Shown: piece by piece, positions 1-64,000 of the stretch
Numbering within the stretch: position 1 is the first letter of the stretch
How the letters are laid out: each line of letters starts with the position of its first letter
Assembly: GCA_945882015.1 (NCBI GenBank)
Contig: CAMCVM010000001.1
Location: forward strand, 76,763 to 140,762
Reading direction: 5' to 3'
DNA from: a candidate division TM6 bacterium GW2011_GWF2_32_72
GTDB lineage: Bacteria; Babelota; Babeliae; Babelales; CAIQNR01
Length of the DNA: 64,000 bases
Program-made: the position numbers and the translations under genes
Notes under the pieces: model-generated
What the model was told of the DNA's origin: nothing
What the model saw: only the letters and a program-made list of their open reading frames with translations
Databases searched by the model: none

Positions 1-147
1 CTCAGTTGAAGTGATTAACGTATTACGTTGAACTTTACCCACTTCGCATTGCATTCCAAAATGCTCTGTTTGTTGACGCAAGCACCCTGTTAAAAAAAAC
101 AAAAGAAAAAGGGATAATGACAGTTTAATACCATTAACCCATTTCAT
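1..147 (-). CDS. Putative lipoprotein, N-terminal part (gene runs off the left window edge)
   Basis: ATG at 147-145; translation MKWVNGIKLSLSLFLLFFLTGCLRQQTEHF... has a hydrophobic core followed by a lipobox L-T-G-C; frame open to position 1; absent from ORF track because no stop in window. Confidence 0.45.
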   Translation of the reverse strand, partial: MKWVNGIKLSLSLFLLFFLTGCLRQQTEHFGMQCEVGKVQRNTLITSTE

Positions 148-155
148 AGACTTAA

Positions 156-590
156 TCAATCTTTGCTGATTGCTTGATTTGCTACTTTTTCATTGTGCTT
201 TTCTGCTTGCAGTGCACGTTCTTCTTTAGTAAGTACTAACTCTTTAATCCGAGCTTTTCTACCTACTCTGTCACGAACATAAAAAAGTTTTGCGCGTCTT
301 ACATCACCTCTTTTAAGCACCTTGATTGAATCAATCACTGGTGAATAATAAGGGAAAATACGTTCAACAGCAACGCTGTTTGCTCCGATTTTTCTCAAAA
401 TAAAGGTAGTCGATGCACCGTTGTTACTAAAAGCAATAACGTCACCTTCAAACACTTGAAGACGTTTTTTATCACCTTCGGTAATCCATTGAGAAAGAGC
501 AATTGAATCACCAACTGCAAATTCTGGAAATGCGCGAGGAGTTACACCTAACGCTGAAATTGTTTCTTTTGTAAGCTTTTGTGCCTTCAT
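156..590 (-). CDS. rplS: 50S ribosomal protein L19
   Basis: From ATG 590: MKAQKLTKETISALG...FPEFAVGDSI...VFEGDVIAF...RRAKLFYVRDR is typical L19; AAGGAA 4 nt upstream of this ATG; the 36-codon 5' extension in the track (to 698) overlaps the trmD 3' end and is rejected. Confidence 0.9.
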   Translation of the reverse strand: MKAQKLTKETISALGVTPRAFPEFAVGDSIALSQWITEGDKKRLQVFEGDVIAFSNNGASTTFILRKIGANSVAVERIFPYYSPVIDSIKVLKRGDVRRAKLFYVRDRVGRKARIKELVLTKEERALQAEKHNEKVANQAISKD

Positions 591-673
591 TGTTTTCCTT
601 AAGTCAAGCCTATTAATGAGCTTTGTAAAGAAGTTCTTAGAGTGATCATTATACTGTAAAAAAAACTGTTTGC

Positions 674-1969
674 CTAGTCTAAATTGATTCCCAACCATCG
701 ATCCAGAATAATGGCAATTGCAGAACGGACCGAAAGATGATTAAAATCAGAAAATCCTTGTACTGGTAGTAAAAGGTAATCAGACCGTTCTATGACCTGT
801 GGCGCAAGCCCTTTTGCTGTTCCAAAAATAAACAGAACTGGTCGTTCATGAGCCCATACCTTGCTTTGCTCGTTAAATTTAATAAGTTCAGCATGGCCCA
901 CAGATCGAGCTGAAGTCCCGACTATCAAAGGCTTTTTGCCTTCTTTTTGTTCAATACTTTCAAGTACGTCTTGTAACGAATCTTTTAACGTAACTATTTT
1001 TACTGCTTCATGCCGCTGTTTATTATAATCGATGCCTGCATTGGCCCAAAAATCTAAAACAGTGGCTACAATCTTTTTTTGATCTTGTAACGGTGTAACT
1101 AAAAAATATTCCTTAATACCATACGTTCTTCCTGAACGAGCAATATCATGAATATCTAACGAAGTAACAGACGATGTCCCTACTTGATCCTGTTGTATAA
1201 TCACTTTATCATGTAACAGTGCAATATAATGGTTAGGGATAAATTCAGTGGCAAGCTTTTTGTCTTCTTGCTTGGTGCAATGAGCACGTAACCAACCAAA
1301 ATGCTTTTTTACCGTTTGCTCTGCTGCACAACGTTTTCTAAAAAGATCAACCTGGCCATGATTTCCTGACAATAAAATTTCTGGAATAGCCTTACCATTC
1401 CATTCACGTGGAGGAACAGTAAATGTCGGAAAATCAACAAAAGATCCTGAAAAAGAATCTTCTTGAACTGATTCAGCTTTACCCACAACACCTGGTACAT
1501 AACGCAATACTGCTTCTAACAGTACCATTGCCGGTAAATCGCCGCCCATCAAAATATAGTCCCCAATTGAAATCTCAAGATCTGCATATGCCTCTTGCGC
1601 TCGAGCATCGATACCTTCGTATCTGCCGGCAACTAACATAACATGCTGTTTTTCTTGAAAAACCTGAGCAAGTTCCATTACTTTTTTTTGATTAAGCTTT
1701 TGTCCTTGAGGGGTCAAAAAAATTCGATATGCTTTGCCATGCTTTGCTTCAAGGCCATCAACCACTCGTTCCATTACTTCAGGACGAATTGCCATTCCTG
1801 AGCCATGCCCAGCTGTTTGTCCATCAAGTCGCTCTTTTGGTTGACAATAATCAGAAAAACCAGCGACATCAAACGTTACAAGCTCTTGTTCTTGAGCCCG
1901 TCCGATGAGACTGGTTTTTAAAAAATCTTGATAAAGCTTTGGAAATACCGTTACAACAGAAATCTTCAT
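674..1969 (-). CDS. trmD: tRNA (guanine37-N1)-methyltransferase TrmD fused to a C-terminal TM1570/Methyltrn_RNA_4-like SPOUT domain
   Basis: N-terminal ~235 aa: MKISVVTVFP...AGRYEGIDARA...GDYILMGGDLPAMVLLEAV...LLSGNHGQV (TrmD hallmarks). C-terminal ~180 aa: LDIHDIARSGRTYG...FGTAKGL...NHLSVRSAIAIILDRWLG (second SPOUT family). ATG overlaps rpsP stop by 1 nt (TAATG, 1967-1971). Confidence 0.85.
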   Translation of the reverse strand: MKISVVTVFPKLYQDFLKTSLIGRAQEQELVTFDVAGFSDYCQPKERLDGQTAGHGSGMAIRPEVMERVVDGLEAKHGKAYRIFLTPQGQKLNQKKVMELAQVFQEKQHVMLVAGRYEGIDARAQEAYADLEISIGDYILMGGDLPAMVLLEAVLRYVPGVVGKAESVQEDSFSGSFVDFPTFTVPPREWNGKAIPEILLSGNHGQVDLFRKRCAAEQTVKKHFGWLRAHCTKQEDKKLATEFIPNHYIALLHDKVIIQQDQVGTSSVTSLDIHDIARSGRTYGIKEYFLVTPLQDQKKIVATVLDFWANAGIDYNKQRHEAVKIVTLKDSLQDVLESIEQKEGKKPLIVGTSARSVGHAELIKFNEQSKVWAHERPVLFIFGTAKGLAPQVIERSDYLLLPVQGFSDFNHLSVRSAIAIILDRWLGINLD

Positions 1970-2298
1970 TAAGCTTTTATTGCCGCTTCTTGTGATTGAG
2001 CTTCAACTTTTGCAGCTTTAACCACTTTTTTTGTAGCAGCAGGAGCAACAGGCGCTTTTAAGCTTGTAGCATACTGTTTTTGCAATCTTTTAACCGTATC
2101 ACTTGGCAATGCACCTTTTGAAATCCATGCGTCTATTTTTTCAACGTGAAATTGAATTAGTTCACCAGTCAAAGGATTATAAGTACCAAGATTTTCCAAG
2201 TACTGACCATCACGCTTACTGCGCTTATCAATTGCTACAATTCTAAAAAATGGAGCTTTTTTCTTACCTATACGAGCAAGTCGTATCATTACTGCCAT
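1969..2298 (-). CDS. rpsP: 30S ribosomal protein S16
   Basis: From ATG 2298: MAVMIRLARIGKKKAPFFRIVAIDKRSKRDG... is a canonical S16 N-terminus; the 13 upstream codons in the track are not S16-like. Confidence 0.9.
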   Translation of the reverse strand: MAVMIRLARIGKKKAPFFRIVAIDKRSKRDGQYLENLGTYNPLTGELIQFHVEKIDAWISKGALPSDTVKRLQKQYATSLKAPVAPAATKKVVKAAKVEAQSQEAAIKA

Positions 2299-2391
2299 GC
2301 AGGGAACCTTTCGTAAACTATACGTCGTAAAAATCAATATTATGAATAAAGCAGCATATCACAGTTGTTATTTTATGCAAATGACAATAGC

Positions 2392-2922
2392 TTATGCTTG
2401 CTCCAATTGAGCTATAATTTTGGTCAATAAAAGATCAAGCGGAAATAAATGCATCGTTTGAGCAAAAGCCTCTTGTAAATCTTTAAGCTCCTGGGTTAAT
2501 TCAAGCCACTCAACCACTAATGGGCACTCTTGTTGAACTTGCTGTATAATTGTTTTTGCTTGTTCTTCTGTCAAACCAGGATTATTAAGCTTTTCCATGA
2601 GTGTATTTAATGTTTGAAATTGTGCTTGAAATTCTGGCTGAGCTGCTTTTTCATTGATTGTAGCTATCTTTTTAGATTGCTCAAGCAATAATACTTGTTC
2701 TTCCGGATTAAGCGTAGCAACAAAAGCACTGACTAATTCTTGCAAGCGACCTTCATCAGAAAAAAATTGAGCCGCTTTACGCACTAAATTTGATAGTTGA
2801 GCTTTTTCATCAAATTGCATAACAAGATCTTTAAGCCCATCAACAGCAGGAATCATCTTTGCATCTTGAGCATTGATTAAGGAAAAAGTTAACAACAAAC
2901 CGCCTAAAAAAAGTTTTTTCAT
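2392..2922 (-). CDS. Secreted hypothetical protein (helical, Q/E/L-rich)
   Basis: 176-aa ORF; N-terminus MKKLFLGGLLLTFSLINAQDA looks like a Sec signal peptide; no family recognised. Confidence 0.55.
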   Translation of the reverse strand: MKKLFLGGLLLTFSLINAQDAKMIPAVDGLKDLVMQFDEKAQLSNLVRKAAQFFSDEGRLQELVSAFVATLNPEEQVLLLEQSKKIATINEKAAQPEFQAQFQTLNTLMEKLNNPGLTEEQAKTIIQQVQQECPLVVEWLELTQELKDLQEAFAQTMHLFPLDLLLTKIIAQLEQA

Positions 2923-2976
2923 AGTAATCCTTTAGTTTGATTGAACCGAATATAAGAGTGAATCAGTATACTCTTT

Positions 2977-3004
2977 TTTACAAGTCTGCACAAATTGCTA
3001 TACT
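2977..3004 (+). promoter_or_regulatory. Candidate sigma70-type promoter for hflX
   Basis: TTTACA (2977-2982), 16-nt spacer, TATACT (2999-3004), ~50 nt upstream of ATG 3055; lies inside the track's TTG-started extension, arguing against that extension. Confidence 0.3.
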
Positions 3005-3054
3005 GTCTAAAAAGATCTTTTGATTCTTTTTTATTTACTTGTAAAGGAACAACC

Positions 3055-4188
3055 ATGACCAAACCAAAAAAATATGATACTAAAGTCGCCCCTAAAACCC
3101 TTCTTTTAATGGTTGAAACCCCTTACAACCCAACTAAATCAATTGAATCATATTGCGATGAATTTGTGCACTTAGTAAAATCAAATGAAATTGAATACCA
3201 TGAATCAATCCGTATTAAATTGCGCGAAATCGATTCTGGCTATTTTTTAACCAGCGGAAAATTAGAAGAAATTAGAAAAATTTGTCATGAACAAGACATT
3301 GAAGAAGTGATTATTTCTGAACCGTTGACCCCTCGACAAGAGCGCAATTTAGCTGAACTTTTTAATTGTCGTGTTTTTGACAGAACACAATTGATTCTTG
3401 AAATCTTTGAAAAATCTGCTCATTCAGCAGAAGGTAAATTCCAAGTCCAGATTGCAATGCTGAATTACAAAAAATCACGCATTGCAGGAAAAGGTGCCCA
3501 AATGTCACAACAAGGTGGCGGTATTGGTACTCGCGGACCTGGTGAAACAGCAAAAGAAAAAGAATTACGTCATATTGAAGAGCATATTTTTAAAAATAAA
3601 AAACATTTAAAAACATTAGCTAATACTCGTGATATTCAACGCAAGCAAAGAAACGAATCTAACATTGCTCAAATCTGTTTGATTGGATACACCAATACCG
3701 GTAAATCAACACTGTTTAATCTTTTGGCAAAAGCTGATGTGCTTGCTCAAGACCGTTTATTTGCAACACTTGATACGACAACACGTGAACTGTTTATTGA
3801 TGGCAAGAAAAAAGGCGTTATTTCTGATACGGTTGGATTTATTCAACAACTTCCTCACACCTTGATCAATGCTTTTAAATCAACCCTTGATGAACTGAAA
3901 TATGCTGACTTATTATTGCACATTATTGATATTGCAGATTCCAATTGGAAAGAACATATTGCAGTAGTGCATCAAATTTTACATGAACTGAATGTAAAAA
4001 AAGATATGGTCTATGTGTTTAACAAAGCAGATAAACCAGAAGAATTGCATGCTCCTGTTTTAGAACGCGAAATTTTTCAACCCAATGTTGTAATTTCTGC
4101 ACATTCTAAAGAAGGGATTAAGCCACTGATTGAATTTTTAAGTACCTGGCAAAAAAAAGATTCTGAAATTGCTGTAAAAAATAGTTGA
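3055..4188 (+). CDS. hflX: GTPase HflX
   Basis: ATG 3055 preceded by AAAGGAA; HflX N-domain (RQERNLAELF...RTQLILEIF...AHSAEGKFQVQIAML) then G-domain GYTNTGKST...DTVGF...NKAD. Confidence 0.85.
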   Translation: MTKPKKYDTKVAPKTLLLMVETPYNPTKSIESYCDEFVHLVKSNEIEYHESIRIKLREIDSGYFLTSGKLEEIRKICHEQDIEEVIISEPLTPRQERNLAELFNCRVFDRTQLILEIFEKSAHSAEGKFQVQIAMLNYKKSRIAGKGAQMSQQGGGIGTRGPGETAKEKELRHIEEHIFKNKKHLKTLANTRDIQRKQRNESNIAQICLIGYTNTGKSTLFNLLAKADVLAQDRLFATLDTTTRELFIDGKKKGVISDTVGFIQQLPHTLINAFKSTLDELKYADLLLHIIDIADSNWKEHIAVVHQILHELNVKKDMVYVFNKADKPEELHAPVLEREIFQPNVVISAHSKEGIKPLIEFLSTWQKKDSEIAVKNS

Positions 4189-4260
4189 TTCAATCAGAAA
4201 AAAATGTTCATACTGGTATCGGAAGTTTTTAATTAAATTTTTTATAAAAAAGGTACTAGT

Positions 4261-4980
4261 ATGAACAAAAAAATCGTATTCTCGATTATGCTTTTGCTAT
4301 CAACAACTTCTCATGTTTTTCGTGCAGCAGAAGGAGGACCTGCTCAGGATTTTGCAGCTCTAAAATTAGAGCTCACTCGTTTAAGAGCTGAACAAGAAGC
4401 TGCATATCTAGCTGAATTGAAGGGCTTTATAGCAACATGTAAAGACGAAAATAAAGAACTTGAAGCTCTTGCTGCGACACAAAAAGAATTAGCGGCGGCT
4501 ATAGCTGAAAAAGAAACTCTTAAAACTAACCGCAAAAACTCAGAAGGACTCTACACTGCTCAAGTAGCAGCTTTAAATAAAGAAATAGAAGCTCTTACTC
4601 AAAAAATTAATACTTTGCAACAAGCGTTAACTGAATCTCAAGCAAACTATGAAACAGAAGAAGCAACGTACAAGCAGAAACGCAATAAACTTAATAAAGA
4701 AACCTTAAGATGGAGAAAAGAAGAAAGTCGTTGTTTAGAACTAATAGCAGAACTTCAGGTTAAAACTACTCAGGCACAAGCTGCGGTCATAGCCGCTGGT
4801 GCACAACTGAATGCAACAAAAGCTGAACGCCTTAAACTAAAAGGTGGACTGAGTTGGACAGCAACTTTTGGATTAGCAACTGACACAGATAAAGCGGTTG
4901 ATTTAAGTACTATTGAAAGTTATTCCCCTAAAAGAGCAGTTGCTCTTCCTGGAGCGCATGAATCACAACAGAATTCTTAA
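4261..4980 (+). CDS. Secreted coiled-coil protein, hypothetical
   Basis: Signal-like N-terminus MNKKIVFSIMLLLSTTSHVFRAAEG; long A/E/L/K/Q heptad-like stretch; followed by a strong terminator. Confidence 0.6.
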   Translation: MNKKIVFSIMLLLSTTSHVFRAAEGGPAQDFAALKLELTRLRAEQEAAYLAELKGFIATCKDENKELEALAATQKELAAAIAEKETLKTNRKNSEGLYTAQVAALNKEIEALTQKINTLQQALTESQANYETEEATYKQKRNKLNKETLRWRKEESRCLELIAELQVKTTQAQAAVIAAGAQLNATKAERLKLKGGLSWTATFGLATDTDKAVDLSTIESYSPKRAVALPGAHESQQNS

Positions 4981-4990
4981 ATAAGACAAA

Positions 4991-5031
4991 ATAGAAAGAG
5001 GCCTTGAAATTCAGGGCCTCTTTCTATTTTC
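4991..5031 (+). terminator. Rho-independent terminator
   Basis: Perfect 13-bp stem ATAGAAAGAGGCC (4991-5003) / GGCCTCTTTCTAT (5015-5027), 11-nt loop, then TTT. Confidence 0.7.
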
Positions 5032-5151
5032 TAGACTATTTGCATAAATTTTTTTTTAAAAACTCTATCAAATTATAAGCCTTTCATGTTACATCATTAT
5101 CACAGTGAAAAGTTTTTGATGCCTTTCAAATCAAGGGATAGGGGAATTGTC

Positions 5152-5988
5152 ATGAAAAGAGCTTTTTTTTTAATGATTTTATTATACTGCTCTCAAAATT
5201 ATGCAGCAGCAAGCGCTCCTTGGCTAACGGAAGAAGATATTATGGAAGTTCAACAACTCGGAACTTCGCATCCTTCAAATCAGCCATCCCCAGAAGCACT
5301 TGCTCAATTACAATGGCAAGCTGATCAATATCAAAGATCTTTACGTCAAACAGCCTCAACACAAGATGGACAAAGACATCGTGGCGCATGGGTTGCGCCA
5401 GTCGCTGAACAAACAGTTGTCCCCACAGCCCCAGCTAAAACGCCTCGTCAAAAACATCAAACCCATAAAAGACAGCGCTCAAATAGTGAGCCAACTGATC
5501 TAGTTAACCCAATGAGCCCACCGCCTTTTGAACATTTTACTACTGAGGTTACTGATGCAAGTCTTTTAGTTGCTTTGAAAGCACTTGAAGAGATGGAAAC
5601 AAATGCGCATCAGCTTTTTCAACTTGCTAAACAAGCATTACAAGAAGGACAACAAAGACATAAAGAATTATTAGCAACTGAAATACAAACAGAGCTTCCA
5701 AAAAGAACTGGGGTAGCAAAATTTCTTAATTTAGTTCAAAGTCAAAGAAAGCGATTAGAGCAACATCTTGATGGACAAACTAAACAACATGCTCAGCTGC
5801 AGGCAAACTCAGGACGAGCTCTTAATATATTAATTGCAACAGTTTTAAACGCAAAGACTGTTCTTGAAGATTTACAAAGTAAAGTAGAAAGTAAATCTGA
5901 AAGAACTGCTGCAAGGCAAGAACAATTACGTCAAAGAGCACATTCAACAAGCGGTTCACCTCGACTCTCAATGGTAAAAAGAACTTAG
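5152..5988 (+). CDS. Secreted hypothetical protein with basic P/T/Q-rich linker and C-terminal coiled coil
   Basis: ATG 5152 preceded by AGGGGA; MKRAFFLMILLYCSQNYAAASAP signal-like; the 22 upstream codons in the track have no RBS support. Confidence 0.55.
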   Translation: MKRAFFLMILLYCSQNYAAASAPWLTEEDIMEVQQLGTSHPSNQPSPEALAQLQWQADQYQRSLRQTASTQDGQRHRGAWVAPVAEQTVVPTAPAKTPRQKHQTHKRQRSNSEPTDLVNPMSPPPFEHFTTEVTDASLLVALKALEEMETNAHQLFQLAKQALQEGQQRHKELLATEIQTELPKRTGVAKFLNLVQSQRKRLEQHLDGQTKQHAQLQANSGRALNILIATVLNAKTVLEDLQSKVESKSERTAARQEQLRQRAHSTSGSPRLSMVKRT

Positions 5989-6069
5989 CACCAATTTTGT
6001 AACTGAATAAAAGCATGCTACACTAACTATGCTGTATTAATTCACTTTTACTTTAGTAGCTGGGACAAC

Positions 6070-8295
6070 GTGTCAGATTTTGAGAAATTTATTCAACAAG
6101 ATTTAAACAAAGCACAACGCGCTGCCGTTGAAAAAACAGTTGGGCCTTTGCTGGTAATAGCAGGAGCTGGTTCTGGTAAAACTCGAGTTATTACTGCTCG
6201 TATTGCGTATCTGTTACAAAAAGAACAGGTCCATCCGGCTCAAATTGTAGCACTGACATTTACCAATAAAGCTGCCAATGAAATGAAAGAACGTATTGCT
6301 CATTTTCTTGGCAAACATGCAGGTATGCCGTTTGTTGGAACATTCCATTCATATTGTTTGTATTTACTCAAAACACATGTACATTTATTACCGTTTTCTG
6401 AATTTTCTATTTTAGATGAAGATGACAAACGGTCTATGATTACCAAACTGTTAAAACACAGCCCACTTTACAAAAAGCATACAGCACAACAACTTTCGTA
6501 TTCTATTTCTTTAATTAAAAATCAACTGGCTCACCCTAACCAATCAATTGAAGATGCGGTTCAAAACCAAGCTTTATTTGAATTATATTGTGGGTATGAA
6601 AAAGAAAAAAAAGCGAGTAACTGCTTTGATTTTGATGACTTATTACTTGAGGCCGTAAAACTTTTTGATCATGCACAATTTCAACGCGACCATCAAAATA
6701 AAGTACGTCATGTTTTAATCGATGAGTACCAAGATACCAACGTAATACAGCACACATTGCTTAAAAAGATGGCGCTTGAAGATTCACAACTTGCTATTGA
6801 TTCAGTCTGCGCAGTTGGTGATGAAGACCAGTCAATTTATTCTTGGCGTGGTGCAACAGTTGACAACATTGTCCATTTTCAAAAAGATTTTAAAGGGACA
6901 GAGCACATCAAGATTGAACAAAATTACCGTTCAAAACAACCGATTTTAACGGTTGCTAATCATGTCATTAGTAATAATAAAAATCGTAATGAAAAAAAAT
7001 TATGGTCAGAACGGGATGGTAACGATTGCGTCAGAATGATTCGCTGTCTTTCTGGATATCAAGAAGCAGACATTATTGCTCGGTATTGTAAGATTTTACA
7101 AAACCACAAACGACTGCATGCAACTGCAATTTTGTATCGAACCCATTTTCAATCAAGAACATTAGAAGAAGCCTTAATTAAACATTCTATTCCTTACCAA
7201 TTAATTGGTGGAATTCGCTTTTATGAACGAAAAGAAATTAGAGATATTATTGCCTATTTACGGTTAATTATTAATCCATTTGATCGTATTGCATTTGAGC
7301 GCGCTATCAACTGCCCACCCCGTGGTCTTGGTGAAAAATTTGTAGAACAGTTTTTTGAACTCTGGGATGAACAACCATTTTTAGATGTTAAAGGCGTATT
7401 TAAAAAAATTGTTGATGATGGAATAATAACTGGTTCAAAACTAGAAAGTCTTACACAATTTTTTAAACTTTTTGTTGATACGACTGCAACATCATCGGCA
7501 ACCGAAACGATTGCAAAGATATTAACAACTATTGGATATCTTGATTATCTTAAAAAAAGTTGTGAACCAGAAGAAGCACAAAGTCGACAAGAAAATATTA
7601 AAGAATTATTAAATGCTGCTCACTTTTTTGCCAATCAAGGCAAAGGAACCATCAGCGCATTACTTGATGAAGTTTCTTTATTGCAAGAAAAAGGCGCAGA
7701 AGATGATGCTGAACAAGATGCTGTCTTACTCATGACACTGCATGCGGCAAAAGGTCTTGAATTTGATAACGTTATCATTACTGGGCTTGAAGAAAATCTT
7801 TTTCCATCTTCACGCTCGTTAAATGACACGAACCAACTTGAAGAAGAACGGCGCTTATTTTATGTAGGTATTACACGAGCTCGTAATCGATTAGTGTTGA
7901 CCACAGCACGTTATCGACAAACCTATGGCCAAATGGAACAAGTTGGGCCTTCTCGCTTTTTAAAAGAAGTTCCAACCAATTTATGCAAAGCCGATGACGC
8001 AAGTTCATGGCAACAATATGAGGTAACTTCTTATTTTTCACAATGGCTTGGATATGCAACAGCTAATCCTGAAGTTATGGTATTTCAAAGCTTTAAAGCG
8101 CCAGAAACTGTTACGGCAAACAATAATCAAAAATCCGAAGGCGTTACTTTTAAAAAGCATCAAACGATTAAGCATACCACTTTTGGAATCGGAGTTGTTC
8201 AGGATATTGAATACAAACAATCAAAGACGTTTGTAACTGCTCAATTTAAAATTGGGATTAAAAAGCTTGATGCCAAATTTATTAAAACTGTTTAA
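6070..8295 (+). CDS. ATP-dependent DNA helicase, UvrD/PcrA/Rep family
   Basis: GTG start; SF1 motifs AGAGSGKT, TFTNKAANEM, VLIDEYQDTN, GDEDQSIYSWRGA, QNYRS, LMTLHAAKGLEF, YVGITRAR. Confidence 0.9.
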   Translation: MSDFEKFIQQDLNKAQRAAVEKTVGPLLVIAGAGSGKTRVITARIAYLLQKEQVHPAQIVALTFTNKAANEMKERIAHFLGKHAGMPFVGTFHSYCLYLLKTHVHLLPFSEFSILDEDDKRSMITKLLKHSPLYKKHTAQQLSYSISLIKNQLAHPNQSIEDAVQNQALFELYCGYEKEKKASNCFDFDDLLLEAVKLFDHAQFQRDHQNKVRHVLIDEYQDTNVIQHTLLKKMALEDSQLAIDSVCAVGDEDQSIYSWRGATVDNIVHFQKDFKGTEHIKIEQNYRSKQPILTVANHVISNNKNRNEKKLWSERDGNDCVRMIRCLSGYQEADIIARYCKILQNHKRLHATAILYRTHFQSRTLEEALIKHSIPYQLIGGIRFYERKEIRDIIAYLRLIINPFDRIAFERAINCPPRGLGEKFVEQFFELWDEQPFLDVKGVFKKIVDDGIITGSKLESLTQFFKLFVDTTATSSATETIAKILTTIGYLDYLKKSCEPEEAQSRQENIKELLNAAHFFANQGKGTISALLDEVSLLQEKGAEDDAEQDAVLLMTLHAAKGLEFDNVIITGLEENLFPSSRSLNDTNQLEEERRLFYVGITRARNRLVLTTARYRQTYGQMEQVGPSRFLKEVPTNLCKADDASSWQQYEVTSYFSQWLGYATANPEVMVFQSFKAPETVTANNNQKSEGVTFKKHQTIKHTTFGIGVVQDIEYKQSKTFVTAQFKIGIKKLDAKFIKTV

Positions 8296-8472
8296 TTATA
8301 AAATAGAACATTGCCGCAATGGTTTTTGAATAACTTGCACATTACCAGACCATAAAAGAACAATTGGGACAATTAAAAGAATCATAATAATGGTACATGA
8401 AAATATACTAAATTTTTGATTAATTAATTGATTTAATCGATTTTTTGATGTTTTGAACACATGCTTTTTCAT
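8296..8472 (-). CDS. Small single-pass membrane protein, hypothetical (58 aa)
   Basis: ATG 8472 with AAAGGAAAA upstream; MKKHVFKTSKNRL...IFSCTIIMILLIVPIVLLW; its stop codon (8296-8298) directly abuts the helicase stop (8293-8295). Confidence 0.3.
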   Translation of the reverse strand: MKKHVFKTSKNRLNQLINQKFSIFSCTIIMILLIVPIVLLWSGNVQVIQKPLRQCSIL

Positions 8473-8598
8473 ACTGTTTTTCCTTTGTTTGCTGTAATTA
8501 TCAATACATAAAACAGTAACACAGTACAAACTTTGATTACAAGAGTCTTAAAGAAATTTAGATCGTCACGCTTGCCTCAGGATGAGATTTTGCTCTGA

Positions 8599-9597
8599 CT
8601 AATAAACTAAATGCATTGCTTGCTTTATTTGAGTTAAAACATTCTGCGAAGTTTCATGGGCATGGCCAGTCCCCTTTAATAAAATTTCACGCAAATATGC
8701 TGTATCTTTTGTATATTCCTGCCGACATGTTCTGATCGGATCTAAAAAAGCATTTAACTGCTCAAGTAAATAATTTTTTACTTTCATATCACCCAGCCCA
8801 CCTTTTTGATACTGGTCTTTCAGTTCTTGAACCTTCTGTTTATCAGTTGCAAAAATATCAAGATATTCAAAAACGGTATTACCCTCTAGTTTGCCTGGAT
8901 CGTCCACTTTAATATGATTGGGATCCGTGTACATTGCACGCACTTTTTGAGCAACTTCATCAGCGGTATCTTTTAAAAAGATTGCATTGCCTAATGATTT
9001 AGACATTTTTGCTTGACCATCAATTCCACTCAACCGTGCAGTTTTAGTGATTAAAGCTTCAGCTTCTTTTAAAACATTGGTTTTATAAATACGATTAAAT
9101 GAACGCACAATTTCATTAGTTTGTTCAATCATAGGAAGCTGATCTTGTCCAACAGGTACAACCGTTGCTTGAAAGGCAGTAATGTCTGCCGCCTGATTAA
9201 TCGGATAATTAACAAAACCTGCTGTAACCGTATCACCGTATCCTTTTTGCTTAATTTCATTTTTAACCGTTGGATTACGCTGCACTCTAGCTAACGTTAC
9301 CAAGTTCATGTAATACATTGTCAATTCTGGAATTGCAGGAATCATTGATTGAATAAAAATAGTTGTTTTGTCAGGATCAATCCCAACAGCAAGATAATCT
9401 GCCAAAACTTCATACACATTATTGTGCACTTTTTCAGGGTTTTCAAAATTATCGGTCAACGCTTGAACATCGGCAATCATTACATACTGCTGCGTAGTTT
9501 CTTGCAAAGCAACTCTGCTTACCAAAGAACCAACATAATGCCCTAGATGTAATGGGCCACTTGGCCTGTCCCCTGTTAAAACAACTGTTTTTTTCAT
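8599..9597 (-). CDS. trpS: Tryptophan--tRNA ligase
   Basis: [23 protein letters not shown] (HIGH-type motif), KMSKSLGN (KMSKS); ATG 9597 preferred over the TTG at 9615, which would overlap the upstream gene. Confidence 0.9.
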
Positions 9598-9607
9598 AAA
9601 ATCTTTC

Positions 9608-10390
9608 TTATTCAACGTTAATTTTTTCTAATATATTTTTCATTAAAGGGTCTTGAATATTTTCAGGATGAGCAGTAAAAAACTGTCCATAAAAAGCAGA
9701 AAGTACCATTTGTGCTGCAATTCTTAGAGTAGATGGTTCCGCACCTGAGTAACAGTAAGATTTTTCAGAGAGATTTTTTTCGCAATATCTGCTTGCTATT
9801 TCATAGATCTTTGCAACAATCTGATCACTTTCGTCTGGCATATTACTCTTTCTTAATGTTTCTGATTTTTGCAATAACTGGTTCAGTACAGTCTGGTATG
9901 CTTGGACTTGTTGTAAGCCAAAAACGCGTACAAATAGTTCTTGCGATAAACAGATAAGTGATCTTTTTTTGATGTGCGTTTTTGAATCTTCTTGCGGGAA
10001 CAAATAAGATTTTTGAGGCTTTTTTCTTCTCCTAGAAGACCTACTTCCAGAACTGAAGGAGCAAGATTCGTTCTGTATGCCCCCAGATCGTAGTTGCAAT
10101 AGTTGAATCTCTCCCTGAAGATCGCCTGTTTGCACAATACATTGATTGGTTAGATCGGCACCTATATCAAAATCATCTGGTAATTCTTCTTCAAATGAAT
10201 GTTCAACTAAACTTTCTGGTAATGGTGTGTGTAAATCTGCTTCTACTTCTAAAAGGTTGCAATAAGGTGCTGCTAGACCTTCTTTAAGCAAGTCTATTTG
10301 CATTTGCTGAAAAGTAAGATTTGAATTTTCTAAAGAATGTAATGAAGCGTTCATAATACTTACTAATAATACAATAAAAAGCAAAGTCAT
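9608..10390 (-). CDS. Hypothetical protein with N-terminal signal/anchor and internal basic cluster
   Basis: 260-aa ORF; [19 protein letters not shown] hydrophobic N-terminus; acidic region followed by [12 protein letters not shown]; no family recognised. Confidence 0.5.
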
Positions 10391-10620
10391 AACCTTTATT
10401 TAAAATGATTGATATTTAGTAGATATAAAAAATTTTTACAGTATAGACAAGATTATTATTTTTTTACAAAAATATCGAACGCTTTTAAAAGAAGAGTCAA
10501 TAATAAAAAATAAAAAAACAATTGACCTTTTCAGTTTGAAAGATTCATACTTAAAACAATAAATTAATCCATAATTAAAAATGTTTTATTTTTTAAACAA
10601 TATTTTTGATAGGAAATACT

Positions 10621-12231
10621 ATGAAAAAATTCTTAGTTTTTTTTGTAATAATAAGTTTTTTTTTCAATAGCAGATCTGCAAGTTCACATCTGGCGGAATT
10701 TGAAGAAAAAACCCTTAGTATGTTAAAATCTTTAACCCAACCAGAAGCATCATCTGATCTTCCTTTCTCTCCAAGCAATGCAGCTTACTCTGCTGATGGC
10801 CAATTACTAGAAATTGACCCTGCAACGACTATCTTAGCTCAAGAAACTTACTGGACTAGCGATGGCACTCTTATTCCGATTACTGCCCTAAGAAGGGAGT
10901 ATGGAATAACTCTCATTAATCATAAAAACAATCAAAGAGCTGAATCTACTGCCACACATTTAAATTGGCCAATCGATCCATCTCAGTTTTCAAACCCTTT
11001 TCATCCTGCTTCAGTGTCACTTCATCCTCATCAATTAAGAGTTGCCTTTACTCACAATCAAGGAAATCTTGTTTTTATTAATTTCACCCGCAACAATTTT
11101 TCTGTTACAGAAAAGGCTCATAGTCATACAACTGCATGTCATGAAGGGGTTGGCCCTCAAATTCTTTTTGGACCAAAAGATTTATTTGCAAGCGAACTAC
11201 ATGGGCAAGTATGCATTTATAATGAAGATAACCCTGAAGGAAAAATAATTACCCATGCTTTTAGTCCGTTTGATAGGCCATTAGCAGACAGCTCTGAAGA
11301 AAGTCTTGTATTAGATCATCAATTACATGAAAATAATAAAAATACTTGTGTTATTAAATTTAATCCCGATCCTCGCAATGAACAATTAGTAGTGCACTAT
11401 AACAACAATCTTTATATTTTTGATGGAAGAACAGGAGAAATTCAAACAAGAATCAGCGATACTCAACCAATCAGTAGCTTTACAAGGCGCGGTGAAGAAT
11501 TTGTATATCTGCAAAATAATAATGAACTTATCACTCTTAATACACAAAATTTAGAACCTCATAGGTTAATAGGAGGCCATACTAATATTATAGAACAAAT
11601 AACCTGTTGCCCCTTTAGTAATCCTCTCCTTCTTATTTTAAGCGGTAATTCCGATAAAAAAACCATAGCTATTTATGATATTTATAAAGGAAAAATCTTA
11701 GAATCAAGTGACCCTAATTTTAAAAAAGTCCAATGGGTACCTAATACAAAAACCATTTCTGCGTGTACAAATCCAGAAAACAATGTTCCTCAAATCAAAC
11801 AATGGGATCTTGACCAAACATCTGCAACTTATCAGTATGCTCAAGAAGATCACGGTGCATTTAACATCAATAAAATAAATTTTTTTGATAGTTTAATCTG
11901 GCAAATCAATAATGGTGCAATTCTTGAACTGCAAGATGGGCAAGATCTATCTGAAACTTTTTCTCAATTTCCATCTGAAGTACAATTAGAATTGCTTGCA
12001 ACAGGAAAAATTATTTTTTCTGAGCCTAATTTATTGCCTGAAGATCAAGATGGACCTAACTATGGAGATACCCCCCCACCTGCATATGATGATATTTTTC
12101 TAGATAGAGTTGGAGGTGAAAGAAGTCTTACAACAACAAATCCAGAAGTAGAAAACCCCCAACAAAGACCTTCGCGTTTTCAAAGATTTTTAGCGCTTAT
12201 TGGCTTTAGACGATTACAGGATAATCACTGA
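10621..12231 (+). CDS. Secreted WD40/beta-propeller-like protein, hypothetical
   Basis: ATG 10621 preceded by AGGAAA; MKKFLVFFVIISFFFNSRSASS signal; WD-like units (GHTNIIEQITCCPF...KTIAIYDIYKGK; VPQIKQWDL); C-terminal tail with PPPAY. Confidence 0.55.
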   Translation: MKKFLVFFVIISFFFNSRSASSHLAEFEEKTLSMLKSLTQPEASSDLPFSPSNAAYSADGQLLEIDPATTILAQETYWTSDGTLIPITALRREYGITLINHKNNQRAESTATHLNWPIDPSQFSNPFHPASVSLHPHQLRVAFTHNQGNLVFINFTRNNFSVTEKAHSHTTACHEGVGPQILFGPKDLFASELHGQVCIYNEDNPEGKIITHAFSPFDRPLADSSEESLVLDHQLHENNKNTCVIKFNPDPRNEQLVVHYNNNLYIFDGRTGEIQTRISDTQPISSFTRRGEEFVYLQNNNELITLNTQNLEPHRLIGGHTNIIEQITCCPFSNPLLLILSGNSDKKTIAIYDIYKGKILESSDPNFKKVQWVPNTKTISACTNPENNVPQIKQWDLDQTSATYQYAQEDHGAFNINKINFFDSLIWQINNGAILELQDGQDLSETFSQFPSEVQLELLATGKIIFSEPNLLPEDQDGPNYGDTPPPAYDDIFLDRVGGERSLTTTNPEVENPQQRPSRFQRFLALIGFRRLQDNH

Positions 12232-12318
12232 GATTATAAAAATTTAAAGAGAACTTGCTGTTAAAAAAAAGTTGCTTTAGAGTGAAAAGATATCAATAAC
12301 GATAAAAAGGAGACTGAT

Positions 12319-13161
12319 ATGTTAAGCTCGCCAACGTGGTGGTATTTTAATATTTACGCTATCAAAGATGTTCTGGAAATCACCTTATTTTCTACTGTTA
12401 TTTACTATTTTTCAATATGGCTTAAACAAGACCGACAAAAACAGTTACTCATGAGCTTTTATGGATATTGTACTTTATTAACCGTCTGCCATTTTACCCA
12501 TTTACAAGCAGCAGGAACTGCATTATTACTATTTGCTCCCGTTGCTCTTATTATTTTTGTAATGCTCCATCAAGAACTATTACAGAAAAATTTTATAAGT
12601 TTACACAACATAACCCCTTCCAACCAGATAGAGCAAGAATGGACAGAAACCTTAATACGTAGCTGCCTTATAGCAATAAGCTCAGAAAAACCGATCTGTT
12701 GCATTATTGAAAAAAAACAGAGCCTTTCTGATCTTTTAACTGCCCCTTATCGTATTAATTGCAAATTATCTGAAGGACTTTTAGATTTGCTCATTAATAG
12801 TAATACTTTTGAACCAAATAAAATGATTTGGCTACAAGATAATGGAATTTTATGTGCTATCAATAGTACTTGGAAACGCACTTCAATCGACACATGGCTT
12901 GCTCGGGAAGTCAAAGAACAAGAACCATGGTTACAAGACGCTCTCTTTTTTACTTCAAAAACGGATGCTTTATGTTTTAAAATAAATGAACAGACACGTA
13001 CCTTCACACTTGTTGCTCAAGGGAAGGTGCTGGAAAAAGTATCAGCACATGCTGCATTAAAAACGATCAAAAAATATCTTGGCCATTTTGAAGTTTCTAA
13101 AAAAGGAGAAATTCATGCAACCGGACACAAAGTCTCATCCACTCAACAATCTATCACTTAA
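12319..13161 (+). CDS. CdaA-like membrane protein (diadenylate-cyclase homolog, catalytic motifs not found)
   Basis: AAGGAG RBS; three N-terminal hydrophobic helices resembling CdaA (IKDVLEITLFSTVIYYF...); sits upstream of a YbbR gene and glmM; DGA and RHR motifs not seen (LQDNGILCAI where LHDGAVII is expected). Confidence 0.5.
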   Translation: MLSSPTWWYFNIYAIKDVLEITLFSTVIYYFSIWLKQDRQKQLLMSFYGYCTLLTVCHFTHLQAAGTALLLFAPVALIIFVMLHQELLQKNFISLHNITPSNQIEQEWTETLIRSCLIAISSEKPICCIIEKKQSLSDLLTAPYRINCKLSEGLLDLLINSNTFEPNKMIWLQDNGILCAINSTWKRTSIDTWLAREVKEQEPWLQDALFFTSKTDALCFKINEQTRTFTLVAQGKVLEKVSAHAALKTIKKYLGHFEVSKKGEIHATGHKVSSTQQSIT

Positions 13162-13492
13162 AATTATTGCACTGGTTTTTGGGTATACGTTATGGACAAC
13201 TATGAGCGAACATAATAAAGTACAAGTTACTCTGCAAGCCCCCTTATCTTTTTATAATCAATCGGGCTTAGAAGTTGAAGGTCCAGAATCTATTCTTGTC
13301 ACAGTTACTGGCAAACGGGACTCACTGTATCAGTTAACACGTAACCTTGCCGTACACATTAATGCAGACAATCTTAACGAAGGTCCAAATACTATTGCAC
13401 CCCTTGAAAAAGATTTGCTTTTACCTGAAGCAGTAAAACTAGTACACTGTAGTCCACAAACTATAACTGTAAATGCAAAGAAACATGCCTAA
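13115..13492 (+). CDS. YbbR-domain protein (CdaR-like), single domain
   Basis: ATG 13115 preceded by AAGGAG; N-terminal anchor LSLKIIALVFGYTLW, then a YbbR-like beta domain (VQVTLQAPLSFYN...ILVTVTGKRDSL...AVHINADNLNEGPNT...PQTITVNAKK); overlaps the upstream gene by 47 nt and glmM by 1 nt. Confidence 0.6.
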   Translation: MQPDTKSHPLNNLSLKIIALVFGYTLWTTMSEHNKVQVTLQAPLSFYNQSGLEVEGPESILVTVTGKRDSLYQLTRNLAVHINADNLNEGPNTIAPLEKDLLLPEAVKLVHCSPQTITVNAKKHA

Positions 13493-14817
13493 TGCAAGAA
13501 ATTTTCGGAACTGATGGAATTCGTACACAAATTGGGAAAGAACCACTGACTGCGCCCAAATTATTGCAACTTGCAAGCGCTATTGGGAAATGGTTAACCA
13601 CTGAAAAAAAAAATGCTTCTCTTGCTTTAGGGTATGACACTCGTTATTCAAGTGCACTCTGCAAAGCTTCGCTAAAAGCTGGTTTATTACAATACCCAAT
13701 TAAAGTCACTGATTGTTCAATAACACCAACTCCCGTTTTGCAACAGTATGTTACTGCCCATAATTATGACCTGGGAATTATGATCACTGCTTCACACAAT
13801 AAAGCATGCGACAATGGCATTAAACTTTTTACAGCCAATGGAAAAATAAGCAAAACTGATCAAGCAATCATTACACAATTATTTCATGAAGATACTTTTG
13901 AAGTTGATTACGATAATCTTGGACAAGAAATTCACAACAGTATGGTGCAAGCTTGGAACTTAGAGCGATTGGCTACATTTTTTAAAAAAAATTTCTTACA
14001 AGGTATAACCATTGTCCTTGATTACGCACATGGTGCCTATTGGCCATCAGCATTACAAGTTTTTGAATTTTTTGGAGCAACAGTAATTTCTTTGCATAAC
14101 AACCCTAATGGAAAAAACATTAATGAACAATGCGGATCCCTGTATCCGCAAGAGTTACAAAAAGCTGTGATTGCTCATCAAGCAGCTATCGGTTTTGCTT
14201 TTGATGGAGATGGAGACAGAGTAATTATCGTCAATCAAGATGGGGTCATTAAAGATGGGGACGACATTCTTGGCTTTTTACAACTGAATCCTTACTATAG
14301 CCAACAAACAACTGCTGTAACCACCGTTATGGCAAATCAAGGACTGATTGAATACTTTAAAAGCAATAATAAAACATTACTGCAAACGCCAGTTGGTGAT
14401 ACTTTTGTAATTGAAAAATTAAAAGAACATAAACTCCTTTTAGGCGCAGAACCGTCTGGGCATGTCATCCTTGGAGACAATAATTATATATCTGACGGTC
14501 TTTTTACAGCACTACGTGTTTGTCAAACTGCTTTACTTGTTAAAAATTTCAAAGTTGAAACTTTTGAAAAATTCCCTCAAATTATGATTAATGTTCCTGT
14601 TAGTTGCAAAAAAGATTTAACACAATGGCCTTTTTGCCAAGTGATTGAAGAACACCAAAAAATGCTTACCAAAGGAAGAGTATTAGTACGTTATTCAGGA
14701 ACTGAACCATTATTACGTATTATGATTGAAACAGTTGATGCACAAGAAGCACACAAGATTGCAAATCTCCTTTCTACAAATCTTATTAATGCTTTACAAA
14801 ACAAGGAAAATCAATGA
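13492..14817 (+). CDS. glmM: Phosphoglucosamine mutase
   Basis: MQEIFGTDGIRT..., active-site loop ITASHNKACDNGIKLF, metal loop FDGDGDR, GAEPSGH, RYSGTEPLLRIM. Confidence 0.9.
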   Translation: MQEIFGTDGIRTQIGKEPLTAPKLLQLASAIGKWLTTEKKNASLALGYDTRYSSALCKASLKAGLLQYPIKVTDCSITPTPVLQQYVTAHNYDLGIMITASHNKACDNGIKLFTANGKISKTDQAIITQLFHEDTFEVDYDNLGQEIHNSMVQAWNLERLATFFKKNFLQGITIVLDYAHGAYWPSALQVFEFFGATVISLHNNPNGKNINEQCGSLYPQELQKAVIAHQAAIGFAFDGDGDRVIIVNQDGVIKDGDDILGFLQLNPYYSQQTTAVTTVMANQGLIEYFKSNNKTLLQTPVGDTFVIEKLKEHKLLLGAEPSGHVILGDNNYISDGLFTALRVCQTALLVKNFKVETFEKFPQIMINVPVSCKKDLTQWPFCQVIEEHQKMLTKGRVLVRYSGTEPLLRIMIETVDAQEAHKIANLLSTNLINALQNKENQ

Positions 14818-15449
14818 TTCGCTCTTTTATAAAATCTTTTTTAAAGCATACCTGGCATCTATTTGTTAATGGCCTTTTAACATTGCTGCCTATTGCAATT
14901 ACCTTCAGTGTTTTTTCATTTTCATTAAAACTTTTAAAAACGTGGCTTGCTCCATTACATTATTTACAAGAAAAAATTCCTTTTTTACAAAGCATCCCTC
15001 ATGATGAAATCATCGTAGCAATTGCCCTTATTTTTTTAGCGGGTATCTTTTTAAAATCTTTAATTATTCGCTCTTTTATTGAACTGTTTGAAACAATGCT
15101 TGAACAGATCCCTTTTGTTCGCCCATTATACACGGGTGTCAAGCAGCTGGTTACTGCGTTTTCCCCCAGTGATAAGCTTACTTTTCAACAAGTAGTATTA
15201 ATTGAATTCCCCCAAAAAGGTATGTTTTCTGTCGGATTTCAAACCAGTGAAATTACTCCTGAGATTGCTCCTGACCAACAGGACACCTACTATAATGTCT
15301 TTATACCAACAACCCCTAACCCTACTACCGGTTTTTTTGTCATGGCAAAGCGCAAAGACTTTAAGCCTGTCAATTTAACAACCCAAGAGGCTATGGCTCT
15401 TATCATGTCAGGCGGCATTGTTCAACCAAAACGATATAAGCCACAATAA
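14814..15449 (+). CDS. DUF502-family membrane protein
   Basis: ATGA overlap with glmM; two N-terminal TM helices, PFVRPLYTGVKQL and IPTTPNPTTGFFVM motifs typical of DUF502. Confidence 0.65.
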   Translation: MIRSFIKSFLKHTWHLFVNGLLTLLPIAITFSVFSFSLKLLKTWLAPLHYLQEKIPFLQSIPHDEIIVAIALIFLAGIFLKSLIIRSFIELFETMLEQIPFVRPLYTGVKQLVTAFSPSDKLTFQQVVLIEFPQKGMFSVGFQTSEITPEIAPDQQDTYYNVFIPTTPNPTTGFFVMAKRKDFKPVNLTTQEAMALIMSGGIVQPKRYKPQ

Positions 15450-15485
15450 GCTTAAAGCTCGATTAATTTGAATCTGGATTATCAA

Positions 15486-15513
15486 TTGACTTTTTATAGC
15501 AATTACCTATACT
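15486..15513 (+). promoter_or_regulatory. Candidate sigma70-type promoter of the DEAD-box helicase gene
   Basis: TTGACT (15486-15491), 16-nt spacer, TATACT (15508-15513); implies a ~135-nt 5' UTR. Confidence 0.45.
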
Positions 15514-15654
15514 GGACAGTAGTTAGTTGATAATGGAGTTGGTCCTCAATTTTAATCTTATTCTCTGCTTAAAATCTTTGCGCAGTGTAACTTTTGGACC
15601 CGCTTATTACACATATAATCATGTGTCCACAAGTTCAAAAAGAAAGGCATTTTA

Positions 15655-17628
15655 ATGTCAGAAAAACTGTTCAATGATTCTTTAATAGACTCAGAGACTC
15701 CGGTTCAAGATTCAGGTATCACCTTTGATCAATTAGGGCTTTCAAGCACAACTTTACAAGCACTTAAGGCTAAAGGGTTTACAAAACCAAGTCCAATTCA
15801 AGCGTTAACTATTCCAATTTTACTAAAAAATGAAAAAGACGTTATTGGTCAAGCACAGACAGGAACTGGTAAAACAGCTGCTTTTGCGCTTCCTTTAATT
15901 GATATTTTAGAAGGACAAAGCAAGACCCCTAAAGCAATTATTTTAACCCCAACTCGTGAGCTTGCTTTACAAGTTTCACAAGAAATTGAATCTTTAAAAG
16001 GAAGCAAACGAATCACTGTTTTAGCTGTTTACGGCGGACAATCAATTGTTACTCAATTTAGAGATTTAAAAAGAGGCGCTGACATTGTTGTTGGAACTCC
16101 TGGTCGTATTTTAGACCACATTCAACGTGAAACGTTATATCTTGATGACATTACTCATGTTATTCTTGATGAAGCTGATGAAATGTTAAATCGTGGTTTT
16201 TTACCTGATATTCAAGCAATCTTAAAATGTACTCATGCTTCACGCCGTACTATTTTATTTTCTGCTACTATGTCACCAGAAATTCTTAAAATTGCAAAAC
16301 AATATATGGGTGAATACGAACTACTTAAAGTTGCTCAAAATCAATTGACCTGTACTTCTGTTGAACAATTTTATTTTGAAGTTCCATTCCAAGATCGTTT
16401 TAGCGCATTGTCTCGTATTATTGCGAGTGAAAATCCTTTTTATGGACTTATCTTCTGCCGCACAAAACGACACACTGAACAACTTGCTCGACAACTTGCT
16501 GAATGTGGATACCATGCTGACGCGCTTAACGGTGACATGTCACAAAGCGCTCGTGAAAAGATTTTAGACAAATTTAAAAGCAAACTGATCACTATTTTAG
16601 TTGCAACTGACGTTGCAGCACGTGGAATTGACATTAAAGATGTTACTCATGTTATTAACTACTCGCTTCCTGAAGAACCTGAAATCTATGTTCACCGTAT
16701 TGGAAGAACAGGAAGAGCAGGTAAAATTGGAAAAGCATTTTCATTAGTCCCACCTGCAGATAGACATCGCCTTGCTTTAATTGAAAGAACTACAAAGTTG
16801 AAAATTCAAAAAGGGCAATTACCTTCATCAGAAGATATTATTGCACAAAAAAAAGAAACTATTTTTGCTGAACTTGAAAAAAGCTTAGAAAAAGCTCCTC
16901 AAGAATATTACATCAAAATTGCTTCTGAACTGTTAGAAAAACATCCAGCTCAACCATTGATTGCGTTACTCTTAAAACGCGCATTTAAAAGCCAACTAGA
17001 ACAACAAGATTTTTCTAAAATGAATATTGTAGAAGAACCAGAACGTCGTGGTGGCAGACGTGGTGATTCAGGCCGTGGTGGCGAAGGTCGCTCTGAAAGA
17101 TCAGGCGGCGGGCAAAGAGGATTCTTTAACCGTAAAAGCAATACTAAAAACTCACGTGGTGGTTCATCAGAAGGCGGCTTTAAAAAAAGACGTGATTTCT
17201 CAAATGACGCTTCATCAACTTCATCAGAAGGTGGTTTTAGAAAACGTGAATACTCAAACGATCGTCCTTCAGAAGGCGGATTCAGAAAACGCCCTGAATA
17301 CTCAAATGATCGCTCATCGTCTTCATCAGAAGGTGGGTTCAGAAAGCGTGAGTACTCAAACGACCGTCCATCATCAGAAGGCGGATTTAGAAAACGTGAA
17401 TATTCAAACGATCGCTCATCATCTTCATCAGAAGGTGGGTTTAAAAAACGTGAATACTCAAACAACCGTCCATCAGAAGGCGGATTCAGAAAACGCCCTG
17501 AATATTCAAATGATCGCTCATCGTCTTCATCAGAAGGTGGTTTTAAAAAAAGATCTAACTCATCAACCGGTAATAGCGGCTATGCAGGTAACTCTGACAG
17601 CTTTAAAAGAAGAAGCAGCCGCCCTTAA
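15655..17628 (+). CDS. DEAD-box ATP-dependent RNA helicase (DeaD/CsdA-like) with R/G/S-rich repetitive C-terminal tail
   Basis: Q-motif GFTKPSPIQ, AQTGTGKT, PTRELA, VLDEADEML, SAT, ATDVAARGID, HRIGRTGRAG; tail from about residue 463 (RRGGRRGDSGRGGEG...). Confidence 0.9.
   Translation: MSEKLFNDSLIDSETPVQDSGITFDQLGLSSTTLQALKAKGFTKPSPIQALTIPILLKNEKDVIGQAQTGTGKTAAFALPLIDILEGQSKTPKAIILTPTRELALQVSQEIESLKGSKRITVLAVYGGQSIVTQFRDLKRGADIVVGTPGRILDHIQRETLYLDDITHVILDEADEMLNRGFLPDIQAILKCTHASRRTILFSATMSPEILKIAKQYMGEYELLKVAQNQLTCTSVEQFYFEVPFQDRFSALSRIIASENPFYGLIFCRTKRHTEQLARQLAECGYHADALNGDMSQSAREKILDKFKSKLITILVATDVAARGIDIKDVTHVINYSLPEEPEIYVHRIGRTGRAGKIGKAFSLVPPADRHRLALIERTTKLKIQKGQLPSSEDIIAQKKETIFAELEKSLEKAPQEYYIKIASELLEKHPAQPLIALLLKRAFKSQLEQQDFSKMNIVEEPERRGGRRGDSGRGGEGRSERSGGGQRGFFNRKSNTKNSRGGSSEGGFKKRRDFSNDASSTSSEGGFRKREYSNDRPSEGGFRKRPEYSNDRSSSSSEGGFRKREYSNDRPSSEGGFRKREYSNDRSSSSSEGGFKKREYSNNRPSEGGFRKRPEYSNDRSSSSSEGGFKKRSNSSTGNSGYAGNSDSFKRRSSRP
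17167..17553 (+). repeat. In-frame tandem coding repeat, 8 copies of SEGGF(R/K)KR(P)EYSN(D/N)R(S)n
   Basis: TCAGAAGG(C/T)GG recurs at 17167, 17224, 17269, 17326, 17374, 17428, 17473 and 17530 (spacings 57, 45, 57, 48, 54, 45, 57 nt). Confidence 0.85.
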
Positions 17629-17647
17629 AAGCACTGTTTAATAGCTA

Positions 17648-17683
17648 TAAAAAAAGACACTCTTAATCGAGTGTCTTTTTTTA
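17648..17683. terminator. Bidirectional rho-independent terminator between convergent genes
   Basis: AGACACTC (17655-17662) / GAGTGTCT (17669-17676), 6-nt loop, A-run upstream and T-run downstream. Confidence 0.65.
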
Positions 17684-17718
17684 TGAGGATCTTTTTCAAC
17701 GTCCGCGCCTCTGAAAAA

Positions 17719-18078
17719 TTATCTGTTTTTAGCTTGATGCACTTTTGGTGTGCTTGTTCTATGACTACCACGATCACGATTTCTATGTGCTGGAGTATCA
17801 TTTCTTACTTGCTTATTACATTTTGGATTAGGCTTTTGAACAAAAGTTTTTTGGTTATTTTTTTGAAATAATGCCTTGTTTTTATTTCTTTGTTGTGCTT
17901 TTTGTTCTGCTTGCTGAGCTTGCAAAGCTGCCATTCTTAATATTTTTTGCTGTTCTTGACGGTTTCTTTCTTCTTGTGCAATTTGCTGTTGTGCAAAAGC
18001 AGCTTGCTCAAAACATAGCGCCTTTATTTGAGAGTATCCAAACATTACTAATAACACTAAAAAACTTGTTTGCTTCAT
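17719..18078 (-). CDS. Small secreted basic Q/K/R-rich protein (family member 1)
   Basis: MKQTSFLVLLVMFGYSQIKA signal; Q/K/R-rich helix, single Cys (PKCNKQVRND), basic tail; resembles the product of 18191-18508. Confidence 0.55.
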   Translation of the reverse strand: MKQTSFLVLLVMFGYSQIKALCFEQAAFAQQQIAQEERNRQEQQKILRMAALQAQQAEQKAQQRNKNKALFQKNNQKTFVQKPNPKCNKQVRNDTPAHRNRDRGSHRTSTPKVHQAKNR

Positions 18079-18124
18079 TGATAGATCCTTTATATAAAAT
18101 AGATTAACTGCATACGATTATAAT

Positions 18125-18158
18125 AAAAAAGACACTCTTTTACAAAGTGTCTTTTTTA
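18125..18158 (-). terminator. Rho-independent terminator (also bidirectional in form)
   Basis: AAAGACACT (18128-18136) / AGTGTCTTT (18146-18154), flanked by an A-run and a T-run; left arm AAAAAAGACACTCTT is identical to the one at 17650-17664. Confidence 0.6.
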
Positions 18159-18190
18159 TTGATTACCATCAGTAATTTATTCAATAGGTT

Positions 18191-18508
18191 TTATTTTTTA
18201 TACCAAGATCCAGCAGCACCTCTACTATTATGGTTATTTCTAGAGGTTTGCTGTCCTTTACAATTAGCCTGACTAGCTTTTCTTTGCGCTTTCAAAGCTT
18301 GTTTTTCTGCTTTTTTCAACTGCTGTTTTCTATCTTTTTCTTGTTTTTTTCTTTGCTGGTCTAATGCTAACTGTCTTTGCGCTGGTACTTCTAACTGTAC
18401 GTGAGCAAGTAATGCTGCAAGCGGTAAAATATCTGACCCTAAGCCTTCACCCCCTTTAATTGACCAAAAAGAAAACGCTGTCAGAATTATTAAAATTTGT
18501 TTGTTCAT
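18191..18508 (-). CDS. Small secreted basic Q/K/R-rich protein (family member 2)
   Basis: MNKQILIILTAFSFWSIKGG signal; QRKKQEKDRKQQLKKAEKQALKAQRKASQANCKGQQTSRNNHNSRG. Confidence 0.55.
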   Translation of the reverse strand: MNKQILIILTAFSFWSIKGGEGLGSDILPLAALLAHVQLEVPAQRQLALDQQRKKQEKDRKQQLKKAEKQALKAQRKASQANCKGQQTSRNNHNSRGAAGSWYKK

Positions 18509-18536
18509 AATCTATAAAATTTCTGATTAATTATTA

Positions 18537-18914
18537 TTAATTATCATCTTCGTCAGTGTAGCCATCCTGATAATTTTCATCATCAGAATTTACATCGCCA
18601 GCCTTTTTTGCAGCTAGACCATTTCTTTGTCTTTGAGTTTCAAATTGCGCTTTACGACGAGCGTTTGCATTTTGAGCTCTTTTATTTTTTTGTACTTGTT
18701 GTCCTGGTTTCAATCCTAGCACAGGAGCGTCTTCTTCGTCATCCCCTAAAAAAAGTCTTCTACCGCCTTTAAAATGTGTATGCTGCTGTTTGTGAAATCC
18801 AGCTGCAAGTTGTTCTGCTTTGTCATTCTGAGGGCTTCTTTTACCATTTTGCTCCATAGCCTGCGTCGCTTGACATGCCAATAAGAAAACGATTGCAAAT
18901 AATTTTTTCGTCAT
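18537..18914 (-). CDS. Small secreted protein with basic core and acidic tail (possible family member 3)
   Basis: MTKKLFAIVFLLACQATQA signal; QKNKRAQNANARRKAQFETQRQRNG; C-terminus SDDENYQDGYTDEDDN. Confidence 0.55.
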   Translation of the reverse strand: MTKKLFAIVFLLACQATQAMEQNGKRSPQNDKAEQLAAGFHKQQHTHFKGGRRLFLGDDEEDAPVLGLKPGQQVQKNKRAQNANARRKAQFETQRQRNGLAAKKAGDVNSDDENYQDGYTDEDDN

Positions 18915-19088
18915 AAAAACCTTTTAAATAAGTATAGTTATTGTGATACATGTTTACATTGTGTTACGCAACTATATTTACATTTTATTTGATTGTACAA
19001 ATTTTATACTGCATTGAAATTTGTAAATGGACTGTTAGTATAACTAAGCTTATAAAAAAATACTAGTTTAATACTATTTTTTTTCATG

Positions 19089-19505
19089 TTACAAATTATT
19101 ATTAATAGCTGAAAGAATTTTAAGTCTTGCTCTTGCTAAGATTGCAGCTTCAATTTTACGTTCAGAATCAATAAATTCTGTACTTCGTTGTGTTATAATT
19201 TGGTCTTCTTTGCATAGATTAATATTTAATATGCGTATTGTTAATCCATTTTCAACTGTAATTATTTGCTGCATATAATTAAGGGTAAATAGTCTTTTGT
19301 CATCAAAAATATCTAAAATTTTAAAAGTATTTTTCAAATCTCTTATTTCATGTAAAGGCATTTTTAAAAGTTTTTTTATAATTTCTTGTTCTGTGTTTTT
19401 TAAGACAAATTCATCAAAGTTAGCAAGCTCGTTTGATAAAGTGTGAGATTCTGCTGCTTGTAAAGCAGTATAACCGAATAAAAAAATACTCAAAAGTAGT
19501 TTCAT
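19089..19505 (-). CDS. Secreted hypothetical protein
   Basis: MKLLLSIFLFGYTALQAAES signal; ATGA overlap (19502-19505) with the upstream small ORF. Confidence 0.5.
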   Translation of the reverse strand: MKLLLSIFLFGYTALQAAESHTLSNELANFDEFVLKNTEQEIIKKLLKMPLHEIRDLKNTFKILDIFDDKRLFTLNYMQQIITVENGLTIRILNINLCKEDQIITQRSTEFIDSERKIEAAILARARLKILSAINNNL

Positions 19506-19702
19506 TGTTTTGGATCTTTAGCGTCTGATTGTTGAGTAGTATTGTTTTTAGCTGGCTTTGCTGCATTTTTTTCTTGTGCTTTTGCTATAATTCTAAAAAG
19601 GGTATCAAAAGAAGGTGGCTTCAAATCAGCTTTTTGAGCTTTATCCATTGCTGCTATCAGTAAACTGTTACCTAAAAACAATAATCCTAATAACAATTTC
19701 AT
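19502..19702 (-). CDS. Small secreted hypothetical protein (66 aa)
   Basis: MKLLLGLLFLGNSLLIAAMD signal; K/A/Q-rich; translationally coupled to 19089-19505. Confidence 0.45.
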   Translation of the reverse strand: MKLLLGLLFLGNSLLIAAMDKAQKADLKPPSFDTLFRIIAKAQEKNAAKPAKNNTTQQSDAKDPKQ

Positions 19703-19720
19703 GGGTTATCCTTATCTTTT

Positions 19721-20656
19721 TTAAAATTCCTTATTCATAAACTTATGATAAAAAAGTTCAAGCGCTAAAGAAGAACCGCCCGTTTTGACGTGGCAATCAA
19801 CTTGATATAAAAAGTCATGCGCTGCCTGTAATTCTTTGCCTGTTGTTGTCTGCCAATCTTTTTGCATAAAAGAAAAGGGTAATCGGTAGCTCATCTGTTT
19901 TGCCTCTTGTAACTTCTGTTTATTTCTCAGCATAACAACATGATACGCCCGCCACAATTGTTCTGACCAATAAACTGTCCAAAAGGGCTCACTGTAATCA
20001 TTCTTAAGGCCAATCCATGTCCGGTAAAACATATCTTTTTTTCGAGAAAAAAAAGATTGTGCTAAAATAAAAAGCGATTCTTCTGGTTGGACAATTTTTT
20101 CATACCAGGTCCTCATAAAAAGCTCAGTTTTATCCCCCAAAACTATACTGTATTGCCCTAAAAGAATAATCATGTCCAATGATAAGGTTTTATAATTTTG
20201 CTTTATCATCCCCAAAAATCTTCGAGCATCGGTTGCCCATAAAAATTCAAACAGATTATCAAGATCTGCGGGACTTAAAGGTTCATTAAGAATAATAACA
20301 GGACTTTGTGTTTCAAACTGTTCTTTTTCGTTAATAAAGCACAAAACGGTATGTGGACCAGAATATGTCTTAAAATGCTCAAGTAACTCTTTTTTATAAG
20401 AAACAGATAATTCTGAAATATCACCAAGCCATAATATTTGAACTGAACCTAGAAAAGTTGTTGCCAAGGTTGCTTGCAACTGAGACCAATCATATTCTTG
20501 TAGATTAATAACCTTAAAAAATGGATTAGCCTTTTTTAATTTTGCCACTAATTGTGAAAAAAATAAAAGAGGATACTCATTACTTTTAAAATAGATAACA
20601 GGCGATTGTAATGGTTGTTGGTTACTACATTTGAGTAAAAAAGTTTTTAGTTTCAT
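19721..20656 (-). CDS. holA: DNA polymerase III subunit delta (probable)
   Basis: 311 aa. By-eye alignment to E. coli HolA: DWSQLQATLATTFLGSVQILWLGD against DWNAIFSLCQAMSLFASRQTLLLL, and the C-terminal LQAAHDFLYQVDCHVKTGGSSLALELF against the delta C-terminal helix. Confidence 0.55.
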   Translation of the reverse strand: MKLKTFLLKCSNQQPLQSPVIYFKSNEYPLLFFSQLVAKLKKANPFFKVINLQEYDWSQLQATLATTFLGSVQILWLGDISELSVSYKKELLEHFKTYSGPHTVLCFINEKEQFETQSPVIILNEPLSPADLDNLFEFLWATDARRFLGMIKQNYKTLSLDMIILLGQYSIVLGDKTELFMRTWYEKIVQPEESLFILAQSFFSRKKDMFYRTWIGLKNDYSEPFWTVYWSEQLWRAYHVVMLRNKQKLQEAKQMSYRLPFSFMQKDWQTTTGKELQAAHDFLYQVDCHVKTGGSSLALELFYHKFMNKEF

Positions 20657-20695
20657 ATTATATATCAGTATAAAACAAAAACAAAAAAGAGACTA

Positions 20696-21094
20696 TTATT
20701 CTGGTTGTAATCGTGCTTGAACATGCGCACAGGCAAGAATAGTTTGTAAAGAATTCCAGCGCTTATAAGCTACGGCAGTATTTAATGCAGTATCTTGCGC
20801 CGTTGTTTTTTTTATTGGATTTGCTCCATATTCTATTAATAATCTAACTTTTTCATCCATAAACGGCCCGCCTTGTTCAAGCGTTGCAACCAAAATAATC
20901 TCTTTCATGTGATTTTTATGAGTACGGTCTTTAAGTAATTGTTGTGCTCTTAATAAATTATGTGAGTAAAACGCTTGCATTAATGGATTTTTGACGTTGT
21001 GCTCGTTAAGTTCTTGTAAATTTTTTATGGTGCCGGCACAAACAACTGACTGAAATAACAAAGAAACTAATAGAAATTTTAAAGAATTATTCAT
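20696..21094 (-). CDS. Secreted ankyrin-repeat protein
   Basis: MNNSLKFLLVSLLFQSVVCAG signal; ANK-like VRLLIEYGANPIKKTTAQDTALNTAVAYKRWNSLQTIL. Confidence 0.55.
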   Translation of the reverse strand: MNNSLKFLLVSLLFQSVVCAGTIKNLQELNEHNVKNPLMQAFYSHNLLRAQQLLKDRTHKNHMKEIILVATLEQGGPFMDEKVRLLIEYGANPIKKTTAQDTALNTAVAYKRWNSLQTILACAHVQARLQPE

Positions 21095-21194
21095 GATTTA
21101 AGCCCCCTTGCTTTTATCACTACCCTATTATGATAAGTTTCAAGCAAATGAAGATTAAAAAGAAAGTAATTTTTATAATTAGTATAAAATAAGC

Positions 21195-21953
21195 TTAAAT
21201 TTGCATTTCTTTTGAAATAGTTTGATAAAAAGCAACATTACCTGTTGTTTCTATTGCTTCTAGAATATGATTAATTCCTTTAAAAGCAATCTGTTGCATA
21301 GTCAAAACAGAGGCCCAATCAATAGGATTAATTTCAGTGGCCCCTTGTATTTCAATAATTTTACCTGAACCGGTCATCACAAAATTAAAATCTGCATCAA
21401 CCGTACTATCTTCAGTAAAATCAACATCAAGAAGCGCAGTATTATTAACCCAGCCTACCGAAACAGCCGCAACACGCTCTTTAAAAAGCGTTGTGCTAAT
21501 AATACCTTTTACAATCCATTGTTCAATTGCTTGCTGCAAAGCACAATAAGCTCCAGAAATAGAAGCTGTTCTGGTGCCACCATCTGCTTGCAAAACATCA
21601 CAATCAACATAAATAGTTTTTTCACCTAATTTTTTTAAATCAAGAACAGCACGCAAAGAACGCCCAATTAATCTTGAAATTTCAATCGAGCGACTATTAC
21701 GGCGCATCACAGATGCTTCTCGAGCAGTTCGTGTTACGGTAGAAGCTGGTAACAAAGTATATTCCGCAGTCAACCAGCCTTGGCCGCTTGAGCGTAGAAA
21801 ATGAGGAACCCCGTCTTGTAACATGATTGAACATAATACACGAGTATTACCCATTTCAAACAGCACAGAACCCTGTGCGTTACCATATACTCCATACGTA
21901 ATTTTTATAGGGCGAACCTGGTCAGGTTGACGCCCATCCTTACGAACTGCCAT
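21195..21953 (-). CDS. rph: Ribonuclease PH
   Basis: MAVRKDGRQPDQVRPIKIT...GSVLFEMGNTRVLC...DCDVLQADGGTRTASI. Confidence 0.9.
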   Translation of the reverse strand: MAVRKDGRQPDQVRPIKITYGVYGNAQGSVLFEMGNTRVLCSIMLQDGVPHFLRSSGQGWLTAEYTLLPASTVTRTAREASVMRRNSRSIEISRLIGRSLRAVLDLKKLGEKTIYVDCDVLQADGGTRTASISGAYCALQQAIEQWIVKGIISTTLFKERVAAVSVGWVNNTALLDVDFTEDSTVDADFNFVMTGSGKIIEIQGATEINPIDWASVLTMQQIAFKGINHILEAIETTGNVAFYQTISKEMQI

Positions 21954-21980
21954 AGCATCCTAATGATCTATAAAAACTGA

Positions 21981-24062
21981 TTAAACTATTTTTAAACGTA
22001 CACGATCAAGTTCAGCATCATATTCAACAACTTGTACTTTTAAAGCACTGTCAATTGGATAATCTTGAGACATTGTTCGTTGTTTTTCACGAGGAATAGC
22101 TGAAACGTGCAATAATCCTTCTTTTCCTGGAACAAGTTCCACAAAAAGTCCGAATTCTGCAACACGTTTGACTACACCATCAAAAATAGTTCCCGCTTCA
22201 ATTTGACCAGCTAAAGTTTTAACCCATCTGACCGCTTTTTGCATATCAGGACCAGGTTGACCAAAGATACGAACAATTCCGTCTCCTTCAATGTCAATTG
22301 AAGTTCCAGTTTTTTCGATAATTTCTTTGATAACTTTTCCGCCAGTACCAATGACTGCGCCAATTTTGTCAGATTTAATTTTAAAGCTTTCAACTTGTGG
22401 AACTAATGCAGAAAGTTCAGCTTTTGGCTTAGACATAACTTTTTTCATTTCAGCCAAGATATGAATTCTTCCTACTTTTGCTTGAGCAAGTGCTTTTTCA
22501 AAAACTTGTCGTGGCAATCCGCCTTTGTACTTAATATCCATTTGAATTGCAGTGATACCATTTTCTGTTCCTGCAACTTTAAAGTCCATTAAGCCAAATG
22601 CATCTTCAAATCCACTGATATCGGTCAAAACCGTAAAATCACTTTTTTCACTCTTTAACAATCCCATAGCAACACCGCCAACCATATCTTTAATTGGCAC
22701 ACCGCCATCTAAAAATGCCATTGTTGCGCTACAAACAGTTGCCATAGAGCTTGAACCATCTGATTCTAGAATGTCTGAAACAATTCTAATGGTATAAGGG
22801 AAGCTTTCTTTTGACGGTAACACATATTTAAATGCAGAACCAGCTAAATGACCATGACCTACTTCGCGTCTGCTTGGTGGTCTTAACGGTTTTACTTCAC
22901 CTACTGAAAACGGAGGGAAATTATAATGAAGCATGAACGATCCATCAACTTCTCCACCCATAATATCTTCTATCTTTTGTTCATCTTGTCCGCTACCCAA
23001 AGTAAGTGTACCTAAACTTTGTGTTGAACCACGAGTGAACAATGAGGAACCGTGCGTAAACGGCAATAACCCAACTTCGATAGAAATATCACGCACATCT
23101 TCATAAGAACGACCATCAACACGTTTACCTTGTTCGCAAATAACTGCAGTAATACGTTCTTTAAGTTGTGTATCAAAAATATAATCAATAATAGATCTTG
23201 GCTCGCCTTGCTCTTCAATAGCTTTACCATATTTTTCTTCAAATGCTTTTTTAATCACGTCCATTACTTGATTGCGTTCTTGTTTGGTTCGTGTTTTAAA
23301 AATTGGCAGCAAAAGGTCGTCTGTCAATAAATCAGAACATTTCTTTTCCCATGCATCCCAGTCAAGAGGTAAAGCAGGAAGAACTTTTGGAATACCGATT
23401 TCTTTAACAATAGTTTCTTGCCATGCAACTTGTTCTTTAATAGTTTCATGACCTAAAAATAATGCATCCAAAAATTCTGCTTCTGAAATTTCATTAGTTG
23501 AACCTTCAACCATGCAGATACCTTCCTTGGTACCTACTACTAAAATTTTAACATCAGATTCAAAACTTTGTTCATGATTTGGATTAGCAACCCATTTACC
23601 TTCAAAACGAGCTATTTCAGCTACGCCAACAGGTTCAAGTAAAGGAATTTTTGAAGTAACAAGCGCTAATGATGCAGCAAGTACTGCAAGCGTATGCGGA
23701 GAGTTTTCCTTATCAACAGAACACAAAGTTACACAAACTTGTACTTGGTCAAAGTAATCTTTTGGAAACAAAGGTCTTAATGCTCGGTCAATAACACGAG
23801 AAGTTAAAACTTCTTTATCAGTTGACTTACCTTCACGTTTAAAAAATCCACCAGGGATTTTTCCTGCTGCTGCAAATGGCTCACGGTAATCTACTGAAAG
23901 AGGGAAAAAACCAGGAAAATCCCGCGTTGGTGCTGATGTAGCAGTTGCTACAATAACAGTTCCCCCTTGTTGAAACCAAACAGATCCATCCGCTTGACGA
24001 GCAACGGTATTAAACCGTGCTTTATAACCAAATTTTGGTAACTCGAATGTGTTCTTGGACAT
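21981..24062 (-). CDS. pnp: Polyribonucleotide nucleotidyltransferase (PNPase)
   Basis: 693 aa; two RNase PH-like domains, then KH (IGAVIGTGGKVIKEI) and S1 (GTIFDGVVKRVAEFGLFVEL) domains. Confidence 0.95.
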   Translation of the reverse strand: MSKNTFELPKFGYKARFNTVARQADGSVWFQQGGTVIVATATSAPTRDFPGFFPLSVDYREPFAAAGKIPGGFFKREGKSTDKEVLTSRVIDRALRPLFPKDYFDQVQVCVTLCSVDKENSPHTLAVLAASLALVTSKIPLLEPVGVAEIARFEGKWVANPNHEQSFESDVKILVVGTKEGICMVEGSTNEISEAEFLDALFLGHETIKEQVAWQETIVKEIGIPKVLPALPLDWDAWEKKCSDLLTDDLLLPIFKTRTKQERNQVMDVIKKAFEEKYGKAIEEQGEPRSIIDYIFDTQLKERITAVICEQGKRVDGRSYEDVRDISIEVGLLPFTHGSSLFTRGSTQSLGTLTLGSGQDEQKIEDIMGGEVDGSFMLHYNFPPFSVGEVKPLRPPSRREVGHGHLAGSAFKYVLPSKESFPYTIRIVSDILESDGSSSMATVCSATMAFLDGGVPIKDMVGGVAMGLLKSEKSDFTVLTDISGFEDAFGLMDFKVAGTENGITAIQMDIKYKGGLPRQVFEKALAQAKVGRIHILAEMKKVMSKPKAELSALVPQVESFKIKSDKIGAVIGTGGKVIKEIIEKTGTSIDIEGDGIVRIFGQPGPDMQKAVRWVKTLAGQIEAGTIFDGVVKRVAEFGLFVELVPGKEGLLHVSAIPREKQRTMSQDYPIDSALKVQVVEYDAELDRVRLKIV

Positions 24063-24103
24063 ATGTACTCACTATCTTTATAATTATTATTTTTGAAGTA
24101 CTC

Positions 24104-24355
24104 TTATCGCTTTAATCCGAGAGTACTGGTTACTTCTTTATACATAACTTCATCTGTACGTTTTAAGTAATTCAGTAATGATCTACGTTTTGCAACTTTT
24201 TGTAACAAACTTCTACGACATGCAAAATCTTTTTTATGAGCATTCATATGCCCTGTCAAAAGATTAATATCATATGATAAAGCTTCAATTTGAACACTAG
24301 AAGACCCTGTGTCTTTTTCATGTTTTTTAAATTTTTGATTCATTCTTTCCACCAT
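24104..24355 (-). CDS. rpsO: 30S ribosomal protein S15
   Basis: DTGSSSVQIEALSYDINLLTGHMNAHKKDFACRRSLLQKVAKRRSLLNYLKR; classical rpsO-pnp order. Confidence 0.9.
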   Translation of the reverse strand: MVERMNQKFKKHEKDTGSSSVQIEALSYDINLLTGHMNAHKKDFACRRSLLQKVAKRRSLLNYLKRTDEVMYKEVTSTLGLKR

Positions 24356-24382
24356 GTATTTATATCCTTACCTTAGTATTAT

Positions 24383-24457
24383 TGGTAGGCACGAACGGGA
24401 TCGGACCGTTGACCTCTGCTACGTCAAAGCAGCGCTCTACCACTGAGCTACGCGCCT
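24383..24457 (-). tRNA. tRNA-Val (anticodon GAC), CCA encoded
   Basis: Reverse complement folds as a cloverleaf: acceptor AGGCGCG/CGTGCCT, anticodon arm CTGCT-TTGACGT-AGCAG, T arm AACGG-TCCGATC-CCGTT, then ACCA. Confidence 0.85.
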
Positions 24458-24463
24458 TACACA

Positions 24464-27400
24464 TTATGCTTTACCTTTGATGTTATTACTTCTGATTGCT
24501 AATAATTCTTCTTCTTTACGTGCTTGTCGCTCTAACTCAGAAACTGTTTCGCCCAAATATTTTTTTCTAAATGAAGTAATCCCTGTTCCTGCTGGAATCA
24601 ATTTACCAATAATAAGGTTTTCTTTCAAACCGTAAAGACAATCTGTTTCACCTGATATTGCTGCTTCAGCTAAAATACGAGTAGTTTCTTGGAATGCAGC
24701 TGCAGCTAAAGGACTTTCAGTTGAAAGAGATGCCATCGTAATACCTGTTAAAATTGGTTTTGCTGTTGCAACTCGTTTACCTTGAGCCTGTAATTGTTCA
24801 TTAACTGACTTAAAGTGAATTGCGTCAATACGGTCACCAATCAAGAATTCTGAGTCTCCAGAATCAATTACACGTACTTTACGCAACATTTGTCGAACAA
24901 TAATTTCAACATGTCTATCGTTAATATCAACACCTTGTGAACGATAAATTTCTTGAATTCTATCAACAAGATATCTTTGTAATGTTTCTGGTCCCAAGAT
25001 TCTTAAAAGATCATGTAGTACTGGGGTTCCAGCTGTTATCGGGTCACCTACCATCACTTTTTCGCCATCTTGTACGTTCAATTGCTTACCACGAGGAACA
25101 AGATATTCATAAGAAACATCGCCATCAGATATCACTAATTTACGCATACCGCGCTGTAAGCCAGCAAAGGTAACCGTTCCATTAATGTCTGACAAAATCG
25201 CTGGATCTTTTGGTGCACGTGCTTCAAACAATTCCGCAATTCGAGGTAAACCACCAACGGTAATATCCGAAGTTTTTGATGCCGCTTCTGGCATTTTCAC
25301 AATTACATCACCAACTGCTACTTCTTGCCCGTCTTCAACAGACAAGTAAGAACCGGTTGGAAGGTAATAATGAGTTAATTCTTGTCCATGCAAATCTTCA
25401 ATAATAATTGCTGGCTGATGCAACTGACCTTTATGTTCAAGAATAATGGTTTCTGTTGTTTGAGAAGTTTCGTCATACTCTTTTTGAGTAGTAACGTGAT
25501 CAATTAAGTCAACATAACGAATACGTCCAGCTTTTTCAGTAAGTACGACTTTAGTATTGGTATCCCACTCAACAAGTTTTTCGCCAATTTTTACTAACTG
25601 ACCTTCTTGAACGAGTAAATGCGCTCCGTATGGAATTGAGTGCTCTTGCACTTCACGACCATCTTGAGAAGCAATCACCAATTGACCTTTACGACCAAAA
25701 ACAATATCTACACCGTCACTGTTTTTCAGCGTACGAACATGTTTTAACCGAATTTGACCTTCGTGTCGAGCAGTAAAACTTGATTGTGCAACTGTTGTAC
25801 TTGCAGTACCCCCGATATGGAAGGTTCTCATAGTAAGCTGTGTACCAGGTTCACCAATCGATTGTGCTGCAATAATCCCTGCAGTAACACCAACATCAAC
25901 AACTTCACCTTTTGAAAGATCATATCCGTAACATTTAACACAAATACCACGCTTAGCCTGGCAGGTTAATACAGAACGAACCAATACTTTAGAAACTGCT
26001 GATTCTGAAATCTGTTCCATGATTTCTCGAGTTACCACATCACCTTGCTTTACAAACAGCTCTCCTGTTACCGGATCTTTAACATCTTGTGCCACAAAGC
26101 GTCCATAAATACGAGCACTTACTGGATGGATTGTTTCACCACCTTCTTTTAAATCTTTAACCGTGATGTATCCAAGTGTTTTACAATCATACACTGAAAC
26201 AACAACGTCTTGTGCTACGTCAACTAAACGTCGAGTTAAGTATCCAGAGTTTGCTGTTTTAAGCGCTGTATCAGCTTGACCTTTTCGAGCACCGTGAGTA
26301 GAAATAAAGTATTCAAAAACACTTAAACCATCTCTAAAGTTAGTTTTAACAGGCGTTTCCATAATGTCACCATTCGGTTTAGACATCAATCCACGCATAC
26401 CAACTAACTGCTTAATCTGATCATTAGTACCACGAGCACCTGAGTCAAGAAATAAGAAGACAGGATTAAAAGGTTTATTTTCACCGGTAGCATTCTCAAA
26501 ACAAAGCTGATCTTGTGCTTTAAACTCTTTACCCATAGCTACTGAAATTTCTGCTGTTGCATGATGCCACGCACGAATAACTTTGTTGTAACGCTCACCG
26601 TTAGTAATTACACCGTCACGATATAATTTTTCAATTCGCGCAACTTCTTTTTCTGCTTTTTTAATAACAGCATCTTTATTTTCTGGAGAAACTAAATCAC
26701 CAATTCCAAAAGAAATTCCACTTACCGTAGAATAATAGAAACCAAGTTTTTTAATTTTATCAAGACAGACAACTGTTTTTTCAGCTCCAAAGGTGTAATA
26801 AATTGTTTCAATCAATTTCCCAAGATCTTTTTTCTGGAGAATTTTATTAACCCAACCAAAATCTGATCCTTCAGGAAGTGCTTCAAACAAAATCACTCGT
26901 CCAATAGTGGTATCAGTAAGAGCTTGCGCACCCAAACGAACTTTAACTTTTGCATGCAATGCAACTTGTCCACATTGAAAAGCAGAAACAACTTCCTTAA
27001 CACTTGCAAATACAATTCCTTGGCCTTTTGCATTACAACGAACTTTTGTCATGTAATGAAGCCCTAAAATCATATCCTGCGAAGGAACAGTAACTGGTCT
27101 TCCATTTGAAGGAGACAAGATATTTTTTGATGACAAAATTAAGTTTTCAGCTTCAAGCACTGCTTTACTGCTTAATGGTAAATGAACCGCCATCATATCC
27201 CCGTCAAAGTCAGCGTTAAACGCTGTACAAACTAACGGATGAATCGTGATAGCTTTTCCATCTACTAGCATAGGCCAGAATGCCTGAATACCTAATCTAT
27301 GCAATGTCGGAGCACGGTTTAAAAGAACTGGACGTTCTTTAACCACATCTTCTAATACGTCCCACACTTCTGGATGATTATCTTCAACCATCTTTTTTGC

Positions 27401-28597
27401 AACGCGTAAGTTAGGAGCCATTTCGCGCTTTAAAAGCCCTGCATAAATATATGATTTAAATAACTCAAGTGCCATCTTTTTCGGAAGTCCACAATGAGTA
27501 ATTTTAAGTTCAGGGTCAACCACAATTACTGAACGAGCTGAATAGTCAACACGTTTACCCAATAAATTTTGTCTGAATCGACCTTGTTTACCACGCAGCA
27601 TTTCGCTCAATGATTTTAATGGACGTCTATTTGAACCTCTGACAGGCTGACCTCTTCGGCCGTTATCAATCAAAGCATCAACAGATTCTTGTAGCATTCG
27701 TTTTTCATTTTTAATAATGACAGACGGTGCTTCAATTTCCATTAATCGACGTAATCTAATATTTCTATTTAAAACACGACGATACAATTCGTTTAAATCA
27801 GAAGAAGCAAATCTACCACCTTCTAAAGGAACCAGTGGACGCAAATCAGGTGGTAATACCGGAAGGACATCCATCACAATCCATTCAGGACGAGAATTTG
27901 CTTGAGCCAATTGTGTAAATATCTTTAGTCTTCTAATAATTTTATGCCGTGTAGCAACTGAACCTGTTTTTTTGTAATCTTCTTTAAGCGTTTCAATTTC
28001 AACTGCAAGATTAAGTGAAGCTAAAACTTCTTTAATTGCTTGAGCTCCAGAATCGGCTTTAAATACCATATCATCTGGGTTTGCATCTAAATAATCTTCT
28101 ACTTCAGTAACTGATAACAAGGTTTTTTTAGGATAAGGAGAATTACCTTGATTAATAACAATGTTAACATCAAAGTAAATAACCCGTTCAAGATCTTTAA
28201 CTGGCATATCTAAAATCAAACCAAGATAACTTGGAATTCCTTTAAAATACCAAATGTGAACAACCGGAGTCACTAACTCAATATGCCCCATTCTTTCGCG
28301 GCGCACACGAGATTGAATAACTTCAACACCACATTTTTCGCAAGTTACCCCGCGATGCTTCATTCGCTTATATTTTCCGCAGTTACATTCCCAATCTTTA
28401 ACTGGACCGAAAATACGAGCACAGAACAGCCCATCTTTTTCAGGCTTTAATGTTCTGTAGTTAATGGTTTCAATCTTTTTTACTTCACCATAAGAAAGTG
28501 AACGTATTTTTAAAGGAGAAGCCAACCCAAAACGAAGCGCATTAAATTGAGTAACGTTTATATACTCTCGAAATCTCTCTAGGATTTGACTATTCAC
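24464..28597 (-). CDS. rpoC: DNA-directed RNA polymerase subunit beta'
   Basis: Zn motif CNCGKYK...CEKCGV, NADFDGD active site. GTG at 28597 sits 6 nt after AAGGAGG and is preferred over the TTG at 28615; it overlaps the rpoB stop by 8 nt. Confidence 0.95.
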   Translation of the reverse strand: MNSQILERFREYINVTQFNALRFGLASPLKIRSLSYGEVKKIETINYRTLKPEKDGLFCARIFGPVKDWECNCGKYKRMKHRGVTCEKCGVEVIQSRVRRERMGHIELVTPVVHIWYFKGIPSYLGLILDMPVKDLERVIYFDVNIVINQGNSPYPKKTLLSVTEVEDYLDANPDDMVFKADSGAQAIKEVLASLNLAVEIETLKEDYKKTGSVATRHKIIRRLKIFTQLAQANSRPEWIVMDVLPVLPPDLRPLVPLEGGRFASSDLNELYRRVLNRNIRLRRLMEIEAPSVIIKNEKRMLQESVDALIDNGRRGQPVRGSNRRPLKSLSEMLRGKQGRFRQNLLGKRVDYSARSVIVVDPELKITHCGLPKKMALELFKSYIYAGLLKREMAPNLRVAKKMVEDNHPEVWDVLEDVVKERPVLLNRAPTLHRLGIQAFWPMLVDGKAITIHPLVCTAFNADFDGDMMAVHLPLSSKAVLEAENLILSSKNILSPSNGRPVTVPSQDMILGLHYMTKVRCNAKGQGIVFASVKEVVSAFQCGQVALHAKVKVRLGAQALTDTTIGRVILFEALPEGSDFGWVNKILQKKDLGKLIETIYYTFGAEKTVVCLDKIKKLGFYYSTVSGISFGIGDLVSPENKDAVIKKAEKEVARIEKLYRDGVITNGERYNKVIRAWHHATAEISVAMGKEFKAQDQLCFENATGENKPFNPVFLFLDSGARGTNDQIKQLVGMRGLMSKPNGDIMETPVKTNFRDGLSVFEYFISTHGARKGQADTALKTANSGYLTRRLVDVAQDVVVSVYDCKTLGYITVKDLKEGGETIHPVSARIYGRFVAQDVKDPVTGELFVKQGDVVTREIMEQISESAVSKVLVRSVLTCQAKRGICVKCYGYDLSKGEVVDVGVTAGIIAAQSIGEPGTQLTMRTFHIGGTASTTVAQSSFTARHEGQIRLKHVRTLKNSDGVDIVFGRKGQLVIASQDGREVQEHSIPYGAHLLVQEGQLVKIGEKLVEWDTNTKVVLTEKAGRIRYVDLIDHVTTQKEYDETSQTTETIILEHKGQLHQPAIIIEDLHGQELTHYYLPTGSYLSVEDGQEVAVGDVIVKMPEAASKTSDITVGGLPRIAELFEARAPKDPAILSDINGTVTFAGLQRGMRKLVISDGDVSYEYLVPRGKQLNVQDGEKVMVGDPITAGTPVLHDLLRILGPETLQRYLVDRIQEIYRSQGVDINDRHVEIIVRQMLRKVRVIDSGDSEFLIGDRIDAIHFKSVNEQLQAQGKRVATAKPILTGITMASLSTESPLAAAAFQETTRILAEAAISGETDCLYGLKENLIIGKLIPAGTGITSFRKKYLGETVSELERQARKEEELLAIRSNNIKGKA

Positions 28598-31500
28598 TGA
28601 CTTCCTCCTTACCAACCTTGCACAAATCTATTTGCAGACCTAAACTTTGTAATTCTTTAATAAGTACGTTAAATGATTCTGGTAATCCAGGTTCTGAAAT
28701 ATCTTCTCCACGAACAATAGAATCATACACTTTATGTCTTCCTGAAACGTCATCTGACTTATAGGTCAACATTTCTTGTAAGGTATATGAAGCACCATAT
28801 GCTTGCAGAGCCCAAACTTCCATTTCACCAAGACGCTGTCCACCAAATTGAGCTTTACCACCCAATGGTTGTTGTGTTACTAATGAGTACGGCCCAACAG
28901 AACGAGCATGTAATTTGTCGTCAATCATATGATCAAGTTTCATGATATACATACAACCAACTGTTACCGGCTGATCAAAAGTTTCACCAGTTCTTCCGTC
29001 TTTCAACATAAAAGTACCAGTTTCAGAAAGTCCGATATCTTGAAGCATTGGTTTGATATGTTCTTCAAATGAAGGTCCTTCAAAAACAGGAGTTTCAAAA
29101 TGAACACCATATTGCGCTGTTTTACGAGCTAATTCAATAAGCGCTTCTTTTCCATGCTTTTTTTGATATTCAGCAATAAACTTTTCATCAAAACATTTAT
29201 TTAAATAGTCTGTAACAAACGTATCACTTTTTTCTTTCATCAAATGAGTTAATTTTTCACCCATTTTTTTACCCACAAAACCAAGGGTTGTTTCAAGAAT
29301 TTGACCAACGTTCATACGAGAAGGAATACCTAATGGATTAAGAACGATATCAACAGTTGTTCCGTCAGATAAATACGGCATGTCTTCACGAGGTACAATA
29401 TTTGAAATTACACCTTTGTTACCATGGCGACCAGCTATTTTATCACCAACTGAAACATGACGTTTCATAGCGATAAATACTTTTACCATTTTAATAACAC
29501 CTGAAGGCAGCGGATCACCTTTTTTAAATCTACCAATTCGCTCTTCTTTAAGACCTTCAAGTACTCGTACCTGAATTTCATAAGAACTAATAATATGTTT
29601 AATTTGCTCTGCAGTTTCTTTGTCTGAGCAACTTAATTCTAATACTTTAAGCGGTTCTAATGCGATAATTTTTTCAGCATCAAATAGACCTTTTTTAAGT
29701 AAGCTTGCTGCTGGCTTTCCTGCAGGAGCTTTACCATCTAAGAGGTGAGCTATTTTTTCAGCTGTCATAATCAATAGTTCTTCATTATGCTGTGCAAAAT
29801 CTTGCTCTAATTGATTAATTTGCCGAATTACTTCTTCCTTATAACGCTTATCTTTTCTGATACCGCTTCGGGAGAAAATTTTCACATCAGTGACCATTCC
29901 CTCAACTCCAGGTGGTACGCGCAATGAGGTGTCTCGTACTTCTCGAGATTTTTCACCAAAAATTGCTCGTAATAATTTTTCTTCTGGAGAATATTGAACG
30001 TCACCTTTTAAGGTTACTTTTCCAACTAAAATATCACCTGATTTAACACGTGTACCAATTTTAACAATACCGTCTTCATCAAGACCAGCAAGAGCACTAT
30101 CGCCAACGTTTGGAATATCTCGAGTAATTTCTTCAGGCCCAAGTTTAGTATCTCGTGCATCAACAACATATTCGTCAACTGCAACAGAGGTTAACATATC
30201 TTCAGCTACAAGACGTTTATTTAAAACAATTGCGTCTTCAAAGTTGTATCCATGCCATGGCATAAATGCAACAGTTAAATTTGCACCTAAAGCAAGTTCA
30301 CCGTTTTTAACCGATGCACCATCAGTTAAAACATCTCCAGCTTTAATCTTTTCACCACGTTTGACAATTGGCACTTGGTGAATCCAAGTACTCATACTTG
30401 ATCGCTTGAATTTTCTTAGATAATACGTTTCAATTCCGTGCGCAATCCAATCATCCAAATCGACAAATTCTTTTTCATCCGCTTGGATAACAATTTTTTC
30501 TGCTGAAACATATTTTACTGTTCCACTATGACGCGCTCTTAATACTGCATTTGAAGATTTTGCAATCTCTTTTTCCATCCCTGTTCCAACCAAAGGAGCT
30601 TCAGTTTTAATCAAAGGAACAGCTTGACGTTGCATGTTAGAACCCATCAATGCACGAGATGCGTCGTCATGTTCTAAGAAAGGAATTAATGCTGTAGAAA
30701 CAGAAACTAATTGTTGTGGAGATAAATCAATATAATCGATTTTTTCAGCATCAACAGATTCAAAATCACAATGATGACGAGCAATAACTGTATCAGTGGT
30801 AATTGTTGATTGTCCTGGTTTTACTGCGTCAGCTTGAGCAATGAAACGATCATTTTCTTGAAATGCATCAAGGAAGACTACTTCATCTAAAATCTTTTTG
30901 TTTTTAACAGGTCGATAAGCAGTTTCAATAAAGCCAAGATCATTGACCGTTGCATAAGTTGAAAGTGATGAAATCAAACCAACTGTTTGACCTTCTGGGG
31001 TTTCAATTGGACAGATTCTACCATAATGAGAAGTGTGAACGTCACGAATTTCAAACGTTGCACGATCTTTCATAACACCGCCGGGCCCGAGGGCTGACAG
31101 CCTTCTTTTATGAGCGATTTCAGACAATGGATTAGTTTGATCCATAAATTGCGAAAGTTGACCAGTTCCAAAAAATTCTCTTAAAACAGCGCTTAATGGC
31201 TTAACGTTTAAAAGATCTTGAGGCATCAAAGTACCATATGCTTCTTGCATTCTAAAACGTTCACGAACAATACGTTCAATACGTAAGAATCCAAGATACA
31301 CTTGGTTACTTAATAATTCACCTACAAGACGAACTCTTCTGTTTCCCAAGTGATCAATATCATCCAATTGACCTTCAGCTTGCTCACGTAGTCCAACCAA
31401 GTATTTAACCGTTGCAACAAAGTCTTCTCGTGTTAACGTTGTGACATCTTCTGCAACTTTTAAACCAAGTTTACGATTAATTCTAATTCTACCAACCTTG

Positions 31501-32900
31501 GTTAAATCATAATAACGAGAATTAAAGAACATATTTTCAAGGCGTTCTTTGATTTCTTCTAATGATGAATTGTCACCAGGCCATATTTTTGAATGAACTT
31601 CTTTTAAAGCATCTTTTTCTGAATGACAACTGTCTTGCGCTAATGTTGTTGCAATAGTAGGTTGAAAAACATATCCAGATGAAGCAACTAAAGCACAGGT
31701 TGATTTTTCTTGTTCTAATAAACGATCATAGACTACTTTTGTAAGTGGTTGCCCTTGTTCAGCAATAACTTCACCTAATAATTCATCTACAACGTCTGAA
31801 GCAAAAACTCTATTAACCAGCATATTTTCAGAAAGTGTTACTTTCTTAATGCCAGCTTTATGGAGCTCTTTAATAAGATCTTTTGTTACACGTTTTCCTA
31901 CAAATGTTTCTTCATGCTGTGCCGGAATCATGCCTTTTTCAAGACGATGTCCCAATAAATTATCATCTACATTTGAGAAAAATATACCTTTTTCATAATG
32001 AACGATATCAATACCATAAAATGATGGAATAATAGCGTCGCGTTCTATACCTAAAGCCTGAAGCAATGTCGTTACTAATAATTTTTTCTTTTTATCAATA
32101 CGAACATATAAATGATCATTGCTATCGAACTCAAAGTCTACCCAAGAACCCCGCATTGGAATAATACGAGCTAAATAGTAGGGCCTTCCACGAACATCTT
32201 TTATTTTTTTGCTTTGCGAAAAAACAACACCAGGAGAACGATGTAACTGACTTACTACTACTCGATCAACACCGTTGATCAAGAAAGTACCTTCATTACC
32301 TAGTTCAAACTGACCGTGTTTTAAAACTAAATCAGCCATTACTGGTACATCTGCAAAGAAAATATCTTGTTCTTTAATATCTCGAACAACACGACTTTTT
32401 CCTTCGCCTTCCCAACTAATAAGCTGAATTTTAATTTTTAATGGCATTGAAAATGTCTGTCCATTGGAACGACATTCATCAACGCTCATTGGCAATTGCA
32501 CCGTTACTCGAGACAAGCATGAAGGACATGTTTTATAACGAGCAGTTTTTGGAGCAGAAGAATCTTTAGAAAGACGAGAACATCCTGTCTTTTTAGTGAC
32601 AGAACAAGACCATGCATAACGGTTCTCTATCCCCTTGAGTTTACCACAAGTACATGCCCAATTTCCTAACTCATAACTTGCAAACTCTAAAGAGAGTTTT
32701 CCATTATAATCAATAGGAAATATATCATTTAAGACTTTTTGCAACCCAACATTTTGACGTTCACTTGGCAAGAAATCAAGTTGAACAAAATCATTAAATG
32801 AACTTGATTGAATTTCAATCAAGTTTGGCACTGGAACAACATCTCGTGTTCTTCCAAATGTTTTACGAATCGTACCTTTGCCTACCTGCAGGCTACTCAT
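28590..32900 (-). CDS. rpoB: DNA-directed RNA polymerase subunit beta (with Cys-rich N-terminal insertion)
   Basis: 1436 aa collinear with E. coli beta (FMDQTNPLSE, GRHGNKGV, LGGKAQFGGQR...); extra ~55 aa with CxC...CxxC at residues about 80-137. Confidence 0.95.
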   Translation of the reverse strand: MSSLQVGKGTIRKTFGRTRDVVPVPNLIEIQSSSFNDFVQLDFLPSERQNVGLQKVLNDIFPIDYNGKLSLEFASYELGNWACTCGKLKGIENRYAWSCSVTKKTGCSRLSKDSSAPKTARYKTCPSCLSRVTVQLPMSVDECRSNGQTFSMPLKIKIQLISWEGEGKSRVVRDIKEQDIFFADVPVMADLVLKHGQFELGNEGTFLINGVDRVVVSQLHRSPGVVFSQSKKIKDVRGRPYYLARIIPMRGSWVDFEFDSNDHLYVRIDKKKKLLVTTLLQALGIERDAIIPSFYGIDIVHYEKGIFFSNVDDNLLGHRLEKGMIPAQHEETFVGKRVTKDLIKELHKAGIKKVTLSENMLVNRVFASDVVDELLGEVIAEQGQPLTKVVYDRLLEQEKSTCALVASSGYVFQPTIATTLAQDSCHSEKDALKEVHSKIWPGDNSSLEEIKERLENMFFNSRYYDLTKVGRIRINRKLGLKVAEDVTTLTREDFVATVKYLVGLREQAEGQLDDIDHLGNRRVRLVGELLSNQVYLGFLRIERIVRERFRMQEAYGTLMPQDLLNVKPLSAVLREFFGTGQLSQFMDQTNPLSEIAHKRRLSALGPGGVMKDRATFEIRDVHTSHYGRICPIETPEGQTVGLISSLSTYATVNDLGFIETAYRPVKNKKILDEVVFLDAFQENDRFIAQADAVKPGQSTITTDTVIARHHCDFESVDAEKIDYIDLSPQQLVSVSTALIPFLEHDDASRALMGSNMQRQAVPLIKTEAPLVGTGMEKEIAKSSNAVLRARHSGTVKYVSAEKIVIQADEKEFVDLDDWIAHGIETYYLRKFKRSSMSTWIHQVPIVKRGEKIKAGDVLTDGASVKNGELALGANLTVAFMPWHGYNFEDAIVLNKRLVAEDMLTSVAVDEYVVDARDTKLGPEEITRDIPNVGDSALAGLDEDGIVKIGTRVKSGDILVGKVTLKGDVQYSPEEKLLRAIFGEKSREVRDTSLRVPPGVEGMVTDVKIFSRSGIRKDKRYKEEVIRQINQLEQDFAQHNEELLIMTAEKIAHLLDGKAPAGKPAASLLKKGLFDAEKIIALEPLKVLELSCSDKETAEQIKHIISSYEIQVRVLEGLKEERIGRFKKGDPLPSGVIKMVKVFIAMKRHVSVGDKIAGRHGNKGVISNIVPREDMPYLSDGTTVDIVLNPLGIPSRMNVGQILETTLGFVGKKMGEKLTHLMKEKSDTFVTDYLNKCFDEKFIAEYQKKHGKEALIELARKTAQYGVHFETPVFEGPSFEEHIKPMLQDIGLSETGTFMLKDGRTGETFDQPVTVGCMYIMKLDHMIDDKLHARSVGPYSLVTQQPLGGKAQFGGQRLGEMEVWALQAYGASYTLQEMLTYKSDDVSGRHKVYDSIVRGEDISEPGLPESFNVLIKELQSLGLQIDLCKVGKEEVSE

Positions 32901-32968
32901 TCAGCTGCTCCTTATGAAAAACGGCATTCCATTTGCTATCTTACGCGCTTCATTACAATAAGTGCGTG

Positions 32969-33349
32969 TTAAGCGAGCTCTACTTTTGCGCCAGCAGCTT
33001 CTAAAGCTTCCTTCATCTTCTTTGCATCATCTTTTGAAGCAGCTTCTGCAATAACAAAAGGCGCACCTTCAACAGCAGCTTTTGCTTCACCTAAGCCAAG
33101 CGTTGTTACTGTACGAAGCGCTTTGATAACCTTAATCTTATCAGCACCTGATTCTTTTAAAGTCACTTTGTATTCTGACTTTTCTGCAGCTGCTTCAGCA
33201 ACTGGTGCAGCTGATGCGTTTGAAACGGTTGCAACTGGAGTAGCTGATACACCAAATTTAGTTTCAAGCGCTTTGACCATTTCAGCCAATTCAATCACTG
33301 ACATTTCACCAATTTGATCAATCAACTTTTCGTATGATTTGCCTGCCAT
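32969..33349 (-). CDS. rplL: 50S ribosomal protein L7/L12
   Basis: MSVIELAEMVKALETKFGVSA...A-rich hinge...KIKVIKALRTVTTLGLGEAKAAVE. Confidence 0.9.
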   Translation of the reverse strand: MAGKSYEKLIDQIGEMSVIELAEMVKALETKFGVSATPVATVSNASAAPVAEAAAEKSEYKVTLKESGADKIKVIKALRTVTTLGLGEAKAAVEGAPFVIAEAASKDDAKKMKEALEAAGAKVELA

Positions 33350-33405
33350 TGTTTCACTCCCAAGACATAAAAGTAATAAAAAATATTATAATTCTAACTT
33401 ATAAA

Positions 33406-33927
33406 CTATTGTTTTTTCTCTTCAATAGCTTTCAATACATAGACAACCTGAGCAACCATTTGATGCAATGTACATACCAATCCAGTTACCGGCGCATTCA
33501 ATGTTGCAGCAAGTTGCGCTAACAACACTTGACGAGACGGCAAGGAAGCAATTGTTTTGACTGCATTCGTGTCAAGAACCATTGAATCCATGTACCCTGC
33601 AACAACAGAGAAACGTTCGTTTTCTTTTGCAAATCCACACAAAATTTTTGCAATAGCCGGCGCTTCTTGTTGCACAAAAACCAATGCGATCTGTTCTTTT
33701 AAATAAGGTTCTAGCCCTTTATGAACATCTCCCGCATCTTGTAACGCACGTTTCATTAAACGTACTTTAGCAACATTCAACTTCGCACCTTGTTGGCGCA
33801 AAGTATCACGTAAACTTTCTATTTGGACGACAGTTAAACCATTCACGCCTACAACAAAGGAAGCTGAATTTTCTTTAAAATTATTTTTTAAAGAAGTTAT
33901 AACTGCTGATTTATCTTGTCGATTCAT
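33406..33927 (-). CDS. rplJ: 50S ribosomal protein L10
   Basis: MNRQDKSAVITSLKNNFKENSASFVVGVNGLTVVQIESLRDTLR; position between rplA and rplL. Confidence 0.9.
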   Translation of the reverse strand: MNRQDKSAVITSLKNNFKENSASFVVGVNGLTVVQIESLRDTLRQQGAKLNVAKVRLMKRALQDAGDVHKGLEPYLKEQIALVFVQQEAPAIAKILCGFAKENERFSVVAGYMDSMVLDTNAVKTIASLPSRQVLLAQLAATLNAPVTGLVCTLHQMVAQVVYVLKAIEEKKQ

Positions 33928-33939
33928 AATACCAAACCT

Positions 33940-34632
33940 TTACCGTAAGATATCATCTGCATTAACGCATATCCCAACACCCATTGTAGAAGATATTGTT
34001 ACTTTTCTAATAAACTTACCTTTAGATGCTGGCGGTTTTGAAGAACTTAAAGCTTTCAAGAAAGCTCTAATATTCTCTTTTAACTTTGCTTCATCAAAAG
34101 AACGCTTACCTAAAGAAAAATGAACAACCGCGTTTTTATCATTTTTAAAAAATGAACGCCCGCTCTTTAATTCTTTCACAATATGTTCTACATCAAACGT
34201 TACAGTTCCTACTTTTTTATTCGGAAGTAACCCTCTTGGCCCTAACTGTTTTGCTAGTTTACCAACAGGCCCCATCACATCAGGAGTTGCAACTGCATAC
34301 TCAAAATCCATCCAACCAGCACTAATTTTATCAATAAGTTCTTCCAAACCTACATAATCAGCGCCCGCTTTAAGAGCTTGATCAACATGCTCACCTTTTG
34401 CAAACACTACAACACGAACTTTTTTACCAGTTCCGTGAGGTAATGTTACCGCACCACGCACTACTTGGTCACCCTTTGAAGGATCAATCCCAACATTGAT
34501 ATCAACATCAACTGATTCATCAAATTTTGCGTACGCTTTTTCTTTCATTCGAGTCACTGCATCATCAAGAGACAACATTTTTGTCTTATCATGACCTTGC
34601 ACAACTCGTTTGTAATTTTTTCCTCGTTTCAT
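33940..34632 (-). CDS. rplA: 50S ribosomal protein L1
   Basis: From ATG 34632 (AAGGGA RBS): MKRGKNYKRV...VDINVGIDPSKGDQVVRGAVTLPHGTGKKVRV. Confidence 0.9.
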   Translation of the reverse strand: MKRGKNYKRVVQGHDKTKMLSLDDAVTRMKEKAYAKFDESVDVDINVGIDPSKGDQVVRGAVTLPHGTGKKVRVVVFAKGEHVDQALKAGADYVGLEELIDKISAGWMDFEYAVATPDVMGPVGKLAKQLGPRGLLPNKKVGTVTFDVEHIVKELKSGRSFFKNDKNAVVHFSLGKRSFDEAKLKENIRAFLKALSSSKPPASKGKFIRKVTISSTMGVGICVNADDILR

Positions 34633-34655
34633 CGCGTTATCCCTTAAAACCTGAA

Positions 34656-35075
34656 TCAATCACCGATTTCAACACCCATGCTACGCGCAGTACCTGCTAC
34701 AACTTTTTTTGCAGCATCAATATCAATCGCATTAAGATCAGGCATCTTTATTTTAGCAATTTCTTCCAAGTCAGACTGCTTAAGCATTCCAAGTTTTTCT
34801 GTATTTGGCCGACCTGAACCCTTTTTAAGATTCAATTTCTTTTTAATAAGCTCTGAAGTAGGGGCTGTTTTTAAAACAAAAGTAAATGTTCGATTTTTTA
34901 AAATCGTTACAATTACCGGAACAGTTTCACCCTTCTTTTGCGCTGTTTGTGCGTTAAACGCTTTGCAAAAATCCATCATATTGATACCTTGGGGACCAAG
35001 TGCTGTACCAACGTTTGCAGGAGAAGCTGCTCCCCCCAAAATTTGCAATTTTACTATAGCTTTTATATCGGCCAT
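34656..35075 (-). CDS. rplK: 50S ribosomal protein L11
   Basis: IKLQILGGAASPANVGTALGPQGINMMDFCKAFN. Confidence 0.9.
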   Translation of the reverse strand: MADIKAIVKLQILGGAASPANVGTALGPQGINMMDFCKAFNAQTAQKKGETVPVIVTILKNRTFTFVLKTAPTSELIKKKLNLKKGSGRPNTEKLGMLKQSDLEEIAKIKMPDLNAIDIDAAKKVVAGTARSMGVEIGD

Positions 35076-35093
35076 GTTAGATACCTAACCTTT

Positions 35094-35615
35094 CTACTTT
35101 TTCACCTGTTCAAATGTAAGCTCAACTGGAGTCAATCGCCCAAAGATGCTTACCATAACCGTCAATTTTTCACTCTCTTCATCAACCCTATCAACAATAC
35201 CAACAAAGCCTGCAAATGGACCTTCTTTAATATCTACTTCAGCGCCTTCAGTAAATTCTTCCTTCTGCCCTTTTGAAACAATCACTTCCCCTTTAACTTG
35301 AGAAATAATTCTTTCTACTTCCTTTTTTGAAAGCGGCAAAGGATCTCTGCCTCCTAAAAATTTTGTAATTTTTGGAGTAGAAGCAACAACAGCAAGCGTT
35401 TCCGGATTCTTTTCCATTTCTATCAAAATATATCCAGGAAAAAGACGCTCATCAACTTGCTCTTCTTGAGCAACAAACATACTTTTTAATTTCGCAGATG
35501 GCACAAGTATTTGGCCAAATAGGTCATTTTTTAATTCCTCAATTCTACGCTCGAGATCTTTTTTAACAATCTCTTCGTAACCAGGATATACTTGCGCAAC
35601 ATACCAACGTTTCAT
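35094..35615 (-). CDS. nusG: Transcription termination/antitermination factor NusG
   Basis: MKRWYVAQVYPGYEE..., C-terminal KOW (GAEVDIKEGPFAGFVGIVDRVD). Confidence 0.9.
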   Translation of the reverse strand: MKRWYVAQVYPGYEEIVKKDLERRIEELKNDLFGQILVPSAKLKSMFVAQEEQVDERLFPGYILIEMEKNPETLAVVASTPKITKFLGGRDPLPLSKKEVERIISQVKGEVIVSKGQKEEFTEGAEVDIKEGPFAGFVGIVDRVDEESEKLTVMVSIFGRLTPVELTFEQVKK

Positions 35616-35631
35616 TTGCTTTAACTTTCTT

Positions 35632-35817
35632 CTACCAAGACAAAATTATGCTCATCACTCTTGCCAACATATGATCGATCAAACCAAGATAACATGAAAA
35701 CGCAAAAACAATTGCCAAAACGACCAATGTCGAACCGATTAACTCAGTACCACTTGGCCAAATCACTTTTGCAAACTCTTTTCCAACACCATCAAAAAAT
35801 TGAGCAACGTTTTTCAT
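35632..35817 (-). CDS. secE: Preprotein translocase subunit SecE (61 aa)
   Basis: From ATG 35817: MKNVAQFFDGVGKEFAKVIWPSGTELIGSTLVVLAIVFAF...; the longer track ORF runs into tRNA-Trp. Confidence 0.8.
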   Translation of the reverse strand: MKNVAQFFDGVGKEFAKVIWPSGTELIGSTLVVLAIVFAFSCYLGLIDHMLARVMSIILSW

Positions 35818-35856
35818 TTTTATACCTATCTTGATTGTATCTTCCATACCGCGACT

Positions 35857-35933
35857 TGGCAGGCCAGGAGGGACTCGAACCCCCAACCGTCAGATTTGGA
35901 GTCTGTCGCTCTACCAATTCGAGCTACTGGCCT
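35857..35933 (-). tRNA. tRNA-Trp (anticodon CCA), CCA encoded
   Basis: Reverse complement AGGCCAGTAGCTCGAATTGGTAGAGCGACAGACTCCAAATCTG...GGTTCGAGTCCC...CTGGCCTGCCA; usual position upstream of secE. Confidence 0.9.
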
Positions 35934-35941
35934 TCAACAAA

Positions 35942-36100
35942 TTACTTTGTTTCTTTGTGAGGACAATGTTTCTGGCATCGTGAACAATACTTTTTCAAAT
36001 GCAACGATCCCACAGTCCTTTTTTTAGAAACTAATTGGCTATAATTACGCTCTTTGCATGTTTCGCAAGAAAGATGTGTAATAACTCTATTTTTTGCCAT
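35942..36100 (-). CDS. rpmG: 50S ribosomal protein L33 (52 aa, not in ORF track)
   Basis: Hand translation MAKNRVITHLSCETCKERNYSQLVSKKRTVGSLHLKKYCSRCQKHCPHKETK*; zinc-type L33 pattern CxxC...RNY...KKYCxxC...HKETK. Confidence 0.85.
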   Translation of the reverse strand: MAKNRVITHLSCETCKERNYSQLVSKKRTVGSLHLKKYCSRCQKHCPHKETK

Positions 36101-36160
36101 ACTTAAAACCTTTTACGAACTTTAAATTCCATCCTCAGATTCATGGTATAAAGACAAAGA

Positions 36161-36236
36161 TGGAGCCCGCGACCGGATTTGAACCGGTGACCTCTCCCTT
36201 ACCATGGGAGTGCTCTACCAACTGAGCTACGAGGGC
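36161..36236 (-). tRNA. tRNA-Thr (anticodon GGU), CCA encoded
   Basis: Reverse complement GCCCTCGTAGCTCAGTTGGTAGAGCACTCCCATGGTAAGGGAG...GGTTCAAATCC...GCGGGCTCCA. Confidence 0.9.
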
Positions 36237-36275
36237 CACTTATCAACCAGCGATCACAAACATTTACTTAAGAGT

Positions 36276-36312
36276 AAAACAAAAAAGGTAAAAAGACAAA
36301 TTTTTTTACCTT
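36276..36312 (-). terminator. Rho-independent terminator inside the tRNA cluster
   Basis: 10-bp stem AAGGTAAAAA (36285-36294) / TTTTTACCTT (36303-36312), 8-nt loop; on the minus strand it is followed by TTTTGTTTT. Confidence 0.5.
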
Positions 36313-36321
36313 CTAATTACC

Positions 36322-36429
36322 CTATCTATAAGCATTTTTATGCCTACCAGTGTCTGAATTTACCTGACGCTTTTCTTTTTTCCTTGATTCAAGCTTATTT
36401 ACCTTGAATTCTAAACAAGCTTTCTCCAT
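36322..36429 (-). CDS. Candidate 35-aa ORF between two tRNA-Thr genes (speculative)
   Basis: ATG 36429 with AAGGA 6 nt upstream; MEKACLEFKVNKLESRKKEKRQVNSDTGRHKNAYR*; terminator 10 nt downstream; no family recognised. Confidence 0.2.
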   Translation of the reverse strand: MEKACLEFKVNKLESRKKEKRQVNSDTGRHKNAYR

Positions 36430-36457
36430 TTTAAATCCTTAAAAAAAAGAATAAAAA

Positions 36458-36533
36458 TGGAGCTGGCGACAAGATTTGAACTTGCGACCTACTGATTACA
36501 AATCAGTTGCTCTACCAGCTGAGCTACGCCAGC
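36458..36533 (-). tRNA. tRNA-Thr (anticodon UGU), CCA encoded
   Basis: Reverse complement GCTGGCGTAGCTCAGCTGGTAGAGCAACTGATTTGTAATCAGT...GGTTCAAATC...CGCCAGCTCCA. Confidence 0.9.
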
Positions 36534-36600
36534 GCTTATTTATATTTCAAATTACAAAACACCTTTTTAAGGTCACTTTAAGCTTGCTGAAAACTCAAAG

Positions 36601-36676
36601 TGGAGCGGGAAACGGGACTCGAACCCGCAACCTACAGCTTGGAAGGCTGGCGCTCTACCAATTGAGCTATTCCCGC
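36601..36676 (-). tRNA. tRNA-Gly (anticodon UCC), CCA encoded
   Basis: Reverse complement GCGGGAATAGCTCAATTGGTAGAGCGCCAGCCTTCCAAGCTG...GGTTCGAGTCC...TCCCGCTCCA. Confidence 0.9.
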
Positions 36677-36726
36677 ACATTTCATTGCCTTATTATAACG
36701 TGCTAAAAAAATTTCGCAAAAAATTA

Positions 36727-36811
36727 TGGTGGTGAGAGTAGGATTCGAACCTACGAAGGCAGAGCCAGCGGATTTACAGTCCGCCCCCTTTGGCCACTCG
36801 GGAATCTCACC
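36727..36811 (-). tRNA. tRNA-Tyr (anticodon GUA), long variable arm, CCA encoded
   Basis: Reverse complement GGTGAGATTCCCGAGTGGCCAAAGGGGGCGGACTGTAAATCCGC TGGCTCTGCCTTC GTAGGTTCGAATCCTAC TCTCACCACCA. Confidence 0.9.
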
Positions 36812-36902
36812 ATAAGGCATATATTTCAATTAACTTTATATCAAGGAGTAGTCAGGATAATCCTTTTCTTAAATGTTTTCAACATCGAATGTAAAAGTTT
36901 TT

Positions 36903-37112
36903 TTATTTTTTGTCTAATTGTTCTGATAAAATTTGGTGAACTTCATCTACACAACTTGAACATCCGGTGCCTACACCCAACTGATCAGAAAGCGCATCAA
37001 ACGTATGCGCACCATTATTAATCGCTTGAATAATTTGTGAATACATCACTTCCATGCATGTACAAACAAGATAATCTTCTTTCATGCAACATTTTTGTTT
37101 TTCACAAGCCAT
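36903..37112 (-). CDS. BFD-like [2Fe-2S]-binding domain protein
   Basis: From ATG 37112: MACEKQKCCMKEDYLVCTCMEV...GVGTGCSSCVDEV; CxC...CxxC spacing as in bacterioferritin-associated ferredoxin. Confidence 0.6.
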   Translation of the reverse strand: MACEKQKCCMKEDYLVCTCMEVMYSQIIQAINNGAHTFDALSDQLGVGTGCSSCVDEVHQILSEQLDKK

Positions 37113-37125
37113 ATGCTCTTTCCCT

Positions 37126-38160
37126 TTAAAATAGAACGTTGTGAACAAATTGATTTACAACTTCAGTATATAATTCTTTTGCTTTTAAGCTACTGTGTAA
37201 ATGCTTGAAAGGGCTAATCAATGCACATTTACGTGTGTGCTTAACCGCCTGATACATACGATCAAATTCTTGATCATTTACTAAAAGATCTTGCTGATTA
37301 TGCACGAACATAATAGGTATTGTTATTTTTACTAAAAGATCCTCTACAAAAAAATCCTTATAAAAAAAACTTGTTGAAGCCAATAAGGGATAATAGAAGA
37401 GCTTAGTAGTAAGTGAAAGCCAGAATGGTCCCATGCTATTGCCTACTGTTGCAACTGCCACGGGATCTTCGGCCCATTTTTCACAAAGAGGCAAAACTCC
37501 AGCAGGACAACTATCTATAATAAGCTTATCAAATCCAGCTGTACCCGATTCTGTTAATGATACTTGCGTATCAAGCAATACCCATGCCCCATAACATTGA
37601 GCCGCCCCAATAATTTCATGATAACCTTGCTGTTGGACTGTTTGAAAAAGTTGAGTGAGTTGCTTAACTCGTTTTTTTCGTTCTTGAGCAGTTGGCGCAA
37701 TTAAAAAAGAGCAAACTTTTCCTGCTAATCCATACAAAGGTGTTTGATAATAATCAACTATTAAAACATCCGTATCATGAAAAATTCCTGCAAACCTTAT
37801 TAAATCATTCATTTGAGCACCATAGGGCGGCACAACAACTACTAAAATATTCGACGACCGATTACAATAATAAGCCTTAAAAGAAGCGTCATCTGACATC
37901 GTAAAGGTAAAAAGCGATACATCGTGCGAAAAAGCCTCTAATACTGAATCTGTGCTTTGATATTTTTGATAATAAGAAGAAGTAGCAAGCCAACTAAATT
38001 TTTTATGGGCATGCTCAAGAATGCTTTTAGGAATGGGAGCCTTGTCCTGATTACCTATTTTCCAATAAAAATTAGATGTATTTTTTAAAAAAAGATCTTT
38101 TTTTGCATACGTAGTTGAAAATAATAAAAAGCAAGCAATAATAAGCTTAAAACTATTCAT
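37126..38160 (-). CDS. Secreted alpha/beta-hydrolase-fold-like protein, hypothetical
   Basis: MNSFKLIIACFLLFSTTYAKK signal; elbow-like A-Q-C-Y-G-A, later NQQDLLV and KHLHSS as possible acid and His; fold assignment is by eye only. Confidence 0.4.
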   Translation of the reverse strand: MNSFKLIIACFLLFSTTYAKKDLFLKNTSNFYWKIGNQDKAPIPKSILEHAHKKFSWLATSSYYQKYQSTDSVLEAFSHDVSLFTFTMSDDASFKAYYCNRSSNILVVVVPPYGAQMNDLIRFAGIFHDTDVLIVDYYQTPLYGLAGKVCSFLIAPTAQERKKRVKQLTQLFQTVQQQGYHEIIGAAQCYGAWVLLDTQVSLTESGTAGFDKLIIDSCPAGVLPLCEKWAEDPVAVATVGNSMGPFWLSLTTKLFYYPLLASTSFFYKDFFVEDLLVKITIPIMFVHNQQDLLVNDQEFDRMYQAVKHTRKCALISPFKHLHSSLKAKELYTEVVNQFVHNVLF

Positions 38161-38199
38161 AGTGACCCCATTTACTTAAAAAGATATGTTTTTATACCT

Positions 38200-38625
38200 C
38201 TATTTAAGTGTAACAGAAATCAAACGAGTGTCATCAGCATCATGTTCAAGTTTAACAGCAATAACATTCTCTTCTAACATATCATTAATAACTTGTGGCC
38301 ACTCTATAAAAGAGAAACTATTTGATTGATATAAGTATTCATCAAACCCTGCTGCTATAAATTCATCTTCTGAATTAAGCCTATACAAATCAAAGTGATA
38401 AACAGTCTTGTCGTCTTTGAGTTTATAGGTTGTTACATAGTTATAAGTCGGGCTAATAACAGGGCCTGAGACACCAAGTTCTTTTAAAATTTCTTGCACA
38501 AGGGTTGTCTTGCCTGCCCCTAAAGGTCCTGATAAAGTAACAATAGGGTGAGTAGGCAACTGTTGAATAATATGCTGTGCAACATCAGACATTTCTTGTT
38601 GTGTTATTTTCTTTTTTTTCATCAT
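38200..38625 (-). CDS. tsaE: tRNA t6A37 biosynthesis protein TsaE
   Basis: LSGPLGAGKTTLVQEILKELG...ISPTYNYV...YHFDLYRL...IEWP. Confidence 0.8.
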   Translation of the reverse strand: MMKKKKITQQEMSDVAQHIIQQLPTHPIVTLSGPLGAGKTTLVQEILKELGVSGPVISPTYNYVTTYKLKDDKTVYHFDLYRLNSEDEFIAAGFDEYLYQSNSFSFIEWPQVINDMLEENVIAVKLEHDADDTRLISVTLK

Positions 38626-38628
38626 GAC

Positions 38629-39219
38629 TTATAGTTTATCAATTTTTTTATTTTTTTTACGTTCTTTTTTTGACAATTGCTGCTTTTTGATCTGATGATT
38701 ACGAGGATCATAATACTCTTCTTGTTTATTTTTTTCAAATATTTTCATGCTTGCAGCCTCCTGCATAAGCGCATCAACTTCTTCATTTGAGTCTTGAGTA
38801 AGCTTAATAATTTGATGCTCATTTTTTTTATGAGTCTGATCGCTTTCAAGTGCATCTTTGATTTTTGCATAAAAATAAAGCGGTTCAACAATTTCAACTA
38901 ATTGACTTTTAACCGCTTGCTTAATTTTTCTATCGGCAGTAACAACCATAATTTCTTTTGTTGGATGCTCTTGAACAAATTGGATAATTAAATCATCAGC
39001 GGTATAATCTTGGCCTGAAAAAAGTACTTGCACACCTCTTTGTTTTTCCTTTAAAGGCCCAAAGCAAGGACCTGCATCAAAAATGATCACAATTTTGTGA
39101 CCCCTTTTTTCACGATATTTCCCTAATAAATTGACAAAAGCTGTTCGCTTTTTTTCAGAAATGTCATTTGGATCAAAAATTTGTTTTAAAAGATTATACC
39201 CATCAATTACAATAATCAT
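38629..39219 (-). CDS. NYN/PIN-like YacP (Rae1)-family protein
   Basis: MIIVIDGYNLLKQIF...VIIFDAG...MVVTADRKIK pattern of YacP-like NYN domains; K/E-rich tail. Confidence 0.6.
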   Translation of the reverse strand: MIIVIDGYNLLKQIFDPNDISEKKRTAFVNLLGKYREKRGHKIVIIFDAGPCFGPLKEKQRGVQVLFSGQDYTADDLIIQFVQEHPTKEIMVVTADRKIKQAVKSQLVEIVEPLYFYAKIKDALESDQTHKKNEHQIIKLTQDSNEEVDALMQEAASMKIFEKNKQEEYYDPRNHQIKKQQLSKKERKKNKKIDKL

Positions 39220-39319
39220 ACATCCCTTACCCCTTGCAAAATAATTATTGACTATAATTGATTATTGCAAAAAATATACAAAAAAAGTACCTTTACAGTA
39301 TAGTTCAAGGAGACAATCA

Positions 39320-40156
39320 ATGTCACAGCTTATTCAGTTACGACAAAGACTTAAGGCAATTGGTACTTTTAAAAAAATTACCGGTGCTATGCGTATTGTT
39401 TCTCGTTCACTTCATACTCGAATGAACAAACAAAAAAAACACCTACTTGAGTATCAACAACTAATTCAGGATCTTTTCTTTGATTTACAAGGACAATCAC
39501 AATGGACTTGTGACATCTTGTTTCCAGAACCAACTGCTCCTGAAAAAATACTCTACGTTATTGTTGGAGCTCAAAAAGGGCTTTGCGGTAATTATAATAC
39601 TGAACTTAATTACTGGATTGAAAATAATCTCTCTGTTTTAAAGGCTAAAAATGTTTCCATAATGACATTTGGGAAAAAAACTTCCAATCTTATAAAACAA
39701 CATTCTTTAAATATTTTTCAACAAGCTCCAGAACTTAAAAATAGTACACTTGAAACATTAGCTGATACTCTTACCAATTTATTACTTAAAAGTGTCCCAT
39801 CTTATACCCAGGTATTTTTAGTACACGCTCATCCTGAAACTTTTTTTACACATCGACTAAGAAAAGATACTCTGATCCCGTTTGAAAAAAAACAAGAAGA
39901 GAAAAGTAATGATACTTTTTGGCAACATTGCCCAAAGTTAATTCTTGATACATTGGCACATATGTATTTGCATTGCCTTATCTATAATGCTTTATTTTCT
40001 TCATTATTAGGAGAGCAATCAGCAAGATTTCTTGCTATGGATAATGCAACACGTTCAGCAAATAATCTACTTGATACGATGCAACTTCAGTATAATAAAA
40101 TAAGACAAACAAAAATTACTCGTGAATTAACTGAACTTTCTTCTAATTTTAAATAG
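39320..40156 (+). CDS. atpG: F-type ATP synthase gamma subunit (isolated gene)
   Basis: ATG 39320 after AAGGAG; LRQRLKAIGTFKKITGAMRIVS (E. coli [22 protein letters not shown]), GLCGNYN, EQSARFLAMDNATRSANNLL...LQYNKIRQTKITRELTEL. Confidence 0.75.
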   Translation: MSQLIQLRQRLKAIGTFKKITGAMRIVSRSLHTRMNKQKKHLLEYQQLIQDLFFDLQGQSQWTCDILFPEPTAPEKILYVIVGAQKGLCGNYNTELNYWIENNLSVLKAKNVSIMTFGKKTSNLIKQHSLNIFQQAPELKNSTLETLADTLTNLLLKSVPSYTQVFLVHAHPETFFTHRLRKDTLIPFEKKQEEKSNDTFWQHCPKLILDTLAHMYLHCLIYNALFSSLLGEQSARFLAMDNATRSANNLLDTMQLQYNKIRQTKITRELTELSSNFK

Positions 40157-40160
40157 TTAA

Positions 40161-41483
40161 TTATTCATATAAATCGATTCGAGCACCAAGTTGTTGCAAC
40201 TTTTTTTCTAAATTTTGGTATCCACGCTTCCAATGATGAATACCTGTCACAATCGTTGTCCCTTGTGCGGCCAACCCTGCAAGAACCAATGCGCAAGAAG
40301 CACGAATATCACTTGCTATAACCGTTGTCCCATAAAGCTCCTGAACCCCACGTATAATTGCAACTGAATTTTCTATCTCAGCTTGAGCCCCCATTTTAAT
40401 TAATTCTTTAATATGCATTAACCTATTTTCAAAAACTGTTTCTTGTATCTTACTCGTTCCTTGAGTCAAAACCAATGCAGCTGTCATAGGCGCTTGTAAA
40501 TCGGTAGGAAACGATGGATAGGGAGCTGTTTTAATAGTAACAGGATGTGTTCTTTTTGAAGCCTTTATTTTTACACCTGTTCCATTTTTTCCAATTAATA
40601 TAGTATGCCCCATTTCTTGCAACTTTGTTAAAAAAAGCCCCATTGAATGGGCCGGCGCCTGAGGAATATCAATATATCCACCAGTAATTGCTCCTGCTAA
40701 TAGTAAAGCCCCTGCTTCAAGCCGATCGTACATAATTGAATATTCAATTGCTTTTAGTTCTTTTACACCAGTTACGCAAAGAGTTGCTGGAGCTTCAATA
40801 GTAATATGTGCACCCATTTTTTTAAGAACTTGAATAAAATCAAACACTTCTGGCTCTAATGCTGCATTAATTATTTTAGTAGTACCTTCTGTCAAAACAG
40901 CTGCTAAAACTAAATTTTCTGTTGCCCCTACGCTTGGGTATTCAAGTAATAAATTACGATGTTTAAGTTCTTTTACCGAACCTGACAAAATATCCTTTTC
41001 TTCATTAAAAACAACGCCCATTTTTTCAAAATTTTTAATATGATAATCGATTGGTCGCTCACCAATAACACATCCGCCTGGCAAACCTACTTCAGCTTTA
41101 TTAAATCTTGCAAGAAGAGCACCCATAACTAAAAATGAAGCTCTACATTTGTTCATAATCTCAAAAGGAATTTGAGCATTCTGAACAAATGTTGTATCTA
41201 CTTCTAAAATATTTTGATCAATATCAAATTCAGTATGTACACCCAAATGATTCATCAATTGAATAATAGAGAACGTATCTTCTAACGCTGGAACATTAAA
41301 AAGAGTTGATTTACCTTTTGTTAACAGTAAAGAAATAATAATAACTAATGTAGCATTCTTAGCACCAAAAAGTTTTGCTGTACCTTCTAATTTAAGAGAC
41401 TGCTCAACAAGAAGATGCGGCATCTTATGTTGAGGAATAATTACTTGTGATTGGTGTATCTGAATTTTTGAATCATACGACAT
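40161..41483 (-). CDS. murA: UDP-N-acetylglucosamine 1-carboxyvinyltransferase
   Basis: LKLEGTAKLFGAKNATL, active-site GLPGGCVIGERPIDYH; AAAGGA RBS before ATG 41483. Confidence 0.9.
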   Translation of the reverse strand: MSYDSKIQIHQSQVIIPQHKMPHLLVEQSLKLEGTAKLFGAKNATLVIIISLLLTKGKSTLFNVPALEDTFSIIQLMNHLGVHTEFDIDQNILEVDTTFVQNAQIPFEIMNKCRASFLVMGALLARFNKAEVGLPGGCVIGERPIDYHIKNFEKMGVVFNEEKDILSGSVKELKHRNLLLEYPSVGATENLVLAAVLTEGTTKIINAALEPEVFDFIQVLKKMGAHITIEAPATLCVTGVKELKAIEYSIMYDRLEAGALLLAGAITGGYIDIPQAPAHSMGLFLTKLQEMGHTILIGKNGTGVKIKASKRTHPVTIKTAPYPSFPTDLQAPMTAALVLTQGTSKIQETVFENRLMHIKELIKMGAQAEIENSVAIIRGVQELYGTTVIASDIRASCALVLAGLAAQGTTIVTGIHHWKRGYQNLEKKLQQLGARIDLYE

Positions 41484-41588
41484 TAAAAGTCCTTTGTTGA
41501 TAACAAAAAATAATATATCTTTTTTATTGCTAGTGTATACTAGTGCATCGTCGTTTACAATATAGTTTTACATTAAGCAAGGAACTCT

Positions 41589-42191
41589 ATGATTGGCCAA
41601 ATTCCCACTAAAGGACATATTGAAATAATTTGTGGGCCTATGTTTTCAGGAAAATCTGGAGAACTTATTAGACGCCTTTCAAGGGCTGTTATTGCAAGAA
41701 AACCGACCATTGTATTTAAACCCAGTATTGATGTTCGAAGAGGTGTTAATTTTGTTACCTCACATGATGGCGGAAAAATTCCTGCTTTTCCTGTTGAAAG
41801 TGCATTAATAATTCCATCATTAGTTCCTGATGAAATTAAAGTTGTTGGCATTGACGAAGCACAATTTTTTTCACACGAATTAATTGATGTTGTGCTTACC
41901 TTAGCTGCTGAAGGCAAATACGTAATTTTAGCTGGACTTAATCTTGATTTTAAAGGAATCCCTTTTGGTCCTATGCCAATATTAATGGCACTTGCAGACA
42001 CTGTTACCAAATTAAGCGCAATCTGTATTACATGTGGACAAGAAGCATTTTTCAGTCAAAGATTAGTTAACGGCCAGCCTGCACGCTATGATGACCCAAT
42101 TATTAAAGTTGGAGCTGAAGAATCTTATCAAGCACGATGCCGAAGCTGCTATAGTATTGATAAAAAGGTAGTATGGCAAAACAGTCTATAA
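41589..42191 (+). CDS. tdk: Thymidine kinase
   Basis: GPMFSGKSGELIRRL, VVGIDEAQFF, zinc-ribbon CxxC...CxxC at the C-terminus. Confidence 0.9.
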   Translation: MIGQIPTKGHIEIICGPMFSGKSGELIRRLSRAVIARKPTIVFKPSIDVRRGVNFVTSHDGGKIPAFPVESALIIPSLVPDEIKVVGIDEAQFFSHELIDVVLTLAAEGKYVILAGLNLDFKGIPFGPMPILMALADTVTKLSAICITCGQEAFFSQRLVNGQPARYDDPIIKVGAEESYQARCRSCYSIDKKVVWQNSL

Positions 42192-43537
42192 AATTCAGTT
42201 GCTCAAATTGTAATTACATTACACTCAAATGGATTGGTTGCTGTCCTGAGTGCAAAGAATGGAACAGTTTCATTCAACTGGAACAGCCAATTCTTACACC
42301 TGGCAATAAAACACTTTCAGGGTCAAGCAAACCATTAGTTATGAAATCACTCAATCAAGTAAGCATGACTCAGCAACAAAGAATGTTAACGGGCATTAGT
42401 GAGTGGGATAATGTCTTAGGTGGCGGTATCATGCCTGGCTCCTTACTGGTTCTTACCGGCGACCCTGGTATTGGAAAATCTACCCTTTTATTACATATTG
42501 CTTACAAGCTTGCCAAAAAGTATTCTGTTTTTTATTTTTCTTCTGAAGAATCACTTGAACAAGTAAAATTACGCGCACTGCGCATTCAGAGCGTCCATGA
42601 TAACTTATTATTTTCTGATCAAGCACAAATTGAAGGTATCTTGCAAACCTGCCAAGAACAAAAACCAAACGTAGTTGTCATTGATTCGATTCAAAACTGT
42701 TTTTTTTCAGAAAGTCACTCATTTCCTGGAACTGTTGGGCAGTTACGTGAAACTTCATTTGCCTTAATGAGACTTGCAAAAGAACATAATATTGCCATCA
42801 TTATCACGTGCCATATCACCAAAGAAGGGCAAATGGCTGGCCCAAAAACATTGGAACATATGGTTGACGGTGTTTTTTACCTACAAGGTGAAGACCGTTG
42901 GCACACCCGTATTTTACGCAGTGTTAAAAACCGTTTTGGTCCGATTAATGAACTTGGTTTTTTTGCAATGAGCAGTACAGGCCTTGAAGAAGTTCCGCAT
43001 ATCAATCAATATTTGCTTGATGAAGCAACCGATGCCCCTGGATCCGTATTGGTTGGGTGCCTTGAAGGATCTCGTCCATTGTTACTTGAAATTCAAGCAT
43101 TAACTGTGCCTACTAAATATGGAGTTCCTCAACGAGTGGTTACTGGAATTGATCATAAACGGGTAGTTCTTATTGCCGCAATTCTAGAAAAATATTTACA
43201 GATCAGATTAAGTTCCCACGACATTTTTGTAAAAGTAAGTGGTGGCCTTAAAATTTCAGAAAGCTCTTCTGATCTTGGAATTGCCCTAAGCTTACTTTCT
43301 AGCTATTTCCAACAAGCATTGCCAAAAAAAACAATGGCTTTAGGTGAATTAAGTTTGACAGGAAATATCAAAGCAATTAATGGTGTTGAACATTACATTC
43401 GAGAAGCACAAAAATTTGGAATTAGTAACATTTTTGTTGCTGAACAACAAAAAACAGCTAACTCCTGTAAAAAATTAAAAAATGTTTATCAATTACTTTC
43501 TTTGTTTGATGCTTCAGAAGAACCTATAGAAAAATAA
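42173..43537 (+). CDS. radA: DNA repair protein RadA/Sms
   Basis: FSCSNCNY...CCPECKEWNSF zinc finger, GDPGIGKSTLLL Walker A, KNRFG, Lon-like C-terminal domain; overlaps the tdk end by 19 nt. Confidence 0.9.
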   Translation: MAKQSIKFSCSNCNYITLKWIGCCPECKEWNSFIQLEQPILTPGNKTLSGSSKPLVMKSLNQVSMTQQQRMLTGISEWDNVLGGGIMPGSLLVLTGDPGIGKSTLLLHIAYKLAKKYSVFYFSSEESLEQVKLRALRIQSVHDNLLFSDQAQIEGILQTCQEQKPNVVVIDSIQNCFFSESHSFPGTVGQLRETSFALMRLAKEHNIAIIITCHITKEGQMAGPKTLEHMVDGVFYLQGEDRWHTRILRSVKNRFGPINELGFFAMSSTGLEEVPHINQYLLDEATDAPGSVLVGCLEGSRPLLLEIQALTVPTKYGVPQRVVTGIDHKRVVLIAAILEKYLQIRLSSHDIFVKVSGGLKISESSSDLGIALSLLSSYFQQALPKKTMALGELSLTGNIKAINGVEHYIREAQKFGISNIFVAEQQKTANSCKKLKNVYQLLSLFDASEEPIEK

Positions 43538-43570
43538 ACCTTATCAATCATTTCTGACTTATTATTAAAT

Positions 43571-44515
43571 ATGTTATCGGTAAAAAGACATTATTACCCT
43601 GAAAGAATAACAATGATAAGTATATTTAATCAAAAAAATAAAAATGGCATTGAAATTTTAGCAGTATGCATTAAAGATTTATTAAATCATCGGTATGCAC
43701 TTGCTTTTACTCTGTTGGCTCTGAGCTGTAATCTTTTTATTTTTAGTTGCTTTGTTGATCTAGAATATCACTATTATGGGATACACATTTTTGATCACAC
43801 CACCTTTAAAGAAATTTTTAATTTTAGTTTCTGGGACCACCTAGGACACGTACTTTTTGGATTTTTTACACTTTTTATTATCAACAGCGTTACTTCATTT
43901 TTTCAAATGAGCATAGCGTATACTTTTATTGAAAATTTATCACATCGGCCAGTTCATATAAAAAAACTTCTCTTACTTTCTTCCAATCACTTTATTGTTA
44001 TTATTCAATTAAGTTTAATGAAAACATTAGCAGCACTTCTTATTATTTTAAACGCTTTTGCATTAACAGAACATATTAGAAAATTACGCCAGCTCATATC
44101 TGGTAATTTTGAAGAAAAACATGATGAATACTCCAATCCAGAAAGCATGATCATGATTCCGATAATTGCGGAAAAAAAAACCAGTATACTAGATGCACTT
44201 AAAGAATCAAAAGTGATACTTACTAAGACTTTTGGTAAATCTTTTGAACCGCAGTTTAGTTTTTTAGGCTTTAAAATTTTTTATACCATTATGACTCTTG
44301 TATGTATAGGGGGTTTCTTGGCATTCATCCTGAAAACCCACATTTTTACAACACTGATTATTTGCTCAATTATTCTGATTACCTTTGCAAGTATCTTTGA
44401 AAATGTTAAAATATTTTTTGAGTCAAATGTTTATAATTACTGCAAAAAAGCTCCTCTTCGTTCTTTTTCAGAACAAGAACTTGTAAAGCTTTTTACTCCT
44501 CAATCAGGTGAATAA
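43571..44515 (+). CDS. Polytopic membrane protein, hypothetical
   Basis: 314-aa ORF with at least 5 hydrophobic segments; stop overlaps the next ATG by 1 nt (TAATG); start (43571 or 43613) uncertain. Confidence 0.5.
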   Translation: MLSVKRHYYPERITMISIFNQKNKNGIEILAVCIKDLLNHRYALAFTLLALSCNLFIFSCFVDLEYHYYGIHIFDHTTFKEIFNFSFWDHLGHVLFGFFTLFIINSVTSFFQMSIAYTFIENLSHRPVHIKKLLLLSSNHFIVIIQLSLMKTLAALLIILNAFALTEHIRKLRQLISGNFEEKHDEYSNPESMIMIPIIAEKKTSILDALKESKVILTKTFGKSFEPQFSFLGFKIFYTIMTLVCIGGFLAFILKTHIFTTLIICSIILITFASIFENVKIFFESNVYNYCKKAPLRSFSEQELVKLFTPQSGE

Positions 44516-45030
44516 TGTTTGAAAATTTCATTGAAAAAGTGATTACTTGGTTATCTCTCTATTTTTTACAAACAACAGCAACACTCATAATAGCATGGAT
44601 AAGCAGCTCTATTCTTCAACGATTACTTGTAAATTATATTAAGCCCAATACTCATTCAGCCGATTTGATTGATTTTTTAGGATCTACTGGTAAAAATATT
44701 ATTTTTTTATTAGCTTTTACGTCTATTCTTCATAATTCAGGAATTAACATTCATGGTCTTATTGCAGGACTTGGAATTACTGGTTTTGCATTTGGTTTTG
44801 CACTCAAAGATACTCTTGCAAATGTTATTGCTGGTGTTTTTATTATTTTGTATCAACCATTTAAAATTGGACAATACATACAGATTCCTGTCACCTCTTC
44901 TTTGATTAATCAAGGGAATGTCATAAAAATTAACTTACGTTATACAACACTTGAAAGTGAAAAAGAATTTGTTTTAATTCCTAATTCAATGTTATTTACC
45001 AATGCAATCACCATTATAAAACATAAATAA
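44515..45030 (+). CDS. Small MscS-family mechanosensitive channel protein (171 aa, short form)
   Basis: GLIAGLGITGFAFGFALKDTLANVIAGVFIILYQPFKIGQYIQI (pore helix TM3 plus start of the beta domain); lacks the usual C-terminal alpha/beta domain. Confidence 0.7.
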   Translation: MFENFIEKVITWLSLYFLQTTATLIIAWISSSILQRLLVNYIKPNTHSADLIDFLGSTGKNIIFLLAFTSILHNSGINIHGLIAGLGITGFAFGFALKDTLANVIAGVFIILYQPFKIGQYIQIPVTSSLINQGNVIKINLRYTTLESEKEFVLIPNSMLFTNAITIIKHK

Positions 45031-45049
45031 ACTCAAAAAGGCTGCTGTT

Positions 45050-46141
45050 ATGTTCTTTTTTTTTCTTCTCTTTTGCTACTGTAGTACGCTCATGACTAAA
45101 GACCCACTTTTACTGACCAAAGAAACGCTCATCAATCAAGGCCTAAAAGTTGAAAATGTTACAGAGTCTTGGAAATTTAATGCTCAATTGTTTCCTTTAA
45201 CAGAAATGCCAGAATGGTTTTATAAAATTCCTGGCGCTTACGTTATCGAACTAACAGGAGCAACTCTTTATTCAGACAATGGCATAGTGCTCTATAATGG
45301 AAAAATTTATCAAGATTCGTTATGGACCTGGTCAGCTTTATACAAGTCTCCTAATGATCTTTTCCCTATCCCTGCTGCTATTCCAATTCAAGGTAAAGTG
45401 GCAACGATCGCTTTAGAAGGCAATTCAAATTATTATCATTGGATGACAGAAATTTTACCCCGCCTTGCACTGTTGGAACAAGCAGCTATCGACTATGATT
45501 TTTTATATGTCCCAAAACTTCAGTACCAATTTCAAAAAGATACGCTCAAATTATTAGGAGTTGATTATGAAAAAATTATTGAAGGTGTCTCAAATACCCA
45601 TATTCAACCAACAACTGTTATTTTTCCTTCTCAAGTAGCACGCTCTTGCATTACTCCTGCATGGGTAGTTGAATTTTTACAAAAACGGTTCTTACAAAGC
45701 TATCAAGTAAAAAATGGTAAAAAACGAATCTTTATTAGTCGAGGTAATGCTGCAATACGTAGAATTTTAAATGAAGATGCTATTTTTGAAATTATTAAAC
45801 CATTTGGGTTTGAAAAAGTTTTAATGGAAAAAATGTCTGTGATTGAGCAAGCACAACTTGCTCATGAAGCTGAATTTATTATCGGAACCCATGGGGCAGG
45901 GATGACCAATATAGTTTTTGCACGGCCAAACACTACTATAATTGAACTATTTCAAGAACATCTTGATCAAACTTTTTTTGATTTAAGTACAACTATGAAT
46001 CTCACGTATTATTGCATTAAAACAGAACGAATTTCTGAACTAAGTGAAGAATCGGTTGATATCAGATTTAGAAATACGTATATCAATATCGATTTAATCA
46101 AAAAAGAATTAATTGAACTATTTGAGAGACTTCAATTATAA
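45050..46141 (+). CDS. Glycosyltransferase family 61 (DUF563)-like protein with N-terminal anchor
   Basis: EGNSNYYHWMTEILPRLALL and GTHGAGMTNIVFARPNTTIIELF match the GT61/DUF563 pattern. Confidence 0.6.
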   Translation: MFFFFLLFCYCSTLMTKDPLLLTKETLINQGLKVENVTESWKFNAQLFPLTEMPEWFYKIPGAYVIELTGATLYSDNGIVLYNGKIYQDSLWTWSALYKSPNDLFPIPAAIPIQGKVATIALEGNSNYYHWMTEILPRLALLEQAAIDYDFLYVPKLQYQFQKDTLKLLGVDYEKIIEGVSNTHIQPTTVIFPSQVARSCITPAWVVEFLQKRFLQSYQVKNGKKRIFISRGNAAIRRILNEDAIFEIIKPFGFEKVLMEKMSVIEQAQLAHEAEFIIGTHGAGMTNIVFARPNTTIIELFQEHLDQTFFDLSTTMNLTYYCIKTERISELSEESVDIRFRNTYINIDLIKKELIELFERLQL

Positions 46142-46185
46142 AACAGTCAATATGTTTTAATGAGCATAATTATTAATTTTGAAAG

Positions 46186-46479
46186 TTATTCTTTATTTAC
46201 TGCTCGATGATAATGAGTAATAGCATGACAACCATATACACCAGTCCATGCACCAAATAAAAAAGTTCCCCCTGCTCCAGCAACTGCCATCAAGGGATTT
46301 TTACATGCACATGCATGTAAACAGTACTTAAAACAAATTACAGAAGAATAAGCACTTGCCACTGTTGCACCTGTTGCTAACGCAGCTTCAAGAGCACTAT
46401 TTCTTTGTTGCATACCATGAACAATATGCATTTGAAAAAGAGTTATAACGGTATATAAAAATAATTTTTTAAATTGCAT
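46186..46479 (-). CDS. Small Gly/Ala/Cys-rich membrane or secreted protein, hypothetical
   Basis: From ATG 46479: MQFKKLFLYTVITLFQMHIVHG...; the longer track version would begin next to the 5S terminator. Confidence 0.4.
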   Translation of the reverse strand: MQFKKLFLYTVITLFQMHIVHGMQQRNSALEAALATGATVASAYSSVICFKYCLHACACKNPLMAVAGAGGTFLFGAWTGVYGCHAITHYHRAVNKE

Positions 46480-46580
46480 TGTGTTTTTCTTCAGAATAAG
46501 TAATTTTGGATCAGCATATTTATAACATTTCCACATGTACCTTGATTCTTCAAAAAAGGAAAATATAATCAGAAACAACA

Positions 46581-46612
46581 AAAAAGAGCCATATCTCTAT
46601 GACTCTTTTTTT
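46581..46612 (-). terminator. Terminator after distal 5S copy (end of rrn operon)
   Basis: On the minus strand AGAGTCAT/ATGGCTCT stem (one G-U pair) followed by TTTTTTGTTGTTT. Confidence 0.6.
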
Positions 46613-46619
46613 ATATTAA

Positions 46620-46733
46620 CCTGGCGACACCTGCTTTCCCGGTTCGTTGCCAAACAAGTATCATCGGCGATTCAGACTTAACTACCGTATTCGAGATGGG
46701 AACGGGTGTGACCCTGAACCTATTGTCACCAAG
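46620..46733 (-). rRNA. rrf: 5S rRNA, copy A (distal)
   Basis: Reverse complement CTTGGTGACAATAGGTTCAGGGTCACACCCGTTCCCATCTCGAATACGG...GGTGTCGCCAGG; helix I closes 5' and 3' ends; boundaries +/- 3 nt. Confidence 0.85.
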
Positions 46734-46791
46734 AAACTTTTCAAAATTTTTCAACCTACTCATTTTTTTCAAAAATCAATTAAATCAAACA

Positions 46792-46822
46792 AAAAGGAGC
46801 TCTATTGCTAGAGCTCTCTTTT
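46792..46822 (-). terminator. Hairpin plus T-run between the two 5S copies
   Basis: GAGCTCTA (46797-46804) / TAGAGCTC (46809-46816), 4-nt loop; on the minus strand followed by CTTTTTG. Confidence 0.5.
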
Positions 46823-46830
46823 TATATTAA

Positions 46831-46944
46831 CCTGGCGACACCTGCTTTCCCGGTTCGTTGCCAAACAAGTATCATCGGCGATTCAGACTTAACTGCCGTA
46901 TTCGAGATGGGAACGGGTGTGACCCTGAACCTATCGTCACCAAG
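46831..46944 (-). rRNA. rrf: 5S rRNA, copy B (proximal to 23S)
   Basis: Identical to copy A except at two positions (46895 G vs 46684 A; 46935 C vs 46724 T); 211-nt offset. Confidence 0.85.
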
Positions 46945-47047
46945 AAACTTTTCAAAATTTTTCTTGCGAAAGAAATGCTTGTGTTATTTTCTGAAGATAG
47001 TTGATAAGAAACTGTATACTCGTTATTCAATTTCAACAAATATTAGC

Positions 47048-50055
<3,008 letters not shown>

Positions 50056-50218
50056 CAAAACGTTGAAATTTAGTAAAGTTGTATTAGTTTTCTATCTATT
50101 TTCAGATTTATAAACACAAACATTTCAAAGATCACAAGAATTTTTAGTCTCTGTTGAACTATAATGTACAGAAAAATATTATTTTTTTATTACTTACTCA
50201 TCAATAACCACCAAAGTC

Positions 50219-50294
50219 TGGTGGAGATGAGCGGATTCGAACCGCTGGCCTTCTGCGTGCAAGGCAGACGCTCTACCAACTGAGCTACATCCCC
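50219..50294 (-). tRNA. tRNA-Ala (anticodon UGC), in ITS, CCA encoded
   Basis: Reverse complement GGGGATGTAGCTCAGTTGGTAGAGCGTCTGCCTTGCACGCAGA...GGTTCGAATCC...ATCTCCACCA (G3-U70 present). Confidence 0.9.
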
Positions 50295-50371
50295 TCAATC
50301 TTTTTATTTGAAAATGACACATTCAATCAACATTTACATTTACTCACCACATTTACCAAATTAAGGTAAAC

Positions 50372-50448
50372 TGGTGGGCCTAAGTCGACTCGAACGACTG
50401 ACCCCTCCGTTATCAACAGAGTGCTCTAACCAACTGAGCTATAGGCCC
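50372..50448 (-). tRNA. tRNA-Ile (anticodon GAU), in ITS, CCA encoded
   Basis: Reverse complement GGGCCTATAGCTCAGTTGGTTAGAGCACTCTGTTGATAACGGAG...CGTTCGAGTCG...TAGGCCCACCA. Confidence 0.9.
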
Positions 50449-50571
50449 GTCATTTTCAAAAAATTATTGTTGCCATCTCTTTTTTAAAGATGGCCCACAG
50501 AGTGATGTTACTAATAAACCACACACACCTTATAAACTAACATTAAATAGTCAGTTTGGATATCTCCCTCG

Positions 50572-52112
<1,541 letters not shown>

Positions 52113-52274
52113 TAAATTTATATTCAAATAAATCTAATCAAATTACGTGGGTCTACTTAGTTCCATCACTTACTGTGGACTAATTTTTATGAATTTTCTG
52201 TACATTTCAAAGAGCTCGAATTTTTTTCTTAACTCGGTTCGTTTAAGCAACGTTTTAAGTTAAAAGTAATACCA

Positions 52275-52325
52275 ATTATACAGTTACAAGGAGCACTGTC
52301 AAATTTTTTTTTAAACTTTTTTTAT
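52275..52325 (-). promoter_or_regulatory. rRNA operon promoter with A/T-rich UP-like element
   Basis: On the minus strand: TTGACA (52302-52297), 16-nt spacer, TATAAT (52280-52275), preceded by AAAAAAAGTTTAAAAAAAAAT; ~155 nt upstream of the 16S 5' end. Confidence 0.7.
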
Positions 52326-52746
52326 ATTTTTTTATATTTATTGAATTTAAGCTTAAATTACATTCTTTTTTCCCTTATTTTTATAGCAAATGAATGTCAT
52401 TTTTATGTTATTTCAAAAATATTTATAAATTATTTTATAGACTTTACATGATTGAACTTGTTAAAAAAGTTAGATTACTACTTAAATAAGTTCAGAAATT
52501 TATTCTCTTGGTTTAATTACAGTCACAGCTTCAACTTCTACTCTTGAAGAAAAAGAAGATTAAAATCCAACAACAAACATTAAAGGACCAGCAAGAGAAA
52601 GAAATAAACTTAATTTTAAAGAAGGCGCTGATTTTATTATTCCTCATGATATACAAAATAGGAATTGGGCTGAAAGTGTGGCGGCCTCATGAAATAATAG
52701 ACTGGATTTTAAATAAATATTGATTCCATTGGAGCAAAACAAAAGA

Positions 52747-53337
52747 TTAAAGCTTACAGCTTTGACCAAACAGCTCTTTTTTAATCATTAAAGTCAGCTG
52801 TTCAAGCGCAGTATCAAAATTGTCATTAACTATATGATACTTATAAAGCTGTTCATCTTGTTCTTGTTTAATCTCAAGAGCTGCCTTTTGTAATCTACCT
52901 TTAATAAGACTTGCCCCATCTCCCCTTGCAAGTAACCGCTTTTCAAGTTCTTCAATACTTGGAGGGTTAATCCAAATCAAAATAGCTTGCGGATACGTTT
53001 GCAAAACATCTTTTGCACCTGGCCGATCAAGGACCATTACATAAGAGATACCTTCTTTTAAACTTTTTAAGGTAGAAAGTGGAGAACCATAATAATGATC
53101 ATACCAGGTTGACCATTCTATAAAGAAATTCTCTTCGATTTTTTCTTTAAACTGATCTATTGATATAAAATGATAATCTTTACCATCAATTTCCCCTTGA
53201 CGAGGTGGCCGAGTAGTATAGGTAATAGTTTGCTTAAGAACAGATTGCAAAGCGGTATCTTTTAAAATTGCTTGTACTAATGTTGTCTTGCCTGAACCGG
53301 ATGGAGCTGAAATAACAAATAATTTACCAAATGACAT
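52747..53337 (-). CDS. gmk: Guanylate kinase
   Basis: VISAPSGSGKTTLV, TTRPPRQGEIDGKDYHF. Confidence 0.9.
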   Translation of the reverse strand: MSFGKLFVISAPSGSGKTTLVQAILKDTALQSVLKQTITYTTRPPRQGEIDGKDYHFISIDQFKEKIEENFFIEWSTWYDHYYGSPLSTLKSLKEGISYVMVLDRPGAKDVLQTYPQAILIWINPPSIEELEKRLLARGDGASLIKGRLQKAALEIKQEQDEQLYKYHIVNDNFDTALEQLTLMIKKELFGQSCKL

Positions 53338-53481
53338 ACTCTATCTCCTATAATTTGCAGTTACCTTACCATAAGAATTTTAAGCTGCCAAACAGATAAT
53401 AATTAAAAAATCTTTAAAGATGATGTTTAACTCTGTTACTCTATAAAAAGAAGAAGGTTTAAAAATGGGGAGAGAAAAAGT

Positions 53482-53937
53482 ATGAAAAGCCTAAGATTTC
53501 TTTTTTTGTTGTTTATTGTTGTATCATATAGTTACACAACCAATCACCGACCAATTACTTTTATTATTAACAACAACACAGACAAAACACTTGAACTGAT
53601 TTTAGAATATAAAATTGACCAATATTACCAACATCCAACAAAAGCAGAAACTCCATTTACTCCTTATTATATGCAAGTACATTATATCCCTACTATTCAA
53701 CCAGGAAAACAAGTAACGATTGCTGACTCTATGCGTAACTGTTTACCGTCTTTTTGTTCTCTTGATGGTAGTTTAAAAAAATATGGGTTTGTCCATGCTT
53801 ACAAAATGATCAATGCCAATGTTGCCGTGCAAGACTATAACTATTCATTTGACTTTAAAGAAACTGTTACTGATAACAGTGTCATAACCATTAACTTACA
53901 TCCTTATAAAAAAGCTACTTTATTAGTAACAAGCTGA
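53482..53937 (+). CDS. Secreted hypothetical protein
   Basis: MKSLRFLFLLFIVVSYSYT signal; no family recognised. Confidence 0.5.
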   Translation: MKSLRFLFLLFIVVSYSYTTNHRPITFIINNNTDKTLELILEYKIDQYYQHPTKAETPFTPYYMQVHYIPTIQPGKQVTIADSMRNCLPSFCSLDGSLKKYGFVHAYKMINANVAVQDYNYSFDFKETVTDNSVITINLHPYKKATLLVTS

Positions 53938-54002
53938 CTTTTAAGAAATTGCATGATTTTTTAAAGCCGGTATGCTTGGCACTATACTAAGAAAGACCTA
54001 TT

Positions 54003-55079
54003 ATGCTTATTGATGATCTACAAGAACAGCTGAAAAAACTTGAACCTGACATTGCTACCATTAAAACGTTTTGGGCCAATGCTGATTTTGAAACAAACTA
54101 TCAAAAACTCAATACAGAAAGCCAAGCGGAAGATTTTTGGCAAAATCCCAATCAAATAGAAATTGCAAAAGAACTGCAAGCAATAAAACTGCAGCGTGAA
54201 ATGTATCAAACGATTACCCAAGGGTTTGTTGATACACAAGAAATGTTAAGTCTGTTTGCAAATGATGAAGTTGAATTACAAAAACTTGCTCAAGAAATTC
54301 GCAAATTCGCTGGACAAGTAAGAACTTTTAAAATTCAACTGTTGTTGAATGAACCTGATGATAAATCAAACTGCTTTGTAAGCGTCAACTCTGGAGCTGG
54401 CGGAACCGAGTCACAAGATTGGGCAGAAATGCTCTGTCGAATGTATATTCGTTTTTGTGAACGGGAAGGTTTTAATGCTTCTATTATTGATTACCAAGTT
54501 GGTGAAGAAGCAGGCATGAAAAGCGCTACTTTATTTGTAAAAGGTAAAAATGCATTTGGATTTCTAAAAAGTGAGCATGGTATTCATCGCTTAGTCAGAA
54601 TTTCTCCGTATGATTCTAATAAACGGCGTCACACCTCTTTTGCTGGAGTGCATGTAGTACCCGAAACTCCTGATATTGAAATCACCATTGACCCGAACGA
54701 TTTGCGTATTGACACCTATCGAGCTGGCGGAGCGGGCGGACAACATGTTAACAAAACAGATTCAGCAGTCAGAATAACTCATTTGCCTACCAAATTAGTA
54801 ACACAATGCCAAAGTGAACGTTCTCAATTACAGAATAAAGAAACAGCAATGAAGATGCTGAAAGCAAAACTTGCTCAAAAATCTAAAGAAGAACAACTTG
54901 CCAAAATGTCTGGTATTGAAAAAAAGAAAATTGAGTGGGGATCGCAAATTAGATCTTATGTCCTGCATCCTTATAAGATGGTAAAAGATCACCGTACCGA
55001 TTTTGAATCACCACAACCTGACTTGGTGCTTGATGGGGACTTAATTGAGTTTATTGAAAACTATTTGGTTAAAGTCTAA
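54003..55079 (+). CDS. prfB: Peptide chain release factor 2 (single uninterrupted frame)
   Basis: GIHRLVRISPYDSNKRRHTSFAGV (RF2-type loop), GGAGGQHVNKTDSAVRITHLPT (GGQ); N-terminus collinear with E. coli RF2 residues 1-50 without a frameshift. Confidence 0.9.
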   Translation: MLIDDLQEQLKKLEPDIATIKTFWANADFETNYQKLNTESQAEDFWQNPNQIEIAKELQAIKLQREMYQTITQGFVDTQEMLSLFANDEVELQKLAQEIRKFAGQVRTFKIQLLLNEPDDKSNCFVSVNSGAGGTESQDWAEMLCRMYIRFCEREGFNASIIDYQVGEEAGMKSATLFVKGKNAFGFLKSEHGIHRLVRISPYDSNKRRHTSFAGVHVVPETPDIEITIDPNDLRIDTYRAGGAGGQHVNKTDSAVRITHLPTKLVTQCQSERSQLQNKETAMKMLKAKLAQKSKEEQLAKMSGIEKKKIEWGSQIRSYVLHPYKMVKDHRTDFESPQPDLVLDGDLIEFIENYLVKV

Positions 55080-55824
55080 ATTTGTAATCATTATCTGCTC
55101 TTATAATAATGAACAGTGGGTTACACAAAATCTTGATTCAGTATTTAATCAAACCTATACCAATTATAGAGTCATCTATATTAATGATAATTCAATTGAC
55201 CAGACCGGTCAGTTAGTTAATGAATATATTTTCAAGAAACAGCTGACTGAGCGATGTACCGTTATTCATAATCAAGAACGCCACTATAAACTACACAATA
55301 TGTATCATGCAATTCATGAACTGTGCCAAAACGGTGAAATTATTGTCGAACTTGATGGTGACGATTGGTTATTAACGCCCGATGTATTAGAAAAACTAGC
55401 GACCATTTATCATGATGGGTCTGTATGGCTTACCTATGGTGGCTTTGTCATGTGGCCAAAAACATTTAACTATCTTGTTGCACAAACCATTCCAGAGAAG
55501 ATTATTGAACATAATGAATTTCGCTCGTTTTTCAAACACAACTTTATCTATTTAGCATTGCGCAGCTTTTATGCCGGACTTTTTAAAAGAATCAAAAAAG
55601 AAGATTTGCAAATTGGTGGCACTTTTTTTAAACAATGCTCTGATATTGCCACTATGATTCCCATGTTTGAAATGGCGGGCAATCGATTTTACCAGATTAC
55701 CGAGCCTCTCTATCTTTATAATACCAACACCGGCAATAATGATTACCAACTGTATCATCAACAACAACGGTTTATTGCTGATATCATTGAAGGGAAAGAA
55801 AAGTATAAACCATTACCGCAATAA
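55045..55824 (+). CDS. Glycosyltransferase family 2
   Basis: FVIIICSYNNEQWVTQNLDSVFNQTYTNYRVIYINDNSIDQT, ELDGDDWL (DxD). No in-frame ATG near the 5' end; a TTG start at 55045 or 55054 lies inside prfB, so the exact start is uncertain. Confidence 0.7.
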   Translation: MSLLKTIWLKSKFVIIICSYNNEQWVTQNLDSVFNQTYTNYRVIYINDNSIDQTGQLVNEYIFKKQLTERCTVIHNQERHYKLHNMYHAIHELCQNGEIIVELDGDDWLLTPDVLEKLATIYHDGSVWLTYGGFVMWPKTFNYLVAQTIPEKIIEHNEFRSFFKHNFIYLALRSFYAGLFKRIKKEDLQIGGTFFKQCSDIATMIPMFEMAGNRFYQITEPLYLYNTNTGNNDYQLYHQQQRFIADIIEGKEKYKPLPQ

Positions 55825-57135
55825 TTTGTGTGTTTCCTGTTTATACAATTCAACCTGTGGTTGGTCAAATGGATTAACCTGCATCAAATGTGCCAAGTAG
55901 ATAGTTTCAATCATTTTCAGTTGCATGAATTGACCAAGACAATAAGCATTTTTTTCTGGAAAAATTAGTGAACAAAAGGGCAGCCCATTATTCTGATACG
56001 CTTTCTTGGTGCCTTCAACTGTTGCATGCATAAGCGTGGTAAAGCTTTTTTGTTGTAAATGGCTAAACTGTTGTTGAAATTGCGGCAATAAAGGCACAAC
56101 CTGTTCATGCTGATTATGTGCAACGGTTACAAACGTTGTAAACTTGTCACGCGGCCCACCTAAATAGAGTTGCGTAACCGAATGTAAATCAGCAGTGCCG
56201 ATTGAAACTGTTGGTGTAATGCCCGCATTAATTACGTGGCCCTGCATATTACATGCTTTGCCTAAACTTTCAGCAAGCAACTGTCTATTCCATTGACCAA
56301 TTCCTTCAAGGTCCACTGCAAATAAAAATAGATCATGCATTGCATACCCATTACGGTAATGTATAAAATTAATCAATGCACTTAATGCTGCAGGATTAGT
56401 ATGTAAATCGGTTTGTAAACAGTCAGTTACCATATCAGCCGCACCGCACAATAAAGCTTTTGTATCAACTGAAAGCATCATCAATGGAAAAAGGCCAACC
56501 GCAGAAAAAACTGAATAACGACCACCAACCTGTTTTGGAATTTCTAATAATGCAAACTGTTCTTGTTGTGCAATGCGCCACAGTACCGAATCTTTGTCCG
56601 TGGTGACCACCACATACTCTTGATAGGTTGTGGGCAAATATTCTTGCAACACTGCTAATAACACCTGAAAGTTTGCAATCGTTTCGGTGGTAGTGCCTGA
56701 TTTGGTGATTACATTTAAAAGAACTTTTTGCCCTTTTTGTAATGTTTGCTCAACTACGGCAACTAATTGAACCATATAATCTGCATCAACCGTTTGTGCA
56801 TAATAGACACGCAGACTCTTATTCAGATGGGCAAAACTACCACAGAGTGCCTGGTCGATTGCTTTTGCACCTAAACAAGAACCACCGATACCTATTACAA
56901 TTAGTACCGCTGGTTGTAAAGCCTGTTTTTGCAGTACTAATGTTTCTACCGTTGCAAACGTAGCCGCATCATCTACCAGATTCAGTAAAGCATAAGGCGT
57001 TGCATACTGTTGTTGCCGCGCTTTGCGTAATGTTTCTATTGCTGAACCAAGATTATGTTCAACTGCTACTTTTTCAAGCTCGGTAAAAGTAAGGCGCGCA
57101 GTGTCTTGATATAAAAATTGTAATGATTGTTTCAC
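55813..57135 (-). CDS. pgi: Glucose-6-phosphate isomerase (short bacterial type)
   Basis: GTG start after GGAAGGG; VIGIGGSCLGAKA, TKSGTTTET, GGRYSVFSAVG; 3' end overlaps the convergent GT2 gene by 12 nt. Confidence 0.85.
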   Translation of the reverse strand: MKQSLQFLYQDTARLTFTELEKVAVEHNLGSAIETLRKARQQQYATPYALLNLVDDAATFATVETLVLQKQALQPAVLIVIGIGGSCLGAKAIDQALCGSFAHLNKSLRVYYAQTVDADYMVQLVAVVEQTLQKGQKVLLNVITKSGTTTETIANFQVLLAVLQEYLPTTYQEYVVVTTDKDSVLWRIAQQEQFALLEIPKQVGGRYSVFSAVGLFPLMMLSVDTKALLCGAADMVTDCLQTDLHTNPAALSALINFIHYRNGYAMHDLFLFAVDLEGIGQWNRQLLAESLGKACNMQGHVINAGITPTVSIGTADLHSVTQLYLGGPRDKFTTFVTVAHNQHEQVVPLLPQFQQQFSHLQQKSFTTLMHATVEGTKKAYQNNGLPFCSLIFPEKNAYCLGQFMQLKMIETIYLAHLMQVNPFDQPQVELYKQETHKLLR

Positions 57136-57162
57136 AAAGGCCCTTCCAAGTTGTCATACTGA

Positions 57163-58749
57163 CTAAAACAGAATCTTACACAACATTGCCAAAGCGTTTG
57201 CTGCATAAATTCCAGAGCACAGTGGTTCATAGCTTTCTTTATCTTTAACTAAATAAGAAAGCGAACCTCCTGCTATTAAACTTAATGATAAAGAAAGTGG
57301 CATTAATAAACCACCAATTGCAAGCATTGGATGAATATTACATTTTTTAAGTACTAAACCAAAAAGAACCCCTAAACCAAGTACATAATAATTAAACTGT
57401 CCTGCTTGCACCAATAAAGCGCGTGCTTGAGGCCGTTGTGCAAAAAGTTGGGCAGAACCCAGTTCAAACCGAGTAATTAAAAGATAAAAAACAATGGCAA
57501 CGGTTAAAGATGCAACTACGATTGCAAGCAGTTGATACCAGATTAATTTTTGTGTATCTGTTTTGCCAAGCTGTGCAGTTTTAAGTCCAAATAATATTTC
57601 GGTACTGACTCCGCTAACCAGTTCAACAAAGGTTGCTACCAAGGTAATTTGCAGCGGATTAAATGTAAAAAATAAAAGACCAGGAACCATCACAAATGTT
57701 GCAAAACGACCAAGCAAAGCAAGCCCAATTTTTCCTGCAATTTGACTAATTTGATACGCACAAATTGCAGTTGCAAGAACAAGATACAGTTGCGCAATCA
57801 AAGAAAATTGACACCATGACAACAACCCAATCAATAAACCTATTAATAATACTGGCTTTACTGAGAGCAAAGATACAACATTATGCTGCTGACCTGTTTG
57901 TCTTTGTGCCATCCAACGCATGGCCACTTTGTAACAATCTTGTATAAATCTGACAATTCCTGAAAATGCGCCAGAAAGTACTATTCCAGAACATAGTGCA
58001 AAGGTAAAATCAATGGTTGAAAGATCTTTAAAATAAAGAGTATGAAGAGGATCGGTAATAAAAATTTTTGCACAAGTGCCAATTAATAATGGTACGGTAA
58101 TCATTGCTCCAGCGATAAATCCAATAGAGAGCAGCATCGGCATAATGACTAAATCAAATTGCAAAGCGGGAAATGAAAATAATGAAACGGTAGTTTTTTC
58201 CCACAATTTCAATGTTGGTGCAATTAAATAATTTCCAAAAAAAATCTTTGCTTGTAATATCGCGTAGCCAAATCCAGCAGCAAGACCAATCAGCAGTTGT
58301 CTCATTTTATCTGATTGTGCTGAATCGATAATTTTGTATACTAGCTGCCCAATTGGGAAAGCCAGCTGCTGTTCGATAAGTAATGTATTTTGAAATTGAT
58401 ACGCAAGGTACAAACCAAAAAAACCACTGATACAACAAAACATTGATAAAAAACTAATAAAGTAATATTGATTACTCAACAACTGCGAAAAAGCGGCTGC
58501 ATCAAGAAAATAAAAGGTAGGAAATGAAAAACTAATTGCTGTTGCCATAATACCACCAACTGAACCAGCTGCAACAGAATAGATCATAGCGTCTCGATTA
58601 TTACACAATGGAGCAAAAAATACTAACGAAAACAGTGCTAACGTTGGTCCTATCCATGGACCAATAGGAGTGGCTAAAGCAACATACGTAATTACCGATG
58701 ATGAAAAAACACTTAATATAATAGTCCAAATAATTGTTTTGTAATTCAT
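57163..58749 (-). CDS. Polytopic membrane transporter, possibly OPT (oligopeptide transporter) superfamily
   Basis: 528 aa with more than 12 hydrophobic segments; LAFPIGQLVYKII resembles the OPT L-x-FPSG-x-A motif; assignment tentative. Confidence 0.4.
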   Translation of the reverse strand: MNYKTIIWTIILSVFSSSVITYVALATPIGPWIGPTLALFSLVFFAPLCNNRDAMIYSVAAGSVGGIMATAISFSFPTFYFLDAAAFSQLLSNQYYFISFLSMFCCISGFFGLYLAYQFQNTLLIEQQLAFPIGQLVYKIIDSAQSDKMRQLLIGLAAGFGYAILQAKIFFGNYLIAPTLKLWEKTTVSLFSFPALQFDLVIMPMLLSIGFIAGAMITVPLLIGTCAKIFITDPLHTLYFKDLSTIDFTFALCSGIVLSGAFSGIVRFIQDCYKVAMRWMAQRQTGQQHNVVSLLSVKPVLLIGLLIGLLSWCQFSLIAQLYLVLATAICAYQISQIAGKIGLALLGRFATFVMVPGLLFFTFNPLQITLVATFVELVSGVSTEILFGLKTAQLGKTDTQKLIWYQLLAIVVASLTVAIVFYLLITRFELGSAQLFAQRPQARALLVQAGQFNYYVLGLGVLFGLVLKKCNIHPMLAIGGLLMPLSLSLSLIAGGSLSYLVKDKESYEPLCSGIYAANALAMLCKILF

Positions 58750-58815
58750 AGAACATCAATTCTTATTTTAAAGTAATACAAATATTAGCTGTACTGTATC
58801 ACAAAAGAATTAAGA

Positions 58816-59160
58816 TTACACTGAAAAAGAATTTGATTTAATACCAGATAAAAAATGAAAATGAAGATGCAAAACAGATTGCCCAACAGCCGGTCCGTTA
58901 TTTGCAATCAATTTAAATTGACGAGCGTTTGGTAGAGTTTGCGAAAGCTGTTGCGCCATAAACAATATATCAGCTACACAATCTCTGTCTTTAGGTTGTA
59001 TATGGGTAAGATCAGCAACATGTTTTTTAGGAATAATTAAATAATGTAAAGGTGCTTGAGGATGAATATCTTTAATAACAAATACAGTATCGTTTTGAGC
59101 AATAATGGTTGCAGGAATTTCTTGATTTAAAATTTTACAGAAAACACAGTTGCTTGACAT
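58816..59160 (-). CDS. HIT-family (histidine triad) protein
   Basis: CVFCKILNQEIPA..., HLHFHFL triad. Confidence 0.85.
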   Translation of the reverse strand: MSSNCVFCKILNQEIPATIIAQNDTVFVIKDIHPQAPLHYLIIPKKHVADLTHIQPKDRDCVADILFMAQQLSQTLPNARQFKLIANNGPAVGQSVLHLHFHFLSGIKSNSFSV

Positions 59161-59181
59161 GGTTGCCTTTCTGAAAAAATA

Positions 59182-59255
59182 TGCGCCCGAGAGGAGTCGA
59201 ACCTTTAACCTTCAGATCCGTAGTCTGACGCTCTATCCAATTGAGCTACGGGCGC
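59182..59255 (-). tRNA. tRNA-Arg (anticodon ACG), CCA not encoded
   Basis: Reverse complement GCGCCCGTAGCTCAATTGGATAGAGCGTCAGACTACGGATCTGA AGGTT AAAGGTTCGACTCCTCT CGGGCGCA. Confidence 0.85.
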
Positions 59256-59415
59256 GTAATTAAAATAAAGTATAAAGGCCCCAAACAAGCCTGTCAAATT
59301 AGAATGCATCGCTTATTATTACCTAATAAGCAATTTAAAGTTTTTATCAAAATGGTATATTCAAAAAAGCTCTCGGGCTTACAGTCATTAAAAAGCTTAC
59401 TATGATAGGTCAAAC

Positions 59416-59880
59416 ATGCTTAACGCAGCCAATTCATGCTACCTGCTTCTGCTTTCTTTAAGTACATTTTGTATTCTATTATTGATAAGACAACGTTTTA
59501 TTCAGCAAAAAAAGTATATTTTTTTATTTCACACTGGTCTTTTTATAGTAGCTCTTATCAGCATTTGGGTAGGAGGAGGAGTTCTCAATGATGCCTATCA
59601 AAGATTTGAAACATTCACAGAGCTTGAAGAAACTGGCCAACTAGAAACAGCTCGAGCTCATCCTGAAAGCTATGACTCGATGTTGCAGATTGATTTTATA
59701 GCATTTAAAAATTCAACTGAATTTAAAAAGTACCTGAAAAAAAGTGATGCTTTCATTGATCAAGCTGTTGCGATAGGCTTAGGTTGGCTTGTTGTTTTAT
59801 TCAGTGAAGTAATACTACTTTTGATTAAGCTTATTACTGCCATAAAACGTAGAAAAAAGGGATCCTTTTCAAAAAGATAA
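59416..59880 (+). CDS. Membrane protein, hypothetical
   Basis: 154 aa; two N-terminal and one C-terminal hydrophobic helix around an acidic soluble segment. Confidence 0.45.
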   Translation: MLNAANSCYLLLLSLSTFCILLLIRQRFIQQKKYIFLFHTGLFIVALISIWVGGGVLNDAYQRFETFTELEETGQLETARAHPESYDSMLQIDFIAFKNSTEFKKYLKKSDAFIDQAVAIGLGWLVVLFSEVILLLIKLITAIKRRKKGSFSKR

Positions 59881-59895
59881 TGGAATAACCCTTTT

Positions 59896-59940
59896 TTATC
59901 TGCAATTTGTTTGCATAATAAAGAAGAAAATTGCAGATAA
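59896..59940. repeat. Perfect 12-bp inverted repeat with 21-nt spacer
   Basis: TTATCTGCAATT (59896-59907) / AATTGCAGATAA (59929-59940), 16 nt after the stop of the upstream gene. Confidence 0.8.
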
Positions 59941-59986
59941 ATTATCGGTAAATTTAAAAATAAGCTCGATAAGATAATTCAAACTA

Positions 59987-60044
59987 TTGACTAAGAAAAG
60001 ATAGCGATTTATCTTTTCTTAACGGAAACTCTTAAGAAAAGATA
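59987..60044 (+). promoter_or_regulatory. Candidate fic promoter overlapped by a palindromic operator plus a third half-site
   Basis: TTGACT (59987-59992), 17 nt, TATCTT (60010-60015). TAAGAAAAGATA (59992-60003) and its inverted copy TATCTTTTCTTA (60010-60021); direct copy TAAGAAAAGATA at 60033-60044, 5 nt before the ATG. Confidence 0.45.
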
Positions 60045-60049
60045 AATCT

Positions 60050-61207
60050 ATGAAACAAAGAATTGGTAAATACAGTACTCAAAAAGTAAATGGGCAAACC
60101 TACAAAGCTTATATCCCCGCTGCGCTTCCCCCTCAGCCTGCTCTTGACCTTACTTATTTATTTCCTCATCTAGAAAAAGCAACCTTACAACTTGCTCAAT
60201 TAAATAATGCGAGCAAAACAGTTCCCAATCCTTCACTTTTTATTTACATGTACGTCAGAAAAGAAGCATTACTTTCAAGTCAAATTGAAGGAACTCAAAG
60301 TTCTTTTTCTGATCTTATACTGTTTGAACATGACCAAAAAACAGAAATCGCTTTAGAAGATGTTGAAGAAGTATCAAATTATGTTAAAGCCATTAACTAT
60401 GGACTGCAGCGATTAAAAGATGGTTTTCCCCTTTCTTTAAGACTTTTAAAAGAAATTCATAACATATTACTTTCTGGAAGCCGTGGTTCAGAAAAACATC
60501 CTGGTCAATTAAGACGAACACAAAATTGGATTGGGGGAACACAACCGAGTAATGCTCTTTTTGTACCACCTGCGATAGAACACCTTAATCAATGCTTAGA
60601 TGATTTTGAAAAATTTTTACACGACACAAGCTTGCCTACTTTAATTAAATCAGGGCTTGCTCATGTGCAATTTGAAACTATCCATCCCTTTTTAGATGGC
60701 AATGGAAGACTCGGAAGATTATTAATTACTTTACTCCTAGTTTCTGAAAATATTCTTGATGAACCTATTTTATATCTAAGTCTTTATTTAAAACAGAATC
60801 GCCAAAATTACTATAATTTACTACAAGAGGTACGAACTGAAGGGACATGGGAAACATGGCTAGAATTTTTCTTAGAAGGCATTTGTATCACTGCTCAACA
60901 AGCAACTGATACTATTAATCAAATTAATAATCTGTTTAAGCACGATGCTGGTAAAATTGAAACATTAGGCCGTGCAAAGTTTTCTTGCCACCAAATATTT
61001 GAGTTTATGAAAAAACTACCACAAGTGACAGTTTCATTATTAGCGCAAGAATTAGATATGACAGCACCAACAGCAAGAACCGCACTTAACCACATGGTTA
61101 ACATTGGAATTATTAAAGAAATAAGCAATAAGCAACGTGATAAAATTTATATTTATAAAAAATACTTAGATATTCTTGAAGATGGAACAAAGCCTTTAAA
61201 AGCTTGA
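60050..61207 (+). CDS. Fic-domain protein (AMPylase-type), class II with N-terminal inhibitory helix and C-terminal wHTH-like region
   Basis: HPFLDGNGR at 60683-60709; inhibitory motif S-S-Q-I-E-G at 60275-60292; length and layout resemble SoFic-type proteins. Confidence 0.85.
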   Translation: MKQRIGKYSTQKVNGQTYKAYIPAALPPQPALDLTYLFPHLEKATLQLAQLNNASKTVPNPSLFIYMYVRKEALLSSQIEGTQSSFSDLILFEHDQKTEIALEDVEEVSNYVKAINYGLQRLKDGFPLSLRLLKEIHNILLSGSRGSEKHPGQLRRTQNWIGGTQPSNALFVPPAIEHLNQCLDDFEKFLHDTSLPTLIKSGLAHVQFETIHPFLDGNGRLGRLLITLLLVSENILDEPILYLSLYLKQNRQNYYNLLQEVRTEGTWETWLEFFLEGICITAQQATDTINQINNLFKHDAGKIETLGRAKFSCHQIFEFMKKLPQVTVSLLAQELDMTAPTARTALNHMVNIGIIKEISNKQRDKIYIYKKYLDILEDGTKPLKA

Positions 61208-61226
61208 AGATATCGGGAACAGAAAA

Positions 61227-61318
61227 TGGTGGAGAGGAAGGGATTCGAACCCTCGATCCAGGTTTCCCCAGAAACTTGCTTAGCAGGCAAGCGCTTTCGT
61301 CCACTCAGCCACCTCTCC
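61227..61318 (-). tRNA. tRNA-Ser (anticodon GCU), CCA encoded
   Basis: Reverse complement GGAGAGGTGGCTGAGTGGACGAAAGCGCTTGCCTGCTAAGCAAG + long variable arm + GAGGGTTCGAATCCCTT CCTCTCCACCA. Confidence 0.9.
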
Positions 61319-61425
61319 GAAATTTGTGTATTCTTATAAAAATTTCAAAATTTTAAGTAAGATGATTTAAAGGATACGTCATTAGCAAGTTTATGCAAGT
61401 TTTTATAGAATAAAAAAGGATTGTT

Positions 61426-61719
61426 ATGGCTCTTACGCTTTCAATAAAAGTAGTACCCAGCTCAGGAAAATCAGCCTGGCAACGGGACAAGCAAGGGCGG
61501 CTAAAATGTTTTTTAAAAGCAGCCCCGGAAAAAGGAGCTGCTAACCAAGAACTTATTAAAACATTGGCCAAGTTGCTTGGTGTAACGCAACAAACCATAG
61601 AAATTATTGCAGGGCTGACTGAAAAAAATAAGCTTATTAAAATTCATAGCGCTATCACAGAAGCTCAATTTTTAGAGAAAGTTGGTATTGAAGGTACGCA
61701 ACTTAAGTTATTACCCTGA
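61426..61719 (+). CDS. DUF167 (YggU-like) protein
   Basis: LSIKVVPSSGKSAW...LKCFLKAAPEKGAANQELIKTLAKLLGV...IEIIAGLTEKNKLIKI. Confidence 0.65.
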   Translation: MALTLSIKVVPSSGKSAWQRDKQGRLKCFLKAAPEKGAANQELIKTLAKLLGVTQQTIEIIAGLTEKNKLIKIHSAITEAQFLEKVGIEGTQLKLLP

Positions 61720-61750
61720 ATTATAACGCGTTGAAAAAACGCAACTTAAG

Positions 61751-61779
61751 TTGACCAAAGAGCATTTTCGCTTTATTAT
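61751..61779 (+). promoter_or_regulatory. Candidate promoter for the tRNA-Leu/tRNA-Ser pair
   Basis: TTGACC (61751-61756), 17 nt, TATTAT (61774-61779), 27 nt before tRNA-Leu. Confidence 0.45.
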
Positions 61780-61805
61780 TTATTACACATTATTGTTTAA
61801 ATAAT

Positions 61806-61892
61806 GCCGAGATGGCGAAATTGGTAGACGCACGGGACTCAAAATCCCGCGGTAGCAATACTGTGCCGGTTCAAGTCCGGCTCTCGGCACCA
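61806..61892 (+). tRNA. tRNA-Leu (anticodon CAA), CCA encoded
   Basis: GCCGAGATGGCGAAATTGGTAGACGCACGGGACTCAAAATCCCG + variable arm + CCGGTTCAAGTCCGG CTCTCGGCACCA. Confidence 0.9.
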
Positions 61893-61954
61893 AATTTAAG
61901 TTGATGTTTTTAAGCAAACGCAGTATTATTGAAATTCTTGAAATTAATAAGTCT

Positions 61955-62042
61955 GGAGAGATGGCAGAGTGGTCGATTGCGACGGTCTTGAAAACCGTTA
62001 TCCGTTAATAGCGGATCGTGGGTTCGAATCCCACTCTCTCCT
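61955..62042 (+). tRNA. tRNA-Ser (anticodon UGA), CCA not encoded
   Basis: GGAGAGATGGCAGAGTGGTCGATTGCGACGGTCTTGAAAACCGT + variable arm + GTGGGTTCGAATCCCAC TCTCTCC, followed by a T-run. Confidence 0.9.
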
Positions 62043-62070
62043 TTTTTTATTATTCATTATCTTTATGTAA

Positions 62071-62229
62071 TTATTTTAAATTTTCGTCTTTAGGTCCTGG
62101 CCAGAAAAATGGGTTATATGCAACTCCCCATAAATGACCATCAAGATCTGCGAACTATCAAGAAAATCCTGCCCCATTCAGTTTTTGTCCTGATTTTTTA
62201 AGAGCAAACGCAGCTCTAAACTCCCTTGA
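62071..62229 (-). pseudogene. Relic of a VOC/glyoxalase-family gene (C-terminal ~50 codons, tandem in-frame stops)
   Basis: Hand translation: SREFRAAFALKKSGQKLNGAGFS**FADLDGHLWGVAYNPFFWPGPKDENLK*. The F-x-D-x-DGH-x-W-x-x-x-x-NP end is typical of VOC proteins; TGA TAG sits at 62158-62153; no N-terminal half is present. Confidence 0.5.
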
Positions 62230-62254
62230 CTAATTTAGTAAACTTGTATACAAT
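62226..62254 (+). promoter_or_regulatory. Candidate promoter of the SRPBCC-marR operon
   Basis: TTGACT (62226-62231), 17 nt, TACAAT (62249-62254), 33 nt before ATG 62288. Confidence 0.45.
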
Positions 62255-62287
62255 ATATGAATATACTAATTACAATAAGGAACTATT

Positions 62288-62710
62288 ATGTGGAAAAGAG
62301 TTCATAGTAAAACGTTTACTGGAGTTAAAAAAGAAACCGTTTGGAAGATTTTAACCGATATCAATAATTGGCACCAATGGCATCACGATCTGGAGTATTG
62401 CAAACTAGAAGGCCCATTTGAAGTTGGTAACCATTTTATGTTAAAACCAAAAACGATGTCTGCAGTAAAAATTATGTTAACGGAAATTAATCATGGTTCA
62501 AGCTTTACTGATTGCACAACTTTTTTTGGTGCAAAAATGTATGACACGCATGCTTTAGAGCAAACACCTGAAGGACTAAAACTAACCAATACGTTAGTTG
62601 TCACTGGACCTTTACGCTGGTTATGGATTAAACTAGTTGCACAACAGGTAGCAGATGGTATTGCTGATGAAACAGAAAACCTCATAGCCCTTGCTCGAAA
62701 GCACACATGA
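62288..62710 (+). CDS. SRPBCC (START/Bet v1-like, polyketide-cyclase-type) family protein
   Basis: 140 aa; MWKRVHSKTFTGVKKETVWKILTDINNWHQWH... is a typical SRPBCC N-terminus (W-x-x-W-P/H-x-W); ATGA overlap with marR. Confidence 0.55.
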   Translation: MWKRVHSKTFTGVKKETVWKILTDINNWHQWHHDLEYCKLEGPFEVGNHFMLKPKTMSAVKIMLTEINHGSSFTDCTTFFGAKMYDTHALEQTPEGLKLTNTLVVTGPLRWLWIKLVAQQVADGIADETENLIALARKHT

Positions 62711-63165
62711 AAAACTCTCCCTTTAGCGTTGACACTGCAGAACAAAGCGCTGGCTTACTTTTATGGCAAACAACAACATTATGGCAGCGTTTAATTAAAA
62801 AAGCTTTAGAAGAATATTCAATTCCTCATTCACAATTCGTGATTATGGCAACGCTCTTGTGGTTTGAAAAACAAAACTATGAGACTACCCAGATTGCAAT
62901 TGCAGACTGGACCAAACTTGATAAAATGACCGTCTCAAAATCGTTAAAACAACTTATTCAATTAAATCTAGTTAAAAGAAAAGAACATACCAGAGATACG
63001 CGCGCAAAAACTATTTCTTTAACCGCAAAAGGTAAAACATTAATTATTCAACTTATCCCGATTGTTGAAGAAATAGATGCTCAATTTTTTAGAGCAATTC
63101 CAGTAAAACAACACAATATTTTTCTCACATTTTTAAACAAACTCATAAAAGTTCATACCATTTAA
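62707..63165 (+). CDS. MarR-family transcriptional regulator
   Basis: SQFVIMATLLWFEKQNYETTQIAIADWTKLDKMTVSKSLKQLIQLNLVKRKEHTRDTRAKTISLTAKGK (wHTH plus wing). Confidence 0.75.
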   Translation: MKNSPFSVDTAEQSAGLLLWQTTTLWQRLIKKALEEYSIPHSQFVIMATLLWFEKQNYETTQIAIADWTKLDKMTVSKSLKQLIQLNLVKRKEHTRDTRAKTISLTAKGKTLIIQLIPIVEEIDAQFFRAIPVKQHNIFLTFLNKLIKVHTI

Positions 63166-63206
63166 GCTCGCTGAAGTTTTAAATTTATCAAAAAAGCTTT
63201 TATACA

Positions 63207-63234
63207 TTGACTCAATCTATTTTCTGGCTACAAT
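63207..63234 (+). promoter_or_regulatory. Candidate promoter of the right-edge secreted-protein gene
   Basis: TTGACT (63207-63212), 16 nt, TACAAT (63229-63234), 45 nt before ATG 63280. Confidence 0.45.
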
Positions 63235-63279
63235 CAGATGCACTTTGATAACAATTACTATTACTACAAGGAGTTTCTT

Positions 63280-64000
63280 ATGAAACAGTTTTACGTATTA
63301 ACGCTTGCCCTTTTATTGACAGGTAGCGGAATAATTCATGGTGCAAGTGCAATGACTGATGAAGAAGAATCATTAATGAAGAAAGCACAAGAAATGGCCG
63401 AAGAACTTGGCCGTCCCGACTGGATCCGTGGAATATTTACTGCATTAGACAAGACTAAAACTAAGCCAGCAAAAGATTCCGCTAAAGAAGAGGAGTATCT
63501 AAATTTTTCTAGAGTTCTCATGGTTTTTCATAATTTGATTAAAGACAAAACTCCAACTACTGATTTAAAAAAAGATGACCTTAAAGAGCTATCCTCAAAA
63601 ATATCTGAAGAAGATTTTCAACAATGGGTAAAAGCGCAGGAAAAAGCAAAAGAAAAATCTTTATTACAGGAAGAAGCAAAGAAAGAATCTTTATTAACAG
63701 GGTTACCAGAAGAATTAATTCTAGAAGTAAGATCATGTAAAGATCTTTCAGGACTTCAAACTTTAGATATCCCTAGTGATTTTAAATTGCAAAACACTGA
63801 TGTTTGTCAGAGGCTTTCTGATCAAGGTGATACTCTTTTTAACGCTGAACAATTTTCTGTACTGTATAAACAAGCACTTTTTGCGTTAACTTATCAAGCA
63901 CCAACCGATCCTAGAGAAGCTGATCCTGTAGCATTAGCAAATCAATTAAGAGGATTATCATTTAATATAACAGTTAATCAAGCACTAAAAGGACAAGTCC
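63280..64000 (+). CDS. Secreted hypothetical protein with F-box-like motif, 5' part (runs off the right window edge)
   Basis: AAGGAG RBS; MKQFYVLTLALLLTGSGIIHGASA signal; frame hand-checked open to 64000; absent from ORF track (no stop in window). Confidence 0.6.
   Translation, partial: MKQFYVLTLALLLTGSGIIHGASAMTDEEESLMKKAQEMAEELGRPDWIRGIFTALDKTKTKPAKDSAKEEEYLNFSRVLMVFHNLIKDKTPTTDLKKDDLKELSSKISEEDFQQWVKAQEKAKEKSLLQEEAKKESLLTGLPEELILEVRSCKDLSGLQTLDIPSDFKLQNTDVCQRLSDQGDTLFNAEQFSVLYKQALFALTYQAPTDPREADPVALANQLRGLSFNITVNQALKGQV

Follow-up and report, generated by a model that had tools for sequence, protein, structure and literature searches.

In a 64,000-nt stretch of DNA (hereafter, the window) from a freshwater "Candidatus Babeliales" (Dependentiae/TM6) metagenome-derived genome, five small consecutive ORFs raise the question of whether they are genes at all and, if so, where their products act. 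The original prediction listed five minus-strand ORFs, here called g1 to g5, and all of them were found exactly where it had placed them and with the lengths that it gave (17719–19702, Table 1); the peptide strings that it quoted are, without exception, present in these ORFs.

Genomic Context and Comparison Set

The taxonomic origin of the window is supported by two neighbors of the cluster. The RNase PH is identical to NCBI MFS8507216.1 from "Candidatus Babeliales bacterium", and the protein cluster of the 311-aa neighbor includes an NCBI protein with the same organism name; Babeliales belong to Candidatus Babelota. Members of the Dependentiae/TM6 phylum are obligate intracellular parasites of protists, and the bacterium considered here probably also lives inside protists.

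The housekeeping genes around the cluster encode RNase PH, PNPase, a DEAD-box helicase, and GlmM. We found no transposase or integrase genes among the neighbors, and the cluster does not lie in a recognizable pathogenicity or mobile island. One adjoining gene (20696–21094) encodes an ankyrin-repeat protein with a signal peptide, and it is hypervariable like the cluster itself.

The comparison set comprised about eight related haplotypes, with the syntenic contigs L005, L092/L093, L096, L098, L100, and L102. Absence from related genomes had been named beforehand as a reason to abandon the prediction; instead, all five genes recur syntenically in related Babeliales contigs. In large protein databases we found only close homologs, residing at the same locus in a narrow freshwater clade. 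A metagenome scan anchored on the 311-aa neighbor yielded two loci, both already in the comparison set, and the matches listed by a scan of a genome collection with the DEAD-box helicase as anchor were at most 55% identical, came from unrelated phyla, and carried no taxonomic or synteny information. The DEADEMLN motif, which is universal, dominated the helicase-anchored matches.

Table 1. Features of the cluster and adjacent regulatory DNA (positions in the window).
Feature	Position	Strand	Description
Terminator hairpin beside g1	17647..17684	.	Bidirectional intrinsic terminator with A-tract and T-tract flanks; 16-nt arms, 100% complementary
g1	17719..18078	-	119 aa; signal peptide aa 1-21 (nt 18078-18016), Q/E/R/K-rich helix, basic tail
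g1 codon 87 (TGT, Cys)	17818..17820	-	TGT, TTT, TAT, TCT among 8 haplotypes
Promoter-like site for g1	18117..18145	-	TTGTAA-17-TATAAT, 10/12 matches; overlaps g2 terminator
Internal terminator hairpin after g2	18122..18160	.	Perfect 15-nt arms; stem AAAAAAGACACT as in the 17647-17684 hairpin
g2	18191..18508	-	105 aa; signal peptide aa 1-19, short hydrophobic helix aa 27-37
g2 codon 83 (TGT, Cys)	18260..18262	-	TGT, TTT, TAT, TCT among strains
g2 long charged helix	aa 46-79, nt 18373-18272	-	Followed by disordered basic tail
g3	18537..18914	-	125 aa; signal peptide, basic core, acidic tail (DDENYQDGYTDEDDN); neutral overall
Hypervariable block in g3	18770..18885	-	Approximately codons 10-48
g4-g3 intergenic region	18915..19088	-	Conserved; promoter-like site, repeated TGTAAA/TTTACA/TTGTACAA motifs, weak hairpin after g4
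g4	19089..19505	-	138 aa; signal peptide, slightly acidic all-helical mature part
g5	19502..19702	-	66 aa; signal peptide, A/K/Q-rich mature peptide

Signal Peptides and Protein Families

A signal peptide had been predicted for each of the five proteins, and all N-termini indeed pass a crude heuristic (K/R within the first seven residues, then an uncharged hydrophobic stretch, h = 2.2–3.2). This agrees with Sec (SPase I) signals, which are defined by a positive n-region, an uncharged h-region of 8–16 residues, and small residues at −3/−1. Candidate cleavage sites, as read from the translations, are IKA↓L, IKG↓G, TQA↓M, LQA↓A, and IAA↓M.

The proteins belong to no known family, as originally suspected. 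Pfam gave no family at E ≤ 0.1 for g1–g5, SVM_signal and LPP included, and searches of Pfam, NCBIfam, and PDB sequences with the five proteins, with the sixth gene, and with the alternative g3 cassette (both described below) yielded no match that passed the curated cut-offs. When the g4 profile was searched exhaustively with HMMER against 1.84 billion representatives, it returned its own cluster and a single 148-aa relative, P0030, and Foldseek found no PDB match at E < 1 for the AlphaFold2 model of g4, which is made up entirely of helices (pLDDT 62, low confidence). The model of g2, likewise of low confidence (mean pLDDT 60, pTM 0.26), has helices at residues 3–18, 27–37, and 46–79, the remainder being coil. 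No lipobox [LVI][ASTVI][GAS]C was found in g1 or g2. We considered g3 as a possible lipoprotein and rejected this, as its lipobox-like LLAC string occurs in the window copy but not in the four aligned full-length orthologs, which have no cysteine at that position.

All five proteins had been described as highly basic. This applies to g1 and g2, with mature pI of 10.2–11.3 in all orthologs, but not to g3 (about 7), g4 (6.2), or g5 (9.7). The mature pI of g1 is 10.3–11.3 in 8/8 haplotypes, and the net charge of mature g1 and g2 is +9 to +18 in all orthologs despite amino-acid turnover of 25–50%. Orthologs of g1 are 49–93% identical, invariably occupy the same locus, and share the motif FVQKP..K.xKQVR.DT..NR. 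Identity is 55–91% for g2 and 68–92% for g5. In g2, the sole strongly conserved segment of the mature protein is the C-terminus, RG(A/P)AGS[WG][YFH][KR]K, so that the orthologs end in WYKK, WYRK, WYK, WFK, GYKK, or WHKK.

Relatedness of g1, g2, and g3

The claim that g1 and g2 are clearly related proved too strong, the relationship being marginal. A BLASTP match between them has E = 0.002 but is restricted to the Q/K helix; Smith–Waterman scores exceed those of composition-preserving shuffles (z about 4, p about 0.002), while profile–profile alignment of the mature parts with hhalign gives a probability of 2.8% over 10 columns. The basic core that g3 was thought to share with them does not make it a demonstrable relative, as comparisons of g3 with g1 and with g2 fell short of significance (E = 53 and E = 32; p = 0.22 and p = 0.88 against shuffles, respectively).

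Nor is the single cysteine a conserved feature of g1 and g2, because it is encoded by a TNT codon in which all four middle bases occur among strains, yielding C, F, Y, or S. It is instead the most variable site of both genes: codon 83 holds the only four-state nucleotide column in g2, and codon 87 one of just two in g1. The two genes have parallel tetra-allelic TNT codons as well as a common terminator stem.

Terminators and Intergenic DNA

The transcriptional layout is g5–g4 (translationally coupled), g3–g2, and g1, with intrinsic terminators between. The start of g5 lies 18 nt past the stop codon of the upstream 311-aa gene. The hairpin at 17647–17684 (−20.5 kcal/mol, z = −8.1), also reported by a terminator scan, is common to the g1 side and the convergent DEAD-box helicase gene; the one at 18122–18160 (−19.7 kcal/mol, z = −7.8) is kept in L093. 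The hairpin after g4 reaches just −5.7 kcal/mol (z = −0.8).

As originally noted, the two strong hairpins have an identical 15-nt left arm: the window has two copies of AAAAAAGACACTCTT and no more, one at 17650 and one at 18125. A tandem duplication of gene-plus-terminator units had been proposed on these grounds. The related terminators and the shared gene architecture agree with it, but the protein similarity is weak and at the level of composition, and in relatives the 17647–17684 hairpin follows a different, sixth gene; in L093, the identical hairpin lies downstream of this gene and not of g1. This weakens the case for a clean duplication of such units.

Intergenic DNA of the cluster is conserved, as are its promoter-like sites and terminators. 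The g2–g1 region (18079–18190) is 93–98% identical in all strains, compared with 41–96% in the adjoining coding sequences, and the g4–g3 region is 96–99% identical in 5/6 comparisons, in three of which the spacer between the helicase and DUF502 genes has an identity of 85–89%.

Hypervariability and Selection

The cluster is a hypervariable mosaic island in an otherwise 92–100% conserved core region. Flanking proteins, excepting GlmM and the 311-aa protein, are 92–100% identical, while the proteins of the cluster are 37–93% identical; ω is 0.03–0.27 in the flanking genes, and pN/pS is 0.56–1.85 in the mature regions of the cluster. Selection on the signal peptides is clearly purifying, with pN/pS of 0.17–0.35 in g1, g2, g3, and g5. 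The ratios for the signal peptide and the mature part are 0.30 vs. 0.88 in g1 and 0.17 vs. 1.08 in g5.

The rate at which the mature regions evolve is about that expected under neutrality, and in most pairs of g1, g2, g4, and g5 their ω is statistically indistinguishable from 1. For mature g2, the NG86 estimate of pN/pS is 1.85, and pairwise maximum-likelihood (ML) estimates of ω for g2 are 0.8–3.7. These ratios do not amount to statistical support for positive selection, as the excess over 1 was lost in pairwise ML likelihood-ratio tests (all p > 0.06), and ω was not significantly above 1 for any pair of any gene. Hence, relaxed constraint is as good an explanation of the rates as an arms race. 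At deeper divergence, ω is significantly below 1 in g1 (0.19–0.27, p < 0.02), g3 (0.07–0.25, p < 0.002), and g4 (0.41, p = 0.02). For diverged pairs of g1–g3, the chance of the ORF staying open under random substitutions is 0.002–0.08. The synteny, the purifying selection on the signal peptides, and the ORFs remaining open despite the substitution load show that g1–g5 are real genes, and the strong terminator hairpins, the promoter-like site, and the conserved intergenic DNA point the same way.

The mosaic structure is most evident in g3. Its dS values reach 1.4, compared with 0.1–0.4 in the flanks, which indicates deep alleles. The window and L096 are 97–100% identical throughout the region but only about 45% identical in the hypervariable block of g3, and the upstream breakpoint of this block falls between 18920 and 18880, within the signal-peptide codons, in 6/6 comparisons. 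Judging from the alignments, such sharp breakpoints delimit recombination-like mosaic blocks. In L005 and L102, the mature part of g3 is swapped for an unrelated S/P/R-rich sequence, giving proteins of 162–163 aa that have about 31 N-terminal residues in common with the window g3. This alternative cassette is not a frameshifted version of the window g3, as the two are no more alike in nucleotide sequence than random sequences, and the window contains no other copy of it. DGR-type mutagenesis was also rejected: no long direct repeat that could serve as a template was found within 17500–19800, the scan of window ORFs turned up no reverse transcriptase, and variation is not confined to A, comprising indels, whole-cassette replacement, and all base types.

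Gene content varies as well. The sixth gene, with a predicted secretion signal, is present in L005, L093, and L098 and missing from the window. We observed g4 split into two ORFs in L096/L097 and L092/L093, and split or truncated copies of g2 in L007, L010, and L102 and of g3 in L097. Unless these are assembly errors, they suggest that the genes are dispensable.

Possible Functions of the Encoded Proteins

The explanation that we prefer, while giving it only an even chance of being correct, is that g1–g5 encode Sec-exported host-interface or effector proteins, with g1 and g2 being polycationic binders of polyanions that consist of a helix and a disordered tail. The proteins would be exported by Sec, cleaved by signal peptidase I, and act at the host interface. 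In a diderm bacterium, a Sec signal delivers to the periplasm only, and we assume that g1–g5 also cross the outer membrane. [quoted passage not shown] Mature g1 and g2 would be polycations of about 85–100 aa, each combining a single long hydrophilic helix with a disordered K/R/N/H tail, whose function would hinge on charge and composition and not on exact sequence, for example, binding of host nucleic acids or other polyanions; nucleic-acid binding, in particular, may be expected from their charge. The fast turnover could be driven by host pressure or simply by low sequence constraint. The initial guess that the proteins are effectors fits the Dependentiae lifestyle and the exported proteome of C. 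destructans, in which 44% of CDS have signal peptides, with ORFans and ankyrin proteins overrepresented among them (PMC6561590); we infer the delivery to the host.

How far do competing explanations account for the same observations? It is extremely improbable that g1–g5 are reading frames left open by chance in A-rich non-coding DNA whose conserved elements are intergenic RNAs or regulatory sites. The low complexity of the sequence and the better conservation of the intergenic segments compared to the ORFs would agree with this, but the haplotypes retain the ORFs against strong odds, conservation of the N-terminal signal peptides goes along with synonymous changes, AAGGA-like ribosome-binding sites precede g1, g3, and g5, and the start codon of g4 overlaps the stop codon of g5 (ATGA). 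In addition, no Rfam family reaches the threshold in 17400–19900, and the F/L-rich ORFs opposite to g1–g5 mirror the coding strand. Another alternative regards g1–g5 as lineage-specific ORFans that are dispensable, drift under relaxed selection, and now have little or no function, the signal peptide, promoter, and ORF being kept only weakly or transiently. The near-neutral ω of the mature regions in most pairs of g1, g2, g4, and g5, the frequent split and truncated copies across assemblies, the lack of the sixth gene in the window, and the confinement of homologs to a narrow clade would all follow from such drift. Still, we regard it as quite unlikely: random substitutions produce stop codons in 92–99.8% of trials for diverged pairs of g1–g3, yet the ORFs persist, and drift accounts neither for the purifying selection on signal-peptide codons and the ω significantly below 1 in g1, g3, and g4 at deeper divergence, nor for the retained net charge of g1 and g2 and the conserved regulatory DNA.

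Two alternatives remain. One places g1–g5 in the periplasm or envelope, with no delivery to the host; in that case, g2 could be Lpp-like and linked or bound to peptidoglycan by its C-terminal aromatic-basic-Lys end, and g1 could bind anionic envelope components. This is unlikely, although the Sec signal by itself predicts the periplasm. The E. coli Braun lipoprotein (Lpp) ends in YRK-COOH, and its terminal lysine is linked to peptidoglycan (mDAP) by L,D-transpeptidases. Like it, g2 is small and predicted to be exported and helical, and its only strongly conserved mature segment (RGAAGS-W-Y/F/H-K/R-K) provides similar ends (WYKK, WYRK, WFK); the hydrophobicity statistics of the helices are also close (hydrophobic moment 0.58 and mean H −0.46 in g2, 0.49 and −0.47 in Lpp). 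The complete mur pathway and the absence of LPS genes in Dependentiae (PMC6561590) make unusual envelope proteins plausible. On the other hand, the C-terminal motif is short and may be a coincidence; g2 lacks a lipobox with an acylated cysteine, does not match Pfam LPP, and has a predicted disordered basic tail not found in Lpp; and the LLAC string of g3 is missing from the four orthologs mentioned above. Structural envelope proteins are normally under strong purifying selection, yet g2 changes at least as fast as neutrality would predict (mature pN/pS about 1.85), and genes of the cluster are split or lost in some strains. The other alternative, very unlikely in our opinion, is that the proteins are Sec-dependent cationic antimicrobial peptides or bacteriocins directed against competing bacteria or the host microbiota. 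A conserved leader followed by a hypervariable mature peptide is a known pattern of antimicrobial peptide genes; g1 and g2 show it, and their products are small, cationic, and predicted to be secreted and helical. However, the antimicrobial-like membrane activity suggested originally is disfavored by the helices themselves, which are very hydrophilic and moderately amphipathic (mean H −0.18 to −0.46 vs. +0.20 in magainin; maximal hydrophobic moment 0.43–0.58 vs. 0.89 in LL-37) and lack the hydrophobic face of such membrane-active peptides. Moreover, no immunity, ABC-transporter, or modification gene adjoins the cluster, no bacteriocin family was matched in Pfam or NCBIfam, and an obligate intracellular lifestyle implies few competitors.

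An elaborated version of the host-interface explanation would describe an arms-race locus. Here, g1 and g2 would be polycationic effectors targeting the nucleus or nucleic acids and tuned at the tetra-allelic C/F/Y/S residue, g3 would undergo cassette exchange, negative frequency-dependent selection would preserve divergent alleles, and recombination anchored in the conserved signal-peptide and intergenic DNA would shuffle them. We consider this scenario rather improbable; if true, it would make the cluster the first host-interaction locus of Dependentiae to be defined at the population level.

Comparison With Known Systems

We did not find this family or cluster described in the literature. 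The closest counterparts of g1–g5 are the signal-peptide ORFans of C. destructans (PMC6561590), from the same phylum and order, which share with them the Sec-type N-terminal signal and the lack of a recognizable family. The C. destructans exported set includes ankyrin proteins, and g1–g5 adjoin a predicted secreted ankyrin-repeat protein; in both cases, host manipulation is presumed. That study treats signal-peptide ORFans in bulk, and strain-level hypervariability and mosaic structure as seen in g1–g5 are not part of its description.

A functional and architectural parallel is provided by phytoplasmas, which are also obligate intracellular bacteria with reduced genomes. Their effectors SAP11, SAP54/phyllogen, TENGU, and SVM are small (less than about 150 aa in the mature form), with a conserved Sec signal and a variable mature part; they are basic proteins of helical or coiled-coil structure and have NLS-like stretches, SAP11 being an example. 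In all these respects g1–g5 resemble them, although there is no sequence similarity to the SVM and SAP proteins and no match to the SVM_signal Pfam family. Phytoplasmas have no outer membrane, and therefore Sec export equals secretion there; Dependentiae, by contrast, are diderm. Phytoplasma effector genes also reside in mobile PMU regions, whereas g1–g5 are surrounded by housekeeping genes and have no mobile-element genes near them.

In composition, g1 and g2 recall the chlamydial proteins Hc1 and Hc2, which are very basic, K/R/A/Q-rich, of low complexity, and bind nucleic acids, also in an obligate intracellular bacterium. Unlike g1 and g2, these chlamydial proteins lack a signal peptide and are located in the cytoplasm. 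The conserved export signals speak against a histone-like role within the bacterial cell, one of the functions originally suggested, and g1–g5 had no Pfam or NCBIfam match to histone-like or nucleoid families (Hc1, HU, H-NS).

Implications for Dependentiae

As signal-peptide ORFans have already been recognized in Dependentiae, the cluster adds to a known kind. What is new here is its mosaic hypervariability inside a conserved core genome. Dependentiae are widespread and almost uncultured, and close to half of their genes code for uncharacterized signal-peptide proteins. The cluster is compact, its conserved flanks, signal peptides, and terminators make it easy to recognize, and it thereby gives a tangible point of entry into their little-explored exported proteome. 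If the products reach the host, they are candidate effectors, and the genes are candidate strain-typing markers; if they do not, the cluster is an example of turnover in exported polycations under low constraint. Either way, the result is incremental and does not introduce a new principle: some signal-peptide ORFans of Dependentiae are real genes that evolve far faster than the surrounding core genome.

Gene layout and transcription signals

The five small genes, designated g1 to g5 starting from the one closest to the convergent helicase gene, have exactly the predicted coordinates in the ORF list, and all peptide strings cited for them were found in the translations. All five N-termini were positive in a crude heuristic test for signal peptides. 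The same test was positive for 12 of the 66 window ORFs, making g1–g5 the window's densest run of signal-peptide proteins. Among the test-positive proteins, only g1 and g2 have a mature pI above 10; the description "highly basic" fits these two and not g3, g4, or g5.

The stop codon of g5 overlaps the start of g4 (ATGA), and g1, g3, and g5 each have an AAGGA-like ribosome-binding site upstream. As predicted, the 64-kb window contains exactly two copies of the 15-mer AAAAAAGACACTCTT, at 17650 and 18125, each being one arm of a perfect hairpin. The hairpins and a promoter-like site delimit the apparent transcription units g5–g4, g3–g2, and g1. The upstream neighbor of g5, a gene for a 311-aa protein, stops 18 nt before it and is probably co-transcribed with g5–g4. 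The original prediction also held that the terminators had been duplicated together with their genes. The hairpins are indeed related, with a 12–15-nt stem in common, but duplication of gene-plus-terminator units is not demonstrated, as the hairpin next to g1 also serves the helicase gene and follows a sixth gene in relatives.

Coordinates of the cluster and of other features (window positions unless a contig is named)
Feature	Position	Strand	Remarks
g1	17719-18078	-	119 aa
g2	18191-18508	-	105 aa
g3	18537-18914	-	125 aa
g4	19089-19505	-	138 aa
g5	19502-19702	-	66 aa
Hairpin	17647-17684		Bidirectional terminator, common to helicase gene; fold -20.5 kcal/mol, z about -8
Hairpin	18122-18160		Terminator after g2; fold -19.7 kcal/mol, z about -8
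Weak third hairpin	3' of g4		Fold -5.7 kcal/mol, z -0.8
Promoter-like site	Just upstream of g1, overlapping g2 terminator		TTGTAA-17-TATAAT, 10/12 match
g4–g3 spacer	18915-19088
Sixth gene	L005:10328-10696; L093:1950-2444; L098:5359-5730		K/E/L-rich, no family match
311-aa protein gene	19721-20656	-	No Pfam/NCBIfam match
Ankyrin-repeat protein	20696-21094	-	132 aa, signal peptide
glmM	13492-14817	+
DEAD-box helicase	15655-17628	+
5S rRNA (two tandem genes)	46619-46733; 46830-46944	-	Identical Rfam scores
Fic/DOC-family protein	60050-61207	+	Fic_N + Fic domains; possible AMPylating effector or toxin
TrmD (tRNA m1G methyltransferase)	674-1969	-	431-aa ORF, fused to second SAM-dependent RNA methyltransferase domain (Methyltrn_RNA_4)
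Glycosyltransferase family 61 domain protein	45050-46141	+	Hydrophobic N-terminus
541-aa signal-peptide protein	10606-12231	+	Weak WD40/beta-propeller matches; 403 aa in L092, L093

Genomic setting

The window sequence is part of the ENA metagenome contig ERZ27280300 k141_1074237. The RNase PH encoded in it has the same sequence as NCBI MFS8507216.1 ("Candidatus Babeliales bacterium"), and MFS8507218.1 from the same taxon falls in one 90% cluster with the 311-aa protein; Babeliales belong to Candidatus Babelota (Dependentiae, TM6). The surroundings consist of core genes (rpoB/C, S15, PNPase, RNase PH, DEAD-box helicase, DUF502, GlmM, and an rRNA operon), and no mobile-element genes were seen there. 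The tandem 5S genes close a complete 16S-tRNA(Ile)-tRNA(Ala)-23S operon. Glycosyltransferase family 61 is mostly eukaryotic, and so its member in the window may be a host-like enzyme.

Conservation and selection

With g1, g2, and g4 as queries, searches of 5.8 billion proteins yielded six proteins each and no more, and all of those whose encoding contigs were examined come from this locus in related contigs. An exhaustive HMMER search of 1.84 billion representatives with a g4 profile added one relative of 148 aa. In about eight distinct haplotypes compared, represented by related Babeliales contigs (L005, L092/L093, L096, L098, L100, L102, and L009/L010), the cluster invariably has the 311-aa gene on one side and the convergent helicase gene on the other.

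In the signal-peptide codons of g1, g2, g3, and g5, pN/pS is 0.17–0.35. At deeper divergence, pairwise maximum-likelihood omega is significantly below 1, at 0.19–0.27 for g1 (p<0.02), 0.07–0.25 for g3 (p<0.002), and 0.41 for g4 (p=0.02). With the observed number of substitutions distributed randomly over each ORF, the chance of the g1–g3 ORFs remaining open in diverged pairs is 0.002–0.08; the actual ORFs are open. The mature g1 and g2 proteins retain a net charge of +9 to +18 throughout, amid 25–50% amino-acid replacement. We conclude that g1–g5 are real genes with conserved export signals, and that the charge of g1 and g2 is conserved as well. Some copies are damaged: L096/L097 and L092/L093 have a split g4, L007, L010, and L102 a broken g2, and L097 a broken g3. 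These copies, some of which may be assembly errors, are evidence for dispensability.

A hypervariable mosaic island

The cluster is a hypervariable, mosaic island. Flanking proteins are 92–100% identical to those of the window, except for GlmM and the 311-aa protein (87–96%; omega 0.16–0.26), and cluster proteins are 37–93% identical. In L092, PNPase and the helicase show 99% identity and the 311-aa protein 96%, compared to 49% for g1, 55% for g2, 46% for g3, 37% for the split g4, and 68% for g5. Omega in the flanking genes is 0.03–0.27, while pN/pS in the mature regions is 0.88 (g1), 1.85 (g2), 0.56 (g3), 0.83 (g4), and 1.08 (g5). The mature parts evolve near-neutrally or faster; positive selection is not proven, the excess of the g2 omega (0.8–3.7) over 1 being non-significant (likelihood-ratio tests, all p>0.06).

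Identity is 93–98% for the g2–g1 spacer in every strain comparison and 96–99% for the g4–g3 spacer in five out of six, against 40–96% for the adjacent coding sequences. The g4–g3 spacer is more conserved than synonymous sites in neighboring core genes, and the TGTAAA/TTTACA/TTGTACAA motifs repeated in it may serve as operators.

Breakpoints, mapped by identity in 40-nt windows, are sharp. The window and L096 are 97–100% identical apart from ∼140 nt within g3 (18880–18775), where identity is about 45%. The upstream edge of the g3 divergence falls at 18920–18880, inside the signal-peptide codons, in all six comparisons. In L005 and L102, the entire mature part of g3 is swapped for an unrelated S/P/R-rich sequence of 162–163 aa, and these two alternative versions are only 41% identical to each other. 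The g3 dS of up to 1.0–1.5, compared to 0.1–0.4 in the flanks, suggests old alleles that recombination has moved. In addition, a sixth signal-peptide gene (122–164 aa), absent from the window, separates g1 from the terminal hairpin in L005, L093, and L098; the 34 nt from the g1 stop to the hairpin (17685–17718) may be its remnant.

Two deep GlmM allele classes exist among otherwise close genomes, with 97–99.8% identity to the window in L092 and L096 and 80–81% in L005, L098, L100, and L009 (dS 0.65–0.84); hence, recombination mosaicism reaches beyond the small-gene cluster. The ankyrin-repeat protein encoded two genes upstream of the cluster is also hypervariable: its identity to the window is 100% in L096 and L100, 73% in L005, 70% in L098, and 52% in L102, with dS up to 1.2, 168-aa variants, and a rearranged copy in L092. 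The 3' part of the helicase gene (16900–17600) encodes C-terminal tandem basic repeats SEGGF(R/K)KREYSNDR(S/P) with strain-dependent copy number (proteins of 657, 655, 649, 643, and 630 aa); this repeat also gives rise, as by-products, to long antisense and out-of-frame ORFs at 16950–17465 and 17048–17641.

Relatedness and predicted structure

Similarity between g1 and g2, originally thought clearly related, is weak. The BLASTP match (E=0.002) is confined to the Q/K helix, Smith-Waterman comparison with shuffles gives z about 4, and hhalign of the mature-region profiles gives a probability of 2.8% over 10 columns. The two share an architecture of signal peptide, short hydrophobic stretch, long Q/K/R/E helix, Cys site, and basic RG-motif tail; kinship of g3 with either was not detectable. 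The single Cys, proposed as a shared feature, is actually the least conserved site of both proteins. Its codon is TNT in g1 and g2, with all four middle bases found among strains (C/F/Y/S). No other nucleotide column of g2 shows four states, and g1 has just one more; four-state columns of the housekeeping genes on either side are confined to third codon positions. The parallel argues for positional homology and for a hotspot of selection or mutation.

The expectation of no known family held: Pfam and NCBIfam searches gave no match at curated cut-offs, and the best match among PDB sequences, a bHLH-zipper helix, was not significant (E=0.057). In the AlphaFold2 model of g2 (pTM 0.26), the signal-peptide helix is followed by a short helix (27–37), a long one (46–79, pLDDT 64–80), and a disordered tail; g4 was modeled as all-helical with low confidence (pLDDT 62), and Foldseek found no PDB match to the g4 model with E<1.

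Possible function

With moderate confidence, we interpret g1–g5 as lineage-specific proteins that an intracellular parasite of protists exports by Sec and uses at the host interface or as effectors. Their export and regulatory elements are conserved; the mature parts would be under weak composition-level constraint or diversifying pressure, and g1 and g2 would probably be polycationic polyanion binders. Signal cleavage, a route across the outer membrane (type II secretion or vesicles), and a host target would complete this scheme. In Chromulinavorax destructans, a cultured member of the Dependentiae, signal peptides are present in 44% of CDS, ORFans and ankyrin-repeat proteins are enriched in this set, and outer-membrane vesicles are visible early in infection (PMC6561590), while TM6 genomes have conserved type II secretion components (PMC4776705).

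A periplasmic or envelope location, including a role for g2 like that of the Braun lipoprotein (Lpp) of E. coli, seems unlikely, even though the g1/g2 helices resemble the Lpp coiled coil in hydrophobicity and amphipathicity statistics. The best-conserved mature segment of g2 is its C-terminus, RGAAGS-W-Y/F/H-K/R-K, which strikes us as reminiscent of the YRK end of Lpp, and mature g2 has the highest pN/pS in the cluster. Drift of dispensable ORFans, consistent with the broken copies and near-neutral mature parts, is a rather improbable account of genes with constrained signal-peptide codons. The basic charge of g1 and g2 would suit Sec-dependent antimicrobial peptides; their helices, however, are very hydrophilic and moderately amphipathic at most, differing in these statistics from LL-37 and magainin, and we give this explanation very little weight. 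Spurious ORFs are scarcely credible in view of the constant position and retained reading frames.

Signal-peptide ORFans are already a recognized hallmark of Dependentiae, and phytoplasmas are known to have small Sec-dependent effectors whose signals are conserved and whose mature parts vary. Modest surprises in the present cluster are the mosaic pattern among strains, the existence of alternative g3 cassettes, and the tetra-allelic codon common to g1 and g2.
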